From NCBI GenBank assembly GCA_014800385.1, contig JAAVGE010000011.1, positions 11,963-75,962 on the forward strand: a stretch of 64,000 nucleotides of DNA, read 5' to 3'. The translations under genes were made by a program, and so were the position numbers. Shown here one piece after another: positions 1 to 64,000 of the stretch (the first letter of the stretch is position 1; every line of letters starts with the position of its first letter). This DNA comes from Bacteroidales bacterium. Lineage in GTDB: Bacteria; Bacteroidota; Bacteroidia; Bacteroidales; Muribaculaceae. The notes under the pieces are model-generated. The model was not told the origin of the DNA. It saw only the letters and a list, made by a program, of their open reading frames with translations, and searched no databases.

Positions 1-1577
1 TTGTTTTTTATGGAATTGATAAAGTTGTTGTACTGTTTATCTCCTCCCTCCCAGTTCTTGTTTGATGCGGCTCCGTCAAAAATGCTGCCGGGAGTCATCA
101 TCATCGCCTGGTACTGTGAGTTTGAACCGATGAACGCATCGTTTCGGAAAATGAAACGTCCGCCATCGACCGAGTAACGGATCTGGTAGAGCCATCCGGG
201 CATGAATTTGCCCTTGTTGTCGTCTGCGAAACGGAAAGCGAACTGACGTAGATAAGCCTCAACCTTACCTAAATGAACGGGATCGATTTTCACGAAGGGC
301 ACTTCATGTTTCACACCCTCCTTCAATCGCTGGATGAGTCCGTGGAGGCCATAATATTTGTCGGATGTGTTCAGAGCATGAGAGGCTCCGTGTGACACCA
401 GCACGAGGTTTGACAGAGAGAACATCTGTGCTATTTTTTCCATGAAGGGGTTAACCGAACCCTCAGGTTTATAGAAACTTTCGGCTGAGAAATTCAGAAA
501 ACGTCCGTCATCGGTCTGCTCGACCGTGCGGTAGAAGCAGGGCATATTATCGGCATTGGTGTTCACCTCCAGTTTGGGCTGGGTGAAGAAGTCATAGGCA
601 GCCATTGCCGACATCAGTTCAACAACGTGGCATGGATTTTTCTGATCGCCGCCACCGGTGAGGAGTTTTCCTCCTTCGGTGATGTCGTGGCGCATAATCT
701 GAGGCCATCCGATGTGATAAAGGCGGCGGTAGTAAGTCTTGACTGTCGGATCCTGACGGTAGAAGTCGAGAGCGGCCTGCGAGTTCAACGCGAAATTGCG
801 TGAGTCGGCGACAACCTTCTCGGTCTGTTTCTGTGCCTGGTCGGGAGCGGGAAACTTGAAGTAATCGGTAAGGAGCGACGCGCCGAAAATAACATTTTCG
901 GGGTCAAGGGTGTTCGTGCCGTCCGAGATTATGCGGACAGCCTCATTGAGGGCACGCGGCACCACGGGGATTGAACTTGCGCCTGTGCCGCCGAACACTG
1001 AGCCGAAGATGAACACACGTGCTCCTGCTCCTGCTGCCAGAAGTTTCTCGACAAACTCTTTCAACGCTTTTTCCTGAGGGAGAATCTTATCCTCACCCTT
1101 CATATAGGCGTTGCGTGCAGCCTCAACGATGCCGTTGTACATCAGCATGCTGCCCAGATGGGTCTGTGCGCGGTAGCCGTGCGAAAGGTTGAAATTCTGA
1201 ACGGTTTCCTTGTCGAGGAAAAGGTCGGCAAGGTCCTGATTGTCATGGTCATCGTCGCTGATATTGGCAAGATTGCGGTAAGATACGCGGTTTCCTGAAT
1301 AGTCAGTGGCGAATTTATATAGATTGAGTTTGGCCGTGAAGAAAGAGTCCTTCGTTGCCACACCCCCCTGCTGGTTAGAGGCAGAGGATTTGATGTCGTT
1401 GTATAAGGCTATGAGGTTTTCAGTACGGTCTTTGTTGCCGTTACCGGTGTCGGTGTCGATGGTCAGGATGTCAATTTCCTGTCCGTCGAACATCCCCATT
1501 GCGCAGAGGTGGACAAATGATTCCAGACAGCGCATGCCTGTTCCACCAATGCCGATTACAAAAAGTTTATCGTTCAT
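1..1577 (-). CDS. Tubulin/FtsZ-superfamily GTPase-like protein. First 525 codons only; the ORF is open to the left window edge.
   Basis: Hand translation from the ATG at 1577-1575 gives MNDKLFVIGIGGTGMRCLESFVHLCAMGMFDGQEIDILTIDTDTGNGNKDRTENL... I checked every codon of this frame down to position 3 and found no stop. It has an FtsZ T1-loop-like VIGIGGTG at the N-terminus and a T4-signature-like RVFIFGSVFGGTGASSIPVV at residues 187-206 (nt 961-1020). The family call rests on motif recall only. Confidence 0.6.
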   Translation of the reverse strand, partial: MNDKLFVIGIGGTGMRCLESFVHLCAMGMFDGQEIDILTIDTDTGNGNKDRTENLIALYNDIKSSASNQQGGVATKDSFFTAKLNLYKFATDYSGNRVSYRNLANISDDDHDNQDLADLFLDKETVQNFNLSHGYRAQTHLGSMLMYNGIVEAARNAYMKGEDKILPQEKALKEFVEKLLAAGAGARVFIFGSVFGGTGASSIPVVPRALNEAVRIISDGTNTLDPENVIFGASLLTDYFKFPAPDQAQKQTEKVVADSRNFALNSQAALDFYRQDPTVKTYYRRLYHIGWPQIMRHDITEGGKLLTGGGDQKNPCHVVELMSAMAAYDFFTQPKLEVNTNADNMPCFYRTVEQTDDGRFLNFSAESFYKPEGSVNPFMEKIAQMFSLSNLVLVSHGASHALNTSDKYYGLHGLIQRLKEGVKHEVPFVKIDPVHLGKVEAYLRQFAFRFADDNKGKFMPGWLYQIRYSVDGGRFIFRNDAFIGSNSQYQAMMMTPGSIFDGAASNKNWEGGDKQYNNFINSIKN

Positions 1578-1598
1578 AAGATTAAGGTAGATAACGTA

Positions 1599-2075
1599 TT
1601 AGAACCAAGATCCGAGTTTGGATGACTTGAATGCCTTGCTGAGGATGAAACCGATTGCAACGAATGCCACAAACGAACAAATTGAAACTAAACCTACGTT
1701 GGTGAGCAGTTCACTCATTTTCTTCACCACATCCTGACCGTTCTCCACAACGTAATGTCCTTTGAATTCCTGTTCGGTGTAATAAACGTGACAGGTGAAG
1801 TAATTGGTTACGAATGCAACAATGGGGGTTGCAACCGCGAATATCCAGAAAATGATTTTACGGGTTGAGTTATCTGTTCCGCTGGGGCGGAAAGGAATTG
1901 CGTTTGACCAGAGGATGGCTATGAGCAGCAGAGCCACCAGAACTATGGCGCCCCACATCAATGGCCATTCTATTCCGGGTATCGCAGCCTTTGTTGTTTC
2001 GGCTGCCTGTTGAAATCTACTACCGGTTGAGCCGCCACCCTGACGGGCAATAAACAGGAGAACATTTAATAACAT
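1599..2075 (-). CDS. Small integral membrane protein (158 aa, about 3 predicted TM helices)
   Basis: ATG confirmed at 2075. Hydrophobic stretches include WGAIVLVALLLIAILW, IIFWIFAVATPIVAFV and VGLVSICSFVAFVAIGFIL. It lies 21 nt upstream of the tubulin-like gene and 34 nt downstream of the lipoprotein gene, on the same strand. Confidence 0.6.
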   Translation of the reverse strand: MLLNVLLFIARQGGGSTGSRFQQAAETTKAAIPGIEWPLMWGAIVLVALLLIAILWSNAIPFRPSGTDNSTRKIIFWIFAVATPIVAFVTNYFTCHVYYTEQEFKGHYVVENGQDVVKKMSELLTNVGLVSICSFVAFVAIGFILSKAFKSSKLGSWF

Positions 2076-2109
2076 AACAATAGATATTTTTTGGTTTATA
2101 ATTACTTAA

Positions 2110-3747
2110 TTAATCTTCGCTATCTTCTTCTGACTGAGCGTAGTAGTCATAAAGTTTATCAAGATCCGGATAAAGATTCTGCAGGAAATCCTTGTCATAT
2201 TCATCCTTGTGGGTGTCAGAAGTGCCGAATGGAGAGATGTAATATGTGTAGAGCACTTTTCCCTTAGGACTTACTTCATGCAGTGCGAGACGGATTGATT
2301 CAGAAAGATTGTCGTAGTTTCCCCACTTGAACAGGTCATCCAGTTCGGTGTCTTTCAGGTAGTTGACATCGCTGATTACAATATCAACACGGATAAGATC
2401 ATCAGAAGGATAAGACTTTGTAAGTCCGTTAAGCGTTACCGGAGTTTTATTCTCTGTGTTGAAATCCTCGCTGAAAGTGAATCCTACTTCACGGTAACCG
2501 GGATGTGATTTCCCTCCGTTTTCTTCATAACCCTTAATTATTTTAGTAGGCTCATTGACAAATACAAAGAGATCTTTTATTTCATTGAACGGCATGGGAT
2601 TGTACTCGAACTCAGGTTTGAGTTTGCCATCCGGTTCATAGTACGGGTCGTCATTACTATTCGTAGGAGTAGCCTTGATGGCGGTCAGATGATTATGGAA
2701 AGCCTCATAATCATCCTGGACGGAGTAAGTGTTTATGTCCAGTTTCACATCTTTGTAAGGAAGATCATCTGTGCTTATGAAAAGGTTCTGGGCGAAATAG
2801 CGGAAAACGGTAGGTGGATAATCACGGTTAGTGCCACGGAGTTTGAGAGCAGCCATGCGGTTTATTCGCTGAAAAGATTCCTCAAGCGGGTAAAACTCTG
2901 AGCAATACTCGTCCATCTTAACGTAATGACAATCCTCATCAGGATTTTCGCATACTGTTGTCACATCATCTTCACCTTTTTCGTTGTGATAGTTACCACC
3001 TTTGGCGGCCGAGGGGTAATCGGTGATAATCTTGTAGTTGTTGTTACCCATGGTGAAGGTACGGTAGTTGACTGGCTTGCCGTTCAGTCCGGCCTCGATT
3101 TTTTTCATCAGTTTGCCATCCTTACCGTCGAAAACGGTGTAGAACAGTTTCTTATCCTTACCTTTCTCCTTGTAGTCAACGATATAGAATGTGATGTCGT
3201 AGCCTCGTTTCAGCCACTCGATGAAATACTGTTTTGCGTATGCTCCCTTGAATATTTTGCCCCCGTCGTATTCTTCATAGTCGGTTACAAGCAGGGCAGG
3301 TTTGTTCTGGTCGATAATCTGCTGCAATGCCTTGCGTATGGGAGCAGCCTGCTGAGCATAGTTCTTGGGGTTCATTATATCCTGGAATATCTGCTCTGAG
3401 TCGCCGGTCATCGGTTTCAGTTCCAGACTTCCGAGAGAATAGAATTCGGTTTCGGGAGTGGTCACGGCATTGACGATATTGTGCAGGTTTTCCTTGCTTG
3501 TCGGGTCATTGTAAGCCATGTTCACACCGTCGGAGAAGTCGAAATAAGCGGCATATCCGGGTGCCAGAGGCTTCACGTCGATGGTGTCGCGCGCTTCCAT
3601 GTAGCGGGTGATGTATTCTGTGTTAGGGTAGACTTTCTCCGCTGCGGACTCTGTGTCCTTATTACAACCTGAAGTCATAATGGAAAACGCACCAACCCCC
3701 ACCAGTGCCACAGCGCCTAAAGCAAAAGATAGAAATTTCTTATTCAT
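2110..3747 (-). CDS. Lipoprotein, 545 aa, function unknown, with an acidic C-terminal tail
   Basis: ATG at 3747. Signal peptide plus lipobox: MNKKFLSFALGAVALVGVGAFSIMTSGC. The segment NKPALLVTDYEEYDGG is reminiscent of a vWA-type beta-strand/acidic motif (weak). The protein ends ...YYAQSEEDSED. Confidence 0.75.
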   Translation of the reverse strand: MNKKFLSFALGAVALVGVGAFSIMTSGCNKDTESAAEKVYPNTEYITRYMEARDTIDVKPLAPGYAAYFDFSDGVNMAYNDPTSKENLHNIVNAVTTPETEFYSLGSLELKPMTGDSEQIFQDIMNPKNYAQQAAPIRKALQQIIDQNKPALLVTDYEEYDGGKIFKGAYAKQYFIEWLKRGYDITFYIVDYKEKGKDKKLFYTVFDGKDGKLMKKIEAGLNGKPVNYRTFTMGNNNYKIITDYPSAAKGGNYHNEKGEDDVTTVCENPDEDCHYVKMDEYCSEFYPLEESFQRINRMAALKLRGTNRDYPPTVFRYFAQNLFISTDDLPYKDVKLDINTYSVQDDYEAFHNHLTAIKATPTNSNDDPYYEPDGKLKPEFEYNPMPFNEIKDLFVFVNEPTKIIKGYEENGGKSHPGYREVGFTFSEDFNTENKTPVTLNGLTKSYPSDDLIRVDIVISDVNYLKDTELDDLFKWGNYDNLSESIRLALHEVSPKGKVLYTYYISPFGTSDTHKDEYDKDFLQNLYPDLDKLYDYYAQSEEDSED

Positions 3748-3829
3748 GGATATAATTCTGATAATCAGTTCGGTTTATAATTAATTTCGCCTGAAAGGTA
3801 GCGTATTGACACACTACTCCTTCAAAAAG

Positions 3830-3837
3830 CAAAATTA
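3830..3837 (-). promoter_or_regulatory. Candidate Bacteroidetes -7 box (TAATTTTG on the minus strand) for the lipoprotein/membrane/tubulin-like operon
   Basis: The plus strand reads caaaatta, which matches TAnnTTTG on the minus strand. It lies 83 nt upstream of the ATG at 3747. Confidence 0.3.
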
Positions 3838-3962
3838 AACTTTTTTTTCTTTATTCCCAAGTTTTAGTGCGGAAAAGTGAAAAAACTCTTATATAAACCG
3901 AATCAAACCAAGCAGGCAGCGTTATCAGAGGTCATTTTGTATGGGTTGTATTACATGACAGA

Positions 3963-4158
3963 GGGGGTGTGTCAAAAATTGATGTAGCCTGGTATTTTTT
4001 ATGAGTTGTACGCTCATGGACAGTGATGTATATTCGGCGGATGCTCCAGGGAGCATCCCTACACTCTTAATAATCAACACATTAGCCCTGTAGGGCTGCT
4101 CCATGGAGCAGCCGCATAATCATGTTTACGGCGAGGATGCGCCTATTTTGAAACACCC
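3963..4158 (+). repeat. MITE/REP-like palindromic intergenic repeat, copy A
   Basis: Terminal inverted repeats are GGGGTGTGTCAAAAATTG ... CCTATTTTGAAACACCC. Internal palindromes are GGATGCTCCAGGGAGCATCC and GGCTGCTCCATGGAGCAGCC. It aligns along its length with 25154-25344 (reverse complement) and 61989-62140. Confidence 0.8.
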
Positions 4159-4228
4159 ACAAATTTGCAGGTATTAATAGGAGGATAGAATTATCCTTAT
4201 CACGTTATTTTGCAACCACTGCCCTTGA

Positions 4229-5266
4229 TTACACCGTAATCTCACCAATAAGTGAGCAACTGAGGTATTTGGCAACTTCGGCAGAAGGGAGTCCCATTCC
4301 GAACAGGTGCATCATTTTGGTGACAGCAGCCTCGCAGGTCATGTCATGACCCGATATTACTCCGGCACGCGAAAGTCGGTCGCCTGCGTAGTAGCGGCTG
4401 TTGACCCCTCCGTTGGCACACTGGGTGATGTTCAGTATGACTATCCCCCGCTCTACGGCTTCGCTCATCAGTTTATAGAACCATTCGCTGGTGGGGGCAT
4501 TACCCGCACCGTAGGTTTTCAGCACCACCCCTTTCACACCTGGTGTATTGAGCAGATGGCGCAGGGTTGATTCGGTGATGCCTGGGAACAGATCCACCAC
4601 AACCACCGATGGGTCAAGATGTTTGCGAAGGTCAAGCGGACGACGCGAAGGGCTGCGCCACAGTGCCTCGTGATTGAAATGTATCCCAAGTCCGATCTTG
4701 GCAAGCGGTGGATAATTATTACTCTTGAATGCGTTGAAGTTGTCAGCGCTCATCTTGGTGGAGCGGTTGCCTCGCCAAAGATAGTTTTCAAACAGAATAG
4801 CCACCTCCTGTATCATTGGCTCACCGGTTGCCGGATCCTTGGCCGCGGCAATCTGCAGGGCCGTAATCAGATTTTCCTCACCATCCGTACGTACCTCACC
4901 TATAGGGAGTTGCGAGCCGGTAATAATCACCGGCTTGTGCAGATTACCCAGCATGAACGAGAGCGCCGATGCGGTGTAGGCCATGGTATCGGTGCCGTGC
5001 AGAACAACAAATCCGTCGTAGTCGGTGTAGTTCTCCGTTATACACTCCGCAATCATCTCCCAATAATGGGGGTCCATGTCGCTGGAGTCGATCGGTTCGG
5101 CGAACTGGCGATGACTGATGTCATAACCTAATTTGTTGATTTTGGGCACATTTTCAATCAGGTGATCAAAATCGAACGGACGCAAAGTGCCGGTGGAGGC
5201 ATCCTCGATCATTCCGATGGTGCCTCCGGTGTAAATGATGAGTATGTTTGGCTTGGAGGGATTCAT
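4229..5266 (-). CDS. ansA: L-asparaginase, type I (cytoplasmic)
   Basis: ATG at 5266. Motifs: ILIIYTGGTIGM (threonine active-site motif) and VVLHGTDTMAYTASAL. 345 aa, no signal peptide. Confidence 0.9.
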   Translation of the reverse strand: MNPSKPNILIIYTGGTIGMIEDASTGTLRPFDFDHLIENVPKINKLGYDISHRQFAEPIDSSDMDPHYWEMIAECITENYTDYDGFVVLHGTDTMAYTASALSFMLGNLHKPVIITGSQLPIGEVRTDGEENLITALQIAAAKDPATGEPMIQEVAILFENYLWRGNRSTKMSADNFNAFKSNNYPPLAKIGLGIHFNHEALWRSPSRRPLDLRKHLDPSVVVVDLFPGITESTLRHLLNTPGVKGVVLKTYGAGNAPTSEWFYKLMSEAVERGIVILNITQCANGGVNSRYYAGDRLSRAGVISGHDMTCEAAVTKMMHLFGMGLPSAEVAKYLSCSLIGEITV

Positions 5267-5466
5267 TTGTGGTTAAGTAGAAGTTGAAATTATTTTATAT
5301 TATCAAGCAGATGTTGTTTCTACTTATTTCATTTCTCTTTTCGGCGCTATTTCGTTTTTTTCATCAGTCGTGTAGTTCACTAGACTCCTTCTTCAAAAAC
5401 AAAATATCACTCGAAAATAGAAACGAACTAAGTATAAACTAATTTTCAACATCTACTTATCCTTTT

Positions 5467-7509
5467 TTATCCTACCTTTCCACCGGGAGTAGCAGGATTG
5501 ATCGTTGTTACAACCGAGAGGGAGCCGTCGGCATTCACTGCAGAGAGAATCATACCTTGCGACTCAATCCCCTGAATGACACGCGGAGCGAAATTGGCAA
5601 CGAAAACCACCTGTTTGCCAACGAGTTGCTCAGGTTCATAATACTGAGCGATACCGCTGACAATGGTGCGCTGCTCCATGCCGTCGTCAATGAGGAATTT
5701 GAGCAGTTTCTTTGATTTTTTCACCTTGGAACATTCCACAACGGTGCCCACACGCATGTCAAGTTTTTCAAAATCCTCGAACGCAACTGCGGGTGCCACC
5801 GGTTCGGGCTTGAAGTTCTTCAACTGGTTCTCTTTTTTTATGCGCTCCAGACGATCAAGTTGCCCCTGGATGACATCATCTTCAATCTTGTCGAACAGCA
5901 GTTCGGCTTTGCCTAACTCTGTTCCTTCGGCAATCAGGTCATCGGAGCCGAGCATATCCCAATTGATGTTTTCCATGCGGAGCATGCCGCGCAGTTTGTC
6001 GCTCATGAAGGGGAGGAACGGTTCAAAGGCAATTGCCAGATTACCACAGAGTTGCAGAGCAACGTTAAGGATTGTGGCAGTACGTTCCATATCGGTTTTT
6101 GCCACCTTCCAGGGTTCTGTTTCCTGAAGATACTTATTACCGAGACGGGCAATGTTCATAGCCTCCTTGAGAGCCTCGCGGAAGTGGAAGTTATCCAGAT
6201 TTTCCTCCAGTGCAGCCTTGATGGTCTTCACCTCGGCAAGTGTTTCACTATCAATGGGTTCAAGTGCGCCACGAACAGGAACAACTCCACCGAAATATTT
6301 GTGGGTCAGGACAATGGCACGGTTGACAAAGTTACCCAGGATTGCCACCAGTTCGCTGTTGTTACGCGCCTGGAAGTCGCGCCAGGTAAAGTCGTTATCC
6401 TTTGTTTCGGGAGCATTGGCTGTAAGCACATAGCGCAGCACATCCTGCTTGCCGGGGAAATCCTGAAGATATTCGTGGAGCCAGATGGCCCAGTTGCGTG
6501 ATGTTGAAATTTTGTCACCTTCAAGGTTAAGGAACTCATTTGAAGGCACATTGTCGGGCAACTGATAGCCATCGCCGTAAGCCATAAGCATGGCGGGGAA
6601 CACTATGCAGTGGAAAACAATGTTGTCCTTACCGATGAAATGTATTATGCGTGATTCAGGATCTTTCCAATATTTTTCCCATGAGTCGGGGAGCAGTTCC
6701 TTGGTGTTGGAGATATAGCCGATGGGGGCGTCGAACCACACGTAAAGCACCTTTCCGTCGGCACCCTCAACAGGAACGGGGACACCCCAGTCGAGGTCAC
6801 GGCTCACGGCACGGGGCTGCAAACCCAAGTCAAGCCATGATTTACACTGTCCGTAGACATTGGGACGCCACTCTTTGTGTTCCTCAAGAATCCATTTTTC
6901 CAGTGCGGGCTGCCACTTGTCAAGCGGGAGATACCAGTGGTGTGTTTCACGCAGCACGGGAGTTGAACCGGTAATGGCACTCTTGGGATTGATGAGGTCA
7001 GTGGCATTGAGCGACGAGCCGCACTTTTCGCACTGGTCACCGTAGGCACCCTGTGCGTGGCAGTTGGGACATTCACCGGTCACATAGCGGTCAGCCAGGA
7101 ACTGGCCTGCTTTTTCATCATAGAGTTGCATGGATGTTTTCTCCACGAACTCACCCTTGTCATAAAGGTGACGGAAAAACTCCGATGCAGTTTCGTTATG
7201 AATATCGGAAGTGGTGCGGGAATAGACATCAAACGATATACCCAACCCCTCAAACGAATCCTTGATTATATTGTGATAGCGGTCTACGATATCCTGAGGA
7301 GTGACCCCCTCAGCCTTTGCCTTGATAGTGATGGGCACACCGTGTTCATCGCTTCCGCCAATCATTTTCACATCCTCACCGCGCAGACGCAGGTAACGGG
7401 TATAGATGTCGGCAGGTACATAAACACCGGCAAGATGACCGATGTGGACAGGACCGTTAGCGTAGGGTAACGCTGTGGTCACCAGGGTTCGTTTGAATTT
7501 CTTTTCCAT
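5467..7509 (-). CDS. metG: Methionine--tRNA ligase
   Basis: Motifs: [16 protein letters not shown] (HIGH), [10 protein letters not shown] (KMSKS-like), a [18 protein letters not shown] zinc knuckle, and a C-terminal EMAP/tRNA-binding domain ([21 protein letters not shown]). I trimmed the start to the ATG at 7509 ([12 protein letters not shown]), dropping a 28-codon upstream extension. Confidence 0.95.
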
Positions 7510-7652
7510 TATATGATAGTGTGATTCTGTTTCAAATTTATATTCTGCAAATATAGTAAATTTTGGTAAAATGGTCAAACTTTTTACCCACAAGTAGATA
7601 ACGTACCCTCAAAATTCTATCCAAATTTCTCTTCTCCCCTACCCTGCAATCT

Positions 7653-7901
7653 CTACATGGATTTCTCCATCGCTTGAATTGATGTCAAGTCAAGAGGTTG
7701 TACATTACGGTTATCCCCGTTTTCTGCTTCCCGCATTGCTGCGAGGGTGGTTTCATTGGGCTGGTGGTATGCAGCATCAAGGAGTAAAGTTTCAACATAG
7801 TTGTTCAGACTACGATTCTCAAGTTTAGCAAGTCGCTTTAAACGCTCAATCAGGTCAACTGACAAGCGAAAACTTTGGTTTTTCTTCAATGCAACATCCA
7901 T
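7653..7901 (-). CDS. Ribbon-helix-helix, DinJ/RelB-like antitoxin-family protein (82 aa), no adjacent toxin gene
   Basis: The track start is TTG at 7907, and the first ATG is at 7901 (MDVALKKNQSFRLSVDLIERLKRLAKLENRSLNNYVETLL). The N-terminus has an RHH pattern. The C-terminal NETTLAAMREAENGD resembles the DinJ/RelB toxin-binding tail. Confidence 0.6.
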   Translation of the reverse strand: MDVALKKNQSFRLSVDLIERLKRLAKLENRSLNNYVETLLLDAAYHQPNETTLAAMREAENGDNRNVQPLDLTSIQAMEKSM

Positions 7902-7978
7902 AAGCAATCATTACTTTTTAAATATGTTCATGCGATTAACATTAACAAGAAGCCGGCTTGGACAGATTAAATGTAATA

Positions 7979-9040
7979 TCACCAGATGTTGAAGCGGTAG
8001 CCGACGCTGGCGCTGAAGGTCCAGTTCATGTTCAGCAGGGAGTGATCACGTTCACGGATGAATCCGAGGTTGAGTTCGCCGTTCAGCCCCACAAAGAGAC
8101 GGTTGTTATGGTTATATGCGGCACCGGCACGCAGGCGATTGGAGAAGGCGAACGACACCCGTTCTTCGTTGGGGTTGTTGATGTAGCCGTGACGGATTCC
8201 AACCATAGGAGCCTCCGATATTCCGAGTACCCAGTTGTGAGGGAACACGAAGTTGTGGCCGTACCCTATTTTAAGTGCGTAGTTTCGGGCAAGAACACGA
8301 TAGGTGTAGCCTCCCCACGATTCGGGTAGTTCATCCTTGATGTAATCCGGGGTGTCGCTGAAGTCAAATTTGTAGTTTTGTTCGGAATAGGAAATTCCGG
8401 CAAAGAATGAGCCCGCGCTACGTTTTTGAATCTTGCTATATGAGAAGGCGGCGGCCTGTGAGTATTTTTTATGATTGAAGAAATAATACGTTTCCACACC
8501 CCACGAACTGCAGTTGATGCCGTTGAAGTGCAGATCGGGGTTGACATGATCCTCCGGTGTACCGAAATAGTTTATCCTGGTGCCGACATCATTGCTGATG
8601 AAATAAAAGTCAGCCGCCAGCAGCGAACAAGTGAATCCGAAATTGAATCTTTTACGGGCACGCGGGTCTGCTCCGAGATATTTTGAGATGTTGAGGTCAT
8701 AGCCCAGTGACAGGGCGAGGTAGGTGACATAGAAACCCATTGAGGTACAAGGGTCGGAGACCATGTCAAGGCGGGTGTCCTCATTCAGTATGAATCCGTA
8801 ATAGTCTTGCCAGGTTTCGGTGCGTGCCTTGACATTGAACTTGTAGCCGGTGCCGACAACATAAGTAGAGTCGTAGGTGTTGAAGAACCGGTCGCCCCAG
8901 CGGTAAACATTTATGGCAGCCCGAGGCACCTTGCCCATAGCGGCAATGGAATCAAGCGCGAAGGAAAAAGCCTGCACACGCTGGGTTCCCGCTACGGTCA
9001 GCAGAAACAGCAGAGTCAATATGCCTGATAGTCGTTTCAC
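7979..9040 (-). CDS. Putative outer-membrane beta-barrel protein (353 aa)
   Basis: GTG start at 9040 overlaps the upstream TGA (GTGA). Signal peptide: MKRLSGILTLLFLLTVAGTQRVQA. The sequence has an alternating amphipathic pattern rich in G/Y/F/N and ends ...SVGYRFNIW, a C-terminal aromatic typical of OMPs. Confidence 0.65.
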   Translation of the reverse strand: MKRLSGILTLLFLLTVAGTQRVQAFSFALDSIAAMGKVPRAAINVYRWGDRFFNTYDSTYVVGTGYKFNVKARTETWQDYYGFILNEDTRLDMVSDPCTSMGFYVTYLALSLGYDLNISKYLGADPRARKRFNFGFTCSLLAADFYFISNDVGTRINYFGTPEDHVNPDLHFNGINCSSWGVETYYFFNHKKYSQAAAFSYSKIQKRSAGSFFAGISYSEQNYKFDFSDTPDYIKDELPESWGGYTYRVLARNYALKIGYGHNFVFPHNWVLGISEAPMVGIRHGYINNPNEERVSFAFSNRLRAGAAYNHNNRLFVGLNGELNLGFIRERDHSLLNMNWTFSASVGYRFNIW

Positions 9041-9762
9041 AGATCTGTCAACGAGGCTCCTTTTATAAGGGCTATAATCATTATTATAAATGTCGTTATC
9101 AATCCGGCGTACATCATCAGGTCTGCCACCTTCAAGGTTACGGTGCGTCCTCGTAATGCAAAGTTTATCACCGGATTATCGCGATGTTTGGAATGGAGGT
9201 CAATATACCTGAGAACCCAAACGGACAGTCCATAGCATCCGCTGCCGACGATTATGCCGATTATGCCTCCTACAAGAAGGTCACCGGGATAGTGCACACC
9301 GAGATAAATGCGTGAGTAGCAGGTTATAAGCGCCCAGACAAGGATAAATGCACGTGTTCGAGGTTTGCGGATCATCCACCAGATGAAGGAGGCCAGAGCA
9401 AAGGAATTGGCTGCATGACATGAAGGGAAACTGTAGCGTCCGCCACGGTAGCCGTCAACAATATGGACCATCAGTGATATCGGATTCTCCAGGTTTGCCG
9501 GACGCAACCGTGCAAAGATAGGACGCAGGAATGTGGCGCACAACTGGTCGGCGATTACTATGGAAAGTACAATACCTAAAACCATCACTATTGCACGACG
9601 TGCGCGGAAGTGACGTGTTATGATATACAACAGGGTCACATACATGGGAATCCAGATGAAGCGTCCTGTGAAAAGATACATAAATCGATCCATCACCGGA
9701 CAGTGCAATGAGTTCAGGTAGAGAAACAGGTCCGTGTCTATTTGCTGCAGATACTCAATCAT
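9037..9762 (-). CDS. PAP2-family lipid phosphatase (membrane)
   Basis: PAP2 motifs: RPIFARLRP, FPSCHAANSF (PSGH-like) and YSRIYLGVHYPGDLLVG (SRxxxxxHxxxD). Polytopic. Its ATG at 9762 overlaps the upstream stop (ATGA). Confidence 0.85.
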   Translation of the reverse strand: MIEYLQQIDTDLFLYLNSLHCPVMDRFMYLFTGRFIWIPMYVTLLYIITRHFRARRAIVMVLGIVLSIVIADQLCATFLRPIFARLRPANLENPISLMVHIVDGYRGGRYSFPSCHAANSFALASFIWWMIRKPRTRAFILVWALITCYSRIYLGVHYPGDLLVGGIIGIIVGSGCYGLSVWVLRYIDLHSKHRDNPVINFALRGRTVTLKVADLMMYAGLITTFIIMIIALIKGASLTDL

Positions 9763-11585
9763 AGTCGTGATAATTCAGTGTAAACGGTTTGTAACCAAGC
9801 CTTTGCCATCTCCACACTTTCTGCCGGACTGTTCCCGACAGTCTCTCCGGTGTTAAGGTTGAGTTCTACGGTGTCGTTGGGTGTCACCATACCTACGTAG
9901 TCGGGCTCGCTGTAGAAAGCCGAGTGAGCCACACCGGGTGAGAATATATCTTTTGAGAAGCGGAAGCGGCTGTGATCAATATTCATGGCGCCCAAAAGTG
10001 TGGCGGCGATATCGGTCTGCGACATAGGCGACCCTATTTCGCCATGTCGGGCAAGCGCACCGCCGGCGAGAATAAGAGGCACGTGATGACGTCCCTGCAT
10101 CGCCTGAATATTCCGGGGATATGCACCATAATGATCGGGAACCATCACAATCAGAGTGTTATCCCAACGCGGTGCGCGGCTCAGCGAGTCGACAAATGCC
10201 CCGACACAACTGTCGGTATATGCGAAGGCCCGGACCGGTCCCTCAGGGAAACGAGGATTATCGTACGGCACCTTGAACGGTTCATGTGAACTGGAGGTCT
10301 GAATCACGGTAAAGCGTGGTGTGGTGTCGGTCTGCGCCGAAATATCAGTCAGCGCACGTTCAAACACCAGATGGTCATGCGCTCCCCATTTCCCGGTACG
10401 CTGTGCCAACGGAAAATCCGTGTCACGGATTATGTCGGTGAAACCCGAGTTGACAAGATATGCGAGCATATTGGTGAAGTTCACATCCCCGCCATAGTAG
10501 TAACTGAGTTTGTAACCCTGCTCTCCAAGCGTCGAGGCTATCGAGGGGAGATGCTCGGCTTTTTCCACGAACTTCATCACGGATGTGGAAGGCTGACCGG
10601 GAAACGCGCTGAGAATGGCAGGAAGGGCACGGTCGGTGCGGAAACTTGATGCATAGAAATTGGTGAACAGCAGTCCCTGACGTGCGATGCTGTCGAGTTT
10701 AACCGCTATGGGTTCACCCCCCTGAACGGGAAGCAGGTGCGATGAGAAACTTTCAAGTATAATCAGGTAAATATCAGGTCGGTCGGTTGTCAGCAGTGGT
10801 GCATTGACCTGCCCGGTGTCGACTTCCGCCGTAAGGGAGAGTTCAAACAGATTTTCAGCCTTGTCATTTTCAAAGAAACGGTATTGCTTGCCGAAATCCG
10901 TCTGATGTGTGGCGGAATATAGCAGGCTGAAAGCAGGATTCACCGCGGCATGATTAAGCACGGTGACACTGCTGAAATATGCCCGGCTAAGGTTCATTGT
11001 TGAAACGGTGACGCCACCTCGAATCGGAATAAACAGCAGTCCGGTGACAAGAATCAAAACCACAGCGGTCACTACCCGGCGACGGTCTGCCCGTTCCAAA
11101 ACCACTCTTCCGGCCGTATACCGTAAAGCCGCATAATAGACCGAAACAAGTAATATCAAACCTATTGTGCCGCAAACCATTTCCATGACTGTTGCCGAAG
11201 CAAAGGCAGCCGACGGCGATGTCGCGAAATAAAACAGCGGGGTGGTGTCGAGTTTGAATCCCCAGTAACCATATAAAATAAGGTCGAGAATCTGGATTGA
11301 GGCGAGCAGCAACGCCACAAGGAGGTAATAGCCTCGCATCCATTTGCCCCGGATGTCAAATCCGGTGAGCACCGTGATTATGGTGAGCAACGCCGGAACA
11401 ACGGTCAGATAACCGGCGACAGTCATATCCATGGCCATGCCGTGCATCATCACACTGAAAATCCCTCCAACGCCAAACGCGGAGTAGATACTGTTATAAA
11501 ACAGCATGAACACCGGTTTCTGAAGCATCATGATGATGGTCAGGACAAAGAATGTAAGAACTATTTTCAGTATCCCTTTTTTCAT
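9759..11585 (-). CDS. LTA-synthase/sulfatase-family membrane enzyme (phosphoglycerol- or phosphoethanolamine-transferase-like)
   Basis: 608 aa. About 5 N-terminal TM helices are followed by an alkaline-phosphatase-superfamily domain (IYLIILESFSSHLLP, VMVPDHYG). Confidence 0.85.
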   Translation of the reverse strand: MKKGILKIVLTFFVLTIIMMLQKPVFMLFYNSIYSAFGVGGIFSVMMHGMAMDMTVAGYLTVVPALLTIITVLTGFDIRGKWMRGYYLLVALLLASIQILDLILYGYWGFKLDTTPLFYFATSPSAAFASATVMEMVCGTIGLILLVSVYYAALRYTAGRVVLERADRRRVVTAVVLILVTGLLFIPIRGGVTVSTMNLSRAYFSSVTVLNHAAVNPAFSLLYSATHQTDFGKQYRFFENDKAENLFELSLTAEVDTGQVNAPLLTTDRPDIYLIILESFSSHLLPVQGGEPIAVKLDSIARQGLLFTNFYASSFRTDRALPAILSAFPGQPSTSVMKFVEKAEHLPSIASTLGEQGYKLSYYYGGDVNFTNMLAYLVNSGFTDIIRDTDFPLAQRTGKWGAHDHLVFERALTDISAQTDTTPRFTVIQTSSSHEPFKVPYDNPRFPEGPVRAFAYTDSCVGAFVDSLSRAPRWDNTLIVMVPDHYGAYPRNIQAMQGRHHVPLILAGGALARHGEIGSPMSQTDIAATLLGAMNIDHSRFRFSKDIFSPGVAHSAFYSEPDYVGMVTPNDTVELNLNTGETVGNSPAESVEMAKAWLQTVYTELSRL

Positions 11586-11589
11586 TGGA

Positions 11590-12192
11590 TCATCGGGTCA
11601 GGTGAAACTCACGCTGGTCACCGTGGGTGGAGACGTATTCCCCACGAAACTCGGAATCGGTGATTATACCTTTATAAACGCCAACCTTTATGCGGCCCTC
11701 GATAAATTCAGTAATCTCCACCTCGTATGCATCATCGCCCACAGGGGTTACATCGGTCAGTCGGAGAACAAATTTATTATAGGGGTCGGCACGATAGAAT
11801 CTGCACCCTTCACCGGTGGTGAAGTTCATCTGCATCTCCACGGCAGACGCTCCGTAAAGACCGGAATACGGGTCGGATGATAGTGGCAGCGACGGATGTT
11901 GCGTTTCCGGCTGAGTCTCAGCAACAGGCTGAACCTCAACCTGATTTATCTTTGCCAGACCGGGATATTTACTGTAAATATACACACCCACTCCTATGGC
12001 GCCGACCAACAGAGCCATAAGTAAAAGCACACCCCCCACAAGCGGGAACTTGCGGCGGGGTTGCTTTTTGTTTATTTCCTTGATGGTGGCGAAAGGAGCC
12101 TGCTCCTGCTGCGCCCCACTATCCGTAAACGGGGTTGCGGAAGAATTTACGTCTTCCGTCCCGTTCAATTCCGGCAGGTTGTCTGTGTTCAT
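11590..12192 (-). CDS. Single-pass membrane protein, 200 aa, unknown function
   Basis: The ATG at 12192 overlaps the alaS TGA (ATGA). TM helix: [25 protein letters not shown]. The stop is 4 nt before the next ATG. Confidence 0.6.
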
Positions 12193-14807
12193 TTTATTGC
12201 TTCAAGCAGTTTACCCATAGCGGTTACGATTCCTGCGCCATCCTTACCGCCGGCCTGGGCGAATCCGGGCTGACCGCCGCCACCACCTTTGATGGCTTTG
12301 GCTGCCTCACGCACGGTTGTGGAGGCGTTGTAGCCCTGCTTAACCAGGTCATCGGTAAACATTACGGTGAGCAGAGGTTTGCCGCTCATATCAACGGTTG
12401 CGCCGAGGAAAGCGGTTGCCTCAGGCGAAAGTTCACGTACTGCGAAAGCCACACCTTTGACAACGTCAGGCACACGGACATGGTCCATAGTGACAACTTT
12501 TATGCCATTGACACTCTTGGCTGATTCAAGCATCTGTTTAGCCAGAGTGCGGATGCGTTCACGCATGAATTCCTCAGCCTGCTTGCGGAGCGAAGCATTT
12601 TCCTCAACTGCCTTGCGCAGGGCTCCGACCACGTCGGGAGCATTATTCAGTGCAGCACCTATTTCGCGCAGCAGATCAGCGTTGCGGTCAAACAGTTCTT
12701 CGGCACGCTCGCCTGTAATAGCCTCGATTCGGCGTATTCCGGCTGCGATACTGCTTTCGGTGATAATCTTTATCATGCCGATGTTACCGGTGTTCTCAAC
12801 ATGAGTACCGCCACACAGTTCAACTGAGTCGCCATAACGAATCACACGCACCTCGTCGCCATATTTTTCGCCGAACAGAGCCATAGCGCCCATCTCCATT
12901 GCCTGAGCGATAGGCACATTGCGACGCTCGTCACGGGCCATGGCCTTGCGAACGCGGCTGTTTGCCAGATGTTCCACCTTACGGATCTCTTCGGGAGTGA
13001 GTTTCTGGAAATGAGAGAAGTCGAAACGGAGAAGGTCGGGCGACACGTATGAACCTTTCTGTTCAACATGTGTGCCGAGCACTTCGCGGAGCGCTTCATG
13101 CAGAAGGTGAGTTGCAGTGTGGTTGCATGATATTGCCTGGCGTGCTTTCTCATCAACGGCTGCGGTGAATGTGGCTGTAACGTCCGAGGGAAGTACGGTT
13201 GTCAGGTGTACACCCATACCGTTTTCGCGTTTAGTGTCGAACACTTCAATCACTTCGTCGCCGGCGGTGAGTGTGCCGCGGTCACCTACCTGACCACCCA
13301 TCTCTGCATAGAAGGGTGTTTCAGAGAGTACTATCTGATAGAATTCTTTGTTTTTCTGTTTTACCTTGCGATAGCGAAGTATACGGGCATCGGTTGTGGT
13401 TTTGTCATAACCGACAAACTGCTGTTCACCATCATTGACAGTCACCCAGTCACCGGTTTCCACAGCGGCGGCGTTACGTGCGCGTGCCTTCTGGGCAGCC
13501 ATTTCGGCATCGAATCCGGCACGGTCAAGTGTCATGCCGTTCTCTTTGAGAATAAGTTCGGTGAGGTCAAGGGGGAAACCGTAGGTGTCATAAAGGAGGA
13601 ACGCCTCTTTACCGTCGATTTCAGACTTGCCGGCTTTACGGGCGGCAGCCATACTGTCCTCAAGCATCTTGATACCATTCTCCAGAGTGCGGAGGAACGA
13701 ATCTTCCTCCTCCTTGATAACCTTCATTATCAGTTCACGCTGTGCGGGGAGTTCGGGATATGCCTGCCCCATGCTTTCGATAAGGGTGTCGATAAGGCGA
13801 TACATGAATGCCTGCTTCTGTTCAAGGAAGGTGTAGGCATAACGAACGGCGCGACGCAGGATACGGCGGATGACGTAGCCGGCTTTGGCGTTGGAGGGGA
13901 GTTGTGAGTCGGCGATGGAGAATGCTATTGTGCGGACATGGTCGGCGATAACTCGCATTGCAACATCCACCTTATGATCCTCGCCATATTTCTTACCCGA
14001 GAGTTGCGAAATTTTCTCAATCAGGGGAGTGAACACGTCGGTGTCATAGTTACTCTGCTTACCCTGGAGTGCCATGCAGAGGCGTTCAAAACCCATACCG
14101 GTGTCGATAACCTTGGCTGGAAGAGGTTGCAGCGAGCCGTCAGCCATGCGCTGATACTGCATGAACACGAGGTTCCAGATTTCAATCACCTGGGGGTGGT
14201 CCTTGTTGACCATCTCGGCGCCTGACACTTTCGCACGTTCCTCATCGGAGCGGAGGTCTATGTGAATCTCGGAGCAGGGACCGCAGGGACCGGTATCGCC
14301 CATCTCCCAGAAATTGTCATGTTTATTGCCGTTGATGATGTGTGATGCGGGGAGATGATTTTCCCAGATTGCGGCAGCCTCATTGTCGCGCTCCAGCCCT
14401 TCTTCAGGCGAGCCCTCAAACACGGTTGCATAAAGACGGTCCGGGTTAAGTTTCAATACATCAACCAGATATTCCCATGCCCAGTCGATAGCCTCCTTCT
14501 TGAAATAGTCGCCGAACGACCAGTTTCCGAGCATCTCGAACATGGTGTGGTGATAGGTGTCATGTCCGACCTCCTCGAGGTCGTTGTGCTTTCCGCTCAC
14601 ACGCAGACACTTTTGTGAATCAGCCACGCGAACATATTTGGCAGCCTTGTTTCCTAAAATGATATCCTTGAACTGATTCATACCGGCATTGGTAAACATC
14701 AGCGTAGGGTCATCTTTTATAACCATAGGTGCGGAAGGGACAATATGGTGTCCTTTCCCTTCAAAAAATGTTTTGAACGATTCGCGTATCTCTTTTGCAG
14801 TTAACAT
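12189..14807 (-). CDS. alaS: Alanine--tRNA ligase
   Basis: Start trimmed to the ATG at 14807 ([29 protein letters not shown]). Contains an editing-domain HxxxH/CxxxH region ([12 protein letters not shown] ... ELCGGTHV) and a C-terminal DHHA1-like tail. Confidence 0.95.
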
Positions 14808-14842
14808 AAGCAGTGTATTAAAAAATATCTCTTTTATTCGTG

Positions 14843-14850
14843 CAAAATTA
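14843..14850 (-). promoter_or_regulatory. Candidate -7 box (TAATTTTG) for alaS
   Basis: The plus strand reads caaaatta, 36 nt upstream of the alaS ATG at 14807. Confidence 0.3.
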
Positions 14851-14862
14851 CTCATTATTTGT

Positions 14863-14870
14863 TACTTTTG
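14863..14870 (+). promoter_or_regulatory. Candidate -7 box (TACTTTTG) for the divergent M23 peptidase operon
   Basis: tacttttg on the plus strand, 80 nt upstream of the ATG at 14950. Confidence 0.3.
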
Positions 14871-14949
14871 CAACAGAAAAGGGGTTAAGTTGCACTGCTG
14901 TGTCAAACATTACGGTTGCGGCATGCTCCTGTTAACAGATTTTTTGTTA

Positions 14950-15912
14950 ATGAGTAAGAAAATCTTTTACAGATATAATAAGATTACCGACAGTTACGAG
15001 AGGGTTTACCCTTCGCGATGGAACCGTGTGTGGTCACGCACCGCCAACGGGCTTTTCATAGCGATGGTTGTGATGGTGGCGGCAGTGACGCTTTACCATT
15101 TCATCGAACTTCCTCGTGAGGAGATGCTCCGTGAGGAAAACCGTCGGCTCAAGACGCAGTTGGGCGTCGTCAACTCCCGTCTGGATCAGGCTCTTAAGGT
15201 AATGGATGCCATTGCCGAGCGTGACAACAATTTCTATCGCGTCATGATGCAGGCGCCTCCGTTGACAGCCAACCAGCGCTACGGCGGTATAAGCCCCTCG
15301 GAGGCGGCAGCAATGATGAACGATGCCGACCTTGTCACCAACGTTACGGAAAAAGTGGATATGCTTGACCGTCTTGTCTATGCCCAGATTCAGTCATTCG
15401 ACTCGCTCCGCGTGATGGCTTCCCAGCAGACCGACCGTCTGCGCCACATACCCTCGGTGCAACCCATATCCCAACTGGATATGAAGCAGTTAGCCTCAGG
15501 CTACGGGGTGCGCGTCGATCCGGTTTACGGCACCTCACGCTTTCATGAAGGTATGGACTTCGCCGCTCAGCCCGGCACACGCGTAAACGCCACCGGCGAC
15601 GGCACCGTGATTCACGCCGACTGGAACAGCGGATACGGCAACCTGGTGGAAGTGGATCACGGCTACGGTTATGTCACACGCTATGCCCATCTGAGCAAGA
15701 TGACCGTGCAGAAAGGTCAGAAAGTGACACGTGGCGAGAAAGTGGGAGAGGTCGGGTCTACTGGAAAATCAACCGGCCCGCATCTGCATTATGAAGTACG
15801 TTACAAAGGGGTACACCAGCCCCCGTATAAATACTATTTTGAAGACCTCAGTCCTGAACAGTATGCCGCAATGATCGCTGCAAACGATGCCGCGGCTCAT
15901 GTTATGGACTGA
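14950..15912 (+). CDS. M23-family metallopeptidase (membrane-anchored)
   Basis: Start trimmed to the ATG at 14950 (MSKKIFYRYNK). Has a TM helix (GLFIAMVVMVAAVTLY), a coiled coil, and the M23 motifs HEGMDFAA and GPHLHYEVRYKG. Confidence 0.85.
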   Translation: MSKKIFYRYNKITDSYERVYPSRWNRVWSRTANGLFIAMVVMVAAVTLYHFIELPREEMLREENRRLKTQLGVVNSRLDQALKVMDAIAERDNNFYRVMMQAPPLTANQRYGGISPSEAAAMMNDADLVTNVTEKVDMLDRLVYAQIQSFDSLRVMASQQTDRLRHIPSVQPISQLDMKQLASGYGVRVDPVYGTSRFHEGMDFAAQPGTRVNATGDGTVIHADWNSGYGNLVEVDHGYGYVTRYAHLSKMTVQKGQKVTRGEKVGEVGSTGKSTGPHLHYEVRYKGVHQPPYKYYFEDLSPEQYAAMIAANDAAAHVMD

Positions 15913-15931
15913 CCTACATTCGCAAACGAAT

Positions 15932-16279
15932 ATGGCTACATCCGACGCTCTGAGCAAAACCTATTTCAAAATCCGCGACGTGGCGGAACTGCTTGACGTG
16001 CCTGCCTCAACGCTGAGGTTCTGGGAAAAGGAGTTCCCGACGCTGATTACCCCTTACCGCAACCCCGGAGGAACACGCTACTATTCTCCCGCCGACATTG
16101 AGAATATCCGCAAGATAATCTATCTGGTCAAGGAGCGCGGTCTGAAATTAGACGCCGCCAAAGCCGAACTGACACATAACCGTGCCGGGGTGGAAAAACG
16201 CTTCGAGGTTATAGAACGGCTCAAACAGATGCGCGAACAGGTCAACGGTCTTCTTTCCGCTTTAAATTCACGACGCTGA
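15932..16279 (+). CDS. MerR-family transcriptional regulator (115 aa)
   Basis: Start trimmed to the ATG at 15932. HTH region: YFKIRDVAELLDVPASTLRFWEKEF...TRYYSPADIENIRKI. Its TGA overlaps the next ATG by 1 nt. Confidence 0.8.
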   Translation: MATSDALSKTYFKIRDVAELLDVPASTLRFWEKEFPTLITPYRNPGGTRYYSPADIENIRKIIYLVKERGLKLDAAKAELTHNRAGVEKRFEVIERLKQMREQVNGLLSALNSRR

Positions 16280-18138
16280 TGGCAAGTTTCCTGCAAATTA
16301 ATGACCTCACCAAGAGTGTAGGCGACAGAATACTTTTTCAAGGTATAACCTTAGGAGTTGAGGAGGGTGACAAGATCGGGCTGATAGCCAAAAACGGCAC
16401 CGGCAAAACCACTCTGCTGCGGTGTCTGGCCGGTGATGAACAGCCCGACTCCGGCTCTATCGTGTATAAGAACGACCTGCGCGTGGCTTACCTGGAACAG
16501 ACTCCCGTGCTCCCAGCAGGAGCCACTGTTATCGAGGCTGCCTTCGCCCACCCTACCCCGGCCACAAAAGCGATTTCGGAGTATGAAACGGCTCTGGCCC
16601 TGAACGATACTGACCGGATAAACGAGGCTATCAAACTGATGGATGCCGAAAGTGCATGGGACTACGAGGACCGGATGAAGCAACTGCTGACTCAACTCAA
16701 CATCACCGATATGACGCAGTGTGTCGACTCCATGTCGGGGGGTCAGCGCAAGCGCCTGGCTCTGGCACGTGTCATACTTTCCGAACCTGACCTCATCATC
16801 CTTGACGAGCCCACCAACCACCTTGACATAACATCGATTGAATGGCTTGAGAATTATCTGACCCGCTCACGCTGCACACTGCTGATGGTGACCCACGACC
16901 GCTATTTCCTGGATCGCGTCTGCAACAAGATAATCGAGATTGACCGCACTAACCTTTACTCCTACGACGGCAATTATGACTACTATCTGCGCCGGCGCAG
17001 CGAGCGTATCGAGGCCATGACCGCCGAACTAGCAAAGGTCAAGAACACTCTGCGCAAGGAGCAGGAATGGATGCGCCGGCAGCCTCAGGCTCGTGCCGGA
17101 AAGGCAAAATACCGCATTGATTCGTTCTACGACCTGAAGGAACGGTCGCAGGTGAACATGCGTGAGGACAATGTTCAGTTGAACGTGAAGTCATCCTACA
17201 TCGGCTCAAAGATTTTTGAAGCCGAAAATGTGTGCAAACGTTTCGGCGACAAGATTATCCTGGACAACTTCTCCTACATCTTCTCCCGCTACGAAAAGTT
17301 AGGTATCATAGGGGAAAACGGAGTTGGCAAATCCACCTTCATCAAGATGCTCCAGGGTCTGGTTGCTCCCGACAGCGGCGCATGGAACGTGGGTGAAACG
17401 GTCCGTTTCGGCTATTACAGCCAGGATGGCATCAGTTTTGATGAAAACAAAAAAGTTGTGGATGCCATAACCGAACTGGCCGAAGATATTGTCATCAACG
17501 ACGGAGTGCACATCGCTCCGATGCAGTTCCTGCAGAAGTTCCTTTTCACTCCTGCCGACCAGCAGAAATATATCCACACACTCAGCGGTGGCGAGCGTGC
17601 CCGTCTGCACCTTGCAGCAACACTTATGCGTTCACCCAACTTCCTTATCCTCGATGAGCCTACCAACGACCTGGATATAGTGACATTGGGTATTCTGGAG
17701 GATTATCTGGCTGATTTCAAGGGGTGTCTGATTGTCATTTCTCACGACCGTTTCTTTCTGGATTCCATTGTGGATCACCTGTTTGTATTCCAAGGCAACG
17801 GAGTGATAAAGGATTTTCCCGGCAACTACACTGAATATCGCCAATTCCTTGCGGAACAACAAAAGGAACGTGTGCAAACCGAGGAAAAACAGAACCGTCA
17901 GCAACGCCCCAAAACAGACCGTCCGGCAAAACTGTCATTCAAAGAAAAGAAAGAACTTGAGAAACTCACTCAGGAGATTGATGAACTGAACAACGAGAAA
18001 GCAGAGATTGAACAGTTGTTCAATTCCGGCGCTGACCCTGAAACCATACGTGAAAAGGCTGACCGGTATAAGGAAATCCAGTCAGCCCTTGATGAGAAGG
18101 AACTCCGTTGGCTTGAACTTTCGGAAATCGAAGGTTAA
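16279..18138 (+). CDS. ABC-F family ATPase (two ABC domains, no TM, C-terminal coiled coil)
   Basis: Walker A motifs GLIAKNGTGKTTLL and GIIGENGVGKSTFI. Signature motifs MSGGQRKRLALA and LSGGERARLHLA. Lys/Glu-rich C-terminal coiled coil. Confidence 0.9.
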   Translation: MASFLQINDLTKSVGDRILFQGITLGVEEGDKIGLIAKNGTGKTTLLRCLAGDEQPDSGSIVYKNDLRVAYLEQTPVLPAGATVIEAAFAHPTPATKAISEYETALALNDTDRINEAIKLMDAESAWDYEDRMKQLLTQLNITDMTQCVDSMSGGQRKRLALARVILSEPDLIILDEPTNHLDITSIEWLENYLTRSRCTLLMVTHDRYFLDRVCNKIIEIDRTNLYSYDGNYDYYLRRRSERIEAMTAELAKVKNTLRKEQEWMRRQPQARAGKAKYRIDSFYDLKERSQVNMREDNVQLNVKSSYIGSKIFEAENVCKRFGDKIILDNFSYIFSRYEKLGIIGENGVGKSTFIKMLQGLVAPDSGAWNVGETVRFGYYSQDGISFDENKKVVDAITELAEDIVINDGVHIAPMQFLQKFLFTPADQQKYIHTLSGGERARLHLAATLMRSPNFLILDEPTNDLDIVTLGILEDYLADFKGCLIVISHDRFFLDSIVDHLFVFQGNGVIKDFPGNYTEYRQFLAEQQKERVQTEEKQNRQQRPKTDRPAKLSFKEKKELEKLTQEIDELNNEKAEIEQLFNSGADPETIREKADRYKEIQSALDEKELRWLELSEIEG

Positions 18139-18164
18139 GAAACGGTTTATTTATATCCTCAAAA

Positions 18165-19475
18165 TCATACTCTGGCTGCAGCCAGGGCTATGACTTCTGT
18201 CAGCGTGGGGTGTGAGTGGACGGTTTCATTAATGGCATCCACCGGAAGTTTGGCCGACATGGCCAAAGCAGGTTCAGCAATGAGGTCGGCAGCATGAGGT
18301 CCGCAGATGTGGCACCCCAATATCTGACGGGTAGTGTTGTCTACGATAAGTTTCAGGATGCCGTCTGCTTCACCCATGGCAAGCGCTTTGCCATTGCCGC
18401 GAAACGGAATCTTTACTGCTTTATAATCAAGCGACTGCTCCTTGCACTGCTCTTCAGTAAGCCCTACCATAGCACATTCGGGTGTGGTAAATACGGCTGA
18501 CGGAATAACGCTGAGGTCAATCTCATGACCAAGCACTTTGCGACCTTGTGCCGATGCGGCATGGGCAAGCATCATCACTCCGTTGACATCGCCGATAGCA
18601 TATACTCCGGGGGCTGTAGTCCGGAACAGGTCATCGACCTCTATCCCTCCGCGTCCAACGGTAATTGAAGTGTTTTCTATTCCGGAAGGAACGACAGCAC
18701 GTCGGCCGACAGCCATAACAACCATATCCGACGACAATTCCACCGTTTTTCCCTTTGACTCATATACTACACTATGGTCCTGACGAATCTCTTTAACAGC
18801 AGCCGAGGTAATTATATTTATCCCTCTGCGGCTCAATGCCATACGCAGACGTTTGGCAATATCTTTGTCAAATGGTGGCAGAATCTCTTTCATGTATTCC
18901 ACCACTGTAACCTCCACACCGAAGGCGTTGAGTATGGATGCAAATTCCATCCCTATAACGCCACCTCCGACAATGGTGACTCTGCCCGGAAGTTCGGTCA
19001 TAGAGAGAAAAGCATCGCTGCTGACGGCATATTCAGCACCCGGCAGTGACAGTTCGGCCGGACGGGAACCTGTAGCGATAATGATTCGCGGGGCTGTGAA
19101 CGCCTCTCCGTTGACCTCAACGGTGCTGTCATTTACAAACGATGCTTCACCCCGGATGAGTGTACACCCTGCAACGGCACTCTCTACACCCTGGCGCAAC
19201 ATGTTGACTACCTCATCTTTACGTGCGGCAGCAACAGCATAATCAAAGGATATGTCACCGGGATTGACCCCGAATTGCGAAGCCTCGCGCAGGGTCAGCG
19301 CAACATCTGCCGACTTGCATAAAGCCTTGGTGGGTATACATCCGCGGTTCAGACATGTGCCCCCTAACTCACCCCGTTCTATCAGGCACACCGACAGTCC
19401 GGAGGCAGCAGCCTCGGCGGCTGTTTCGTAGCCGCCGGGACCTGCTCCTATGACAATCAAATCAAATTCTTTCAT
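18165..19475 (-). CDS. lpdA: Dihydrolipoyl dehydrogenase (L-protein/E3)
   Basis: Motifs: DLIVIGAGPGGY (FAD), GGTCLNRGCIPTK (redox disulfide), C-terminal HSHPTLTEV. Its ATG at 19475 overlaps gcvPB by 14 nt. Confidence 0.9.
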   Translation of the reverse strand: MKEFDLIVIGAGPGGYETAAEAAASGLSVCLIERGELGGTCLNRGCIPTKALCKSADVALTLREASQFGVNPGDISFDYAVAAARKDEVVNMLRQGVESAVAGCTLIRGEASFVNDSTVEVNGEAFTAPRIIIATGSRPAELSLPGAEYAVSSDAFLSMTELPGRVTIVGGGVIGMEFASILNAFGVEVTVVEYMKEILPPFDKDIAKRLRMALSRRGINIITSAAVKEIRQDHSVVYESKGKTVELSSDMVVMAVGRRAVVPSGIENTSITVGRGGIEVDDLFRTTAPGVYAIGDVNGVMMLAHAASAQGRKVLGHEIDLSVIPSAVFTTPECAMVGLTEEQCKEQSLDYKAVKIPFRGNGKALAMGEADGILKLIVDNTTRQILGCHICGPHAADLIAEPALAMSAKLPVDAINETVHSHPTLTEVIALAAARV

Positions 19476-20919
19476 ACTTTACAATGGGGTGAAGCGCCGC
19501 CTCGGTGTCATCGGGTCGTGCGACGGGAGTGTTATGAGGTGCGGTTTTTACCATTTCAGGATCGGTAACGGCCTCATCGGCTATCTTGCGCATAACTTCG
19601 ATGAAGGCGTCAAGGGTGTCAACCGATTCTGTTTCGGTAGGCTCTATCATCAGAGACTCATGGAAAAGAAGCGGGAAATAGATGGTCGGGGCATGATAAC
19701 CGTAGTCAAGCAGACGCTTGGCTATGTTCAGTGTGGTCACACCGGTCGACTTGTCAATCAGACCGTCGAACACAAATTCATGTTTGCACACCCCTTCTAT
19801 GGGAAGGAGATACTTATCTTTGAGCGACTCCTTGATATAATTGGCACTCAGGGTGGCCAACGGTCCTACTTTGCTCAGGTTCTCTTTACCCAGCGAGAGG
19901 ATATATGCCAAGGCACGCATCTCTACCCCGAAGTTGCCCAGGTGTGATGATATTTTACCGAGTGATTCCTCTCCGGTAACAAGGGAGAAACTGCCATCTT
20001 CATTCTTCACTACCTTAGGTGAAGGGAGGAACTGCTCCAATCCTTTGCGCACACCAACGGGACCGGCTCCGGGACCACCCCCACCATGAGGTGTGGAGAA
20101 GGTTTTGTGAAGGTTGATATGCATAACATCGAACCCCATATCTCCGGGACGGGCCACACCGAGCATAGGGTTGAGGTTGGCTCCATCGTAATAAAGGAGT
20201 GCCCCTGCCTCGTGTACCAGTCGTGCAATCTCAGGTATGTTCTTTTCAAAAATACCCAATGTGTTGGGGTTGGTCATCATTACGGCAGCCACGGTGTCGT
20301 CAAGCAGCGGACGAAGGTCGTCCACATCAACCGTACCGTCGGGGCGACTCTTTACCTCGACAATCTGCAATCCTGCGACAGCCGCACTCGCCGGATTGGT
20401 GCCATGGGCTGAGTCAGGCACGATTACTTTTACCCTGCCATCATCGCCACGGCTCGCATGATAGGCACGGATTACCATCAGTCCGGTGAGTTCGCCGTGA
20501 GCACCGGCGTAAGGATTGAGGGTAAATTCAGCCATTCCGCCAATCTCGCTGAGTGCACGCTGCAAGTCGTAATACATCTTGAGCGCACCCTGAACAGCCT
20601 CTGCGGGGGTGTCGGGATGAAGATTTTGAAACGACCGGTGTGAGGCCACCTCTTCGTTTATCTTGGGGTTATACTTCATGGTGCAGGAACCCAATGGGTA
20701 AAACCCGGTGTCCACACCGAAGTTATTGTTTGACATGTTGGTGTAGTGACGCACCACTGTCGGTTCATCGACTTCCGGAAGTTCAAGCGGTTGCTGTCGG
20801 AGAACGGTTGCGGGGAGTGCATCCTCCACCGCCGGCAGATGGTTATCGGTTATACAGAAACCGCTGCGTCCGGGTCGGGAGAGTTCAAATATCAGTTTAC
20901 CGTAAAATTCTCTGTTCAT
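19462..20919 (-). CDS. gcvPB: Glycine dehydrogenase (decarboxylating) subunit 2
   Basis: 485 aa. PLP-lysine region HINLHKTFSTPHGGGGPGAGPVG. ATGA overlap with gcvPA. Confidence 0.92.
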   Translation of the reverse strand: MNREFYGKLIFELSRPGRSGFCITDNHLPAVEDALPATVLRQQPLELPEVDEPTVVRHYTNMSNNNFGVDTGFYPLGSCTMKYNPKINEEVASHRSFQNLHPDTPAEAVQGALKMYYDLQRALSEIGGMAEFTLNPYAGAHGELTGLMVIRAYHASRGDDGRVKVIVPDSAHGTNPASAAVAGLQIVEVKSRPDGTVDVDDLRPLLDDTVAAVMMTNPNTLGIFEKNIPEIARLVHEAGALLYYDGANLNPMLGVARPGDMGFDVMHINLHKTFSTPHGGGGPGAGPVGVRKGLEQFLPSPKVVKNEDGSFSLVTGEESLGKISSHLGNFGVEMRALAYILSLGKENLSKVGPLATLSANYIKESLKDKYLLPIEGVCKHEFVFDGLIDKSTGVTTLNIAKRLLDYGYHAPTIYFPLLFHESLMIEPTETESVDTLDAFIEVMRKIADEAVTDPEMVKTAPHNTPVARPDDTEAALHPIVKYERI

Positions 20920-22241
20920 AACGCTTTCACTATTTCGGTTAAACGATCCATATCTTCTTTACTCTGGAGTTCTGTTACAGCCACCGTCATGCGATGTTCG
21001 TCAAGAGCCACACCTGCAAGGATACCCTGTTGCATGGCCACACGTATGATTTCGGCTGCCGGAGCAGTGGTGGTTATGCAGAACTCATTCAGGAACGGTC
21101 TGTCGGGATATGTAAGGACTACCTTTCCGGTGGAGGTGAGTTGACGAGCAAGATAGTGCGCACCGTTCGTGCCCTGAGCATTTATCCGGCGTAATCCTTC
21201 TGCTCCGGTCAACGAGAGGTAAACAGTGACGAAAAGCGCCATGAGACCTTGATTGGAGCATATATTACTTGTGGCTTTTTCACGTCGGATATGCTGTTCG
21301 CGTGCCTGAAGGGTCAGAACAAACACCCGGCGTCCTTCACTATCTTTGGTCTGCCCCACGATTCGACCGGGGAGTTTACGAATCAGAGCGTTGGTGCAGC
21401 ATATAAAGCCGAGATAGGGTCCGCCGAAACTCAACGGCATACCTAATGACTGGGCATCGCCGACAGCAACATCAGCCCCCCATTCGGCAGGCGTTTTCAG
21501 TACGGCAAGGTCCGAGGCGATGCAGTTCATGATCAACAGAGCCTTTGCTCCTTTGCATAGTTCGGCATAACCGGTGTAATCCTCGATAATTCCGTAACGG
21601 TTTCGTTGCGCTACTATCACACCGGCCACATTCCCCTCTGCAAGCATCGTTGCAAGAGCCTCGCGGTCCGTAATCCCCTCTTTCTCCGGAATGATATCAA
21701 TGGTCACGCCATGATATCGGGCATAGGTGGCAACCACATCTGTCACACCCTGACGCATTGTGGCGGAAACAAGCACACGGTTACGTTTACGGGCGTGGGC
21801 AACAGCCATCATCATCGCCTCGGCGGTGGCGGTGGTGCCGTCATACATCGATGCATTTGACACATCCAGTCCGGTCAGCCGGCACATCATGGTCTGATAC
21901 TCAAAGATATACTGCAACGTACCCTGTGAAATCTCAGGCTGATAAGGGGTATAGGCTGTCAGAAACTCCGATCTGCTGATAATGGATGATACCGCTGCCG
22001 GGGTATCATGGTCGTAGAAACCGTTTCCGGCAAAACACACCAACTGACGGTTGGCGGAGCCGAGTTCGTTGAAAAAATCGCGTACCCGTCGCTCGCTCAT
22101 TTCCGATGGGAGGTCATATTCCCCCTTGAAAAGGAGTTCTTCCGGTACGTCGGAATAGAGATCCTCAAGCCGGCTCACTCCGCATCGCGCCAGCATGCGG
22201 TCAATATCAGCCGGTGTATGAGGAAGATAACGATGTGTCAT
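20916..22241 (-). CDS. gcvPA: Glycine dehydrogenase (decarboxylating) subunit 1
   Basis: Start trimmed to the ATG at 22241 (MTHRYLPHTPADIDRMLARCGV), 8 nt after the gcvH stop. 441 aa; contains TAYTPYQPEISQGTLQ. Confidence 0.92.
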   Translation of the reverse strand: MTHRYLPHTPADIDRMLARCGVSRLEDLYSDVPEELLFKGEYDLPSEMSERRVRDFFNELGSANRQLVCFAGNGFYDHDTPAAVSSIISRSEFLTAYTPYQPEISQGTLQYIFEYQTMMCRLTGLDVSNASMYDGTTATAEAMMMAVAHARKRNRVLVSATMRQGVTDVVATYARYHGVTIDIIPEKEGITDREALATMLAEGNVAGVIVAQRNRYGIIEDYTGYAELCKGAKALLIMNCIASDLAVLKTPAEWGADVAVGDAQSLGMPLSFGGPYLGFICCTNALIRKLPGRIVGQTKDSEGRRVFVLTLQAREQHIRREKATSNICSNQGLMALFVTVYLSLTGAEGLRRINAQGTNGAHYLARQLTSTGKVVLTYPDRPFLNEFCITTTAPAAEIIRVAMQQGILAGVALDEHRMTVAVTELQSKEDMDRLTEIVKAL

Positions 22242-22248
22242 AATCGGC

Positions 22249-22623
22249 TCAGTGTTTTTCTTTCTCACATAATTGTTTATATGCCTCCTCATCCATGAGG
22301 TCGTCAAGTTGAGCGGGATCGGTAAGTTCAACCTTGATGATCCAGTTTGCCATGGCATCTTCGTTGACCAGACGAGGGTTATCGATCAGATGTTCGTTGA
22401 TTTCAACAACCGCACCGCTGACGGGAGCAATAAGGTCGCTGGCAGCCTTGACACTTTCAATGGCTCCGAAATCCTCACCTGCCTCAATGTCATCACCTAC
22501 TTCGGGCATGTCAACATAAACGACATTGCCCAGGGCATGCTGTGCATAGTCTGAAATGCCGATATAACCGATGTTGCCGTCTACTTTGATATATTCATGT
22601 GTGGGGGAATAGTAAGTTTTCAT
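22249..22623 (-). CDS. gcvH: Glycine cleavage system H protein
   Basis: 124 aa. Lipoyl-lysine motif GAIESVKAASDLIAPVSG. Confidence 0.92.
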   Translation of the reverse strand: MKTYYSPTHEYIKVDGNIGYIGISDYAQHALGNVVYVDMPEVGDDIEAGEDFGAIESVKAASDLIAPVSGAVVEINEHLIDNPRLVNEDAMANWIIKVELTDPAQLDDLMDEEAYKQLCEKEKH

Positions 22624-22628
22624 GATAT

Positions 22629-23726
22629 TTATTTTTTATAGTTTTTGTTATAGAATTTCTTTTTCACTACTGTTGCGGGGAATGTTTTGCGACGTATCTG
22701 AATCTGCAGGGGCGTATCCAAGGCTGCATACTTTGCATCTACCAGAGCCATGGCTATGCTTTTGTCAACGGATATGGCATGGTAGCCGGTTGTAACCTCT
22801 CCGATCTGTTCTCCTTCCTGATTCAGTACGGCATATCCGTGACGGGGTATAGCACGGTCGTGGAGTTCAAGTCCGACAAGTTTGCGCTTTACACCTTCGG
22901 CTTTTTGAGCGGCAATAGCCTCTTTACCGATAAATTCGGACTTGTCAAGTTTCACGAACATTCCCAATCCGGCCTCAATCGGGGTTATCTCATCGGTTAG
23001 TTCATCACCATACAAAGGGAGTCCGACCTCAAAGCGGAGAGTGTCACGACATCCCAGACCGCATGGTTCAACCTTTCCTGACTCAATCAGTATATCCCAG
23101 ATTTTGCGTGTCGTTTCGTGTGAGCCATAAATTTCAAAACCATCCTCGCCGGTATAGCCTGTGCGACTGATGATGATAGGCTCACCCTGCCATGTCTGCT
23201 GTTCAAAACAATAAAACGGAATCTGTTCACATTTGATGCCGAGAAGTTCGGTGACAAGCGCCTCGGCTTTCGGTCCCTGAATGGCCAGTTCTCCGTAGTA
23301 GTCACTCTGATGATCTACTTTCACATCGAATCCTTCGGCGTTTTTCTCTATCCAGGCTACATCTTTATCAATGTTGGCCGCGTTGATAACCAGGAAAAAA
23401 TCATTTTCGCCACGTTTGTAAACAAGCAGATCATCCACCACGCCTCCACTGGGGTGAAGCATCATGCCGTAAAAGCACTTTCCGGCAGGGGCGCCGGTAA
23501 GGTCATTTGTAAAGATATGATTCACGAATTTTTCCGCATCGGGTCCGGTAACGGCTACTTCGCCCATATGCGATACATCAAACACTCCGCAGGCGGTGCG
23601 TACTGCATTATGTTCTTCAACAATACCTTTATACTGAATAGGCATGTCAAACCCTCCGAAAGGGCTCATCTGCGCACCAAGACCTACATGGCGGTCGTGC
23701 AGACAGGTAACTTTGATATTTTCCAT
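22629..23726 (-). CDS. gcvT: Aminomethyltransferase (glycine cleavage T protein)
   Basis: 365 aa. Motifs: [31 protein letters not shown]. Confidence 0.92.
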
Positions 23727-23746
23727 GATATGATAGATTTATGTCA

Positions 23747-23754
23747 CAAATTTA
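23747..23754 (-). promoter_or_regulatory. Candidate -7 box (TAAATTTG) for the gcv operon
   Basis: The plus strand reads caaattta, 20 nt upstream of the gcvT ATG, which implies a short leader. Confidence 0.3.
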
Positions 23755-23898
23755 ATAAATCTATTTTTATCACAAAAGAAAAATCAATTTTTTTATCTGT
23801 GGGAGTTCAGAATGGTTCTATTATTGAATCGTCAATCCGGTATTTCTTGCGGCGGAGGGTAATTATGTCGCGCTGCGCAGGGAGTTTCCTATGTTGAT

Positions 23899-24630
23899 TT
23901 ATTTACAAATCTCCGACATAAACTCTGCAAATACCGACCTCAGCACCCCTTTGTCTGATTCGTCAAAATAATAATGTGTGGATTTATTCAAGTAGGTTAC
24001 TTCACATTGTTTCTGATGCAACAGATAACGGTCGGAGCGTGGTGACACACTCTCATCTTTCTCCGATAGGAAAACCTTCACAGGGATTTCAAGCGCATTG
24101 GAAAGTAACATCCGGTCAATGCGACGTATCTCACCGAACAGTTCAAGAAAGCGCGGAATCCAGCCATAGAAATGCAACGGATTATGATCTATTTCCAGGC
24201 CGTAGGCATCTCGTGCAGCAATGATCACGGGATTATTCTTTGACCATCCGAATGTAACCTTAGCACTATTGACAAACATCGGTGTGGTGATGTGCAATTT
24301 CAAAGGGGGACACAGCAGAAACAGTCCGTCTGCCCTACCCTTGAACGCCTCACTCAAGGCAAGCAGGCATCCCATGGAATGACCGGCTATAACTACTTTG
24401 TCGCATTTATCATGCATTCTATCCACAGCCTCGATTACCTGAGATTTCCATCGGTGCATGGAACCTTTTTTTGAGAAGTCAAGCGCACTGCCGCCATGTC
24501 CGTCCAGCACAATCCGATCAACAAGCATATCACGCTCTGTCTCTTCATTCAGAAACATTGAAAACAGACGTGGATTGCCACAGATGCCGTGCACGGCTAC
24601 CACACCGCATCGGTATTGCTTCTTTTTCAT
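23899..24630 (-). CDS. Alpha/beta hydrolase (esterase-like), 243 aa
   Basis: Nucleophile elbow VVIAGHSMGCLLAL. HG-type oxyanion region VVAVHGICGNP. Confidence 0.75.
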   Translation of the reverse strand: MKKKQYRCGVVAVHGICGNPRLFSMFLNEETERDMLVDRIVLDGHGGSALDFSKKGSMHRWKSQVIEAVDRMHDKCDKVVIAGHSMGCLLALSEAFKGRADGLFLLCPPLKLHITTPMFVNSAKVTFGWSKNNPVIIAARDAYGLEIDHNPLHFYGWIPRFLELFGEIRRIDRMLLSNALEIPVKVFLSEKDESVSPRSDRYLLHQKQCEVTYLNKSTHYYFDESDKGVLRSVFAEFMSEICK

Positions 24631-24707
24631 GGGATTGCAGATAGATTATTTAATAAAAGGAAAAGCCGCAAGCATTTGACAATCAAATAACTTGCGGCTT
24701 TTACAAG

Positions 24708-24791
24708 TGTCCGAAATGAGACTCGAACTCACACGACCTAATGGTCACTACCCCCTCAAAGTAGCGCGTCTACCAATTCCGCCATCCGGAC
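24708..24791 (-). tRNA. tRNA-Leu (anticodon GAG), no encoded CCA
   Basis: Cloverleaf folded by hand: acceptor GTCCGGA/TTCGGAC, D-arm GCG-GAATTGGTAGA-CGC, anticodon stem CTACT/GGTAG with loop TTGAGGG, long variable arm TGACCATTAGGTCGT, T-arm GTGAG-TTCGAGT-CTCAT. Confidence 0.9.
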
Positions 24792-24830
24792 AAAAAGTCA
24801 TGCAGTGGTTGTGAAATGACTGGTTATTAG

Positions 24831-24903
24831 AGCGAAAAACGGGACTCGAACCCGCGACCCCAACCTTGGCAAGGTTGTGCTCTACCAACTGAGCTATTTT
24901 CGC
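24831..24903 (-). tRNA. tRNA-Gly (anticodon GCC), no encoded CCA
   Basis: Acceptor GCGAAAA/TTTTCGC, D-arm GCTC-AGTTGGTA-GAGC, anticodon stem CAACC/GGTTG with loop TTGCCAA, T-arm GCGGG-TTCGAGT-CCCGT, discriminator U. Confidence 0.9.
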
Positions 24904-24927
24904 ATTCGCTGTTTTGGTTTTGCGTTG

Positions 24928-24935
24928 CAAAGTTA
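24928..24935 (-). promoter_or_regulatory. Candidate -7 box (TAACTTTG) for the tRNA-Gly/tRNA-Leu transcript
   Basis: The plus strand reads caaagtta, 25 nt upstream of the tRNA-Gly 5' end. Confidence 0.35.
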
Positions 24936-25153
24936 CGGCTTATTTTTGAACTGACCAAATTTTCCGGAGACTTTTTTCAAACTTTTTTACATCATCATCC
25001 GTAACAACACATATTTCAAACAGTTACCCCGCAGAATAAAATCTCCTTCTACATCTTTTTTTGACAGCAGAACAGAAGAAACAGGAGTAGGAGTACGTGG
25101 ACGTGCCGACAGAGGCACCGATTCACACACGTTTTTTTAGAAAGGTATAAAGG

Positions 25154-25344
25154 AGGGTGTGTCAAAATAGGCACAACCTCGCCATATTCAGGATTATGCG
25201 GCTGCTCCATAGAGCAGCCCTACAGGGTTAATACACTGATTGTCAAGATGGTAGGGATGCTCCCTGGAGCATCCGCCGAATATACATCACTATCCATAAA
25301 CGTACAAAACATAAAAAATACAGGTTCAATTTTTGACACAGCCC
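25154..25344 (-). repeat. MITE/REP-like palindromic intergenic repeat, copy B (inverted relative to copy A)
   Basis: Its reverse complement aligns with copy A across both TIRs (GGGCTGTGTCAAAAATTG ... CCTATTTTGACACACCC) and both internal palindromes. The second palindrome carries one substitution (GGCTGCTCTATGGAGCAGCC). Confidence 0.8.
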
Positions 25345-25437
25345 TATGGGCGCGCCGGCAGTTTTGCCGATTGAAAAAGAAAACCGGGACACGATTATTC
25401 GCATCCCGATTCACTTTTATTCTAAACAGTAACAAAA

Positions 25438-26625
25438 TTATTCAATTATGCCGTGAGCACGGAAAACTTTCTGAATTTTTTCAAGTGCGGTTGTAACCTG
25501 ATCCTTGGTGTGGGTGGCCATCAGAGAGAAACGGATCAGTGTATCCTGGGGAGCAACTGCGGGTGACACCACGGGGTTTACGAATATGCCTTCTTCAAGT
25601 AGGTCGCGGGTGATGGCAAATGTCTTGAAGTTATCACGAACGAACAAGGGGATGATGGGGGTTGATGTATTACCGATTTCCACACCCATGTTGCGGAATC
25701 CTTCAAGAGCATAGTTGGTCAGTTCCCAGAGGCGATCCTGTCGTTCAGGTTCGGTCTGCATGATTTCAAGTGCCTTCAGTGCTGCTGCAGTCGATGCCGG
25801 AGTGATGGAGGCAGTGAAGATATATGAACGTGAGTGGTGACGCAGGTAGTTGGTGATTTCTTTGTCGGTAGCAATAAATCCGCCGAGTGAGGCAAACGAT
25901 TTGGAGAATGTTCCCATAATAAGGTCAACATCTTTTGCCACACCTTGTGCATGACATACGCCACGACCACCTTCGCCGAATACGCCTATACCGTGTGCCT
26001 CATCGATCATTACCGCTGCATTATATTGCTTGGCAAGTTCGGTGATGCGCTTAACGTCGGCAACATCGCCTTCCATTGAGAACACACTGTCAGAAACAAT
26101 CAGTTTCAAACGATCAGGGTCACACTGTTTCAGTTTCTGCTCCAGTGATTCCATATCGTTATGGCGATATTTGAGCGATTTTGAGAATGATGCACGCATA
26201 CCTTCAATGATTGAGGCATGATCCTGCTCATCCCACAGGATGTAATCCTTAGGACCGGTCAGACATGAAACCACACCGAGGTTCACTTCAAAACCGGTGG
26301 AGTAGATCATCACATCTTCTTTACCTATATATTCCGCTATTGCGGCCTCGAGTTTTTTATGGAGGTCAAGCGTTCCGTTGAGGAAAGGTGAGCCGGCACA
26401 TCCGGTACCATATTTTTTTGTTGCCTCAATAGCAGCCTCCTTGATACGCGGGTCATTAACAAGACCGGTGTAGCAGTTCGAGCCGAACATCAGAACCTTC
26501 TGTCCGTTGATGATGACCTCGGGATCCTGTTCGCTTGAGATTGCGCGGAAGTAGGGATATATACCGGCTGCCTTGGCTTCCTGTGGAACTGTGTATTGGG
26601 CAAGTTTTGCTTGCAGTAGTTTCAT
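25438..26625 (-). CDS. spt: Alpha-oxoamine synthase family PLP enzyme, most likely serine palmitoyltransferase (sphingolipid synthesis)
   Basis: 395 aa. The N-terminus MKLLQAKLAQYTVPQEAKAAGIYPYFRAISSEQDPEVIINGQKVLMFGSNCYTGL resembles Bacteroides SPT as I recall it. PLP-lysine motif: GTFSKSFASLGGF. BioF or Kbl cannot be excluded without phylogeny. Confidence 0.75.
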   Translation of the reverse strand: MKLLQAKLAQYTVPQEAKAAGIYPYFRAISSEQDPEVIINGQKVLMFGSNCYTGLVNDPRIKEAAIEATKKYGTGCAGSPFLNGTLDLHKKLEAAIAEYIGKEDVMIYSTGFEVNLGVVSCLTGPKDYILWDEQDHASIIEGMRASFSKSLKYRHNDMESLEQKLKQCDPDRLKLIVSDSVFSMEGDVADVKRITELAKQYNAAVMIDEAHGIGVFGEGGRGVCHAQGVAKDVDLIMGTFSKSFASLGGFIATDKEITNYLRHHSRSYIFTASITPASTAAALKALEIMQTEPERQDRLWELTNYALEGFRNMGVEIGNTSTPIIPLFVRDNFKTFAITRDLLEEGIFVNPVVSPAVAPQDTLIRFSLMATHTKDQVTTALEKIQKVFRAHGIIE

Positions 26626-26804
26626 TTTATGCTGTTTGTTAGTTTAATGATGCTACCTATATTCAGGGATGGGAATACAAAAGTAAGGGCTTCCGAGAAT
26701 ATAGGCTGCAAAATTACTAAATTCTGAGCAATTTTCGGTTCTGTTTTGACATTTTTTTGAGGTCTCGGACATCAAAATCAAGGTCAAAAGGTGTTAAAAT
26801 TTGT

Positions 26805-28889
26805 TTAGAGGGGTAATGTGAGTATGAAACGCGCCCCGTCGATGTAGTTTGTGTCGAGCGTCACCGTTCCATCCAGGCGCTTGGCTATCATCTGGCTCAG
26901 ATACAGCCCCAGACCGGTTCCGGAATGATGTTCACCTTTCGGAGCCTGCTTGAACAACGTTTTCTGTTGTTCTTTCGACACTCCGCAGCCTGTGTCAGTT
27001 ACAATGAACTTAATCGTGCCATGCTGCTTGTCTGCCTCATAGGTGAGCGTGATTTCTCCGGCATGTGTGAAACGAACGGAATTCTTGAGCAGGTTGATAA
27101 GAATCTGCTCCACGCGCTGCGGATCAGTTACAAACGACACTCGTTCAGCAGGTTGGATAAATTTCATTTCCACACCCGAGTGAGTGGTCTGGCGGAGGGT
27201 TTCAACAACCATGTCACACAACTCCGTCACATCGGTCATTTTACGTGACACCGTGATCTCTTCCCCATCGAGAAGTGATATGTCAAGTATGTCGCGCGAG
27301 ATGGCTTCGAGCAGTTCTACGTTGTGCGATATAATTTGTGAGAAATGATCCAGATATGGTTTGCGTTCATCATCCACTGAATCCACAATGATTTTGGTGA
27401 AATCAGATATGGCTGTGAGGGGGGTACGCATTTCGTGACCCAGGGAGTTGATGAGGTCTGACTTCTGCAGGTTCGCCTTGGTAAGTTCGTTGCGTGAGCG
27501 CATGAGGTCGTCATAGTGTCGCTGAGAAACGGTGCGTTCATGTTCGAGCGATTCTTTGGCATGAATGGCGCTTACCGACATCTGTTTTGCACGAACATAC
27601 AGCAGGAAGGTGACGATGGTAATTATAATCACTATAACCAGGGCGACTATCGAGATTATCAGTATTGTTTCGTGCGCCTCCAACTGTGTCTGACGATTCT
27701 TTATTTCAAGTTCCTGATTTGATTCGCGTATCTTCTGAAGGTCATATATAACCTGCAGTTCACGAAGTCGTTCTTCCGACTTGAACTGTATCTGCTGCTG
27801 CAGTTTCTTATTGTTTTCACGCAAGGCGAATAACTGCAGTTCCTTATCGTTTGTATATTCGGCTGCAATATTGAGTTGGTCAAGCAGGAAGTTCCGGTAG
27901 AAAGCATCGTTTCCGATTGAATCGAGCGATTTCATGATCAGCGGTGCAGCCTCGGAATATTTTTTGTGAGCCATCATGTGGGCGATATTGAGCAACTGAT
28001 ATTTCTCAAGCATTGCCTTGCAGTCGGGGTCAATCTTTGTTATTGCAATCGCCTTGTTGTAGACGGAATCTACCTCGGCGATATCCATGGCGGGGTAGTT
28101 GAGCAACAGTCGGCGATACATTCCGTAGCGTTCGCGGTTGAATTTCCTGTATATGCGTCCTTTCGCCTTGTAATCTTCCTGAAGGTCGTCTGTTATTTTG
28201 AGCACCTCACGGGCAGCGTTGGCTGCTTTTTCATGGTTACCGATGTTGGTATACATGATAGTGGCGTAGGAATAGAACTGACCTCTGATGGGGGAGATGG
28301 TGTTGGGCGTGTTGCTGATGAGTTGCTCCAGTTCGTCGGTGTACTTGACAAGGAGATCACCCTCGGCGGTATTGCTCAGATATGCGCATAATGAAAACAG
28401 CAGCAGTATCCGCTCATCGGTTGAATAGTGTTCCTTGTTGGTGTATTCATGCAAAACCTCACGCAATCTGACCTGACGCTCTGCCTCTGATGCTGACAGG
28501 GCATTTCTGCGGATGCGTATGATATTGATATACATCAATGTCTGATGCTGGTCAATCGACGCGGGGAGTTCGGCAGTCTTTGAGCGCAGAACCTGGAGTA
28601 TGGAGTCATTTCCTGAATTAGTGTTGGCCAGATGGCGGAGCACATCAAGCCGGGTTGCCATATCGCCTGCTTTTTCAGCAGTGCGGTAAATAGACTCAAG
28701 TATGGCGGTTTGCTCCTTGCGGTTTGAAATATCGTAAAGATTGTAGAGCGCCAGGATTGAATCTTCAGGGGTTGCGGCACTCGCCAATTTGGCTTTCAAT
28801 TCCTCTTTTATTGCAGCAGAATCCGCCGCCGAAACAGATGTTACAGCGCAGAAAAGCACAAGTATAAGAAGTAATCCTTTGAGCCTCAT
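26805..28889 (-). CDS. Sensor histidine kinase with a periplasmic TPR-like domain (no response regulator gene nearby)
   Basis: Signal peptide, about 400 aa of helical repeat region, coiled coil, TM helix (ILIISIVALVIVIIITIVTFLLYV), H-box LGHEMRTPLTAI, N-box LINLLKNSVRFT, G-box GTGLGLYLS. Confidence 0.85.
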   Translation of the reverse strand: MRLKGLLLILVLFCAVTSVSAADSAAIKEELKAKLASAATPEDSILALYNLYDISNRKEQTAILESIYRTAEKAGDMATRLDVLRHLANTNSGNDSILQVLRSKTAELPASIDQHQTLMYINIIRIRRNALSASEAERQVRLREVLHEYTNKEHYSTDERILLLFSLCAYLSNTAEGDLLVKYTDELEQLISNTPNTISPIRGQFYSYATIMYTNIGNHEKAANAAREVLKITDDLQEDYKAKGRIYRKFNRERYGMYRRLLLNYPAMDIAEVDSVYNKAIAITKIDPDCKAMLEKYQLLNIAHMMAHKKYSEAAPLIMKSLDSIGNDAFYRNFLLDQLNIAAEYTNDKELQLFALRENNKKLQQQIQFKSEERLRELQVIYDLQKIRESNQELEIKNRQTQLEAHETILIISIVALVIVIIITIVTFLLYVRAKQMSVSAIHAKESLEHERTVSQRHYDDLMRSRNELTKANLQKSDLINSLGHEMRTPLTAISDFTKIIVDSVDDERKPYLDHFSQIISHNVELLEAISRDILDISLLDGEEITVSRKMTDVTELCDMVVETLRQTTHSGVEMKFIQPAERVSFVTDPQRVEQILINLLKNSVRFTHAGEITLTYEADKQHGTIKFIVTDTGCGVSKEQQKTLFKQAPKGEHHSGTGLGLYLSQMIAKRLDGTVTLDTNYIDGARFILTLPL

Positions 28890-29184
28890 AATTTTGCGAT
28901 TGATTTATGTTGCAAAATTAATAAAATATTTTTAATACCGCTACAGTTTTGAAATATTTTTTTTACAATATCCCTCATTTTTAATTTAATGTGAGTACAG
29001 ATATGGTAAAATCCTGCTTATTAATCGGTTTCTGCGGCGTTTGTTCAAGTACAAAATAATGCAATAAGTATCGCTCTCTTAAACAATTAGTTCCATCTTT
29101 AGGCCATGTTCTGCTACATAGCGCTGAGATGGAACATGTATGATTTAATGCAGATAGGCACTCCCCTACCCTACATTAATCGAA

Positions 29185-30087
29185 TCATCGGTTTTCCTTT
29201 GCGGGTGCCTGTACGATTTTTTCACCCGGAGCAACATCTTCTGTTACCCACAGGTTACCACCGATTATGGCGCCGTCACCTATATGTATACGTCCCAGTA
29301 TGGTTGCGTTGGCGTAGATGACCACATTGTTGCCGATGATCGGGTGACGCGGAATACCCTTGATAGGGTTATTGTTCTCGTCAAGTTTGAAACTCTTTGC
29401 TCCAAGTGTCACACCCTGGAATATCTTGACATTGTCACCGATTATACATGTAGCACCGATAACGATGCCTGTTCCGTGGTCAATGGTGAAGGATTCGCCG
29501 ATTGTTGCGGCGGGATGAATGTCAATACCGGTTTCTGAGTGAGCCAGTTCGGTTATCATTCGGGGTATGACAGGAACGTCAAGAGTATGGAGCAAGTGGG
29601 CCACGCGATAAGCACTGGTAGCCAGTATCGAGGGGTAGCAGTAAATTACCTCCTCGATGGAGAGCGCAGCAGGGTCAGCCTTGTAGGTTGCATCTACGTC
29701 GGTCATCAGGACACGGCGCAGTTCGGGCAACTGGCGTATGAATGTGTCACACAGGGGGATGGCATCCTTGGTCAGGGAATCGACATCAAGGGGCTGGCAA
29801 CAGGGTGATTCTATACACTTGCCTGCCACAATCTGATCGATCAGCAGCATGGACAACCGCTCGAGGTTCAACCCGGCATGATAGCGCATATTCTGCTGGG
29901 TGACACCGCTGTCGCCAAAAAAGCCGGGAAAAATCAGGGCACGGCACAGACTGACTATCTCTTTCACTTTTTCCTGTGAGGGAAGAGGTTCGCCACGTCG
30001 GCGTATATGGCACATTCCATTATTTTCGGGTGTTTCGGCAAGTTGTTTGGCTATTTTATCAAGTGATTGTGTGAGAATTCTTTCCAT
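29185..30087 (-). CDS. cysE: Serine O-acetyltransferase
   Basis: The track start at 30114 is TTG; I trimmed to the ATG at 30087 (MERILTQSLDKIAKQL). Left-handed beta-helix hexapeptide repeats: HGTGIVIGATCIIGDNVKIFQGVTLGA ... IGNNVVIYANATILG. Confidence 0.85.
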   Translation of the reverse strand: MERILTQSLDKIAKQLAETPENNGMCHIRRRGEPLPSQEKVKEIVSLCRALIFPGFFGDSGVTQQNMRYHAGLNLERLSMLLIDQIVAGKCIESPCCQPLDVDSLTKDAIPLCDTFIRQLPELRRVLMTDVDATYKADPAALSIEEVIYCYPSILATSAYRVAHLLHTLDVPVIPRMITELAHSETGIDIHPAATIGESFTIDHGTGIVIGATCIIGDNVKIFQGVTLGAKSFKLDENNNPIKGIPRHPIIGNNVVIYANATILGRIHIGDGAIIGGNLWVTEDVAPGEKIVQAPAKENR

Positions 30088-30134
30088 ATTTATATCATTT
30101 TTTATTTCAAACAAAATCCGTGGCCATCAGGTTT

Positions 30135-30171
30135 AAAAAAAGTCCACCGTTCAGATTCCGGTGGACTTTTT
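30135..30171 (-). terminator. Intrinsic (bidirectional-type) terminator downstream of the 1100-aa gene
   Basis: AAAAAA-AGTCCACCG-ttcagattc-CGGTGGACT-TTTT. A perfect 9-bp GC-rich stem flanked by an A-tract and a T-tract, 36 nt after the stop at 30207. Confidence 0.65.
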
Positions 30172-30206
30172 AAGTTATTGGAACGTCAATTTATTTAATG
30201 CAAGAA

Positions 30207-33200
30207 TTATTTGACAATTATCTTGCTTACTGTTTCTCCGGCTTTAACCACATACAGTCCCTTGGACAGTTTTACCTCTGCGGGATTGCCTTCATTGACG
30301 ATACCGGATGAAACCAGTCGACCGTCAGTGGTGTAAACTTCAAAGGTGGTTGAAACAGTTGAGTTAATAACGACACCTTCGCTGTCTGCAATTACTGTCA
30401 CCGCTTCGTTATTTCCAACTACTGCAGTAACGCCGCTGAGGGTAATTTTGCAAGGATTGGAGAGTATTGATTCACCGTCAGTATAGAGGGCTGTCACATG
30501 ATAGGTGTGGTCAGCATCAGAATCAGGGGTGTCAGTAAATGTGGTTTCGATAACGGGTTGATCATTAATCTTAACACCGTTGCGATAGATGTTGTAGCCT
30601 GTAGGACGAGCGGGCTGTGATGCACCTCCGGCAGGAATGAATGTTACATCATCCAGGAGGAACGCAACTTTACATTCTGACACGTAACCGATGGCAAAAT
30701 ATTTTGCACCGGCGGGCAGATTAAATGAATATTGGGTCCACTCGTTGCTTATCTCATCGTAAACACCACCTTCGGGGAGATAGTCAAACGAACTGATGTC
30801 ATTGTCAGTTGTGGAGTACATCACTGCAATATTCTCCATATAGTAGTCGTCGTAACTTCTGCCCATAAAGGTTACGGTCTGTGCTTCACCTGACAGTTCG
30901 GGTGAGATTGCCCAGTCATCGTTATATTCATCGTTCCATACGGCCAACAGTGATTTGTTACCACTGTAAGCGGCGAATGATTCATCAATTCCGGTAGCAT
31001 CCAGAACCATGTAGGCGATATCTTTTCCTTCTCCCAGATTAGGAAGTTGTGCAAGTTCCATTTCATTGGCGGGAGTGTCATCAAGACTCACGAATTTCCA
31101 GTCGCCGGCTCCATCAATGGACCATGCGGCATAGTTTTCAAAGCAATCTGTCACTGCTGCGGCTGATGAAGCGGTTCCGGCTGTTGCGGGCTCGCTCCAG
31201 GTGAGCATAACTTCTGAACCGGTGTGGGATGCGCTCAGGTCTGACACCGGACTTGATTCTGAGAGCAGCAGTTTGGCGGCTTCTGCGGTCAGGATATCAT
31301 TAACAGGATTTTCATCAGCAGCATAAACCACCTTGACGGTGTAGACGGGATTGGCATTGTGGAAGGGTGTCAGCAGATCTGTAGCACTTACCTCTGTGGT
31401 TGCACCGGCGGCAAGTTCAGTTATTGTTGTGCTGCCAACTTCCTGATCGTCGCGACTGAAAATAACATTTACGTTTTCTGCGCTGAGTGATCCTTTGTTT
31501 GAAATAACAGCCTTGATTTCAATTGATTCATGGGTTGCTATTTCCGAGGGACATATTATATTGTCAACCGCCACATCATGGTTCGCCGACTCTTCTGACA
31601 GAGTTATTTCAGTGAGAGCGATTGCACTTCGGTAAGGTTCGCTGCAGGCATGGAAACCTATGTAGTAGATACCGTCGGCATCCACACTGAATTTCACCTT
31701 GTTCTCTGAGGGGAGAAGTGTGGTGATAGCAGAAGGTGCCATTATCTGCTGTTTCATACCTTCAACTGAAGGCTCAGTGCCGCAATAAAGGGCGAGCAGA
31801 GGTTCGTCACCTTCATAATCGGTGAGAGATTTGTATGAAACGGTGTAGGTTTTTCCTGCCTTCAACATTGCGGGAGGAGTTATAAGCCAGTCATCGGCAT
31901 CCTTGCTTGAGGAATAAGGATAGGAAACAACGGGGATGAGATCATCTGTTTCTTCCACGTAAAATTCCCACTCTCTGTACCATTCTATTTTGTCACCGTC
32001 AACATCAATTACGGTGAACAGATCCAGTGAGTCATCCTCATCAAATGTAGCGGTGTAAGGTAGTGCCACTGACCCCAGTCGCCAGGGGTTTGACTGCACG
32101 GCCAATGAACGTGTGCCGTCATATACCATCACAACATTATAACTGTAGGCGGTAATCTGTTCAGGAACGGCAACGGCATCAGTGATAGTGGTCAGTGTGA
32201 TATTTTCAGCAATAGTAACGCCATCCGGCTGTCGGGTAACGATATATGAAATTTTCGAGGGATCGTAGTATCCGCCATGTGTGCTGCCCTGCGGTGCCTG
32301 CCAGTTGATTGTGAAAACACCGTCAGCCCACACTGCTGTAACATCAGTTATATTAAGCGGGGTATCCGGACCAATCCATTCAGTGATCTTGGCCTTGGGT
32401 CCGCGACCCACACTATTTGAAAGCATCACTTCTATTTCGTAAGTATCAGCCTCAGGGAGTGTTGCTTCCGCTTCTACTTTCTGTCCGTAAACGGCTTTAC
32501 CTTCTGCGAAGAGGGCACCGTTGGCACGGATGAGATATGACACTTCGCCGGTGGCATCGTTGCCGTCAAAGGTTGTTGAAGGAACGGTGAAACGAACCTT
32601 GCCGGTAAGTGAGCCGTCAGGGAAATCAAGTTTCAGGTCTGTTACGGCAGCAGGTGCGCCATCTTCAGCCACGGCTCCGGGGATGAACATACCACCCAGG
32701 GCTTCACCATCCTCAAATTCGTATAGACAAACGGCTTTGGCATTTGCTATGTCAACAGCGTAGAGGAAACTTTCGTTAAGTGAATAGTAGGCGTACGGAT
32801 CAGGATTTTTCACCGTATTGGTCACTACAACGTAGAAAATCCCGGTGCGGGGGTCAATGGCTCCGGTTGATCGGTTGGTTGCCTTAAATCCCAGGCTTCC
32901 AAGATTTTTGGTTGCACCGGTCTGCTTGTCAACACTCAGCAGTGTGCCTTCCATATCAACCGCGTAAAGGTTACCGCTCTTGTCCACACTGCAGGCAATC
33001 CAGGGTGTGGCGATTTCTGCAATGGCAAAACGTTCGCCTGTAGCATCGTTAAGTGTTCCGAATACCATTGGCGATGATTCGCTGTCGCCATTGAAGCAAC
33101 CGTAAATTTTAGCGGTCACGGGATCGTAGGTCATATCAGTTGCCACGGCATTCTGGTAGCCGTCGCGCAAGGAACTGATTGTACGCCATGTTTCCGGGTT

Positions 33201-33509
33201 GATGATATAGTGGGTAACATCAGTCCATGAACCGTAGTTGTATTCTGCGGTGCAGAAGTAGTAGTCTTCGGTCATGACACCGCCACCCGAAGCATCAATA
33301 TCAGGATCCTGATGAACGAGTTCCCGTGAATAACCTGATGCCTTGAATTTATACATTCCCGGCTCATCAAAATTGTGTTCTTTCCATGAGTTCGTACTGT
33401 AGACTGAGGCATAAATTTCAACATCACTTCCGGCTGCAGGCTCTGCTGCGAACAATGATGTTGCGGTCATTCCAATCGACAGAATTCCTAAAATCAGTTT
33501 TTTTTGCAT
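30207..33509 (-). CDS. Large secreted multidomain surface protein with a T9SS C-terminal sorting domain
   Basis: Signal peptide MQKKLILGILSIGMTATSLFAAEP. N-terminal beta-propeller-like repeats (NLYAVDMEGTLLSVD, GIFYVVV). Fn3-like modules, two cleaved-adhesin/choice-of-anchor-J-like modules (DKIEWYREWEF..., GDWKFVSLDD...), and a CARDB-like module. C-terminal ...TFEVYTTDGRLVSSG...LSKGLYVVKAGETVSKIIVK is typical of a T9SS CTD. Confidence 0.8.
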   Translation of the reverse strand: MQKKLILGILSIGMTATSLFAAEPAAGSDVEIYASVYSTNSWKEHNFDEPGMYKFKASGYSRELVHQDPDIDASGGGVMTEDYYFCTAEYNYGSWTDVTHYIINPETWRTISSLRDGYQNAVATDMTYDPVTAKIYGCFNGDSESSPMVFGTLNDATGERFAIAEIATPWIACSVDKSGNLYAVDMEGTLLSVDKQTGATKNLGSLGFKATNRSTGAIDPRTGIFYVVVTNTVKNPDPYAYYSLNESFLYAVDIANAKAVCLYEFEDGEALGGMFIPGAVAEDGAPAAVTDLKLDFPDGSLTGKVRFTVPSTTFDGNDATGEVSYLIRANGALFAEGKAVYGQKVEAEATLPEADTYEIEVMLSNSVGRGPKAKITEWIGPDTPLNITDVTAVWADGVFTINWQAPQGSTHGGYYDPSKISYIVTRQPDGVTIAENITLTTITDAVAVPEQITAYSYNVVMVYDGTRSLAVQSNPWRLGSVALPYTATFDEDDSLDLFTVIDVDGDKIEWYREWEFYVEETDDLIPVVSYPYSSSKDADDWLITPPAMLKAGKTYTVSYKSLTDYEGDEPLLALYCGTEPSVEGMKQQIMAPSAITTLLPSENKVKFSVDADGIYYIGFHACSEPYRSAIALTEITLSEESANHDVAVDNIICPSEIATHESIEIKAVISNKGSLSAENVNVIFSRDDQEVGSTTITELAAGATTEVSATDLLTPFHNANPVYTVKVVYAADENPVNDILTAEAAKLLLSESSPVSDLSASHTGSEVMLTWSEPATAGTASSAAAVTDCFENYAAWSIDGAGDWKFVSLDDTPANEMELAQLPNLGEGKDIAYMVLDATGIDESFAAYSGNKSLLAVWNDEYNDDWAISPELSGEAQTVTFMGRSYDDYYMENIAVMYSTTDNDISSFDYLPEGGVYDEISNEWTQYSFNLPAGAKYFAIGYVSECKVAFLLDDVTFIPAGGASQPARPTGYNIYRNGVKINDQPVIETTFTDTPDSDADHTYHVTALYTDGESILSNPCKITLSGVTAVVGNNEAVTVIADSEGVVINSTVSTTFEVYTTDGRLVSSGIVNEGNPAEVKLSKGLYVVKAGETVSKIIVK

Positions 33510-33672
33510 AAAAGTGTAATAGATAATTGATTATTGAATTCAGTTTCTCCTTTTGAAAGTGGATTGAGGAAAAGAGGATAGCAAATTAGTGGAAAAATGC
33601 AGTTTCAAGGGTAAACTGACAGATGATCTGATTATTTTTATTAACGTAATATAATCGGATATATTATATATC

Positions 33673-33717
33673 TTATCCCTGCCACCTGATGTCAGTGACA
33701 TCTGATGGCAGGGATAA
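33673..33717 (-). terminator. Stem-loop downstream of nuoN (candidate operon terminator)
   Basis: TTATCCCTGCCA ... TGGCAGGGATAA is a perfect 12-bp outer stem, with an inner TGATGTC/GACATC(A) pairing. It lies 38 nt after the nuoN stop. The trailing sequence is A/T-rich but not a clean U-tract. Confidence 0.45.
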
Positions 33718-33754
33718 AATGTATGCAGGAGGATTCAACCGAGGTTGAATTATC

Positions 33755-35236
33755 TTACATGATTGAACCGAAAAGACCAAGTGATGTGGTCATTTCGAGA
33801 AGGTAGTTGTAGAACACCGCACCGATACCAAGCACGATAATACCTGCAACTGAAATCCACAGACCGAGGCGTTCAGAACATGCTGAGCGGAAGGTGGGAA
33901 TCTGGCAGGGGTTTTCAGTTTTGATATACATTGCCTTAACCACAAGCAGGTAGTAGTACAGTGAAACGATAGTGTTGATAAGGGCGATGAGCACGAGCAT
34001 GTAGATTGCGAGTGTACCCTGCTGGAGTGCTGCAGCGAAGATGAAGAACTTGCTGAAGAATCCTGCGAAGGGAGGAATACCGGCGAGGGAGAACATCGCG
34101 AGCATCATGCAGAAAGAGAGTTTGGGGTTGGTTGTGCTCAATCCGTTGTAGTCATCCATATCCACCTTGCCTGTTGCGTTCTCGATAGCACCGATCACAC
34201 CGAAGGCTGCGAGGTTGGAGAAGATGTAAACCAGAACGTAGTACATCAGTGATGCAACACCTGTTGCGTTGAAGGCGATGACACCGAGCATGATGTATCC
34301 GGCCTGTGAAATTGATGAGAAGGCGAGGAAACGTTTCAGGTTTTTCTGGCGGATGGCAAACAGGTTACCGACGGTGATGGTGAGGATGATGAGTGCATAA
34401 AGCATCCACTGCCATACCTGCTCGTAGAACATGCCGAAGGCCTGAACCATAACCACCAGGAATGCGAAAGCGGTTGCACCTTTTGAGATAACTGAAAGAT
34501 AAGAGGTTACCGATGTGGGTGCTCCCTGATAAACATCTGCAGTCCAGAGATGGAAGGGAACCAACGAGAGTTTGAAGCCGATACCGGCGATGACAAATGC
34601 CAGTGCAAGGATTGCAAGGGCTGATTGTTCACCGAAGATAACCAGATTAATGTCGGAGAAGTAAAGTGAACCTGCCAGACCATAAACGAAAGACAGACCC
34701 ATCATGAACACTGCTGATGAGAACACGGCGGTCAAAAGATATTTCACCGCTGCCTCATGGCTTTCGTAGTGCTTCTTGTCAAAGGCTACCATCGCTGCCA
34801 GAGGGAGTGACGCTGATTCCAGACCGATGAGGAACAGAAGGAAGTGGCGTGCGGAAATCATCAGGTACATACCGAACAGTGTCACGAGAATAAGTTCGTA
34901 GAACTCACCTCTTCTGACGGTGATAAATTCGCTGTTAGCCCATTTGATTGACTGAATCAACACGATGAGCATACCGATGTTCAGAATGTTCTTGATTGCC
35001 ATTATCACGGGACCGGTTACATACATTCCTGCAAAAGCGGATGCATCTGACATGGAGCAGGGGCAGAACATGTCGGCGATGGAGAGGACAGTGAAGATGG
35101 CGAAAGCCACAGTGGTGAACGCAGCAGTGGCGTTCTGCGCCTTCTTGGGCATGAAGGTGTCATAGAGGAAGACAAGGAGGAACACCACAAGGAGCGCTAT
35201 CTCCTGCTTCATTGCTAAAAACTGAGAATAATCCAT
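33755..35236 (-). CDS. nuoN: NADH-quinone oxidoreductase subunit N
   Basis: 493 aa, polytopic. Motif LVPFHLWTADVYQGAPTSVT. Last gene of the cluster. Confidence 0.9.
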   Translation of the reverse strand: MDYSQFLAMKQEIALLVVFLLVFLYDTFMPKKAQNATAAFTTVAFAIFTVLSIADMFCPCSMSDASAFAGMYVTGPVIMAIKNILNIGMLIVLIQSIKWANSEFITVRRGEFYELILVTLFGMYLMISARHFLLFLIGLESASLPLAAMVAFDKKHYESHEAAVKYLLTAVFSSAVFMMGLSFVYGLAGSLYFSDINLVIFGEQSALAILALAFVIAGIGFKLSLVPFHLWTADVYQGAPTSVTSYLSVISKGATAFAFLVVMVQAFGMFYEQVWQWMLYALIILTITVGNLFAIRQKNLKRFLAFSSISQAGYIMLGVIAFNATGVASLMYYVLVYIFSNLAAFGVIGAIENATGKVDMDDYNGLSTTNPKLSFCMMLAMFSLAGIPPFAGFFSKFFIFAAALQQGTLAIYMLVLIALINTIVSLYYYLLVVKAMYIKTENPCQIPTFRSACSERLGLWISVAGIIVLGIGAVFYNYLLEMTTSLGLFGSIM

Positions 35237-35248
35237 TGCTTCTGATTT

Positions 35249-36769
35249 TTATTGGATCATGCCCAGAACCTTGAAAATGTCAGGGCTGAAGGTGAATTTA
35301 ATGAGTGATTCGAAGAAGTTGGGGAAACATCCGATTGCAGCCACACAGATGATGAGGGTGGCGGTTGCGGTGCGTTCCCACCATGTTGCGTCGGTGAGTT
35401 GACGGTGGTGGTCGTCATGAACAGGACCGAGAAGGAGTTTGCCTACAACACGGAGGATATAGACTGCTGTGATTACGATTGAGCAGCAGGCGATGATGGT
35501 AAACACCAGACGGAGTGAACCGTGACCACCGAGGTAGTCGGTCATACCCTGTTCGAATGATCCCACGAAGATTGTCATTTCTGCTACGAAACCTGACAGA
35601 CCGGGGAGACCGAGTGAAGCCATACCGGCAATGATGTAGCAAACTGCCAGATAAGGCATGATCTGCATCAGACCGCCCATCTCGCGGACGTCACGGGTGT
35701 GAGTACGTCCGTAAATCATACCGATAAGCGCGAAGAACAGGGCAGTCATCAAACCGTGTGAAAGCATCTGCATGATGGCACCGGTCATGGCGGTTGTGTT
35801 CAGCATAAGGATTGCGAAGAGCACCAGACCGCAGTGTGACACTGATGAGTATGCGTTGATGTACTTGAGGTCGGTCTGCACACAGGCGGAGAATGCACCG
35901 TAAACAACTGAGATACCGGTGAGGATAAGGAAAATCCATGCAAGTTCGTTGGCTGCCGAGGGCATCAGGTAGATTGCCACACGGAAGCAACCGTAACCTC
36001 CCAGTTTCATAAGCACGCCGGCGTGAAGCATTGACACCGCTGTCGGGGCTGAAGCGTGACCGTCGGGGCTCCATGTGTGGAAGGGGAACATTGCGCCGAG
36101 CACACCGAAACCTACGAAAGCCATGGGGAAGAGGAGCATCTGCCAGTTGTGGGGGATGTTACCTTTTTCAGCGATTTCAACGATGTCCCATGAGTTCAGA
36201 CCTGAGTTGTAGTAGATACCGATGAGGCTGAGCATCAGGAAGGCTGAACCACCCATAAGCATGAGGGTCAGTTTCATTGCCGAATAGTTCTTTTTGCCGC
36301 TACCCCAAACGCCGATGAGCAGATACATGGGGATGAGTGCAACTTCGTAGAACATGAACATCGCGAACAGGTCGATGGTGATGAAGAATCCGAATACACC
36401 TGTTGAGAGGAGGATGAGCCAAAGGAAGAATGCCTTGGGCTGAGCGATGGTCCATGATGCGAAAGAACCGGTGAGAAGGATGATTGAAGAGAGGATGAGC
36501 ATTGCGATGGAGATGCCGTCAACACCAACGGTGAGGTTGATGTTCAGCGGCGGGAACCAAGCCCATGAACCGGTGTAGAGCATGGCGGCTGTTTCGCCTG
36601 CTGCACGGAGGGCAAGATAGTCAACAAGCAGATAGATTGACAGTGCGGTCAGAGCCAGCGAACCGGTAACTGCCACTGCACGGATCTGCTTTATGTTTTG
36701 ACTAAGTGCTACCCCTGCAAGCATTACCAGGGGGATAAGCACGAAGTAGATTAATATATTGTCGAACAT
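35249..36769 (-). CDS. nuoM: NADH-quinone oxidoreductase subunit M
   Basis: 506 aa, polytopic. Motif FPFHTWSPDGHASAPTAVSMLHAGVLMKLGGYG. Confidence 0.92.
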   Translation of the reverse strand: MFDNILIYFVLIPLVMLAGVALSQNIKQIRAVAVTGSLALTALSIYLLVDYLALRAAGETAAMLYTGSWAWFPPLNINLTVGVDGISIAMLILSSIILLTGSFASWTIAQPKAFFLWLILLSTGVFGFFITIDLFAMFMFYEVALIPMYLLIGVWGSGKKNYSAMKLTLMLMGGSAFLMLSLIGIYYNSGLNSWDIVEIAEKGNIPHNWQMLLFPMAFVGFGVLGAMFPFHTWSPDGHASAPTAVSMLHAGVLMKLGGYGCFRVAIYLMPSAANELAWIFLILTGISVVYGAFSACVQTDLKYINAYSSVSHCGLVLFAILMLNTTAMTGAIMQMLSHGLMTALFFALIGMIYGRTHTRDVREMGGLMQIMPYLAVCYIIAGMASLGLPGLSGFVAEMTIFVGSFEQGMTDYLGGHGSLRLVFTIIACCSIVITAVYILRVVGKLLLGPVHDDHHRQLTDATWWERTATATLIICVAAIGCFPNFFESLIKFTFSPDIFKVLGMIQ

Positions 36770-36799
36770 AATGATCAGTTTTTTATCGTTACATCAATT

Positions 36800-38827
36800 T
36801 TAAATGAGGCAGAGATAAGTGACGATTCCAAGAAGGATGGCACCTATGAGATAAACCCATACGTAGGTCTGAACCAAACCGGACTGCAGTCCTTTGATGG
36901 CCCATGAGGCTTTGTTGGTCACGGTTGCGAAGGCATCCATGGTTCCGTCGATGATGTGACGGTCGAACCAGGCGATGGGTTTACAGATAAGCCCGAAGAT
37001 GATGCGATGAGTGATGAACATGTAAAGTTCGTCCCAGTAGAAACGGTGGTGGCACCAGTCCCAGAGGCGGGGAAGTGCTGAAGCCATCTTGTCGGGGAGC
37101 GGATTTTCTTTCATGTACATCTTTGCTGCAAGGGCTATTGAAAGAACAGCCACTGTCAGTGAGATTCCGGCTACTGTCCAGTCAAGGTTGAATGTGTGTT
37201 CGATGCCGTTGAAAGTAACGAGTTTGCCGAAGGGAATGAAACCTGCCACGCATGAAACCAGAGCAAGGAAAATCAGAGGCACTGTCATGGGCCAGGGCTG
37301 ATCGTGGGGTGCGTGGTGAGGATCATGTACTTTATGTTCTTTCCACCAGAAGATGAGGAAGTAGAGACGGAACATGTAGAAGGCGGTCAGTGCGGCCACG
37401 AGCGACATCCAGATGTAGACTACAATGCTGTATTCGCCGCAGGCGGTGAGGATTTCGTCTTTTGAGAAGAAGCCTGAGAAGGGGATGATACCTGCGATAG
37501 CCAGACAGCCGATGAGGAATGTCCAGTTGGTGATGGGCATATATTTGCGCAGACCGTGCATCGCGGTGTAGTTATTGGAGTGTACCGCATGGATCAGGGC
37601 ACCGGCACCGAGGAAGAGCAGAGCCTTGAACATTGCGTGGGTGAAAAGGTGGAACATGGAAGCCATGTAACCAACGCCGTGGTGATATTCGGGGCGGCAA
37701 ACACCCAGTGAAACCATCATGAAGGCAATCTGTGAGATGGTTGAGAAGGCGAGAACGCGCTTGATATCGACCTGAGCGCAGGCTACCATCGCTGCATAGA
37801 GAGCGGTGATGGCACCGACGATGGTGACAATTTCAAGTGCGGCTGTTTCCTGAAGATAGAGAGGGAACAGACGTGCTACCAGATACACACCGGCAACAAC
37901 CATGGTTGCAGCATGGATAAGGGCTGACACGGGAGTCGGACCTTCCATTGCGTCGGGGAGCCAGATGTGGAGGGGAAGCATTGCCGATTTACCCATACCA
38001 CCCATGAAGATGAGTACCAGAGCCCATGTCAGAACCGAGCAACCCATGAACATGGGAGCGGGGCTGGCTGCGAATTTGCTTGCAAGCACTGAGGCGGCGG
38101 TGTCAACTGAAACATGGAAAGTGTTTGTCAGACCTTCAACAGGGGCTGAAGTGAAGTCCATGAAACTGAACACTCCGGTGTAATATGAAAGGACAAGGAT
38201 ACCGATGAGGAATCCGAGGTCGGCGAAGCGGGTTACGATGAACGCTTTCTTTGATGCTGAAACTGCTGCGGGGTTGGTGTAATAGAAACCGATGAGCAGG
38301 TAAGATGACGCACCCACAAGTTCCCAGAAGATGTACATCTGGAAAATGTTGGTGGCAACCACCAGTCCGAGCATTGAGAATGTGAAGAGCGCAAGGAAAG
38401 CGTAGTAGCGCTGAAAACCTTTTTCAAAAACGCCGTGATGGTCGCGCATGTAGGCGTTACTGTAAAGATTCACCATGAATGAGATGGTTGTGATAACCAC
38501 AAGCATCATGGCTGAGATGGGATCAAGGAGGAATCCGAGGCTGATGTGGAGATTTCCGTAGAATTCAAGCCAAGTCTGGTTGAACACAATGTACTGGAGA
38601 TGTTCCACCACGGAGTGACCGTCTTCCATTATTTCACGCTGGAAGTTGGCATCGCCTGAGAAGAAATAGGTAAAAGCAGTATAGTAAGCCAGTGCTGTTA
38701 CAACACCCATGGCTGTTGTGCCGAGAATACCTGCGAGTTTGTGTGACAGGTATTTCCCTAACAGTCCCAGGAAAAGGAACATTGTAAGGGGTATGGCAAG
38801 AATCAGAATTGGTAAAGTGGCATCCAT
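36800..38827 (-). CDS. nuoL: NADH-quinone oxidoreductase subunit L
   Basis: 675 aa. Motif LPLHIWLPDAMEGPTPVSALIHAATMVVAGVYL, plus a long C-terminal lateral-helix region. Confidence 0.92.
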   Translation of the reverse strand: MDATLPILILAIPLTMFLFLGLLGKYLSHKLAGILGTTAMGVVTALAYYTAFTYFFSGDANFQREIMEDGHSVVEHLQYIVFNQTWLEFYGNLHISLGFLLDPISAMMLVVITTISFMVNLYSNAYMRDHHGVFEKGFQRYYAFLALFTFSMLGLVVATNIFQMYIFWELVGASSYLLIGFYYTNPAAVSASKKAFIVTRFADLGFLIGILVLSYYTGVFSFMDFTSAPVEGLTNTFHVSVDTAASVLASKFAASPAPMFMGCSVLTWALVLIFMGGMGKSAMLPLHIWLPDAMEGPTPVSALIHAATMVVAGVYLVARLFPLYLQETAALEIVTIVGAITALYAAMVACAQVDIKRVLAFSTISQIAFMMVSLGVCRPEYHHGVGYMASMFHLFTHAMFKALLFLGAGALIHAVHSNNYTAMHGLRKYMPITNWTFLIGCLAIAGIIPFSGFFSKDEILTACGEYSIVVYIWMSLVAALTAFYMFRLYFLIFWWKEHKVHDPHHAPHDQPWPMTVPLIFLALVSCVAGFIPFGKLVTFNGIEHTFNLDWTVAGISLTVAVLSIALAAKMYMKENPLPDKMASALPRLWDWCHHRFYWDELYMFITHRIIFGLICKPIAWFDRHIIDGTMDAFATVTNKASWAIKGLQSGLVQTYVWVYLIGAILLGIVTYLCLI

Positions 38828-38832
38828 GATAC

Positions 38833-39144
38833 TTAAAATTTCATTTTAGTTATTTCGCGGACGTCGATATCTTTAGCCACACGGAAGATGTTGCAGATGA
38901 TTGCTATTGCGAGGGCTGTTTCGGCAGCGGCAATGGCAATGGCGAAGAGGGTGAAGAACATACCCTCCATTTGTCCGGGGAAAAGGAAACGGTTAAAGAC
39001 CACGAAGTTGATGTCAACAGCGTTGAGCATTAATTCGAGAGAAATAAGGATGGCGATCATGTTTTTACGGGTGATGAAACCGTATACGCCGCAGCAGAAC
39101 ATGAAAAGTGCCGGGATAAGATAGCAAAGTATATTCAGATCCAT
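38833..39144 (-). CDS. nuoK: NADH-quinone oxidoreductase subunit K
   Basis: 103 aa, 3 TM helices, LELMLNAVDINFVVF, conserved Glu residues within TM segments. Confidence 0.9.
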   Translation of the reverse strand: MDLNILCYLIPALFMFCCGVYGFITRKNMIAILISLELMLNAVDINFVVFNRFLFPGQMEGMFFTLFAIAIAAAETALAIAIICNIFRVAKDIDVREITKMKF

Positions 39145-39150
39145 GATGAT

Positions 39151-39660
39151 TTAGCGTTTACGGGCAATGACGATGCCACCGATTATACATGCGAGAAGGA
39201 GCACACTGACAGCCTCGAAGGGGAGCAGATACTGGTGATAGCCTGTACCCATGAGTGTTTCGCCGATGGTTTTCATCGTTGCGGTGTCCATCTGGGGTTT
39301 GAGCAGTTCACAGCAGCGGGTGCAGAGGGCATAACCTCCGGCAAGGAGCATTGCCACGGCTGCGATGAGTCCTGTGATGCGTTTTTTTGATTCAAGTTTC
39401 TCACTGTTGTCACCGGGATTGCTTGTGAGCAGGATGGCGAACACAAACAGAACCACGATGCCACCTGCATACACGGCTATCTGCACTGCACCCAGGAAGG
39501 GATAGTCGAGTTGGAAATACAACGCGGCAGTAGCGAAAAGCGTGAACAGCAGATAGGTAGCGGCACGCAGAATTTTGCGTGAGGTTACAGCGAGTACCGA
39601 GAAGATGACAATCGACAGGGCGATTATCACGTACATGATGATACTTCCTACTGAGTCCAT
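39151..39660 (-). CDS. nuoJ: NADH-quinone oxidoreductase subunit J
   Basis: 169 aa, 5 TM-like segments. The call rests on its position between nuoI and nuoK. Contains GAVQIAVYAGGIVVLFVF. Confidence 0.88.
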   Translation of the reverse strand: MDSVGSIIMYVIIALSIVIFSVLAVTSRKILRAATYLLFTLFATAALYFQLDYPFLGAVQIAVYAGGIVVLFVFAILLTSNPGDNSEKLESKKRITGLIAAVAMLLAGGYALCTRCCELLKPQMDTATMKTIGETLMGTGYHQYLLPFEAVSVLLLACIIGGIVIARKR

Positions 39661-39767
39661 AATGATTGACTGGTTTTATTTTTGTGACCGGGCGGTGCGG
39701 TGGTTGCCGACCCGCGGTCGTGTTATTATTTTTACTTTGTTGTTTGGGTTTCTCTGTTTAGCCGGGG

Positions 39768-40406
39768 TTATTCAGCGGCAGGAGCCTCTGCGGCAGTGTC
39801 GGGTTTGGCCTCGGGAGCGGCACCATCAGCCTGGGCTGCGGCTGCTGCGGCAGCGGCTTTTTTCGCTGCGGCTGCTTTTTTTGCTGCTTCTATCTTAGCC
39901 AGACGAGCGGCTTCGGCGGCTGCTTTCTCTTCGGGGGTTGGCTCGGGATCGGGCACCTCGGGGAGATAATTGAGTTGTTTCACCAGTTTTGAACGTGTGA
40001 ACACCGCCTGCTCAAAATCGTTAGAAAACTCCAAAGCATTGGTCGGACATGTTGTCACACACAACTGGCAGAATGTACAACTGCCCAGGTCGTAGATATA
40101 GCGGTCAAGTTTCTTTTTCTTCTTGCCGTCAGGGGTCTCGACCATTTTGGTCTCCACGGTGATTGTTCCGTTCGGACAGTTGCGTTCGCAAGTGCCGCAC
40201 GCAATGCATTTGTGGCGTCCTTCAGCATCGTACTTCAGGACGAGGATGGCGCGGAATCTGTCGGGATAAACATGTGATCCGCGGTTTTCAGGATATTTTT
40301 CCGTGATTTTAGGAGTTACGAATTCCTTACCGGTAACGGTCATACCCTTGATGAGGGAGGAAATTCCGCTTCCTAATGATGAAAAATAATCTTTTACACT
40401 ACCCAT
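39768..40406 (-). CDS. nuoI: NADH-quinone oxidoreductase subunit I with a roughly 65-aa Ala/Lys/Glu/Pro-rich C-terminal tail
   Basis: Two 4Fe-4S motifs: CIACGTCERNCP and CTFCQLCVTTCP. The tail from about residue 147 reads LPEVPDPEPTPEEKAAAEAARLAKIEAAKKAAAAKKAAAAAAAAQADGAAPEAKPDTAAEAPAAE. Confidence 0.9.
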   Translation of the reverse strand: MGSVKDYFSSLGSGISSLIKGMTVTGKEFVTPKITEKYPENRGSHVYPDRFRAILVLKYDAEGRHKCIACGTCERNCPNGTITVETKMVETPDGKKKKKLDRYIYDLGSCTFCQLCVTTCPTNALEFSNDFEQAVFTRSKLVKQLNYLPEVPDPEPTPEEKAAAEAARLAKIEAAKKAAAAKKAAAAAAAAQADGAAPEAKPDTAAEAPAAE

Positions 40407-40439
40407 AAATGAATATGCTTATTTGTTAATTTATTCAGT

Positions 40440-41324
40440 TTATCTGATCTGACCGCCGAGAATATCAAGGAGTTCCGTGGTGATTCCCTGCTGTCGGAGT
40501 TTATTATATTCGAGTTGTAACTGGTCACGCAATTTTTTGGCGTTGTCGTTCGCGCTCTGCATTGCCATCACACGGGCTGCCTGTTCGGCTGCTCTGTTCT
40601 CCACAAACACTTCCTGAAGCGTTGAAAGGAGGAACAGCGGGAGGATGGCACTGAAGATTGCTTCGGCCGAGGGCTCAAAAATGTAGGGACGTGAATTCTT
40701 GGCCGCTTCCCCTTCGCCAAGCAGATTTTCCTGCACGATGGGGAGGAGTTGCTCTGTTACCGGACGCTGACGTGAAATGCTCTGGAAGTGCATGTATTGC
40801 AGGTCGACCAGGTCGGTGTCGCCGGCAAGGAAGGAACTGCGGAGCGTGTCGAGCATCGCGCGTACGGTGTCGGCGTTCGCCTTTGAGTCAACTCCGGGAA
40901 GAGCGTTGACCGTCACGCCGTTGCGGTTCAGTTTTGAGGCTGCCTTGAGCATCTTGCTTCCAACGGGAATGATGCGTATGTTGACATCGTTGCCGTAGGT
41001 CTGCGTGTAGTAGTCGAGTCGGGCTATAAGAATTTTGAAAAGGTTGACGTTGAACGCTCCGCAAAGCCCGTCGTCCGAGCCCCAAGCCACGAGCGTGATA
41101 TTTTTCACCTCGCGCGGAGTGATTAGCGGAGATGTCATGGGGGTATCGGCTGAAAGGAGGCTGGCGATGATTGTCTGCACCTGGTTGCGGTAAGGGAGGA
41201 GTTGCTTGAGTTCCTGTTCTGCCTTGTGCATTTTAGCGGACGAAATCATCTTCATCGCACCGGTGATTTTCTCGGATGATGCGACGGAGCCTATTCTGCC
41301 TTTTAGTTCGCGGAGTGTTGCCAT
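40440..41324 (-). CDS. atpG: F1 ATP synthase gamma subunit
   Basis: 294 aa. N-terminal MATLRELKGRIGSVASSEKITGAMKMISSAKMHKAE and C-terminal ...ITTELLDILGG. Confidence 0.92.
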   Translation of the reverse strand: MATLRELKGRIGSVASSEKITGAMKMISSAKMHKAEQELKQLLPYRNQVQTIIASLLSADTPMTSPLITPREVKNITLVAWGSDDGLCGAFNVNLFKILIARLDYYTQTYGNDVNIRIIPVGSKMLKAASKLNRNGVTVNALPGVDSKANADTVRAMLDTLRSSFLAGDTDLVDLQYMHFQSISRQRPVTEQLLPIVQENLLGEGEAAKNSRPYIFEPSAEAIFSAILPLFLLSTLQEVFVENRAAEQAARVMAMQSANDNAKKLRDQLQLEYNKLRQQGITTELLDILGGQIR

Positions 41325-41344
41325 TCTGCCTTTTTCCTTTTTTA

Positions 41345-42922
41345 TTAGTTATTGTAACGTGCCGAAACTTCGTTTGCTACGTTTGTGAGGATTTCAGTAA
41401 CAGTGTCGTCGAGTTTGCCCTGTTTGAGCACGTCGAGAACCTGTGTCTGATATTTGGCACGCAGTATCTGGAGGAATGATGTTTCAAATTCTGCCACTTT
41501 TTCCAGGGGTACGTTCTGGAGCAGTCCGTTTACACCGCAGAAGATGATTGCGATTTCTTCTTCAACGGGCATGGGGTGATACTGGGGCTGGATGAGCAGA
41601 CGTTCGTTTTTGCGACCACGGTCAATGACACGTGCGGTCACGGGGTCGATGTCACCACCGAATTTGGTGAATGACTCAAGTTCGCGGAACTGCGCCTGGT
41701 CAATTTTCAGGGTACCTGCCACCTTCTTCATCGCCTTAATCTGGGCATTACCACCTACACGTGACACGGAGATACCTACGTTGATTGCAGGACGGATACC
41801 CTGGTTGAACAGGGCTGACTCCAGATAAATCTGACCATCGGTGATGGAGATTACGTTGGTGGGGATATATGCCGACACGTCACCCGCCTGTGTTTCGATG
41901 ATGGGGAGTGCGGTCAGTGAGCCGCCACCTTTCACCAGAGGCTTGAGGGATTCGGGGAGGTCGTTCATCATTGAAGCCACTTTCTGGCTGTCGATGATTT
42001 TGGCTGCACGCTCAAGCAGACGTGAGTGGAGATAGAAAATATCACCGGGATATGCTTCACGTCCGGAGGGGCGTTTAAGAATCAATGACACCTCGCGGTA
42101 GGCAACAGCCTGTTTTGAGAGGTCATCGTATACGATAAGCGCATGGCGACCGGTGTCACGGATATATTCACCGATAGCAACGCCGGCGAACGGTGCCCAA
42201 TAGCGCATTGCGGCAGAGTCGGATGCATTTGCAGCAACTACGACTGTGTAGTCCATAGCACCGTATTTGCGGAGTGTTTCCACTGTTGCGGCAACTGATG
42301 AGCCTTTCTGACCGATGGCTACGTATATACAGTAAACGGGGTCACCGTTTTCAAAGTTCTTGCGCTGGTTGATGATGGTGTCGATAGCGATGGCGGTTTT
42401 ACCGATCTGGCGGTCACCGATGATAAGTTCGCGCTGACCGCGACCTATGGGCACCATAGAGTCCACAGCCTTGATACCTGTCTGGAGAGGCTGTGTCACG
42501 GGCTGACGGAAGATAACGCCGGGCGCCTTACGCTCCAGGGGGAGGTTAAGGAGTTCGCCGGTGATGGGTCCTTTACCGTCGATGGGCTGGCCGAGGATGT
42601 TGATGACACGACCGAAAAGCCCGTCACCCACAGGGATAGAAGCGATTCGTCCGGTGCGTTTGACCGTCATGTTTTCGGTGACTTTGTTGACGTTGTTCAG
42701 GAGCACTACTCCGACGTTGCTTTCTTCCAAGTTCAAAGCCACGCCAACCACGCCGTTCTCGAACTCCACGAGTTCGTTTGCCTGAACATTGTCCAGACCA
42801 TAGACGTGAGCCACTCCGTCGCCAACTTCGAGCACTGTTCCCGTTTCTTCAAACGATACTTTTGAATTAACGTTTTCGAGTTGGCTTTTTAATACTTCTG
42901 ATATCTCGCTGGGGTTAATCAT
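41345..42922 (-). CDS. atpA: F1 ATP synthase alpha subunit
   Basis: 525 aa. Walker [15 protein letters not shown]. Also [34 protein letters not shown]. Confidence 0.95.
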
Positions 42923-42924
42923 TT

Positions 42925-43473
42925 TTAGGAGTTGATAAGTTTGAGACGCAATTGTTTCAGTTCGTTTTTGATTGAGGCATCGAGACGCTCATTATTGATA
43001 GCGATGGTGAATCCGCCAATGATCGAGGGGTCGACAGCCGTAGAGAATTCCATTGTGCTTCCCTGGGGCAGGTGGTTTTCCACAATCTTTTTCAGGCGGC
43101 TCAGTTCGGCATCGTCCAAAGGTTGGGCTGATGTCACTGTCACCACATAGATATTGTTTTCTTTCCGGTAGATGTCCGCATAAGCCAAGGCAATGTCACG
43201 GATAAGGTCAATACGCTTGTTTTGAATGAGCAGTTTGAGGAAATCGTCAAACAGGGTGTCGTTCTCGGACAATCCTGCCGCGGTTTTCACCAGTGAGACT
43301 TTTTCCTCAGCCGACACAAAGGGATTGGCGATGGTTTGATTCAACGCCGCCTGAGCCGCGAAACTCAGTGACAGTTGCTTCATCAGGGCATAAATCTGCG
43401 GGGCGCAGTTTTTTTCCTGCGCAACCTTCAGCAGAGCCTTTGCATATCGGCGTGGTATGAGACCTTCGTTCAT
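42925..43473 (-). CDS. atpH: F1 ATP synthase delta (OSCP) subunit
   Basis: 182 aa. [16 protein letters not shown]... and [20 protein letters not shown]. Confidence 0.88.
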
Positions 43474-43481
43474 TGCGTTTC

Positions 43482-43979
43482 TTAGTTTTGGTTCTCTATT
43501 TCGTCAAGGAGGTTGTTGACAAGTTTAGCCTGGGCATTCTCATCTTTCATCTCACCGCGAAGCACTTTTTCAGCGATCTTGATAGCAAATTCGCTTACCT
43601 CTTCACGGATAGACTCGCGAGCATCCTTACGGGCCTGCTGAATGGCGAGTTTGGCTGCATCCAGTTCTTTCTGCCCTTCTTTGCGTGCATCTGTGCGAGC
43701 CTGTTCAATGATTTGAGATTTCAGGGTTTCGGCATCGCGCAGTATGTCACCTTCCTTCACACGTGCATCGGCAATGATCCGGTCGGCCTGCTGCTGTGCT
43801 GAATCAAGCGATTCCTTGGCGTTCTGAGCGTACTCCACACCCTTATCAATAAGTTCGGCACGGTCATCCACGGTTTTGAGAATAACGGGCCACGCGTACT
43901 TCCACAGAATAAGGAAGAGCACGGCAAATGAAACGAACATCCAGAAAACCAGACCGAATCCGGGGGTAAATAGTTCCAT
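43482..43979 (-). CDS. atpF: Fo ATP synthase subunit b
   Basis: 165 aa. One N-terminal TM helix (FWMFVSFAVLFLILWKYAW) followed by a long charged helix. Confidence 0.88.
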   Translation of the reverse strand: MELFTPGFGLVFWMFVSFAVLFLILWKYAWPVILKTVDDRAELIDKGVEYAQNAKESLDSAQQQADRIIADARVKEGDILRDAETLKSQIIEQARTDARKEGQKELDAAKLAIQQARKDARESIREEVSEFAIKIAEKVLRGEMKDENAQAKLVNNLLDEIENQN

Positions 43980-44064
43980 GATAAGAGTGTTTGTAAAGTT
44001 AAATGGTTAAGTAGACGGGGTCGGAGAAGGGTTCTCCCCTACTCCGTCCCTGCTTTATTTCTTA

Positions 44065-45475
<1,411 letters not shown>

Positions 45476-45482
45476 TGCTATA

Positions 45483-45719
45483 TCAATAGGTGCAGACTGA
45501 CACTATGTTATTATCTACGTCGACGATACCACCGGTGATGGCTGCCTTGTGCTCGCCTCCATCTGTGGATATATATGTGATCTCCCCTGCCGTCAGTATG
45601 GAGACCAGCGAAGCGTGGTTTTTGAGAACAGTGAAACTGCCCATCTCACCCGGGAGTGTCACCGAAGTCACTTCTCCCTGGAAAACCACTTCCTGCGCGG
45701 ATATAATTTTGAGTGTCAT
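45483..45719 (-). CDS. atpC: F1 ATP synthase epsilon subunit (short form, beta-sandwich only)
   Basis: 78 aa. MTLKIISAQEVVFQGEVTSVTLPGEMGSFTVLKNHASLVSIL. Positioned directly after atpD. Confidence 0.85.
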   Translation of the reverse strand: MTLKIISAQEVVFQGEVTSVTLPGEMGSFTVLKNHASLVSILTAGEITYISTDGGEHKAAITGGIVDVDNNIVSVCTY

Positions 45720-45764
45720 GCTCTTGTTACTCTTAATTGGGTTGGGTTACTGCTGCAGGAGCGA

Positions 45765-47300
<1,536 letters not shown>

Positions 47301-47307
47301 TTACAAT

Positions 47308-48384
47308 TTAGAAATGCAGGTTGTAGACAACCACCAGAACCATCACCACGAGGTTAACGAGGTTGATGGGAAGGAGGTATTTCCATTCCAGAGTAAGCAA
47401 CTGGTCGATACGCAGACGGGGGAAGGTCCACTTGAACCAGATGATGACAAATGAAAGGATGATAGCCTTGCCGATGAACCAGATGGGTGAAGGGATGAAG
47501 TTCATTACATCGTTGAAGCCTTCCCAGCCGGGAACATGCAGAGGCATCCAACCACCGAAGAAGAGGAGTGTTGCGACACCTGACACGATGAAAAGGTTCA
47601 GATACTCAGCCAGATAGAAGAAGCCGAAGTGGATACCTGAATATTCAGTGTGGTAACCGGCGGTCAACTCACTTTCAGCCTCAGGAAGGTCGAACGGACC
47701 GCGGTTGGTTTCGGCGGTACCTGCAATCAGATAGATGATGAATGCAACGATTGCCGGGATATGACCGGTGAAGATAAACCAGCCGTTTTCCTGAGCCTGC
47801 ACGATGCCGGGGATTGACATTGTGCCTGCCAGACAAACCATAGTGAGGATTGAAAGGCTGATTGAAAGTTCGTAACTTACCATCTGCGCACCAGAACGCA
47901 TTGCACCGATAAGGGTGTATTTGTTGTTACTTGACCATCCTGCCAGAAGGATACCGAGCACACCGATTGATGATACGGCAATCAGGAAGAAGATGCCTAT
48001 ATTGAAGTCAATGACCTGCAGACCGTTACCCCAGGGGAGACACGCGAATGAGAGCATTGAAGCGATGATCACCAGATAAGGAGCGAGGGCAAAGAGGAAT
48101 TTGTCGGTGTTGTTCAGTTCGATAAGTTCCTTGATGAGCATCTTGAACATGTCGGCGAACACCTGACACAGACCGAGGGGACCTACGCGGTTCGGTCCGA
48201 GACGACACTGGAAGAATGCACAGATTTTACGTTCGTAGTAAATATAGAACAGTGCGAGCAAAGAGTAGACAAGGAGCAGACCTACGCCGATGAGCACACA
48301 CTCTACCGTGGTTGTCAGCCATCCGGGCATGAAACTTGCCAGAAGGTTGTGGATCCATTCGGTAACTATAGAGAAGTTAAACAT
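47308..48384 (-). CDS. nuoH: NADH-quinone oxidoreductase subunit H
   Basis: 358 aa, polytopic. [36 protein letters not shown] and [20 protein letters not shown]. Confidence 0.93.
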
Positions 48385-48428
48385 TGCGGTGGATGTTATT
48401 GGTTCTTAATTCTTTTAATTGAAACGTT

Positions 48429-50045
48429 TTAGCGGTCGATGTCAGGAACGATGTAGTCCAGTGATCCACCGATTGTGATAAGGTCAGCGATTTTGTCGCC
48501 ACGGGTGATGTGATCCACTACCGAAGCGAGGTTCAGACAGGGAGTAACTAGTTTCAGGCGGTAAGGCTGAGCTGTGCCTTTGCTTTCAATGTAGACACCG
48601 AACACACCACGACAACCTTCAACGAGTTGGAACCAGTGACCTTCGGGAAGTTTGATCACTTTGGGTACTTTGGTGCAGTATTCGCCTTCAGGGATATTGT
48701 CGATCAACTGGTTGATGATGTCAACAGACTGCTGGATTTCATCCATACGGTTTTTGAAGCGTGCCATTGAGTCACCTTCGGTACGGACAACCTGCTCGAA
48801 TTTGAGTTCGGGGTAGATGCTGTAAGGATGGGTTTTACGAACGTCGCAAGCCCAGCCTGATGCGCGTCCTGAAGGACCGGTGATGCCGTAAGAGATTGCA
48901 TCATCATGGCTCAGCACGCCAACGCCTTCCAGACGACCTTTGGTGATGACGTTACCGGTAAAGAGTTTGTTATACTCAGCAACGTTTTTGGGACAGATAG
49001 CAAGCAGTTCCTTCACATCCTTGACAAAGTCAGGGTGAATGTCGGCCATCAGACCACCGATAACTGAATAGTTGAATGTCATTCGGGCACCGCAGGTACG
49101 TTCCATGATGTCAAGAATCTGTTCGCGTACACGCAGTGTGTAGAACAGCATTGTTGTCGCACCAAGGTCCATGCAGTAGGTACCGATGAACAGACAGTGT
49201 GAGGCGATACGTGAAAGTTCGTCCATTATCACACGGATAACCTGAGCACGGCGGGGAGCCTCAATGCCCATGGCCTTTTCAATACAGAGGCAGAGACCGT
49301 GGTGATAATTGTGGGCGGAGAAGTAGTCCAGACGGTCCATAAAATGGAGGGTCTGAGGATATGTGAGATTTTCACACAGTTTTTCAACGCCACGGTGGAT
49401 GTAACCCATGTAGACGTCGATTTTCTTGATAATCTCACCGTCAAGGGCAGTGCGGAAACGTAACACACCGTGAGTTGCGGGGTGCTGCGGACCGATATTA
49501 ACTACGAAGTCGTCATCCTGGAAAACACGTTCAACATTTTTTACCAGTTTGCCGTTTTCACGTTTCCAGACGTATGTTTCATCGCTCTGACGTTCGTTCT
49601 CGATTGACACGGGGTTGAGTTCGGGATTTTCATCATAATCCTTACGGAGAGGATAGCCCACCCAGTCAATATTGAGGAAGAGGCGACGCATGTCGGGGTT
49701 ATTTACGAAGATGATTCCGAAGAAGTCATACACTTCGCGTTCGAAAATCACAGCGATTCTCCAGAGGTCGGCAACAGAAGTGAGAGCCGGCTGTTCGCGG
49801 TCAGCGGTAGCGACCTTGATAGAAATCTGTGATTTGTCGTTGGTATTCATCAGATAGTAGATACAGCCCAGAGAGTCTGTCCAGTCCATACCCACGATGG
49901 TAACGAGATAGTCATACCCGAACTCATCACGAAGTTTCTTTGCTAATTCATGAAGTTTTTCGTCGGGGATGCAGATACGAAGAATTTCACCCTCTTCAAA
50001 AGAAGCCTCGGGGAAAAATCCTGCTATTTGTTCTTGGATATTCAT
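48429..50045 (-). CDS. nuoCD: NADH-quinone oxidoreductase fused subunits C/D
   Basis: 538 aa. NuoC-like N-terminus (YDYLVTIVGMDW...ERE(V)YDFFGI) fused to NuoD (NIGPQHPATHGVLRFRTALDGE ... VPDIDR). Confidence 0.93.
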   Translation of the reverse strand: MNIQEQIAGFFPEASFEEGEILRICIPDEKLHELAKKLRDEFGYDYLVTIVGMDWTDSLGCIYYLMNTNDKSQISIKVATADREQPALTSVADLWRIAVIFEREVYDFFGIIFVNNPDMRRLFLNIDWVGYPLRKDYDENPELNPVSIENERQSDETYVWKRENGKLVKNVERVFQDDDFVVNIGPQHPATHGVLRFRTALDGEIIKKIDVYMGYIHRGVEKLCENLTYPQTLHFMDRLDYFSAHNYHHGLCLCIEKAMGIEAPRRAQVIRVIMDELSRIASHCLFIGTYCMDLGATTMLFYTLRVREQILDIMERTCGARMTFNYSVIGGLMADIHPDFVKDVKELLAICPKNVAEYNKLFTGNVITKGRLEGVGVLSHDDAISYGITGPSGRASGWACDVRKTHPYSIYPELKFEQVVRTEGDSMARFKNRMDEIQQSVDIINQLIDNIPEGEYCTKVPKVIKLPEGHWFQLVEGCRGVFGVYIESKGTAQPYRLKLVTPCLNLASVVDHITRGDKIADLITIGGSLDYIVPDIDR

Positions 50046-50074
50046 GATTGGTTTACAATTGAATAAGGATGGAA

Positions 50075-50689
50075 TTATTTATTTTCTTCAACGGGGTGTG
50101 CTGCAAGATATTCCTTACGGTTTTCCTGGCGGTTCACGCCACCGAAGAATTTCTCCACTTTAACTTTACGTGAGAGTTGCATGATGCCATAAATCATTGC
50201 CTCGGGACGGGGAGGACAACCGGGAACGAAAACGTCAACGGGAACCAGATCCTCGATACCTTTTGCAACGTGGTAAGATTTACGGAAGGGACCGCCGGAG
50301 ATGGCACATGATCCGCACGCAATGACATATTTGGGTTCAGCCAACTGGTCGTAGAGGCGACGGAACACGGGTGCCATTCGATTAACAATAGTACCGGCAA
50401 CCATCATGAAGTCGGCCTGACGGGGCGACGAACGAGCCACTTCCCATCCGAAGCGCGCCATATCAAAACGTGCAGCACCGAGCGAAACGAATTCGATACC
50501 GCAGCAACTTGTTGCGAAAGTAAGAGGCCACAGAGAGTTTGAACGACCCCAGTTGATAAGAGTGTCGAGCGAGCCGACGATGATATTTGTGCCGCTTTCG
50601 CGGAGTTCATTTACGAGTGATTCGATATATTCGTTATCTTTCCAATCCTCGTAGGGCATGCTTTTGGTAGTAACCTTTTTCATTTCCAT
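50075..50689 (-). CDS. nuoB: NADH-quinone oxidoreductase subunit B
   Basis: N2 cluster cysteines: TSCCGIEF, ACGSCAISGGPF, VPGCPPRPEA. An alternative ATG at 50683 would abut the nuoA stop. Confidence 0.93.
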   Translation of the reverse strand: MEMKKVTTKSMPYEDWKDNEYIESLVNELRESGTNIIVGSLDTLINWGRSNSLWPLTFATSCCGIEFVSLGAARFDMARFGWEVARSSPRQADFMMVAGTIVNRMAPVFRRLYDQLAEPKYVIACGSCAISGGPFRKSYHVAKGIEDLVPVDVFVPGCPPRPEAMIYGIMQLSRKVKVEKFFGGVNRQENRKEYLAAHPVEENK

Positions 50690-51060
50690 TCAAGCGCTCC
50701 TTTACGCCAAGCATAAACCAGACCTAATACTAAGATTCCGAAGAATACTGCGATGCTGAGTAATCCGTCAGTGCCGAGGTCGCGAACGCGAACTGCCCAA
50801 GGGAAAAGGAACACTGCTTCCACGTCAAACATCAGGAAGAGAATTGCGAACAGGTAATAACCCACACTGAAACGAGTCTGCGAATTGCCTCGGGTGGGGA
50901 TACCACATTCATAGGCTTCCCCTTTTTGGGGGTTGAACGAACGGGGTGAGATCAAGCCTGCCACCCACATTGCAAGGAACACCAAACCGGCACCGGTAAG
51001 GGCGGCGGTCAGCGCGAGCAATCCGTTGTCCTGAATTCCAAAAATGTCTAATAATGTCAT
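50680..51060 (-). CDS. nuoA: NADH-quinone oxidoreductase subunit A
   Basis: 126 aa, 3 TM helices. KGEAYECGIP and LFLMFDVEAVFLFPWAV. Confidence 0.92.
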   Translation of the reverse strand: MTLLDIFGIQDNGLLALTAALTGAGLVFLAMWVAGLISPRSFNPQKGEAYECGIPTRGNSQTRFSVGYYLFAILFLMFDVEAVFLFPWAVRVRDLGTDGLLSIAVFFGILVLGLVYAWRKGALEWK

Positions 51061-51176
51061 ATTAAGAAATGTATCGGTTTACTAATTTTATCGTTTTCGT
51101 TATTTTGCTGTTATTTTGAAAGTTTTACAAAACTCGAATTCGCCATTTTTATTACATAAAATGGCATTTTCGAGTG

Positions 51177-51184
51177 CAAATATA
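51177..51184 (-). promoter_or_regulatory. Candidate -7 box (TATATTTG) for the nuo/atp cluster
   Basis: The plus strand reads caaatata, 117 nt upstream of the nuoA ATG in a 312-bp AT-rich intergenic region. Confidence 0.3.
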
Positions 51185-51372
51185 CGTAAAAAAAACCGAA
51201 ACAGTGAAAACAAACACATATATTTTATCACCAAGTTATTAACAGTGCCGTAATCCATGTCTGTCATCGTATCTCCCTTACTGACAGTTTTTCACATCAT
51301 TTAAAAACCAAAACGCAGCCGATCCACCAGTGCGAATCGGCTGCGTTCAGTATGTTAATTTATCGTAATTAA

Positions 51373-52242
51373 CTAATTTAACACACCTTCAGTGAAGGTA
51401 TATCCACATTTTGCTGATGATTTGAAGCGACCTGCGGCAGTGTATTCAAACTCAACGCCGGTAGCGAACACCCCGGTCAATGAGAAGTCAGTAACAGCAT
51501 AGTCGGGCTCCTCTTTGGGATTCTGAACTGTTCCGGTGTACACTTTTGCGGAACTTTCTGAAATTGTATAACCGTCAAGAGTGAAATCAGCATAGAGTTC
51601 CAGAAGCATGAGATTCATTTCGGGCATTTTAGGAGCAAATTTAGCATCATACATAAAGAGGCGTGCCTGAGATTTGCCATCTTTTCTCACGGTCGGTTCG
51701 AATGTAACGGCATAATAGGTTGCATCGGTCTGGAACACTGAGGGTGTGCCGAGGATTGTGGTTTCGGTGTCACCGAAATAGAAAATCGCTTTCTGCACGC
51801 CGCGCACATTGTAACCTCCGTTCACCTTGTAAGTTATATTAAACACAGAGATGTCATTAAGGCCTGCCATTCGACGACGAATCTTCATTTTGAAATCTGT
51901 AACGGTCACTGATCCGTTTGTCATTGAGGGGATATTGATGACAATCTCATCCTGTTCGTTGATACTGAAGGATACGTTCTGAGCAGCCACAGTATATGAA
52001 GGTGAAGCCTGTGACAACTGCAAACCATTGATACTCAGGTTAACCAGTTTCTTATTGTAATTGAACTCCATTTCATAACTTACTCCGTTCACAGCCTCAA
52101 CAGTACCTTTCTGGGTATCCTCAACCACATTGAAAACCTCATAGAGGTTGGTGGTGATTGTCTGGTCATTACCATCGCTGTCCAGACATGAGGTAAAGCC
52201 CAGCATTATGGCAATCGCCAAAAGAATTTTTGTTATTTTCAT
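51373..52242 (-). CDS. Lipoprotein of unknown function, directly downstream of the TonB-dependent receptor
   Basis: Start trimmed to the ATG at 52242 (MKITKILLAIAIMLGFTSCLDSDGND; lipobox LGFTSC). An ATG at 52254 is also possible. Beta-rich composition. Confidence 0.7.
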   Translation of the reverse strand: MKITKILLAIAIMLGFTSCLDSDGNDQTITTNLYEVFNVVEDTQKGTVEAVNGVSYEMEFNYNKKLVNLSINGLQLSQASPSYTVAAQNVSFSINEQDEIVINIPSMTNGSVTVTDFKMKIRRRMAGLNDISVFNITYKVNGGYNVRGVQKAIFYFGDTETTILGTPSVFQTDATYYAVTFEPTVRKDGKSQARLFMYDAKFAPKMPEMNLMLLELYADFTLDGYTISESSAKVYTGTVQNPKEEPDYAVTDFSLTGVFATGVEFEYTAAGRFKSSAKCGYTFTEGVLN

Positions 52243-52312
52243 ATTTTGTATCATTTTTAGTTTCACATTAATTATATATATTCTCAAATTATATATATTC
52301 TCAAAATAAGTA

Positions 52313-54544
52313 TCAAAGTTTCAACCGGAATGTAGCACCTATGGCACGAGGCTTGCCCCGTTGAAGAAAAGCATTTCCGATGGAGACGAAGTAGAACACG
52401 TCATAAGATGTTGAAGTCAGATTTTCCCCCCACAACTGCAATGAATATTTTTCTGCATCGAGCGTAACCGAGGCATCAGGAAGGAGGTAGAAATTCTGTC
52501 GGACACTGTTTGCTTCGTCCCAATAAATATCCCCCACCCCGCGTGCACCGACATGGAATGAGAGTTTATCGGCATATCGCCAACGGAGATTAAGACCGTA
52601 ATCCGCACCTACATAAAGAGTATTTTCAGGAGCATACGGTACACGCTTCCCTTTATAATTGGTCTTTCCGTTATTAAATTCAACGAATTTTGCGTTGGTA
52701 TAACCGTAAGCGCCATTAATTTCGAGGTCAGCCAGCGGGGTCCATTTCAAGGAGAGTTCCGCGCCATAACTTCGTGTTTTCCCCGCATTTGCCATTATGC
52801 GCCCTGTGGTTGTACCCTCCGGGAACATTGTCAACTGCTGGTTACGACAATCGATATAGAACAAGGCGGCATTACCGGTCAGACTAAGAGCCGGGAATGA
52901 AAAGCGGGCACCAACTTCGTAGTTCCAACTTTCTTCAGGCTTATAACTGATGATTTCCGAGGGCTCATATTTCGATGACAGACCCAACTCGGCCATCAAA
53001 GCCTGCTGAAGCACATCCGAAAACATCTGAGTGTTATATCCTCCTGCCTTATATCCTTTTGCTACCGAGATATATGTCACACCTTTGCCGAAATCATATT
53101 CCAAAGTAAATTTGGGGAGCAACTGCATGAAGTCCTGCGACAGCGAACCGCGCTCATCGATGTTAACCTTTTCATGACTGAACACCTCCCAGGGAGTAAC
53201 CGTACTGTTCCATCGGGTGTAGGATGTGTTGGTGTAGTTATGGTAGTCTATCCCCACCTTTTCATAGTCCAGACGGAGGTCGGCGGAGGCTGTGAAATCT
53301 CCCCATTTATAACTGCTTCTGTGATATAGCGCAAATCCGCGGTCAGGGATGAGGAAGTCGCTGCCAAGCACAAACGTGCGGTCATCCCAAACGATGGGAT
53401 AGCGTATTTCCGGTCGGTTGAAATGATCCTCAATCAGTCCGCGGATACCATCATCCTTGAACGTCACCGGTGCTGTCATGTTCGTCCGCTTATAAAAACC
53501 GAACAGTCCTCCAAGCCAGGAATATGCGCCGGTTGTTCCACGTGCTATGAAATCCTGCGTGAAAGCCCACTCATGGCGACGTTGCGACAGTGTGAAATAT
53601 GAGATTGGGAGGAAATCCTGATCCAGGGTCATATCATCGTTGATATACTGGAAACTGCTTATAGAAGAAAGAGTAACCCCCGGAAGCGTCCAGCGCAAGG
53701 TCAGACCGTCCGTCACACCCAGACGCTTGTAATAACATGTGTCATTATATGCAATCTGCCCTGTTTCGAGCGACTGGTAAGGGTAGCCCCCCTGGCGGCT
53801 GATATTGACCGAGGTCACATTCTCGCCATAAAACTTATCACCCGAAGCAAATGAATGTTTCATTCTCGCCGAAAACTGGTTTTCCTTATCGGCCTTCTTA
53901 CCGTTAAATTCATTACGGAAAAAACCGTCAGTGTGACCATACGACACCGACAAAGAACTTCCCAGACCATCACGCCATTTATGATAAGCACTGACCGAGG
54001 CATTCACACTGTTTGCCGAGCCGTACTGGAGCATGGCGCGTACACCCTGATAGCGCAGAGGTGAGAGGGTGTAGAGATTGATCAAACCACCCATTGTATT
54101 GCGCCCATACATTGTGCATTGAGGTCCGCGATACATTTCGATACGTTCAATATCGGCCAGATCAAAGTCGTAATTATCCTTGTTCAGATATGGCACATTA
54201 TCGACATTCAGTCCTACCACCGGCTGGTCAATCCTTGCTCCGAGCCCACGGACATAAATAGAGGAGGTCATACGTGAGCCGTAGTCAGGAATATAGAAAT
54301 TGGGCACCAGTTCAGCCGCATGCTTCACATTAATGATGTCAAGGCGTTCAATCTGAGCCACTCCGATGGAGGTAACAGCAACCGGACGTATGTTGCGGAA
54401 CTGCGGCTCTTTGATGGCAGTGACCGAAACCTCAGAAAGAGTAAGCGTAGAGTCGCTCCACTCCTCCGCGCACAACGTGCATGGTGCCACGACGGAACAA
54501 AGAACAAGCAGAAAAAATAACGATATGCCGGATGTCATCCTCAT
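52313..54544 (-). CDS. TonB-dependent outer-membrane receptor (non-SusC type)
   Basis: Start trimmed to the ATG at 54544 (MRMTSGISLFFLLVLCSVVAPCTLCA). Plug region IERIEMYRGPQCTMYGRNTMGGLINLYT, then a beta-barrel pattern to the C-terminus. Confidence 0.85.
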   Translation of the reverse strand: MRMTSGISLFFLLVLCSVVAPCTLCAEEWSDSTLTLSEVSVTAIKEPQFRNIRPVAVTSIGVAQIERLDIINVKHAAELVPNFYIPDYGSRMTSSIYVRGLGARIDQPVVGLNVDNVPYLNKDNYDFDLADIERIEMYRGPQCTMYGRNTMGGLINLYTLSPLRYQGVRAMLQYGSANSVNASVSAYHKWRDGLGSSLSVSYGHTDGFFRNEFNGKKADKENQFSARMKHSFASGDKFYGENVTSVNISRQGGYPYQSLETGQIAYNDTCYYKRLGVTDGLTLRWTLPGVTLSSISSFQYINDDMTLDQDFLPISYFTLSQRRHEWAFTQDFIARGTTGAYSWLGGLFGFYKRTNMTAPVTFKDDGIRGLIEDHFNRPEIRYPIVWDDRTFVLGSDFLIPDRGFALYHRSSYKWGDFTASADLRLDYEKVGIDYHNYTNTSYTRWNSTVTPWEVFSHEKVNIDERGSLSQDFMQLLPKFTLEYDFGKGVTYISVAKGYKAGGYNTQMFSDVLQQALMAELGLSSKYEPSEIISYKPEESWNYEVGARFSFPALSLTGNAALFYIDCRNQQLTMFPEGTTTGRIMANAGKTRSYGAELSLKWTPLADLEINGAYGYTNAKFVEFNNGKTNYKGKRVPYAPENTLYVGADYGLNLRWRYADKLSFHVGARGVGDIYWDEANSVRQNFYLLPDASVTLDAEKYSLQLWGENLTSTSYDVFYFVSIGNAFLQRGKPRAIGATFRLKL

Positions 54545-54688
54545 AGTAAGAGTAATAATGATTGACTGCCCCAGAATCTGTCGGAACAGTTTTGCAAAGA
54601 TACGGATTCTTTTTCGGATTACCTGCATGTTAACAGTCGCAATTTCTTAAATAAATAAAAAATAGTATTCCAAATTTCATCAACTTAA

Positions 54689-54696
54689 TATTTTTG
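54689..54696 (+). promoter_or_regulatory. Candidate -7 box (TATTTTTG) for the ECF sigma operon
   Basis: tatttttg on the plus strand, 53 nt upstream of the ATG at 54749. Confidence 0.3.
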
Positions 54697-54748
54697 CTTA
54701 AATTTACCATCAATTTTAACTAATCCACTTTTTCACCTTAAAAGCATT

Positions 54749-55309
54749 ATGCCAAAAGAGATACCCGCTGACCAGCCCGCATTGGAGTCGCGCTTGCGTG
54801 ACCCCGCCTCATGTCGTGATGCTTTCACCGAGGTGATAAAACTCTATTCCGAGCCGCTCTACTGGCAGATACGTCGGTTGGTTCAAAGCCACGACGATGC
54901 CAACGACCTGCTTCAGAACACCTTCATGAAGGCATGGTCCTCGATAGAAAACTTCCGCGGCGACGCCAAACTATCCACATGGCTCTACAAAATCGCCATC
55001 AACGAAAGTATCACATTCCTTGCCCGTGAACGCAAACGCCTCAACGTTTCAATCGATGATGAAGAGTCAATGTTACTCAACGCCATCGAAGCCGACACCG
55101 AGATAGATGGCGACGAACTGGCACTGAAACTGCGTAAAGCCATAGCCACCCTCCCTGAAAAACAGCGCATTGTGTTCAACATGAAATATTTCGACGAAAT
55201 GAAATATGAACAGATGTCGGAGATTTTAGGCACCTCCGTCGGAGCCCTCAAATCATCCTACCATATCGCTGTAAAAAAAATTGAGCAATATTTTGCCGAC
55301 AACGATTAA
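54749..55309 (+). CDS. ECF-type RNA polymerase sigma-70 family factor
   Basis: Region 2: DANDLLQNTFMKAWSSIENFRGDAKLSTWLYKIAINE. Region 4: LPEKQRIVFNMKYFDEMKYEQMSEILGTSVGALKSSYHIAVKKI. Confidence 0.9.
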   Translation: MPKEIPADQPALESRLRDPASCRDAFTEVIKLYSEPLYWQIRRLVQSHDDANDLLQNTFMKAWSSIENFRGDAKLSTWLYKIAINESITFLARERKRLNVSIDDEESMLLNAIEADTEIDGDELALKLRKAIATLPEKQRIVFNMKYFDEMKYEQMSEILGTSVGALKSSYHIAVKKIEQYFADND

Positions 55310-55358
55310 ACCATACGCAATCTTTGAAGTCATACATATAAACATCATAACTTAACAC

Positions 55359-55817
55359 ATGAAGCAATTACCCAAAATATTGACCGATTTAGACCGACGT
55401 GACGGTATGACCGTTCCGGAGGGTTACTTCGCCGATTTCGCTTCTAAGATGGCTCAGTCGCTCCCGGAAAAGGAGATTCAGGCACCCGCTCCCAAGCGTT
55501 CACTGTGGCTGAAGGTACGTCCTTACGCCTATATGGCCGCCATGTTTGCCGGTATATGGCTGATGATGCAGATGTTTGCCATGATCAAAAACTCCAATTC
55601 CGATCTGAACATAGAGAATTATCCTGCTCTGACCGCCGCGCTTGGCAGCGACCACCTCGATAGTTCAGTGTTCGAACTGGATGACCGCGAAATTATGGAA
55701 TCGCTCTTCAACGACGGATTCTCCCCCGAGGATCTCTATCTGGAGGATGACTCCGTTATCTCCGCAGAATATATTGATATGTATGATGAAGGAATCACCG
55801 ATTCAGTAACCGAATAA
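55359..55817 (+). CDS. Single-pass membrane protein, putative anti-sigma factor (by position only)
   Basis: 152 aa. One TM helix (YAYMAAMFAGIWLMMQMFAMI), an acidic C-terminus, and no recognisable zinc-finger anti-sigma motif. Confidence 0.5.
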   Translation: MKQLPKILTDLDRRDGMTVPEGYFADFASKMAQSLPEKEIQAPAPKRSLWLKVRPYAYMAAMFAGIWLMMQMFAMIKNSNSDLNIENYPALTAALGSDHLDSSVFELDDREIMESLFNDGFSPEDLYLEDDSVISAEYIDMYDEGITDSVTE

Positions 55818-55831
55818 GCATATATTTCACT

Positions 55832-56305
55832 ATGAAGAAATATTCCGCCGTCATATTAGCCATTATGGCCCTGATCATTCCCGCCGTGGTAAACGCTGCC
55901 CCCCAGAATGATGAGCGAAAGCAGTTTTTCAAGGAAATTCGCGAATTCAAGCACAAATTCCTTGCCCGCGAACTGAACCTCACGAAAGAACAGGAGCAGA
56001 AATTCTTCCCCATCTATGACCAGATGGAGGATGAAACCGACAAAATCCAGGAGGAGACACGCGAAATGGAAAACAAAGTGCGTGAATCATCCGACCCCTC
56101 CGATCTGGAATACGAAAAAGCCACTGACGCCATTTTCGAACTGAAAATGAAAGAGGGTGAGATAGAAAAATCCTATCTTGAAAAGTTCCGAGGTGTTCTC
56201 AACAACAAACAATTGTTCAACCTCAAGAATGCCGAGCGAAACTTCAACCGCGACCTGATGAAGCAGCATAACCGCCTTCGTCAGAAGAAAAACAAGAACC
56301 AGTAA
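55832..56305 (+). CDS. Periplasmic Spy/CpxP-like LTXXQ-motif protein
   Basis: Signal peptide MKKYSAVILAIMALIIPAVVNA. LTKEQEQKF (LTXXQ motif). Highly charged and helical. Confidence 0.7.
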   Translation: MKKYSAVILAIMALIIPAVVNAAPQNDERKQFFKEIREFKHKFLARELNLTKEQEQKFFPIYDQMEDETDKIQEETREMENKVRESSDPSDLEYEKATDAIFELKMKEGEIEKSYLEKFRGVLNNKQLFNLKNAERNFNRDLMKQHNRLRQKKNKNQ

Positions 56306-56413
56306 ACCTTATTACCCCCTGTTCTGTTTATCACGCAGAACACAATAACTCCATTCAGGAGGAGTGTGCATTAATTACCATTTGCGCCTCCTCTTTAATT
56401 TTATACCGGCATC

Positions 56414-59400
56414 ATGAAAAAATCCGCACTCATTCTGTTATTGCTCCTACTTTCAATTATGAACATTTCAGCCTCCGACTCACCGTTCGCCAAACCCGAC
56501 TTCGCCTTCCCGAAACAAGTGTCCGCAACATGGAAAAAAGAACTTGACAAAGGGTTGAAGGAGCATAACAACCCGCTTATTGTGCGCTCCCTGCTCAATA
56601 TCGGTCTGGCTGAATCGTCTGTCGCTTCAGAGAACCGTGCTGAATTTCTCAACACACTGGTCTCACTGTCAAAAAAACAGAATAAAAACCCGGAACTGTG
56701 TGCATTATTAGATCTGATGCAGGCCGAAATATACACTCAGATTTACAATGACAACCGCTGGAACTACGACAACCGGCAATTGCCTCTTTCGCCACTCCCT
56801 GCGGATTACAATGAATGGTCAGGCGACCAATTCCGTCTGAAAATCAACGATTTGCTTAAATCCGCATTAAGCAACGCCAAAACACTGTCACAAGTAAAAC
56901 TATCACTCTACGACGGAGTAATCACCCAAAGCCGATACCCCGTTCTCTACCCCACTCTGCTTGACTTCGTGGCATATAATGCAGTTATGACAGCAGAGCA
57001 GACCGCGAATGTAAACAATTCAAACCAGGATATCATCGACCTTGCTTTTGATACGCTTCTGAAATACCATCCTGCAACCGATGCGCCACATTTCCTTGCC
57101 ATACTGCAATCGGGACGCTACTCCGGTACAGCGATGGAACTGTACGAGAAAAACAGTTCGGAATGGTTCTCCGCTCTGGCACTCCTTCGAGCAGACAAAA
57201 CGAATGAGCAGAAGGTTTATTTCGCCATGAAGGATTATGTCGAACGATTTGAATCATCTCCCCTGAGAGGATGTGTTGAGAATCAGATGAGCAATATGAT
57301 CCGTGGAAACATCCGGTACAATTTCCCCGACATGGTTGCCAAAGGGGGCGTGCTGGATGTCAGTCTTGACATCAATAACATCACTGAGGTTCGCGTTGCT
57401 CTTTATAAGGTTATTAAAAAACCGATGCGTTACGGCAATAAGAAAGTCATTGACAGAATGCTCTGCGACACTGTTATCAGAACCAATATCGTCGGACCTT
57501 TTAAAACGCAAAAGAAAGTACAATTCATAATCCCGGAGTATGGCTACTACACAGTCATAGCCACTCCGGCTGACCGGAAGTTAGACAACAGCGAAAACTT
57601 CTATCTGACCACCTGTTCTGACCTTATGCTGATGTCAGCATCAGCACCGGAAAACAAGGGCAGCATCTTCACTGCTTTTGTTGCAGACCTGACCACGGGA
57701 CTACCTGTAAAGAACGTCACTATCACCGGCGATACCCTAAAAATAACTCCGGAAAAAATTTCAACTGCCGTCACCAATGACAACGGTATGGCCAAACTCC
57801 ATACAGAAAACTACATTTATGCTTCAAAAGGTGATGATAAATGGGCAAATCCATTGAGAGTCAACTCCTTCCGCAGTAAATCCAGGAGCAGTGTAGTGGC
57901 TACAGTGACAACATCACTCCCTATCTATCATTTCGGCGATGAGGTGGAATGGGTCGCAGTTGCATATAACAAGGATAACATCAACGGTAACACTCCACTT
58001 GTCAACGCCGATGTTGACGTTACTCTAATTAACGCCGGTTACACTGACGTTGAGACAACAAGGTGTACTACCGACCAGTGGGGACGTGTTACCGGAAAAT
58101 TTAAACTGCCTGAAAACGGATTGGCCGGAAATTTCTCTATAAAAATTTCCGACCACAAAATAAAAAACTCTTATGGCTCAACATTCTTCGTGGTGTCAGA
58201 CTACAAACTACCCACATTCACCGTTGAGATAAACAGTATTGACAAAAACAATCCGGTTAAAGATGCCGTGACACTGTCCGGACTGGCTCAGACTTATTCC
58301 AACTTCCCGGTGGCAGGTGGAAAGGTAAAAGTGAGCGCAGCCATTACCACCGGATGGCGTTGGTGGGATTCTATCCGTGAGGAGTTGACAACCCTTGAAA
58401 CGGAAACCGACGAAAACGGAATTTTTACAGTTACTATCCCGGCTGAAATACTTGGTAAATACAACGGTAACCGTGCTGTATATGTCACTGCAAATGTCAC
58501 TTCGCAGGGTGGAGAAACCCGAACTGCGACTGACATATTCGTGATGGGTAAACCATACTATATTTCAGCGAACATTGAGAAAAATATTGATGTATTCACA
58601 CCTGTAAACCTTAATATCGGCTTCTTCGGTCCTTCCCACGACAAAATTGAGCGTCCTGTCACCGTACAGTTCTTCAAGCATACTGACGACTCAGAATCCG
58701 ATACTGAGGTACAAATGGCCGACGATGACCTGTCAGATGTAAAAACGCCCGACCGGCAGCCGGATTATTTGTTTACGCTCAACCATCCGACACTGCCGAT
58801 TGATCTGTCAGAAGTAAAATCCGGTATGTACGATATTGTAATAGCCCCTGTTGATACAACACTGGCAAATCCGACGACTGTCACCAGCCGGTTTGTATAT
58901 AATAGAACACAGACCGATTTCCCTCTTGACAGAATGGTGTGGACCCCATATTCCGGTACAATAAGGATGAACGGACAATCCGACAAACTGCTGATGGGTA
59001 CATCCCGCGATAATCTGACGTTGCTGTGCGTAGTATCATCAAAGGATGCGATTATCTCCACCCGTTGGATAAAATTCCACAAGGGAATGAATCACATTGA
59101 AATAGCCCTCCCCGACTCTGTCACCGAAGCATACATGACACTTGCCGGAGCAAATAATGGTGAAACATACAACAATACCTACGCACTCGTTTCTCCCGGG
59201 AATACGCGCAAACTTGAATTCACTATTGAAAGTTTCCGTGATAAGGTTTCTCCGCTCTCAACAGAAAACTGGAAATTCCGCACAAAAATGATACTCGGCG
59301 TTGACAGCATACCATCGCAAAGTGCTGTCATGCTACGCCTGTTCTCAAAAGCCGTCAATGACTTGAAATCAACCGGGAATCTTTCTTTTGCCGGTAGTAT

Positions 59401-61978
59401 CAAACCTCGATTGACAGAATTCGCTGCAGTATTCAACAGCCTGTCATACGGATATTTCTGGGGTGACGTTGCCACAAAAGGAAATATTATTGACCCATTT
59501 ATAAGCATACCCGAATTTGAACTTTACAACAATTCCTGGATGGGATACCGTCACATAATGTTCAAAAATGCCATGACCCGCTCGGCAGGTGCTGTTTCAA
59601 GCACAAATTTTGACAGCGGCATAGATGACCTCGGGGTGGTACGTGAATATCGGGAGGAAGTTATTGTCGAAGAAAAAATGGCGGCACCGGAAGCAGCCAT
59701 GGAAATGGAGGATGAGCAGACAACCTTAGAGATAACGAATTCGGAAATCACCTACCGTCCCAGTGAAATCCCCCTGGCCCTGTTTGAGCCGATGCTTGTC
59801 ACTAATCCTGACGGCACACTTGAATACAGCGTAACGTTCCCTGATGCCTCAACAACATGGTTGCTCAATGCCACCGCGTTCAATAAGGACCTTTATTCGG
59901 CTCAAATAAATGAGGAGATTGTGGCCGCTCATCCGCTGATGATTCAGATGGCGTTACCGCGGTTCATGCGTCTGGGCGACAAGACCACCGTTGTTGCAAC
60001 CGTTATGAATAATTCCGGAGAGAATCTTACTGCCGTAGCGACACGCTTCGAGGCGATTGATCCATCCACGGGTAACGTCATAGCCTTCGCCGAGGAGCAG
60101 GTGTCACTTGACAATGGTCAGATGAAGGTGGTTTCACTGCCTCTCTACATTGACAAACTCACCCCCGGACTGCTCATCCGTGCCCGTGCCGCCGGAGGTA
60201 ACTTCGCTGATGGTGAACAATCAATGATTGCTATTCTCGAAGCATCACAACCTGTGGTTGAGACCAAACCGTTCTTCCTCAATCCTGATCAGAAAACAGC
60301 ATCTGTAGAGGTGGAAGCGGGTAAAGATGCCACTGTAACGCTGGAATTTTACCAAAACCCCACATGGAGTGTGGTAACGGCACTCCCCGGTCTACGTTCC
60401 GGCTCATACTCTACTCCCATCGATGCCGCTGCCGCCATCTGCTCGGCTGCCATAGCGGAAGATCTGCTCAAGCGTAACCCCGCCATAGGCACCGCCATCC
60501 GACAGTGGCTCGACTCCGACCGAGCCGACTCTACCCTGGTGTCGATGCTACAGCGTAACCCCGACCTGAAAATCGCCCTTCTTGAAGCCACTCCCTGGAT
60601 GACCGATGCGATGGACGACACCCAGCGTATGCAACGTCTGTCACTTCTGTTTGACCGCAAAGAGATAAAGAGTGTATACTCAACTACCATCCACCGACTT
60701 GCCAAACTGCAACGTTCAAAGGGTTGGGCATGGACAGAAAATGATAAAGAGTCATCCTACTGGGCTACTCTCAGCACACTTGAAATACTGGGTTATCTGA
60801 AGCAACTCGGCTGTCTGCCTGCCGACACCCAACTCGATACAATGATCAAGAATGCTGTGGAATATGTCGATGCGGAAGCGGTGAAAATCAACCGCGACAT
60901 CAAAGGCAAGGTTCTCCCCGACAGATATTACACATTGGTTCGTACTCCATTCAAAGATATTCGTCAGTCCACCGCCGCACGTCGTGTTACGGAAGTGACG
61001 ATTCAGAATATCATCGCCAACTGGAAATCATACGGACTGCGTGAAAAGACATTTGCCGCCATTATCCTTGCTGAGAATGACTATCATTCCACAGCAGGTA
61101 CCATCGTCTCCTCAATTTCGGAGTTTGCTATTGACACACCACAGAAAGGGATGAGATGGCAGGATGCCGGTGTAGGCACAACTGCACGCATCCTTCAGGC
61201 ATACGCCCTCACCTCACAGCCGGCGGACAAAATCAATGCCATCCGCCAGTGGCTCATTCTTGAAAAGTCTGCCAACAACTGGGGCAACTCAGCCGATGTA
61301 ACATGTATCATTTATAACATTCTCGCCACAGGTTCGCAGTGGACACCCCTCAATCCCGGTTCAACCGTGGTGAAGGTGAACAGTCACGAGTTCACTCCCG
61401 ACAAGGTTGACAACATCACAGGCTATTTCCGTGCCGACATCACCGATGCGGTCGGCAGCCATGCTGAGGTTACAGTGACCCGCACAGGCGACACCCCGGC
61501 TTACGGCTCGGTTTACTCTGTTTCAACCCGCGACATGGAGTCAATCGATGCGGTAGGATGCGATGATCTCAATATTGAGAAACGGTTCCTGGTAAAACAG
61601 GCCGGTGCTGATGGCACGACATGGAAAGAGACCACCTCATTCAAGGTTGGCGATGTAGTGAAAGTATCCCTTACGGTCAAGGTTAAAGCGACAATGCAGT
61701 ATGTGGTAATCAACGACAACCGCGCTGCATGTCTCGAGCCGATGAATCAGTTGCCTACACCCGTGTGGTCAGAAAACATCTGCTTCTATCGTCAGACCGG
61801 CGACTCCTCATCCGACATTTTCATAAACTACCTTCCGGAAGGTACCTACATCCTTGAACAGGAATTTACGGTAACCAACCCGGGAACATTCACTTCAGGT
61901 ATTGCCACAGCCCAGAGCCAGTATGCCCCTCAGTACACTGCCCACTCGGCGGGATTCAAACTAAGTGTTGAGAAATAG
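56414..61978 (+). CDS. Alpha-2-macroglobulin family protein (bacterial, thioester-less), 1854 aa
   Basis: Type I signal peptide, then a long series of beta-rich MG-like modules. A helical TED-like region (about residues 1320-1600) has GLRSGSYSTPIDAAAAI where a PYGCxEQ thioester would be expected. C-terminal MG10-like VVINDNRAACLEPMNQLP. Family assigned by recalled architecture. Confidence 0.75.
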   Translation: MKKSALILLLLLLSIMNISASDSPFAKPDFAFPKQVSATWKKELDKGLKEHNNPLIVRSLLNIGLAESSVASENRAEFLNTLVSLSKKQNKNPELCALLDLMQAEIYTQIYNDNRWNYDNRQLPLSPLPADYNEWSGDQFRLKINDLLKSALSNAKTLSQVKLSLYDGVITQSRYPVLYPTLLDFVAYNAVMTAEQTANVNNSNQDIIDLAFDTLLKYHPATDAPHFLAILQSGRYSGTAMELYEKNSSEWFSALALLRADKTNEQKVYFAMKDYVERFESSPLRGCVENQMSNMIRGNIRYNFPDMVAKGGVLDVSLDINNITEVRVALYKVIKKPMRYGNKKVIDRMLCDTVIRTNIVGPFKTQKKVQFIIPEYGYYTVIATPADRKLDNSENFYLTTCSDLMLMSASAPENKGSIFTAFVADLTTGLPVKNVTITGDTLKITPEKISTAVTNDNGMAKLHTENYIYASKGDDKWANPLRVNSFRSKSRSSVVATVTTSLPIYHFGDEVEWVAVAYNKDNINGNTPLVNADVDVTLINAGYTDVETTRCTTDQWGRVTGKFKLPENGLAGNFSIKISDHKIKNSYGSTFFVVSDYKLPTFTVEINSIDKNNPVKDAVTLSGLAQTYSNFPVAGGKVKVSAAITTGWRWWDSIREELTTLETETDENGIFTVTIPAEILGKYNGNRAVYVTANVTSQGGETRTATDIFVMGKPYYISANIEKNIDVFTPVNLNIGFFGPSHDKIERPVTVQFFKHTDDSESDTEVQMADDDLSDVKTPDRQPDYLFTLNHPTLPIDLSEVKSGMYDIVIAPVDTTLANPTTVTSRFVYNRTQTDFPLDRMVWTPYSGTIRMNGQSDKLLMGTSRDNLTLLCVVSSKDAIISTRWIKFHKGMNHIEIALPDSVTEAYMTLAGANNGETYNNTYALVSPGNTRKLEFTIESFRDKVSPLSTENWKFRTKMILGVDSIPSQSAVMLRLFSKAVNDLKSTGNLSFAGSIKPRLTEFAAVFNSLSYGYFWGDVATKGNIIDPFISIPEFELYNNSWMGYRHIMFKNAMTRSAGAVSSTNFDSGIDDLGVVREYREEVIVEEKMAAPEAAMEMEDEQTTLEITNSEITYRPSEIPLALFEPMLVTNPDGTLEYSVTFPDASTTWLLNATAFNKDLYSAQINEEIVAAHPLMIQMALPRFMRLGDKTTVVATVMNNSGENLTAVATRFEAIDPSTGNVIAFAEEQVSLDNGQMKVVSLPLYIDKLTPGLLIRARAAGGNFADGEQSMIAILEASQPVVETKPFFLNPDQKTASVEVEAGKDATVTLEFYQNPTWSVVTALPGLRSGSYSTPIDAAAAICSAAIAEDLLKRNPAIGTAIRQWLDSDRADSTLVSMLQRNPDLKIALLEATPWMTDAMDDTQRMQRLSLLFDRKEIKSVYSTTIHRLAKLQRSKGWAWTENDKESSYWATLSTLEILGYLKQLGCLPADTQLDTMIKNAVEYVDAEAVKINRDIKGKVLPDRYYTLVRTPFKDIRQSTAARRVTEVTIQNIIANWKSYGLREKTFAAIILAENDYHSTAGTIVSSISEFAIDTPQKGMRWQDAGVGTTARILQAYALTSQPADKINAIRQWLILEKSANNWGNSADVTCIIYNILATGSQWTPLNPGSTVVKVNSHEFTPDKVDNITGYFRADITDAVGSHAEVTVTRTGDTPAYGSVYSVSTRDMESIDAVGCDDLNIEKRFLVKQAGADGTTWKETTSFKVGDVVKVSLTVKVKATMQYVVINDNRAACLEPMNQLPTPVWSENICFYRQTGDSSSDIFINYLPEGTYILEQEFTVTNPGTFTSGIATAQSQYAPQYTAHSAGFKLSVEK

Positions 61979-61988
61979 TAAAAAGAAT

Positions 61989-62194
61989 GAGGGCTGTATC
62001 AAAAGTTGATGCAGCCTGATTTTTTATATATTGTACGTTCATGGACAGTGATGTATATTCGGCGGATGCTCCAGGGAGCACCCCTACCCTCTTGACAATC
62101 AACACATTAGCCCTATACGGCTGCTCCATGGAGCAGCCGTATGCAAATAAATACAAGAGTCTACTTGGTATTGTTATGAGGGGGAGGTGTGCAA
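61989..62194 (+). repeat. MITE/REP-like repeat, copy C (left arm and both palindromes conserved, right arm divergent)
   Basis: GAGGGCTGTATCAAAAGTTG..., then GGATGCTCCAGGGAGCACCC and GGCTGCTCCATGGAGCAGCC (62119-62138). After 62140 it no longer aligns with copies A and B. A left-TIR-like GAGGGGGAGGTGTGCAA reappears in direct orientation at 62178-62194. Confidence 0.7.
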
Positions 62195-62202
62195 GCGACA
62201 GA

Positions 62203-62925
62203 CTAATCAGTGGTTTCATCATTCAGGGGAGGATTGTTGAGCAGGAACTCCTCGTAGAAGAGCAGGGCGGTTGACGGATTGTCGGTCAGTTCTTTCCTAT
62301 GGGCTTTGGCATCTTTCCCCTGGTGGTAATATTGGTCCCAGGCTTCGTGGAGTTCGGGGTAGTTCTTTTTGAGATAGTGACACAGATACCAGTCGTTGAA
62401 AAGTCCGTTGACACAGACGATGAATGCAGCAGGGGCACCCTTGAATCTTACGCCGATGGCGGGCACCAGGCGACTGACGCTGTTGCGACCGCCCGTGGTT
62501 TCCCACACATCCCACCGCAGTACTGTCCCGCTCTCCCTGCGGTTCAACTCCCATGCCAACCCCTTTACATATCTCAGAGGTTTGAACATGCCGGGTGAGT
62601 TCAGCATTTCCGATGCGCATACCGCACCCTCGGGATACCCCTCCGTGGGATTAAGAATACGGTATTCCTTCACCTCTTTCGCACTGTAGCGTTTCGTTTT
62701 TCCACCGTTGAGTTCATCTCCGATGTTTATATACTGACGTATTGATCCGGTTTTGGAAAACATATTCTTCAAACCGGTTTTCAGATCATTGTGGATGTAG
62801 CCGGTAATGGTGTCGCCGTTGGCAAGTATCACCTGCGCGTGATATTCATCCGGGTCCTTCGCCCCGAATGATGTCATACTGACGGCTAATGTAAGGATAA
62901 AAGCGAGAATGATTCGTAGAGTCAT
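62203..62925 (-). CDS. Secreted hypothetical protein, 240 aa
   Basis: ATG at 62925. Signal peptide MTLRIILAFILTLAVSMTSFGA. No recognisable catalytic motif. Confidence 0.6.
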   Translation of the reverse strand: MTLRIILAFILTLAVSMTSFGAKDPDEYHAQVILANGDTITGYIHNDLKTGLKNMFSKTGSIRQYINIGDELNGGKTKRYSAKEVKEYRILNPTEGYPEGAVCASEMLNSPGMFKPLRYVKGLAWELNRRESGTVLRWDVWETTGGRNSVSRLVPAIGVRFKGAPAAFIVCVNGLFNDWYLCHYLKKNYPELHEAWDQYYHQGKDAKAHRKELTDNPSTALLFYEEFLLNNPPLNDETTD

Positions 62926-62933
62926 GATTGGAT

Positions 62934-63545
62934 TTATTTAATGTGAGGAATAGCACGCAAAACCTTGTCGCACCGCCCGCGGGCTGAACGGATATACTCC
63001 TGCACGGCGGTATTGTCGCAGAACAGCACCTCCAGACGCCGGCGCATCTTCGCATCGACCCTTTTATCCGGCTTGCCAAAGCGATGGACAACGCCATCCT
63101 TGAGCAGGAGCATCTCCCCCTTACCGCGGTACCACAGTCCTCCGTTGCCTGAACAGTAGTAACCCTTCGAGCCGTAGCAAAGCACCGATGACTCGGGCCC
63201 TCGTTCCGCTAAATGACACCACCCTGTGTTGTTGATATAAACAAACGTGTGGCGACGACCGGGCGCCGTGCGGCTCCATACAATCAGAGAATCTATCGCA
63301 GACGGCTCCTGTTGTTGCAGAATTTTGTTTTCGGCAGAGTAGGGGTGCTCGATGATTTTCAGTTTCTCCTTCTTCTTGGGTATCACAACGTTAAGATCGC
63401 CGTCGGCAACAATGCTGTCGCCGGAACAGAGATAAACCATCCCGCAGTTGGAGTTATAAATCTTCATGGCGTGCAGCAGACCACCCGTTCCGGCGGCGAA
63501 CAGGAAAAGAAGCAGAAGCGATATGGTTCGGATGAATTTAGTCAT
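62934..63545 (-). CDS. Secreted or membrane-anchored hypothetical protein, 203 aa, Cys-rich
   Basis: Start trimmed to the ATG at 63545 (MTKFIRTISLLLLFLFAAGTGGLLHA). 8 nt upstream of the next gene. Confidence 0.6.
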   Translation of the reverse strand: MTKFIRTISLLLLFLFAAGTGGLLHAMKIYNSNCGMVYLCSGDSIVADGDLNVVIPKKKEKLKIIEHPYSAENKILQQQEPSAIDSLIVWSRTAPGRRHTFVYINNTGWCHLAERGPESSVLCYGSKGYYCSGNGGLWYRGKGEMLLLKDGVVHRFGKPDKRVDAKMRRRLEVLFCDNTAVQEYIRSARGRCDKVLRAIPHIK

Positions 63546-63612
63546 ATCATGCGTGATTTTCGGGGCAAAGATATGACAAAACCGTGGCACCGGATATGAC
63601 AAATGTCAGAAA

Positions 63613-64000
63613 TCAACCATTCAGCACAGCCTCACGGATGCGGTGTAACTGGCGGTAGGAGATGTTCAGATAAGACGCAATCTCGGCGAGCGTCACAAGT
63701 TGGGTTATTCGAGGATAACGTTCCACCAACTGCCGGTAACGCTCCGTGGGCGTATAGCGGTAGTCGTTGAGGATATGGACATAAGCCTGCTCAAACAGTG
63801 CCTGAGTAAACCTGATGTGCAGCGTGGGGTCAACCTGCAAACGGTCACGTATCAACTCGGCAGGAATAACCATCACCTCGGAATCTTCAAGAGCGATAAT
63901 GTCAGTAGGCATCTTACGCCCCAACATAGCACTCTGGTAATTAGCCAGAACAGAACCCTCAAACACGAATCCCACCGCCTTCAGGTTACCGGCATGGTCG
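63613..64000 (-). CDS. Crp/Fnr-family transcriptional regulator, C-terminal part (5' end outside the window)
   Basis: The frame stays open to position 64000. The track start at 63975 is an internal GTG. Shows the end of a cNMP-binding-like domain, then an HTH: TLAEIASYLNISYRQLHRIREAVLNG. Confidence 0.7.
   Translation of the reverse strand, partial: DHAGNLKAVGFVFEGSVLANYQSAMLGRKMPTDIIALEDSEVMVIPAELIRDRLQVDPTLHIRFTQALFEQAYVHILNDYRYTPTERYRQLVERYPRITQLVTLAEIASYLNISYRQLHRIREAVLNG

Follow-up and report, generated by a model that had tools for sequence, protein, structure and literature searches.

A conserved five-gene Bacteroidota operon encodes a predicted tubulin/FtsZ-superfamily GTPase and may act as an envelope-spanning switch

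The FtsZl1 family of distant FtsZ-like proteins, and the FtsZl1 operons that contain vWA proteins, have been described only computationally (Makarova & Koonin 2010, PMC2875224), as the preliminary description of this DNA said of such families in general. The T6-H7 region of FtsZl1 could not be aligned in that study, which also describes a Magnetospirillum operon, amb2959-2961 (vWA-vWA-1626-aa giant DnaK-like protein), and in whose tables the sole true Bacteroidales entry is a 913-aa protein of B. caccae in a different context. Kaur, Burroughs, Iyer & Aravind (2020, PMC7159879) described "GTPase-centric" conflict systems of the GAP1-N2 DO-GTPase type, in which tubulin or HSP70 themes occur. Ter clusters, linked to tellurite and phage/colicin resistance, comprise TerD, TerC, TerB and the vWA-type TerY. 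The locus analysed here lies at the left edge of a 64-kb window (the whole stretch of DNA that was analysed) and is best read as a variant of the FtsZl1-vWA and tubulin/HSP70 "GTPase-centric" systems known from computational work. It offers a compact, testable version of the poorly understood "FtsZ-like 1" system. Its features in the window are the following.

1..1577, minus strand: tubulin/FtsZ-like GTPase gene (Tubulin_2 / FtsZl1-type, short form), from translation, Pfam, AF2 model and Foldseek
972..992, minus strand: codons of the T4 signature-like loop G196-G-T-G-A-S-S202, from invariant residues, PF00091 alignment and hhalign
1536..1553, minus strand: codons of the T1-like glycine loop G9-I-G-G-T-G14, from sequence (VIGIGGTG is residues 7-14)
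1599..2075, minus strand: small membrane-protein gene, from the ORF, 158 aa as listed
2110..3747, minus strand: lipoprotein gene, from the ORF, 545 aa
3268..3297, minus strand: vWA beta4 "TD"-like motif A151-L-L-V-T-D156-Y-E-E-Y160, from conservation
3526..3540, minus strand: MIDAS-like motif D70-F-S72-D-G74 (DxSxG variant of DxSxS), from conservation
3830..3837, minus strand: candidate Bacteroides-type -7 promoter box TAATTTTG, read from sequence

All three genes are carried by the minus strand, and the gaps of 34 nt (2109-2076) and 21 nt (1598-1578) given in the preliminary description are exact; the intergenic region 5' of the lipoprotein gene (3748-4228) is 481 bp long, where 480 had been claimed. 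The Bacteroides promoter -7 consensus is TAnnTTTG, and the candidate box precedes the lipoprotein ATG by ~83 nt. The tubulin-like ORF begins with an ATG at 1577 and continues for 525 codons without a stop down to base 1, in agreement with the earlier hand translation; the ORF list lacks it only because frames that run past the window edge are excluded there. The chance of such an open frame in DNA of ~50% GC is about (61/64)^525, roughly 1e-11. The leftward extension then proposed is supplied by a public protein, P0001 (558 aa), which is 100% identical across all 525 window residues, so that only 33 residues are missing, their codons and the stop being located to the left of the window. The further partner genes suspected there were also found, encoding a giant of 1330 aa with Hsp70/actin ATPase motifs, a protein of 632 aa and a membrane protein of 59 aa.

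The product of the third gene is a predicted cytoplasmic GTPase of the tubulin/FtsZ superfamily, of the Tubulin_2/FtsZl1 type. Both glycine-rich loops noticed earlier are present: across 30 relatives G11, G12, T13 and G14 of the T1-like loop are invariant, as are G196, G197, T198, G199, A200, S201 and S202 of the T4-like loop, which sits within FIFGSVFGGTGASSIPVV (residues 189-206). This second loop has one Gly fewer than the tubulin signature GGGTG[S/T]G; the stretch aligns with PF00091 and, using hhalign, with GGGTGTG of E. coli FtsZ. A T5-like TxYFxF, invariant among relatives, resembles TKPFxFEG of FtsZ. The window protein scores 29.8 bits against Tubulin_2 (PF13809; cut-off 27), a match just over the cut-off that covers only the first 192 of 356 profile positions, and 23 bits against PF00091. 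The relatives match Tubulin_2 (30/30) and PF00091 (29/30) and no other Pfam family. Foldseek searches with the AF2 model (pTM 0.87) gave FtsZ/tubulin as the best PDB matches (probability 0.96-1.00) and phage tubulin/PhuZ as the best matches in BFVD, a viral library.

As had been argued, the protein is not a canonical FtsZ. It has no FtsZ_C domain, T1 and T4 are about 180 residues apart (~85 in FtsZ, TubZ/PhuZ and tubulin), and the gene stands in no dcw, division or plasmid-partition context. It shares the superfamily fold (Foldseek) and the T1 and T4 loops with FtsZ, TubZ/PhuZ and tubulin, at about 10-14% identity in structural alignments, but its C-terminal half of ~220 residues is unrelated and T7/H8 is not recognisable. 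Foldseek alignments with FtsZ have low TM-scores (0.33-0.40; rmsd 7-8 A) and no T7 catalytic loop was found, so polymerisation-coupled GTPase activity is only putative. The resemblance to FtsZl1 extends to a divergent N-terminal GTPase domain with large inserts between T1 and T4, the lack of both FtsZ_C and Tubulin_C, co-encoded signal-peptide-bearing vWA-type and membrane proteins, and, in some relatives, adjoining "new" P-loop GTPases. Unlike FtsZl1 proteins, typically ~1000 aa, the 558-aa window protein lacks a long coiled coil.

The lipoprotein, which is membrane-anchored and extracytoplasmic, carries a lipobox (..TSGC28), and at least 90% of members retain C28. Its N-terminal alpha/beta domain (residues ~60-235) is vWA-like, the middle and C-terminal domains are rich in beta structure, and a C-terminal helix is acidic. 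It had no Pfam or PDB match by sequence. Foldseek hits to its AF2 model (pLDDT 85.8, pTM 0.83) were almost only vWA domains (probability up to 0.95, E 0.06-0.4); with a best E-value as weak as 0.06, this weakly suggests a vWA-like domain. Among 38 homologues D70, S72 and G74 of the MIDAS-like motif are invariant, and more distant homologues have DATTS (L091) or the canonical DGSGS (a Gloeothece plasmid). The segment PALLVTDYEEY (residues 150-160), already suspected of being vWA-like, is one of the protein's two best-conserved blocks, with A151, D156, E158, E159 and Y160 invariant and L153 and T155 conserved in at least 90% of the same homologues. The small inner-membrane protein has the three hydrophobic helices ascribed to it (family hydropathy and consensus); its C-terminal tail (GF.LSK.FK..KLG.WF), basic and conserved, is predicted to lie in the cytoplasm. 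Members of its family are usually ~113 aa, so translation in the window may begin at Met40 (base 1958).

In its C-terminal half the operon's giant protein (~1300 aa) has three motifs of the Hsp70/actin (ASKHA) ATPases, namely phosphate-1, phosphate-2 and adenosine. GIDFGSTNT and CFDIGGSTTDI motifs are present in all members, and D-F-G, D-x-G-G-x-T-x-D and G-K-G are invariant. Its PDB profile matches were all Hsp70/MreB/actin-like (32/32; best E 0.013, a weak value) and its recurring weak Pfam matches all belong to the actin-ATPase clan; the sequence tentatively points to an Hsp70/actin-like ATPase. The fifth protein joins a conserved N-terminal module of ~400 aa to a variable C-terminal module, which elsewhere is a bona fide HSP70 (294 bits) or TM2 plus TonB_C. 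These Hsp70/actin-like partners, and the TerD and DO-GTPase/GAP1 links of relatives, lay outside the view of the preliminary description.

A five-gene operon with an order conserved across Bacteroidota begins with the three genes of the window. The co-occurrence postulated earlier holds: lipoprotein, membrane protein, tubulin-like protein, giant and fifth protein follow one another invariantly in 88 Bacteroidota loci, each missing gene being accounted for by a contig end. The membrane-protein gene is directly upstream of the tubulin-like gene in 86 of these, and the 59-aa membrane protein is an extra operon gene in the window's clade. This fixed operon is absent from the 2010 FtsZl1 tables (PMC2875224). 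The same core recurs at ~33% identity in L090/L091, and a related one on mobilizable cyanobacterial plasmids. Two genomes have two paralogous operons each. Median identity is 46% for the tubulin-like protein, 39% for the giant, 31% for the membrane protein, 30% for the lipoprotein and 23% for the fifth protein; the extracytoplasmic and adaptor components are the fastest-evolving parts.

Flanking genes vary by clade. Two TerD genes directly follow the operon in 47 of 73 related loci, a link not mentioned in PMC2875224, and TerC occurs in 14; DO-GTPase2 (13/73) and GAP1-N2 (11) directly follow the five-gene core. TerD, TerC, DO-GTPase and GAP1 are absent throughout the 64-kb window, whose clade has a minimal stand-alone core without appended TerD or DO-GTPase/GAP1-N2. 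Here the neighbours are housekeeping genes (MetRS, asparaginase, peptidase M28, SufE), with no defence island. The operon resembles DO-GTPase systems in its tubulin-superfamily, HSP70-family (some members of which lack the peptide-binding domain there), vWA and membrane components, but lacks the DO-GTPase and GAP1 that define them; tubulin and HSP70 themes occur together here, in Bacteroidota, mostly with TerD replacing the GTPase. With Ter clusters it shares the combination of vWA-type proteins and membrane components, whereas the window has no Ter genes and classical ter clusters have no tubulin-like or Hsp70-like proteins.

We tentatively propose, with a probability of about 45%, that this operon specifies a nucleotide-driven assembly switch that spans the envelope and serves responses to envelope stress or to invaders. 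The vWA lipoprotein, which evolves fast, would sense a periplasmic or envelope ligand, or damage, and the 3-TM protein would relay the signal through the inner membrane, its conserved cytoplasmic tail serving as a docking point for the tubulin-like GTPase. This protein could then self-assemble at the membrane in a GTP-dependent manner, and the two Hsp70-like partners would use ATP to build, remodel or dismantle the assembly. The output might be local membrane/envelope remodelling or growth arrest. Most relatives append a TerD pair (+/- TerC) or a DO-GTPase/GAP1-N2 switch. TerD, TerC, DO-GTPase2 and GAP1-N2 in relatives point to a stress/conflict context; the paralogous operon pairs, the fast evolution of the extracytoplasmic and adaptor components and the clade-dependent flanking genes also speak for the switch. 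Counting against the switch are the absence of Ter, DO-GTPase and GAP1 genes from the window, its housekeeping neighbours, the lack of matches in the PADLOC defence-system library and the lack of phage homologues in our searches.

The phylum-wide order would also fit a housekeeping machine. Under the original FtsZl1 proposal, which we consider rather unlikely here, the tubulin-like protein and the actin-fold ATPases form a constitutive cytoskeletal or membrane-remodelling scaffold, tethered by the 3-TM protein and the vWA lipoprotein, that shapes the envelope, for instance in OMV formation, envelope tethering or features of cell shape, whether or not invaders are present. The strictly kept order, the housekeeping neighbours and PADLOC result, envelope-linking fusions and neighbours (TonB_C, TM2, OmpA, CW_7) and the membrane-remodelling inference of Makarova & Koonin (PMC2875224) agree with such a scaffold. 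The system nevertheless appears patchy and accessory, being found on plasmids, at variable locations and sometimes twice per genome; its periplasmic component diverges fast, and its recurrent links are with TerD/TerC and DO-GTPase/GAP1-N2, genes associated with stress and conflict systems.

A chaperone or assembly pathway, in which Hsp70-like ATPases and a tubulin-like GTPase fold, target or insert clients (either the operon's own lipoprotein and membrane proteins or another envelope client) and form no filament, is improbable. Hsp70-type motifs in the giant, the genuine HSP70 that the fifth protein carries in other genomes, vWA domains as co-chaperone-like peptide binders in related systems (PMC7159879) and the chance that FtsZl1 forms no filaments at all speak for it. 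However, neither a J-domain nor a GrpE partner is seen in the operon, the giant differs from chaperone Hsp70s in its ~580 N-terminal residues and long insert and has no detected substrate-binding domain, and no component is better conserved than the tubulin-like protein, which is unexpected for a chaperone accessory.

That the third gene encodes a Rossmann-type dinucleotide-binding enzyme of a metabolic operon, with a GxGxxG mimicking T1 (V-I-G-I-G-G-T-G has this look, and SDR Rossmann folds appear in the Foldseek list), is very improbable and largely refuted, as the SDR probabilities (0.3-0.75) fall below those of FtsZ/tubulin, tubulins come first in the viral library too, all 30 relatives match only Tubulin_2/Tubulin in Pfam, and GGTGAS, the second glycine loop, lines up with the tubulin signature, in agreement with the fold first suggested.

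The operon at the left edge of the window had been described as three closely spaced genes for a lipoprotein, a small membrane protein and a tubulin/FtsZ-like GTPase. The genes are separated by gaps of 34 and 21 nt and follow an intergenic region of 481 bp (3748-4228). Translation of the third from an ATG at 1577 on the minus strand gives 525 stop-free codons down to position 1; the gene is missing from the ORF listing because frames that run off the window were not reported. A public 558-aa protein from a Bacteroidales MAG (P0001, annotated only as 'hypothetical protein') is 100% identical across these 525 residues, and 33 residues of the tubulin-like protein therefore fall outside the window. 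As the preliminary description had suspected, the operon runs on to the left: a 111 kb contig carrying the identical tubulin-like gene (L001) has three further genes. The features are as follows.

3747-2110, minus strand: lipoprotein ORF, 545 aa (ORF listing)
2075-1599, minus strand: transmembrane (TM) protein ORF, 158 aa as listed (ORF listing)
1577-<1, minus strand: tubulin-like gene
L001, 18 nt downstream of the tubulin-like gene: giant protein, 1330 aa
L001, after the giant: fifth protein, 632 aa
L001, after the fifth protein: membrane protein, 59 aa

Upstream of the L001 operon are asparaginase and methionyl-tRNA synthetase (MetRS) genes, as in the window, and downstream are genes for a peptidase M28, SufE and an MFS transporter.

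The tubulin-like protein was placed in the tubulin/FtsZ superfamily from its two glycine-rich motifs, VIGIGGTG (residues 7-14) and FIFGSVFGGTGASSIPVV (189-206), both of which are present, and Pfam, an AlphaFold2 model and Foldseek all support this placement. Its Pfam match to Tubulin_2 (PF13809) is marginal and N-terminal only (29.8 bits against a gathering score of 27; residues 7-216, profile positions 2-192 of 356). The Tubulin/FtsZ GTPase domain (PF00091) scores 23 bits, below its cut-off of 33, over residues 155-213 around the second glycine loop. Among 30 relatives with 46-88% identity, a Pfam family scan matched Tubulin_2 in all 30 (best E 4.9e-8) and PF00091 in 29 at E<0.01 (best 1.2e-6), with no Rossmann or P-loop family among the matches. 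A model built from the alignment of these relatives (pTM 0.87, mean pLDDT 79.7) has as its best PDB match in Foldseek the FtsZ 9isk_A (E 8.8e-4, prob 1.00); FtsZ 4u39_E gives a TM score of 0.40 normalised to target, and alpha-, beta- and gamma-tubulins have prob 0.93-1.0. The FtsZ and tubulin matches span 290-330 columns at TM scores of only 0.33-0.40 and an rmsd of 7-8 A. Among the viral models of BFVD a phage tubulin ranks first (E 1.5e-4, prob 1.00), with PhuZ and a phage FtsZ next. Short-chain dehydrogenases also appear in the PDB fold search at lower scores (prob 0.3-0.75). A Rossmann or other P-loop class, which the preliminary description had named as the outcome that would overturn its assignment, did not emerge: the PDB fold search, the Pfam scan of relatives and the BFVD search all fall on the tubulin side, so we rejected a Rossmann-fold reading and consider it extremely improbable that the protein is a non-tubulin enzyme.

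The relationship to FtsZ is remote, since PDB sequence searches with the single sequence and with a 30-sequence profile gave no meaningful match and hhalign of the family against E. coli FtsZ, a single-sequence template that is too weak, aligned the T4 stretch alone (probability 1.3%). Conservation across the 30 relatives nevertheless follows the loops of the superfamily. The T1 loop reads FVIGIGGTG (residues 6-14, with G11, G12, T13 and G14 invariant) and is followed by an invariant T2-like L38-T-x-D41-T-D43. T4 is the variant FGGTGASS (196-202; G196, G197, T198, G199, A200, S201 and S202 invariant), which has one glycine fewer than the tubulin signature GGGTG(S/T)G and serine in place of its final glycine; this stretch aligns to PF00091 positions 77-137 and to GGGTGTG of E. 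coli FtsZ. An invariant T237-x-Y-F-x-F242 resembles the T5 motif of FtsZ, TKPFxFEG. The NxDxxD motif of the T7 loop was not found in the protein, and an invariant D276 directly after a long helix (259-275) of the model is only a candidate for the T7 acidic residue. GTP binding, GTP hydrolysis and filament formation are putative properties of the protein.

The protein is not canonical FtsZ, as had been stated: it has no FtsZ_C match, no dcw context and a T1-T4 spacing other than the usual ~85 residues, and its neighbours are a lipoprotein and a membrane protein upstream and an Hsp70-like protein downstream. It is closer to the FtsZ-like 1 (FtsZl1) family, whose defining features are conserved T1 and T4 loops, family-specific inserts separating the two, and the lack of an alignable T6-H7 or FtsZ-type C-terminal domain (Makarova & Koonin 2010, PMC2875224); a 2023 study equated 'FtsZ-like' proteins with Pfam Tubulin_2 (PMC9871819). 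As in FtsZl1, an insert separates T1 (9-14 in our protein) from T4 (196-202), and hhalign aligns only the T4 region to FtsZ. FtsZl1 proteins usually carry a coiled coil and a helical C-terminal domain after the FtsZ-like domain, reaching ~1000 aa (PMC2875224), whereas this one has 558 aa, no long coiled coil and a C-terminal half modelled as mixed alpha/beta. It belongs to a short-form subfamily of FtsZl1/Tubulin_2. Besides vWA proteins, FtsZl1 operons encode novel P-loop GTPases, kinases, OmpA proteins and numerous membrane proteins; one in Magnetospirillum has two vWA genes and a 1626-aa 'DnaK (HSP70)' protein. The 2010 tables list a single true Bacteroidales FtsZl1, B. caccae BACCAC_02057 (913 aa), and its gene context is a different one (PMC2875224). 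A literature search found no function, structure or biochemistry for FtsZl1/Tubulin_2 proteins.

The giant, fifth and 59-aa proteins have no significant Pfam match. The giant contains phosphate-1, phosphate-2 and adenosine motifs in order, GIDFGSTNTSVAY (~601), CFDIGGSTTDIT (~960) and FAGKGAR, and these are invariant across 21 sequences, distant ones included. Every giant has GxDFGSTN(T/S)S.AY at about residue 600 and CFD(I/V)GGSTTDI at about 920-1000, with D-F-G, D-x-G-G-x-T-x-D and the downstream G-K-G invariant, and the distant giants are more Hsp70-like still (GIDFGTTNT, DVGGGTTDIS). All 32 PDB matches to a profile of the ATPase region are Hsp70 (DnaK, mortalin, SSB1, HSPA2) or MreB/actin-like proteins (best E 0.013), and hhalign against DnaK aligned phosphate-1 alone (prob 23%). 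The weak Pfam matches that recur are MutL (PF13941), Hydantoinase_A and FtsA, all families of the actin-ATPase clan. At the level of its motifs, the giant is a predicted Hsp70/actin (ASKHA) ATPase; outside them it also has ~580 N-terminal residues and a proline-rich insert.

The fifth protein combines a conserved N-terminal module of ~400 aa with a variable C-terminal part. In a Prolixibacteraceae MAG (L082, 15550-18255) that part consists of a true HSP70 (residues 394-883, 294 bits), in a Flavobacteriales MAG (L069, 15244-18402) of TM2 plus TonB_C, and in two other members of NfeD. No relation of the fifth protein to DnaK or to the giant was detected, and its PDB matches, designed helical repeat proteins, were judged spurious. 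The consensus and a VVDLGST motif in L091, a distant metagenomic operon, lead us to suspect that its N-terminal module is a degenerate Hsp70 lobe.

The lipoprotein had been credited with a possible vWA-like segment, PALLVTDYEEY, which is present at residues 150-160. At least 90% of homologues retain the lipobox Cys28, and conservation peaks in two blocks, D70-F-S72-x-G74 and A151-L-L-V-T155-D156-x-E158-E159-Y160. Sequence comparison gave no Pfam match, VWA included, and no PDB match even with a 32-sequence profile. The model (pLDDT 85.8, pTM 0.83) has an N-terminal domain of alternating beta/alpha structure, and its best PDB matches in Foldseek are nearly all vWA domains, at prob up to 0.95 with weak E values of 0.06-0.4 over 100-150 columns. 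These include mussel PTMP1 (with a MIDAS site), Rpn10, a BatA-type aerotolerance protein of B. fragilis, factor B, integrin I domains, TFIIH p44 and CMG2. The copy in the window has the conserved DxSxG and TD motifs; lipoproteins of distant operons have DATTS (L091) or the canonical HVDGSGSM...VFVTDLEQNGGD (Gloeothece). The fold search favours the vWA-like claim, though at weak E values and with no Pfam VWA match beside it, and we read the protein as a putative derived vWA domain with an altered MIDAS. Enrichment of D/E at +4 to +7 after the lipoprotein cysteine, as in an acidic LES-like surface-export signal, is only modest. The TM protein has three helices and a conserved tail, GF.LSK.FK..KLG.WF; by the positive-inside rule, loop 1 (RK) and this tail would be cytoplasmic. 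At 158 aa, the listed ORF (1599-2075, minus strand) exceeds the family norm of ~113 aa with three TM helices, and its true start is probably Met40 (base 1958), because most homologues have nothing that corresponds to residues 1-39.

An exhaustive profile search with the tubulin-like protein returned representatives of 1633 clusters (50% identity), and conservation reaches furthest in the N-terminal ~335 residues. Relatives occur in 300 candidate stretches of species-representative genomes, of which the best 80 loci were taken; these come from Muribaculaceae, Prevotella/Segatella copri, Bacteroides, Barnesiella, Pedobacter, Mucilaginibacter, Chitinophaga, Flavobacterium, Prolixibacteraceae and others. 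Iterated HMM searches over all ORFs of 88 loci, a sample biased to this subfamily because loci were retrieved via conserved tubulin-like peptides, found homologues of the lipoprotein in 84, the TM protein in 86, the giant in 79 and the fifth protein in 73. Every missing partner coincides with a contig end. Co-occurrence, which had been proposed as a test for the first three genes, extends to five, in an order (lipoprotein, TM protein, tubulin-like protein, giant, fifth protein) that never varies in the 88 loci. Median identities to the window proteins in 52 complete, non-close loci are 46% (tubulin-like), 39% (giant), 31% (TM), 30% (lipoprotein) and 23% (fifth). The NTPases form the conserved core, with the extracytoplasmic and fifth components diverging fastest.

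Two genomes each carry two paralogous, divergent copies of the whole operon: the CAAGDX01 MAG (L016 and L033; tubulin-like copies 59% and 45% identical to that of the window) and the JAAVFG01 MAG (L071 and L077). The L091 operon (~33% identity) encodes a 430-aa lipoprotein, a 154-aa TM protein, the tubulin-like protein, a 1205-aa giant and a 908-aa protein, together with two TerD proteins and an OmpA-domain protein. On mobilizable plasmids of Picosynechococcus and Gloeothece, a gene for a small TM protein accompanies those for a tubulin-like protein of ~510 aa (one is annotated 'tubulin-like domain-containing protein') and a giant of ~1100 aa, and the Bacteroidota HMMs match both the tubulin-like protein and the giant. 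On the plasmid of Picosynechococcus PCC 7003 (L093, 1-6446 and 8208-18734), this core adjoins a complete alternate F1F0 (N-type) ATPase operon and is followed by genes for a 'prefoldin domain-containing' membrane protein and a TM2-domain protein. No homologue of the tubulin-like gene was found in any phage record, and a phage origin of the operon was rejected on this absence.

The genes beyond the fixed five vary. Two TerD genes (Pfam, 143 bits) are present in 47 of the 73 loci with a visible downstream side; behind them usually comes a CW_7-repeat membrane protein of ~245 aa (42 loci), and TerC is also present in 14 (159 bits). DO-GTPase2 occurs in 13 of the 73 (29.2 bits against 27) and a ~790-aa GAP1-N2 protein in 11 (a sub-threshold 22.3 bits against 24). 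TerD and DO-GTPase2 occur together in one locus, and 15 loci, the window's clade among them, have neither. HMMs for TerD, TerC, DO-GTPase, GAP1-N2 and the other neighbours found nothing within the 64-kb window, and no DO-GTPase lies downstream in L001 either. A P-type cation ATPase was rejected as a recurrent neighbour (1 of 88 loci). A ~360-aa HSDR_N / PD-(D/E)XK-like nuclease protein (59 bits) recurs near the operon at L031:4630-5745 and in seven other loci, mostly Pedobacter-type and in five directly upstream; it may be a partner with an effector-like role or a restriction-related neighbour.

We regard an envelope-spanning switch for stress or conflict as the leading reading of the operon, at a probability of about 0.45. 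The vWA lipoprotein would sense or bind something in the periplasm, and the 3-TM protein would couple this signal to the cytoplasm and recruit the tubulin-like GTPase, which would self-assemble with GTP and be remodelled by the Hsp70-like ATPases. DO-GTPase and GAP1 define 'GTPase-centric' conflict systems, which Kaur et al. (2020, PMC7159879) interpret as acting near the membrane and as assembling cytoskeleton-like complexes in a regulated way. The window operon resembles these in its tubulin and Hsp70-family parts (the Tubulin_2 protein and the giant; in the relative L082 also the HSP70 fusion) but has no DO-GTPase or GAP1-N2; it also differs from Ter stress-response clusters, with no TerD, TerC or TerB in the window. 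This lack of Ter and DO-GTPase genes, the housekeeping neighbourhood in the window's clade and the lack of a recognised effector all speak against the stress or conflict reading. The strongest alternative is a constitutive machine with a cytoskeletal or membrane-remodelling role, and membrane remodelling is what was proposed for FtsZl1 (PMC2875224); with TerD or DO-GTPase2 beside the operon in most loci, we find this alternative rather unlikely. A dedicated chaperone pathway, to which the Hsp70-like motifs of the giant would be suited, seems quite improbable.

A more speculative reading, to which we give little credence, is a composite machine, not recognised before, in which the tubulin-fold GTPase and the actin-fold (Hsp70-like) ATPases are obligate partners. 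Anchored through the envelope by the 3-TM protein and the vWA lipoprotein, it would assemble at the inner membrane on envelope breach, for instance by a phage or bacteriocin, and seal or remodel the membrane or arrest the cell. If true, this would be the first function for the 15-year-old FtsZl1 family and a phylum-wide Bacteroidota system with cyanobacterial plasmid relatives, distinct from DO-GTPase-centred systems.

FtsZl1/Tubulin_2 is the most divergent branch of the tubulin/FtsZ superfamily and has been known since 2010 through sequence analysis only. Computational work had already described both FtsZl1 together with vWA and membrane proteins and the presence of tubulin/HSP70 modules in conflict systems. 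What this analysis adds is a fixed five-gene architecture in Bacteroidota, in which tubulin-like and Hsp70-like partners share an operon, together with the dominant link to TerD, the minimal form that stands alone in the window and the cyanobacterial relatives on plasmids. Neither NCBIfam nor PADLOC (2023) has a model or match for any operon component, and a literature search, which did not reach the main comparative work on Ter systems, found no description of a Bacteroidota tubulin, Hsp70-like and TerD operon. The operon links three formerly separate literatures, on FtsZl1-vWA operons, DO-GTPase 'tubulin/HSP70' conflict systems and Ter clusters. To a specialist it is not very surprising; its value is that Bacteroidota carry a compact FtsZl1 version that pairs the GTPase with putative Hsp70/actin-fold ATPases and an envelope-facing vWA-like lipoprotein, which makes the question of FtsZl1 function directly testable in culturable hosts. 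Carriers include, from the gut, the abundant Muribaculaceae, Segatella/Prevotella, Bacteroides and Barnesiella and cultivable soil Pedobacter, Mucilaginibacter, Flavobacterium and Chitinophaga. With this defined minimal gene set, polymerisation and the role of the system (envelope stress, phage defence or membrane remodelling) can be addressed by point mutations in T1, T4, D276, the phosphate-1 and phosphate-2 aspartates and the MIDAS-like D70/S72.

Three minor features of the region were also recorded. For the MetRS ORF (5467-7593, minus strand) the listing starts at a TTG and gives 708 aa; the identical contig has the gene called at 680 aa, which makes the internal Met of MEKKF... the probable start. 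Between DUF4421 and MetRS, two strains that share an identical tubulin-like gene diverge (L003:2376-3585 against L001:3677-3925), with two minus-strand genes (177 and 238 aa) in one strain and a single 82-aa gene in the other, a small insertion or deletion specific to one strain. A dispersed repeat of ~125 nt occupies intergenic DNA at 3994-4122, between the asparaginase stop and the candidate operon promoter, a -7 box near 3830-3837, and also at ~62019-62147 and ~25249-25330. It contains two palindromic hairpins of 20 nt each (GGATGCTCCAGGGAGCATCC and GGCTGCTCCATGGAGCAGCC), spaced 55 nt apart, and its core, GCTCCNNGGAGC, occurs in five copies in the window against 0.03 expected by chance. The repeat resembles a REP/MITE-type element and may also serve as a terminator.
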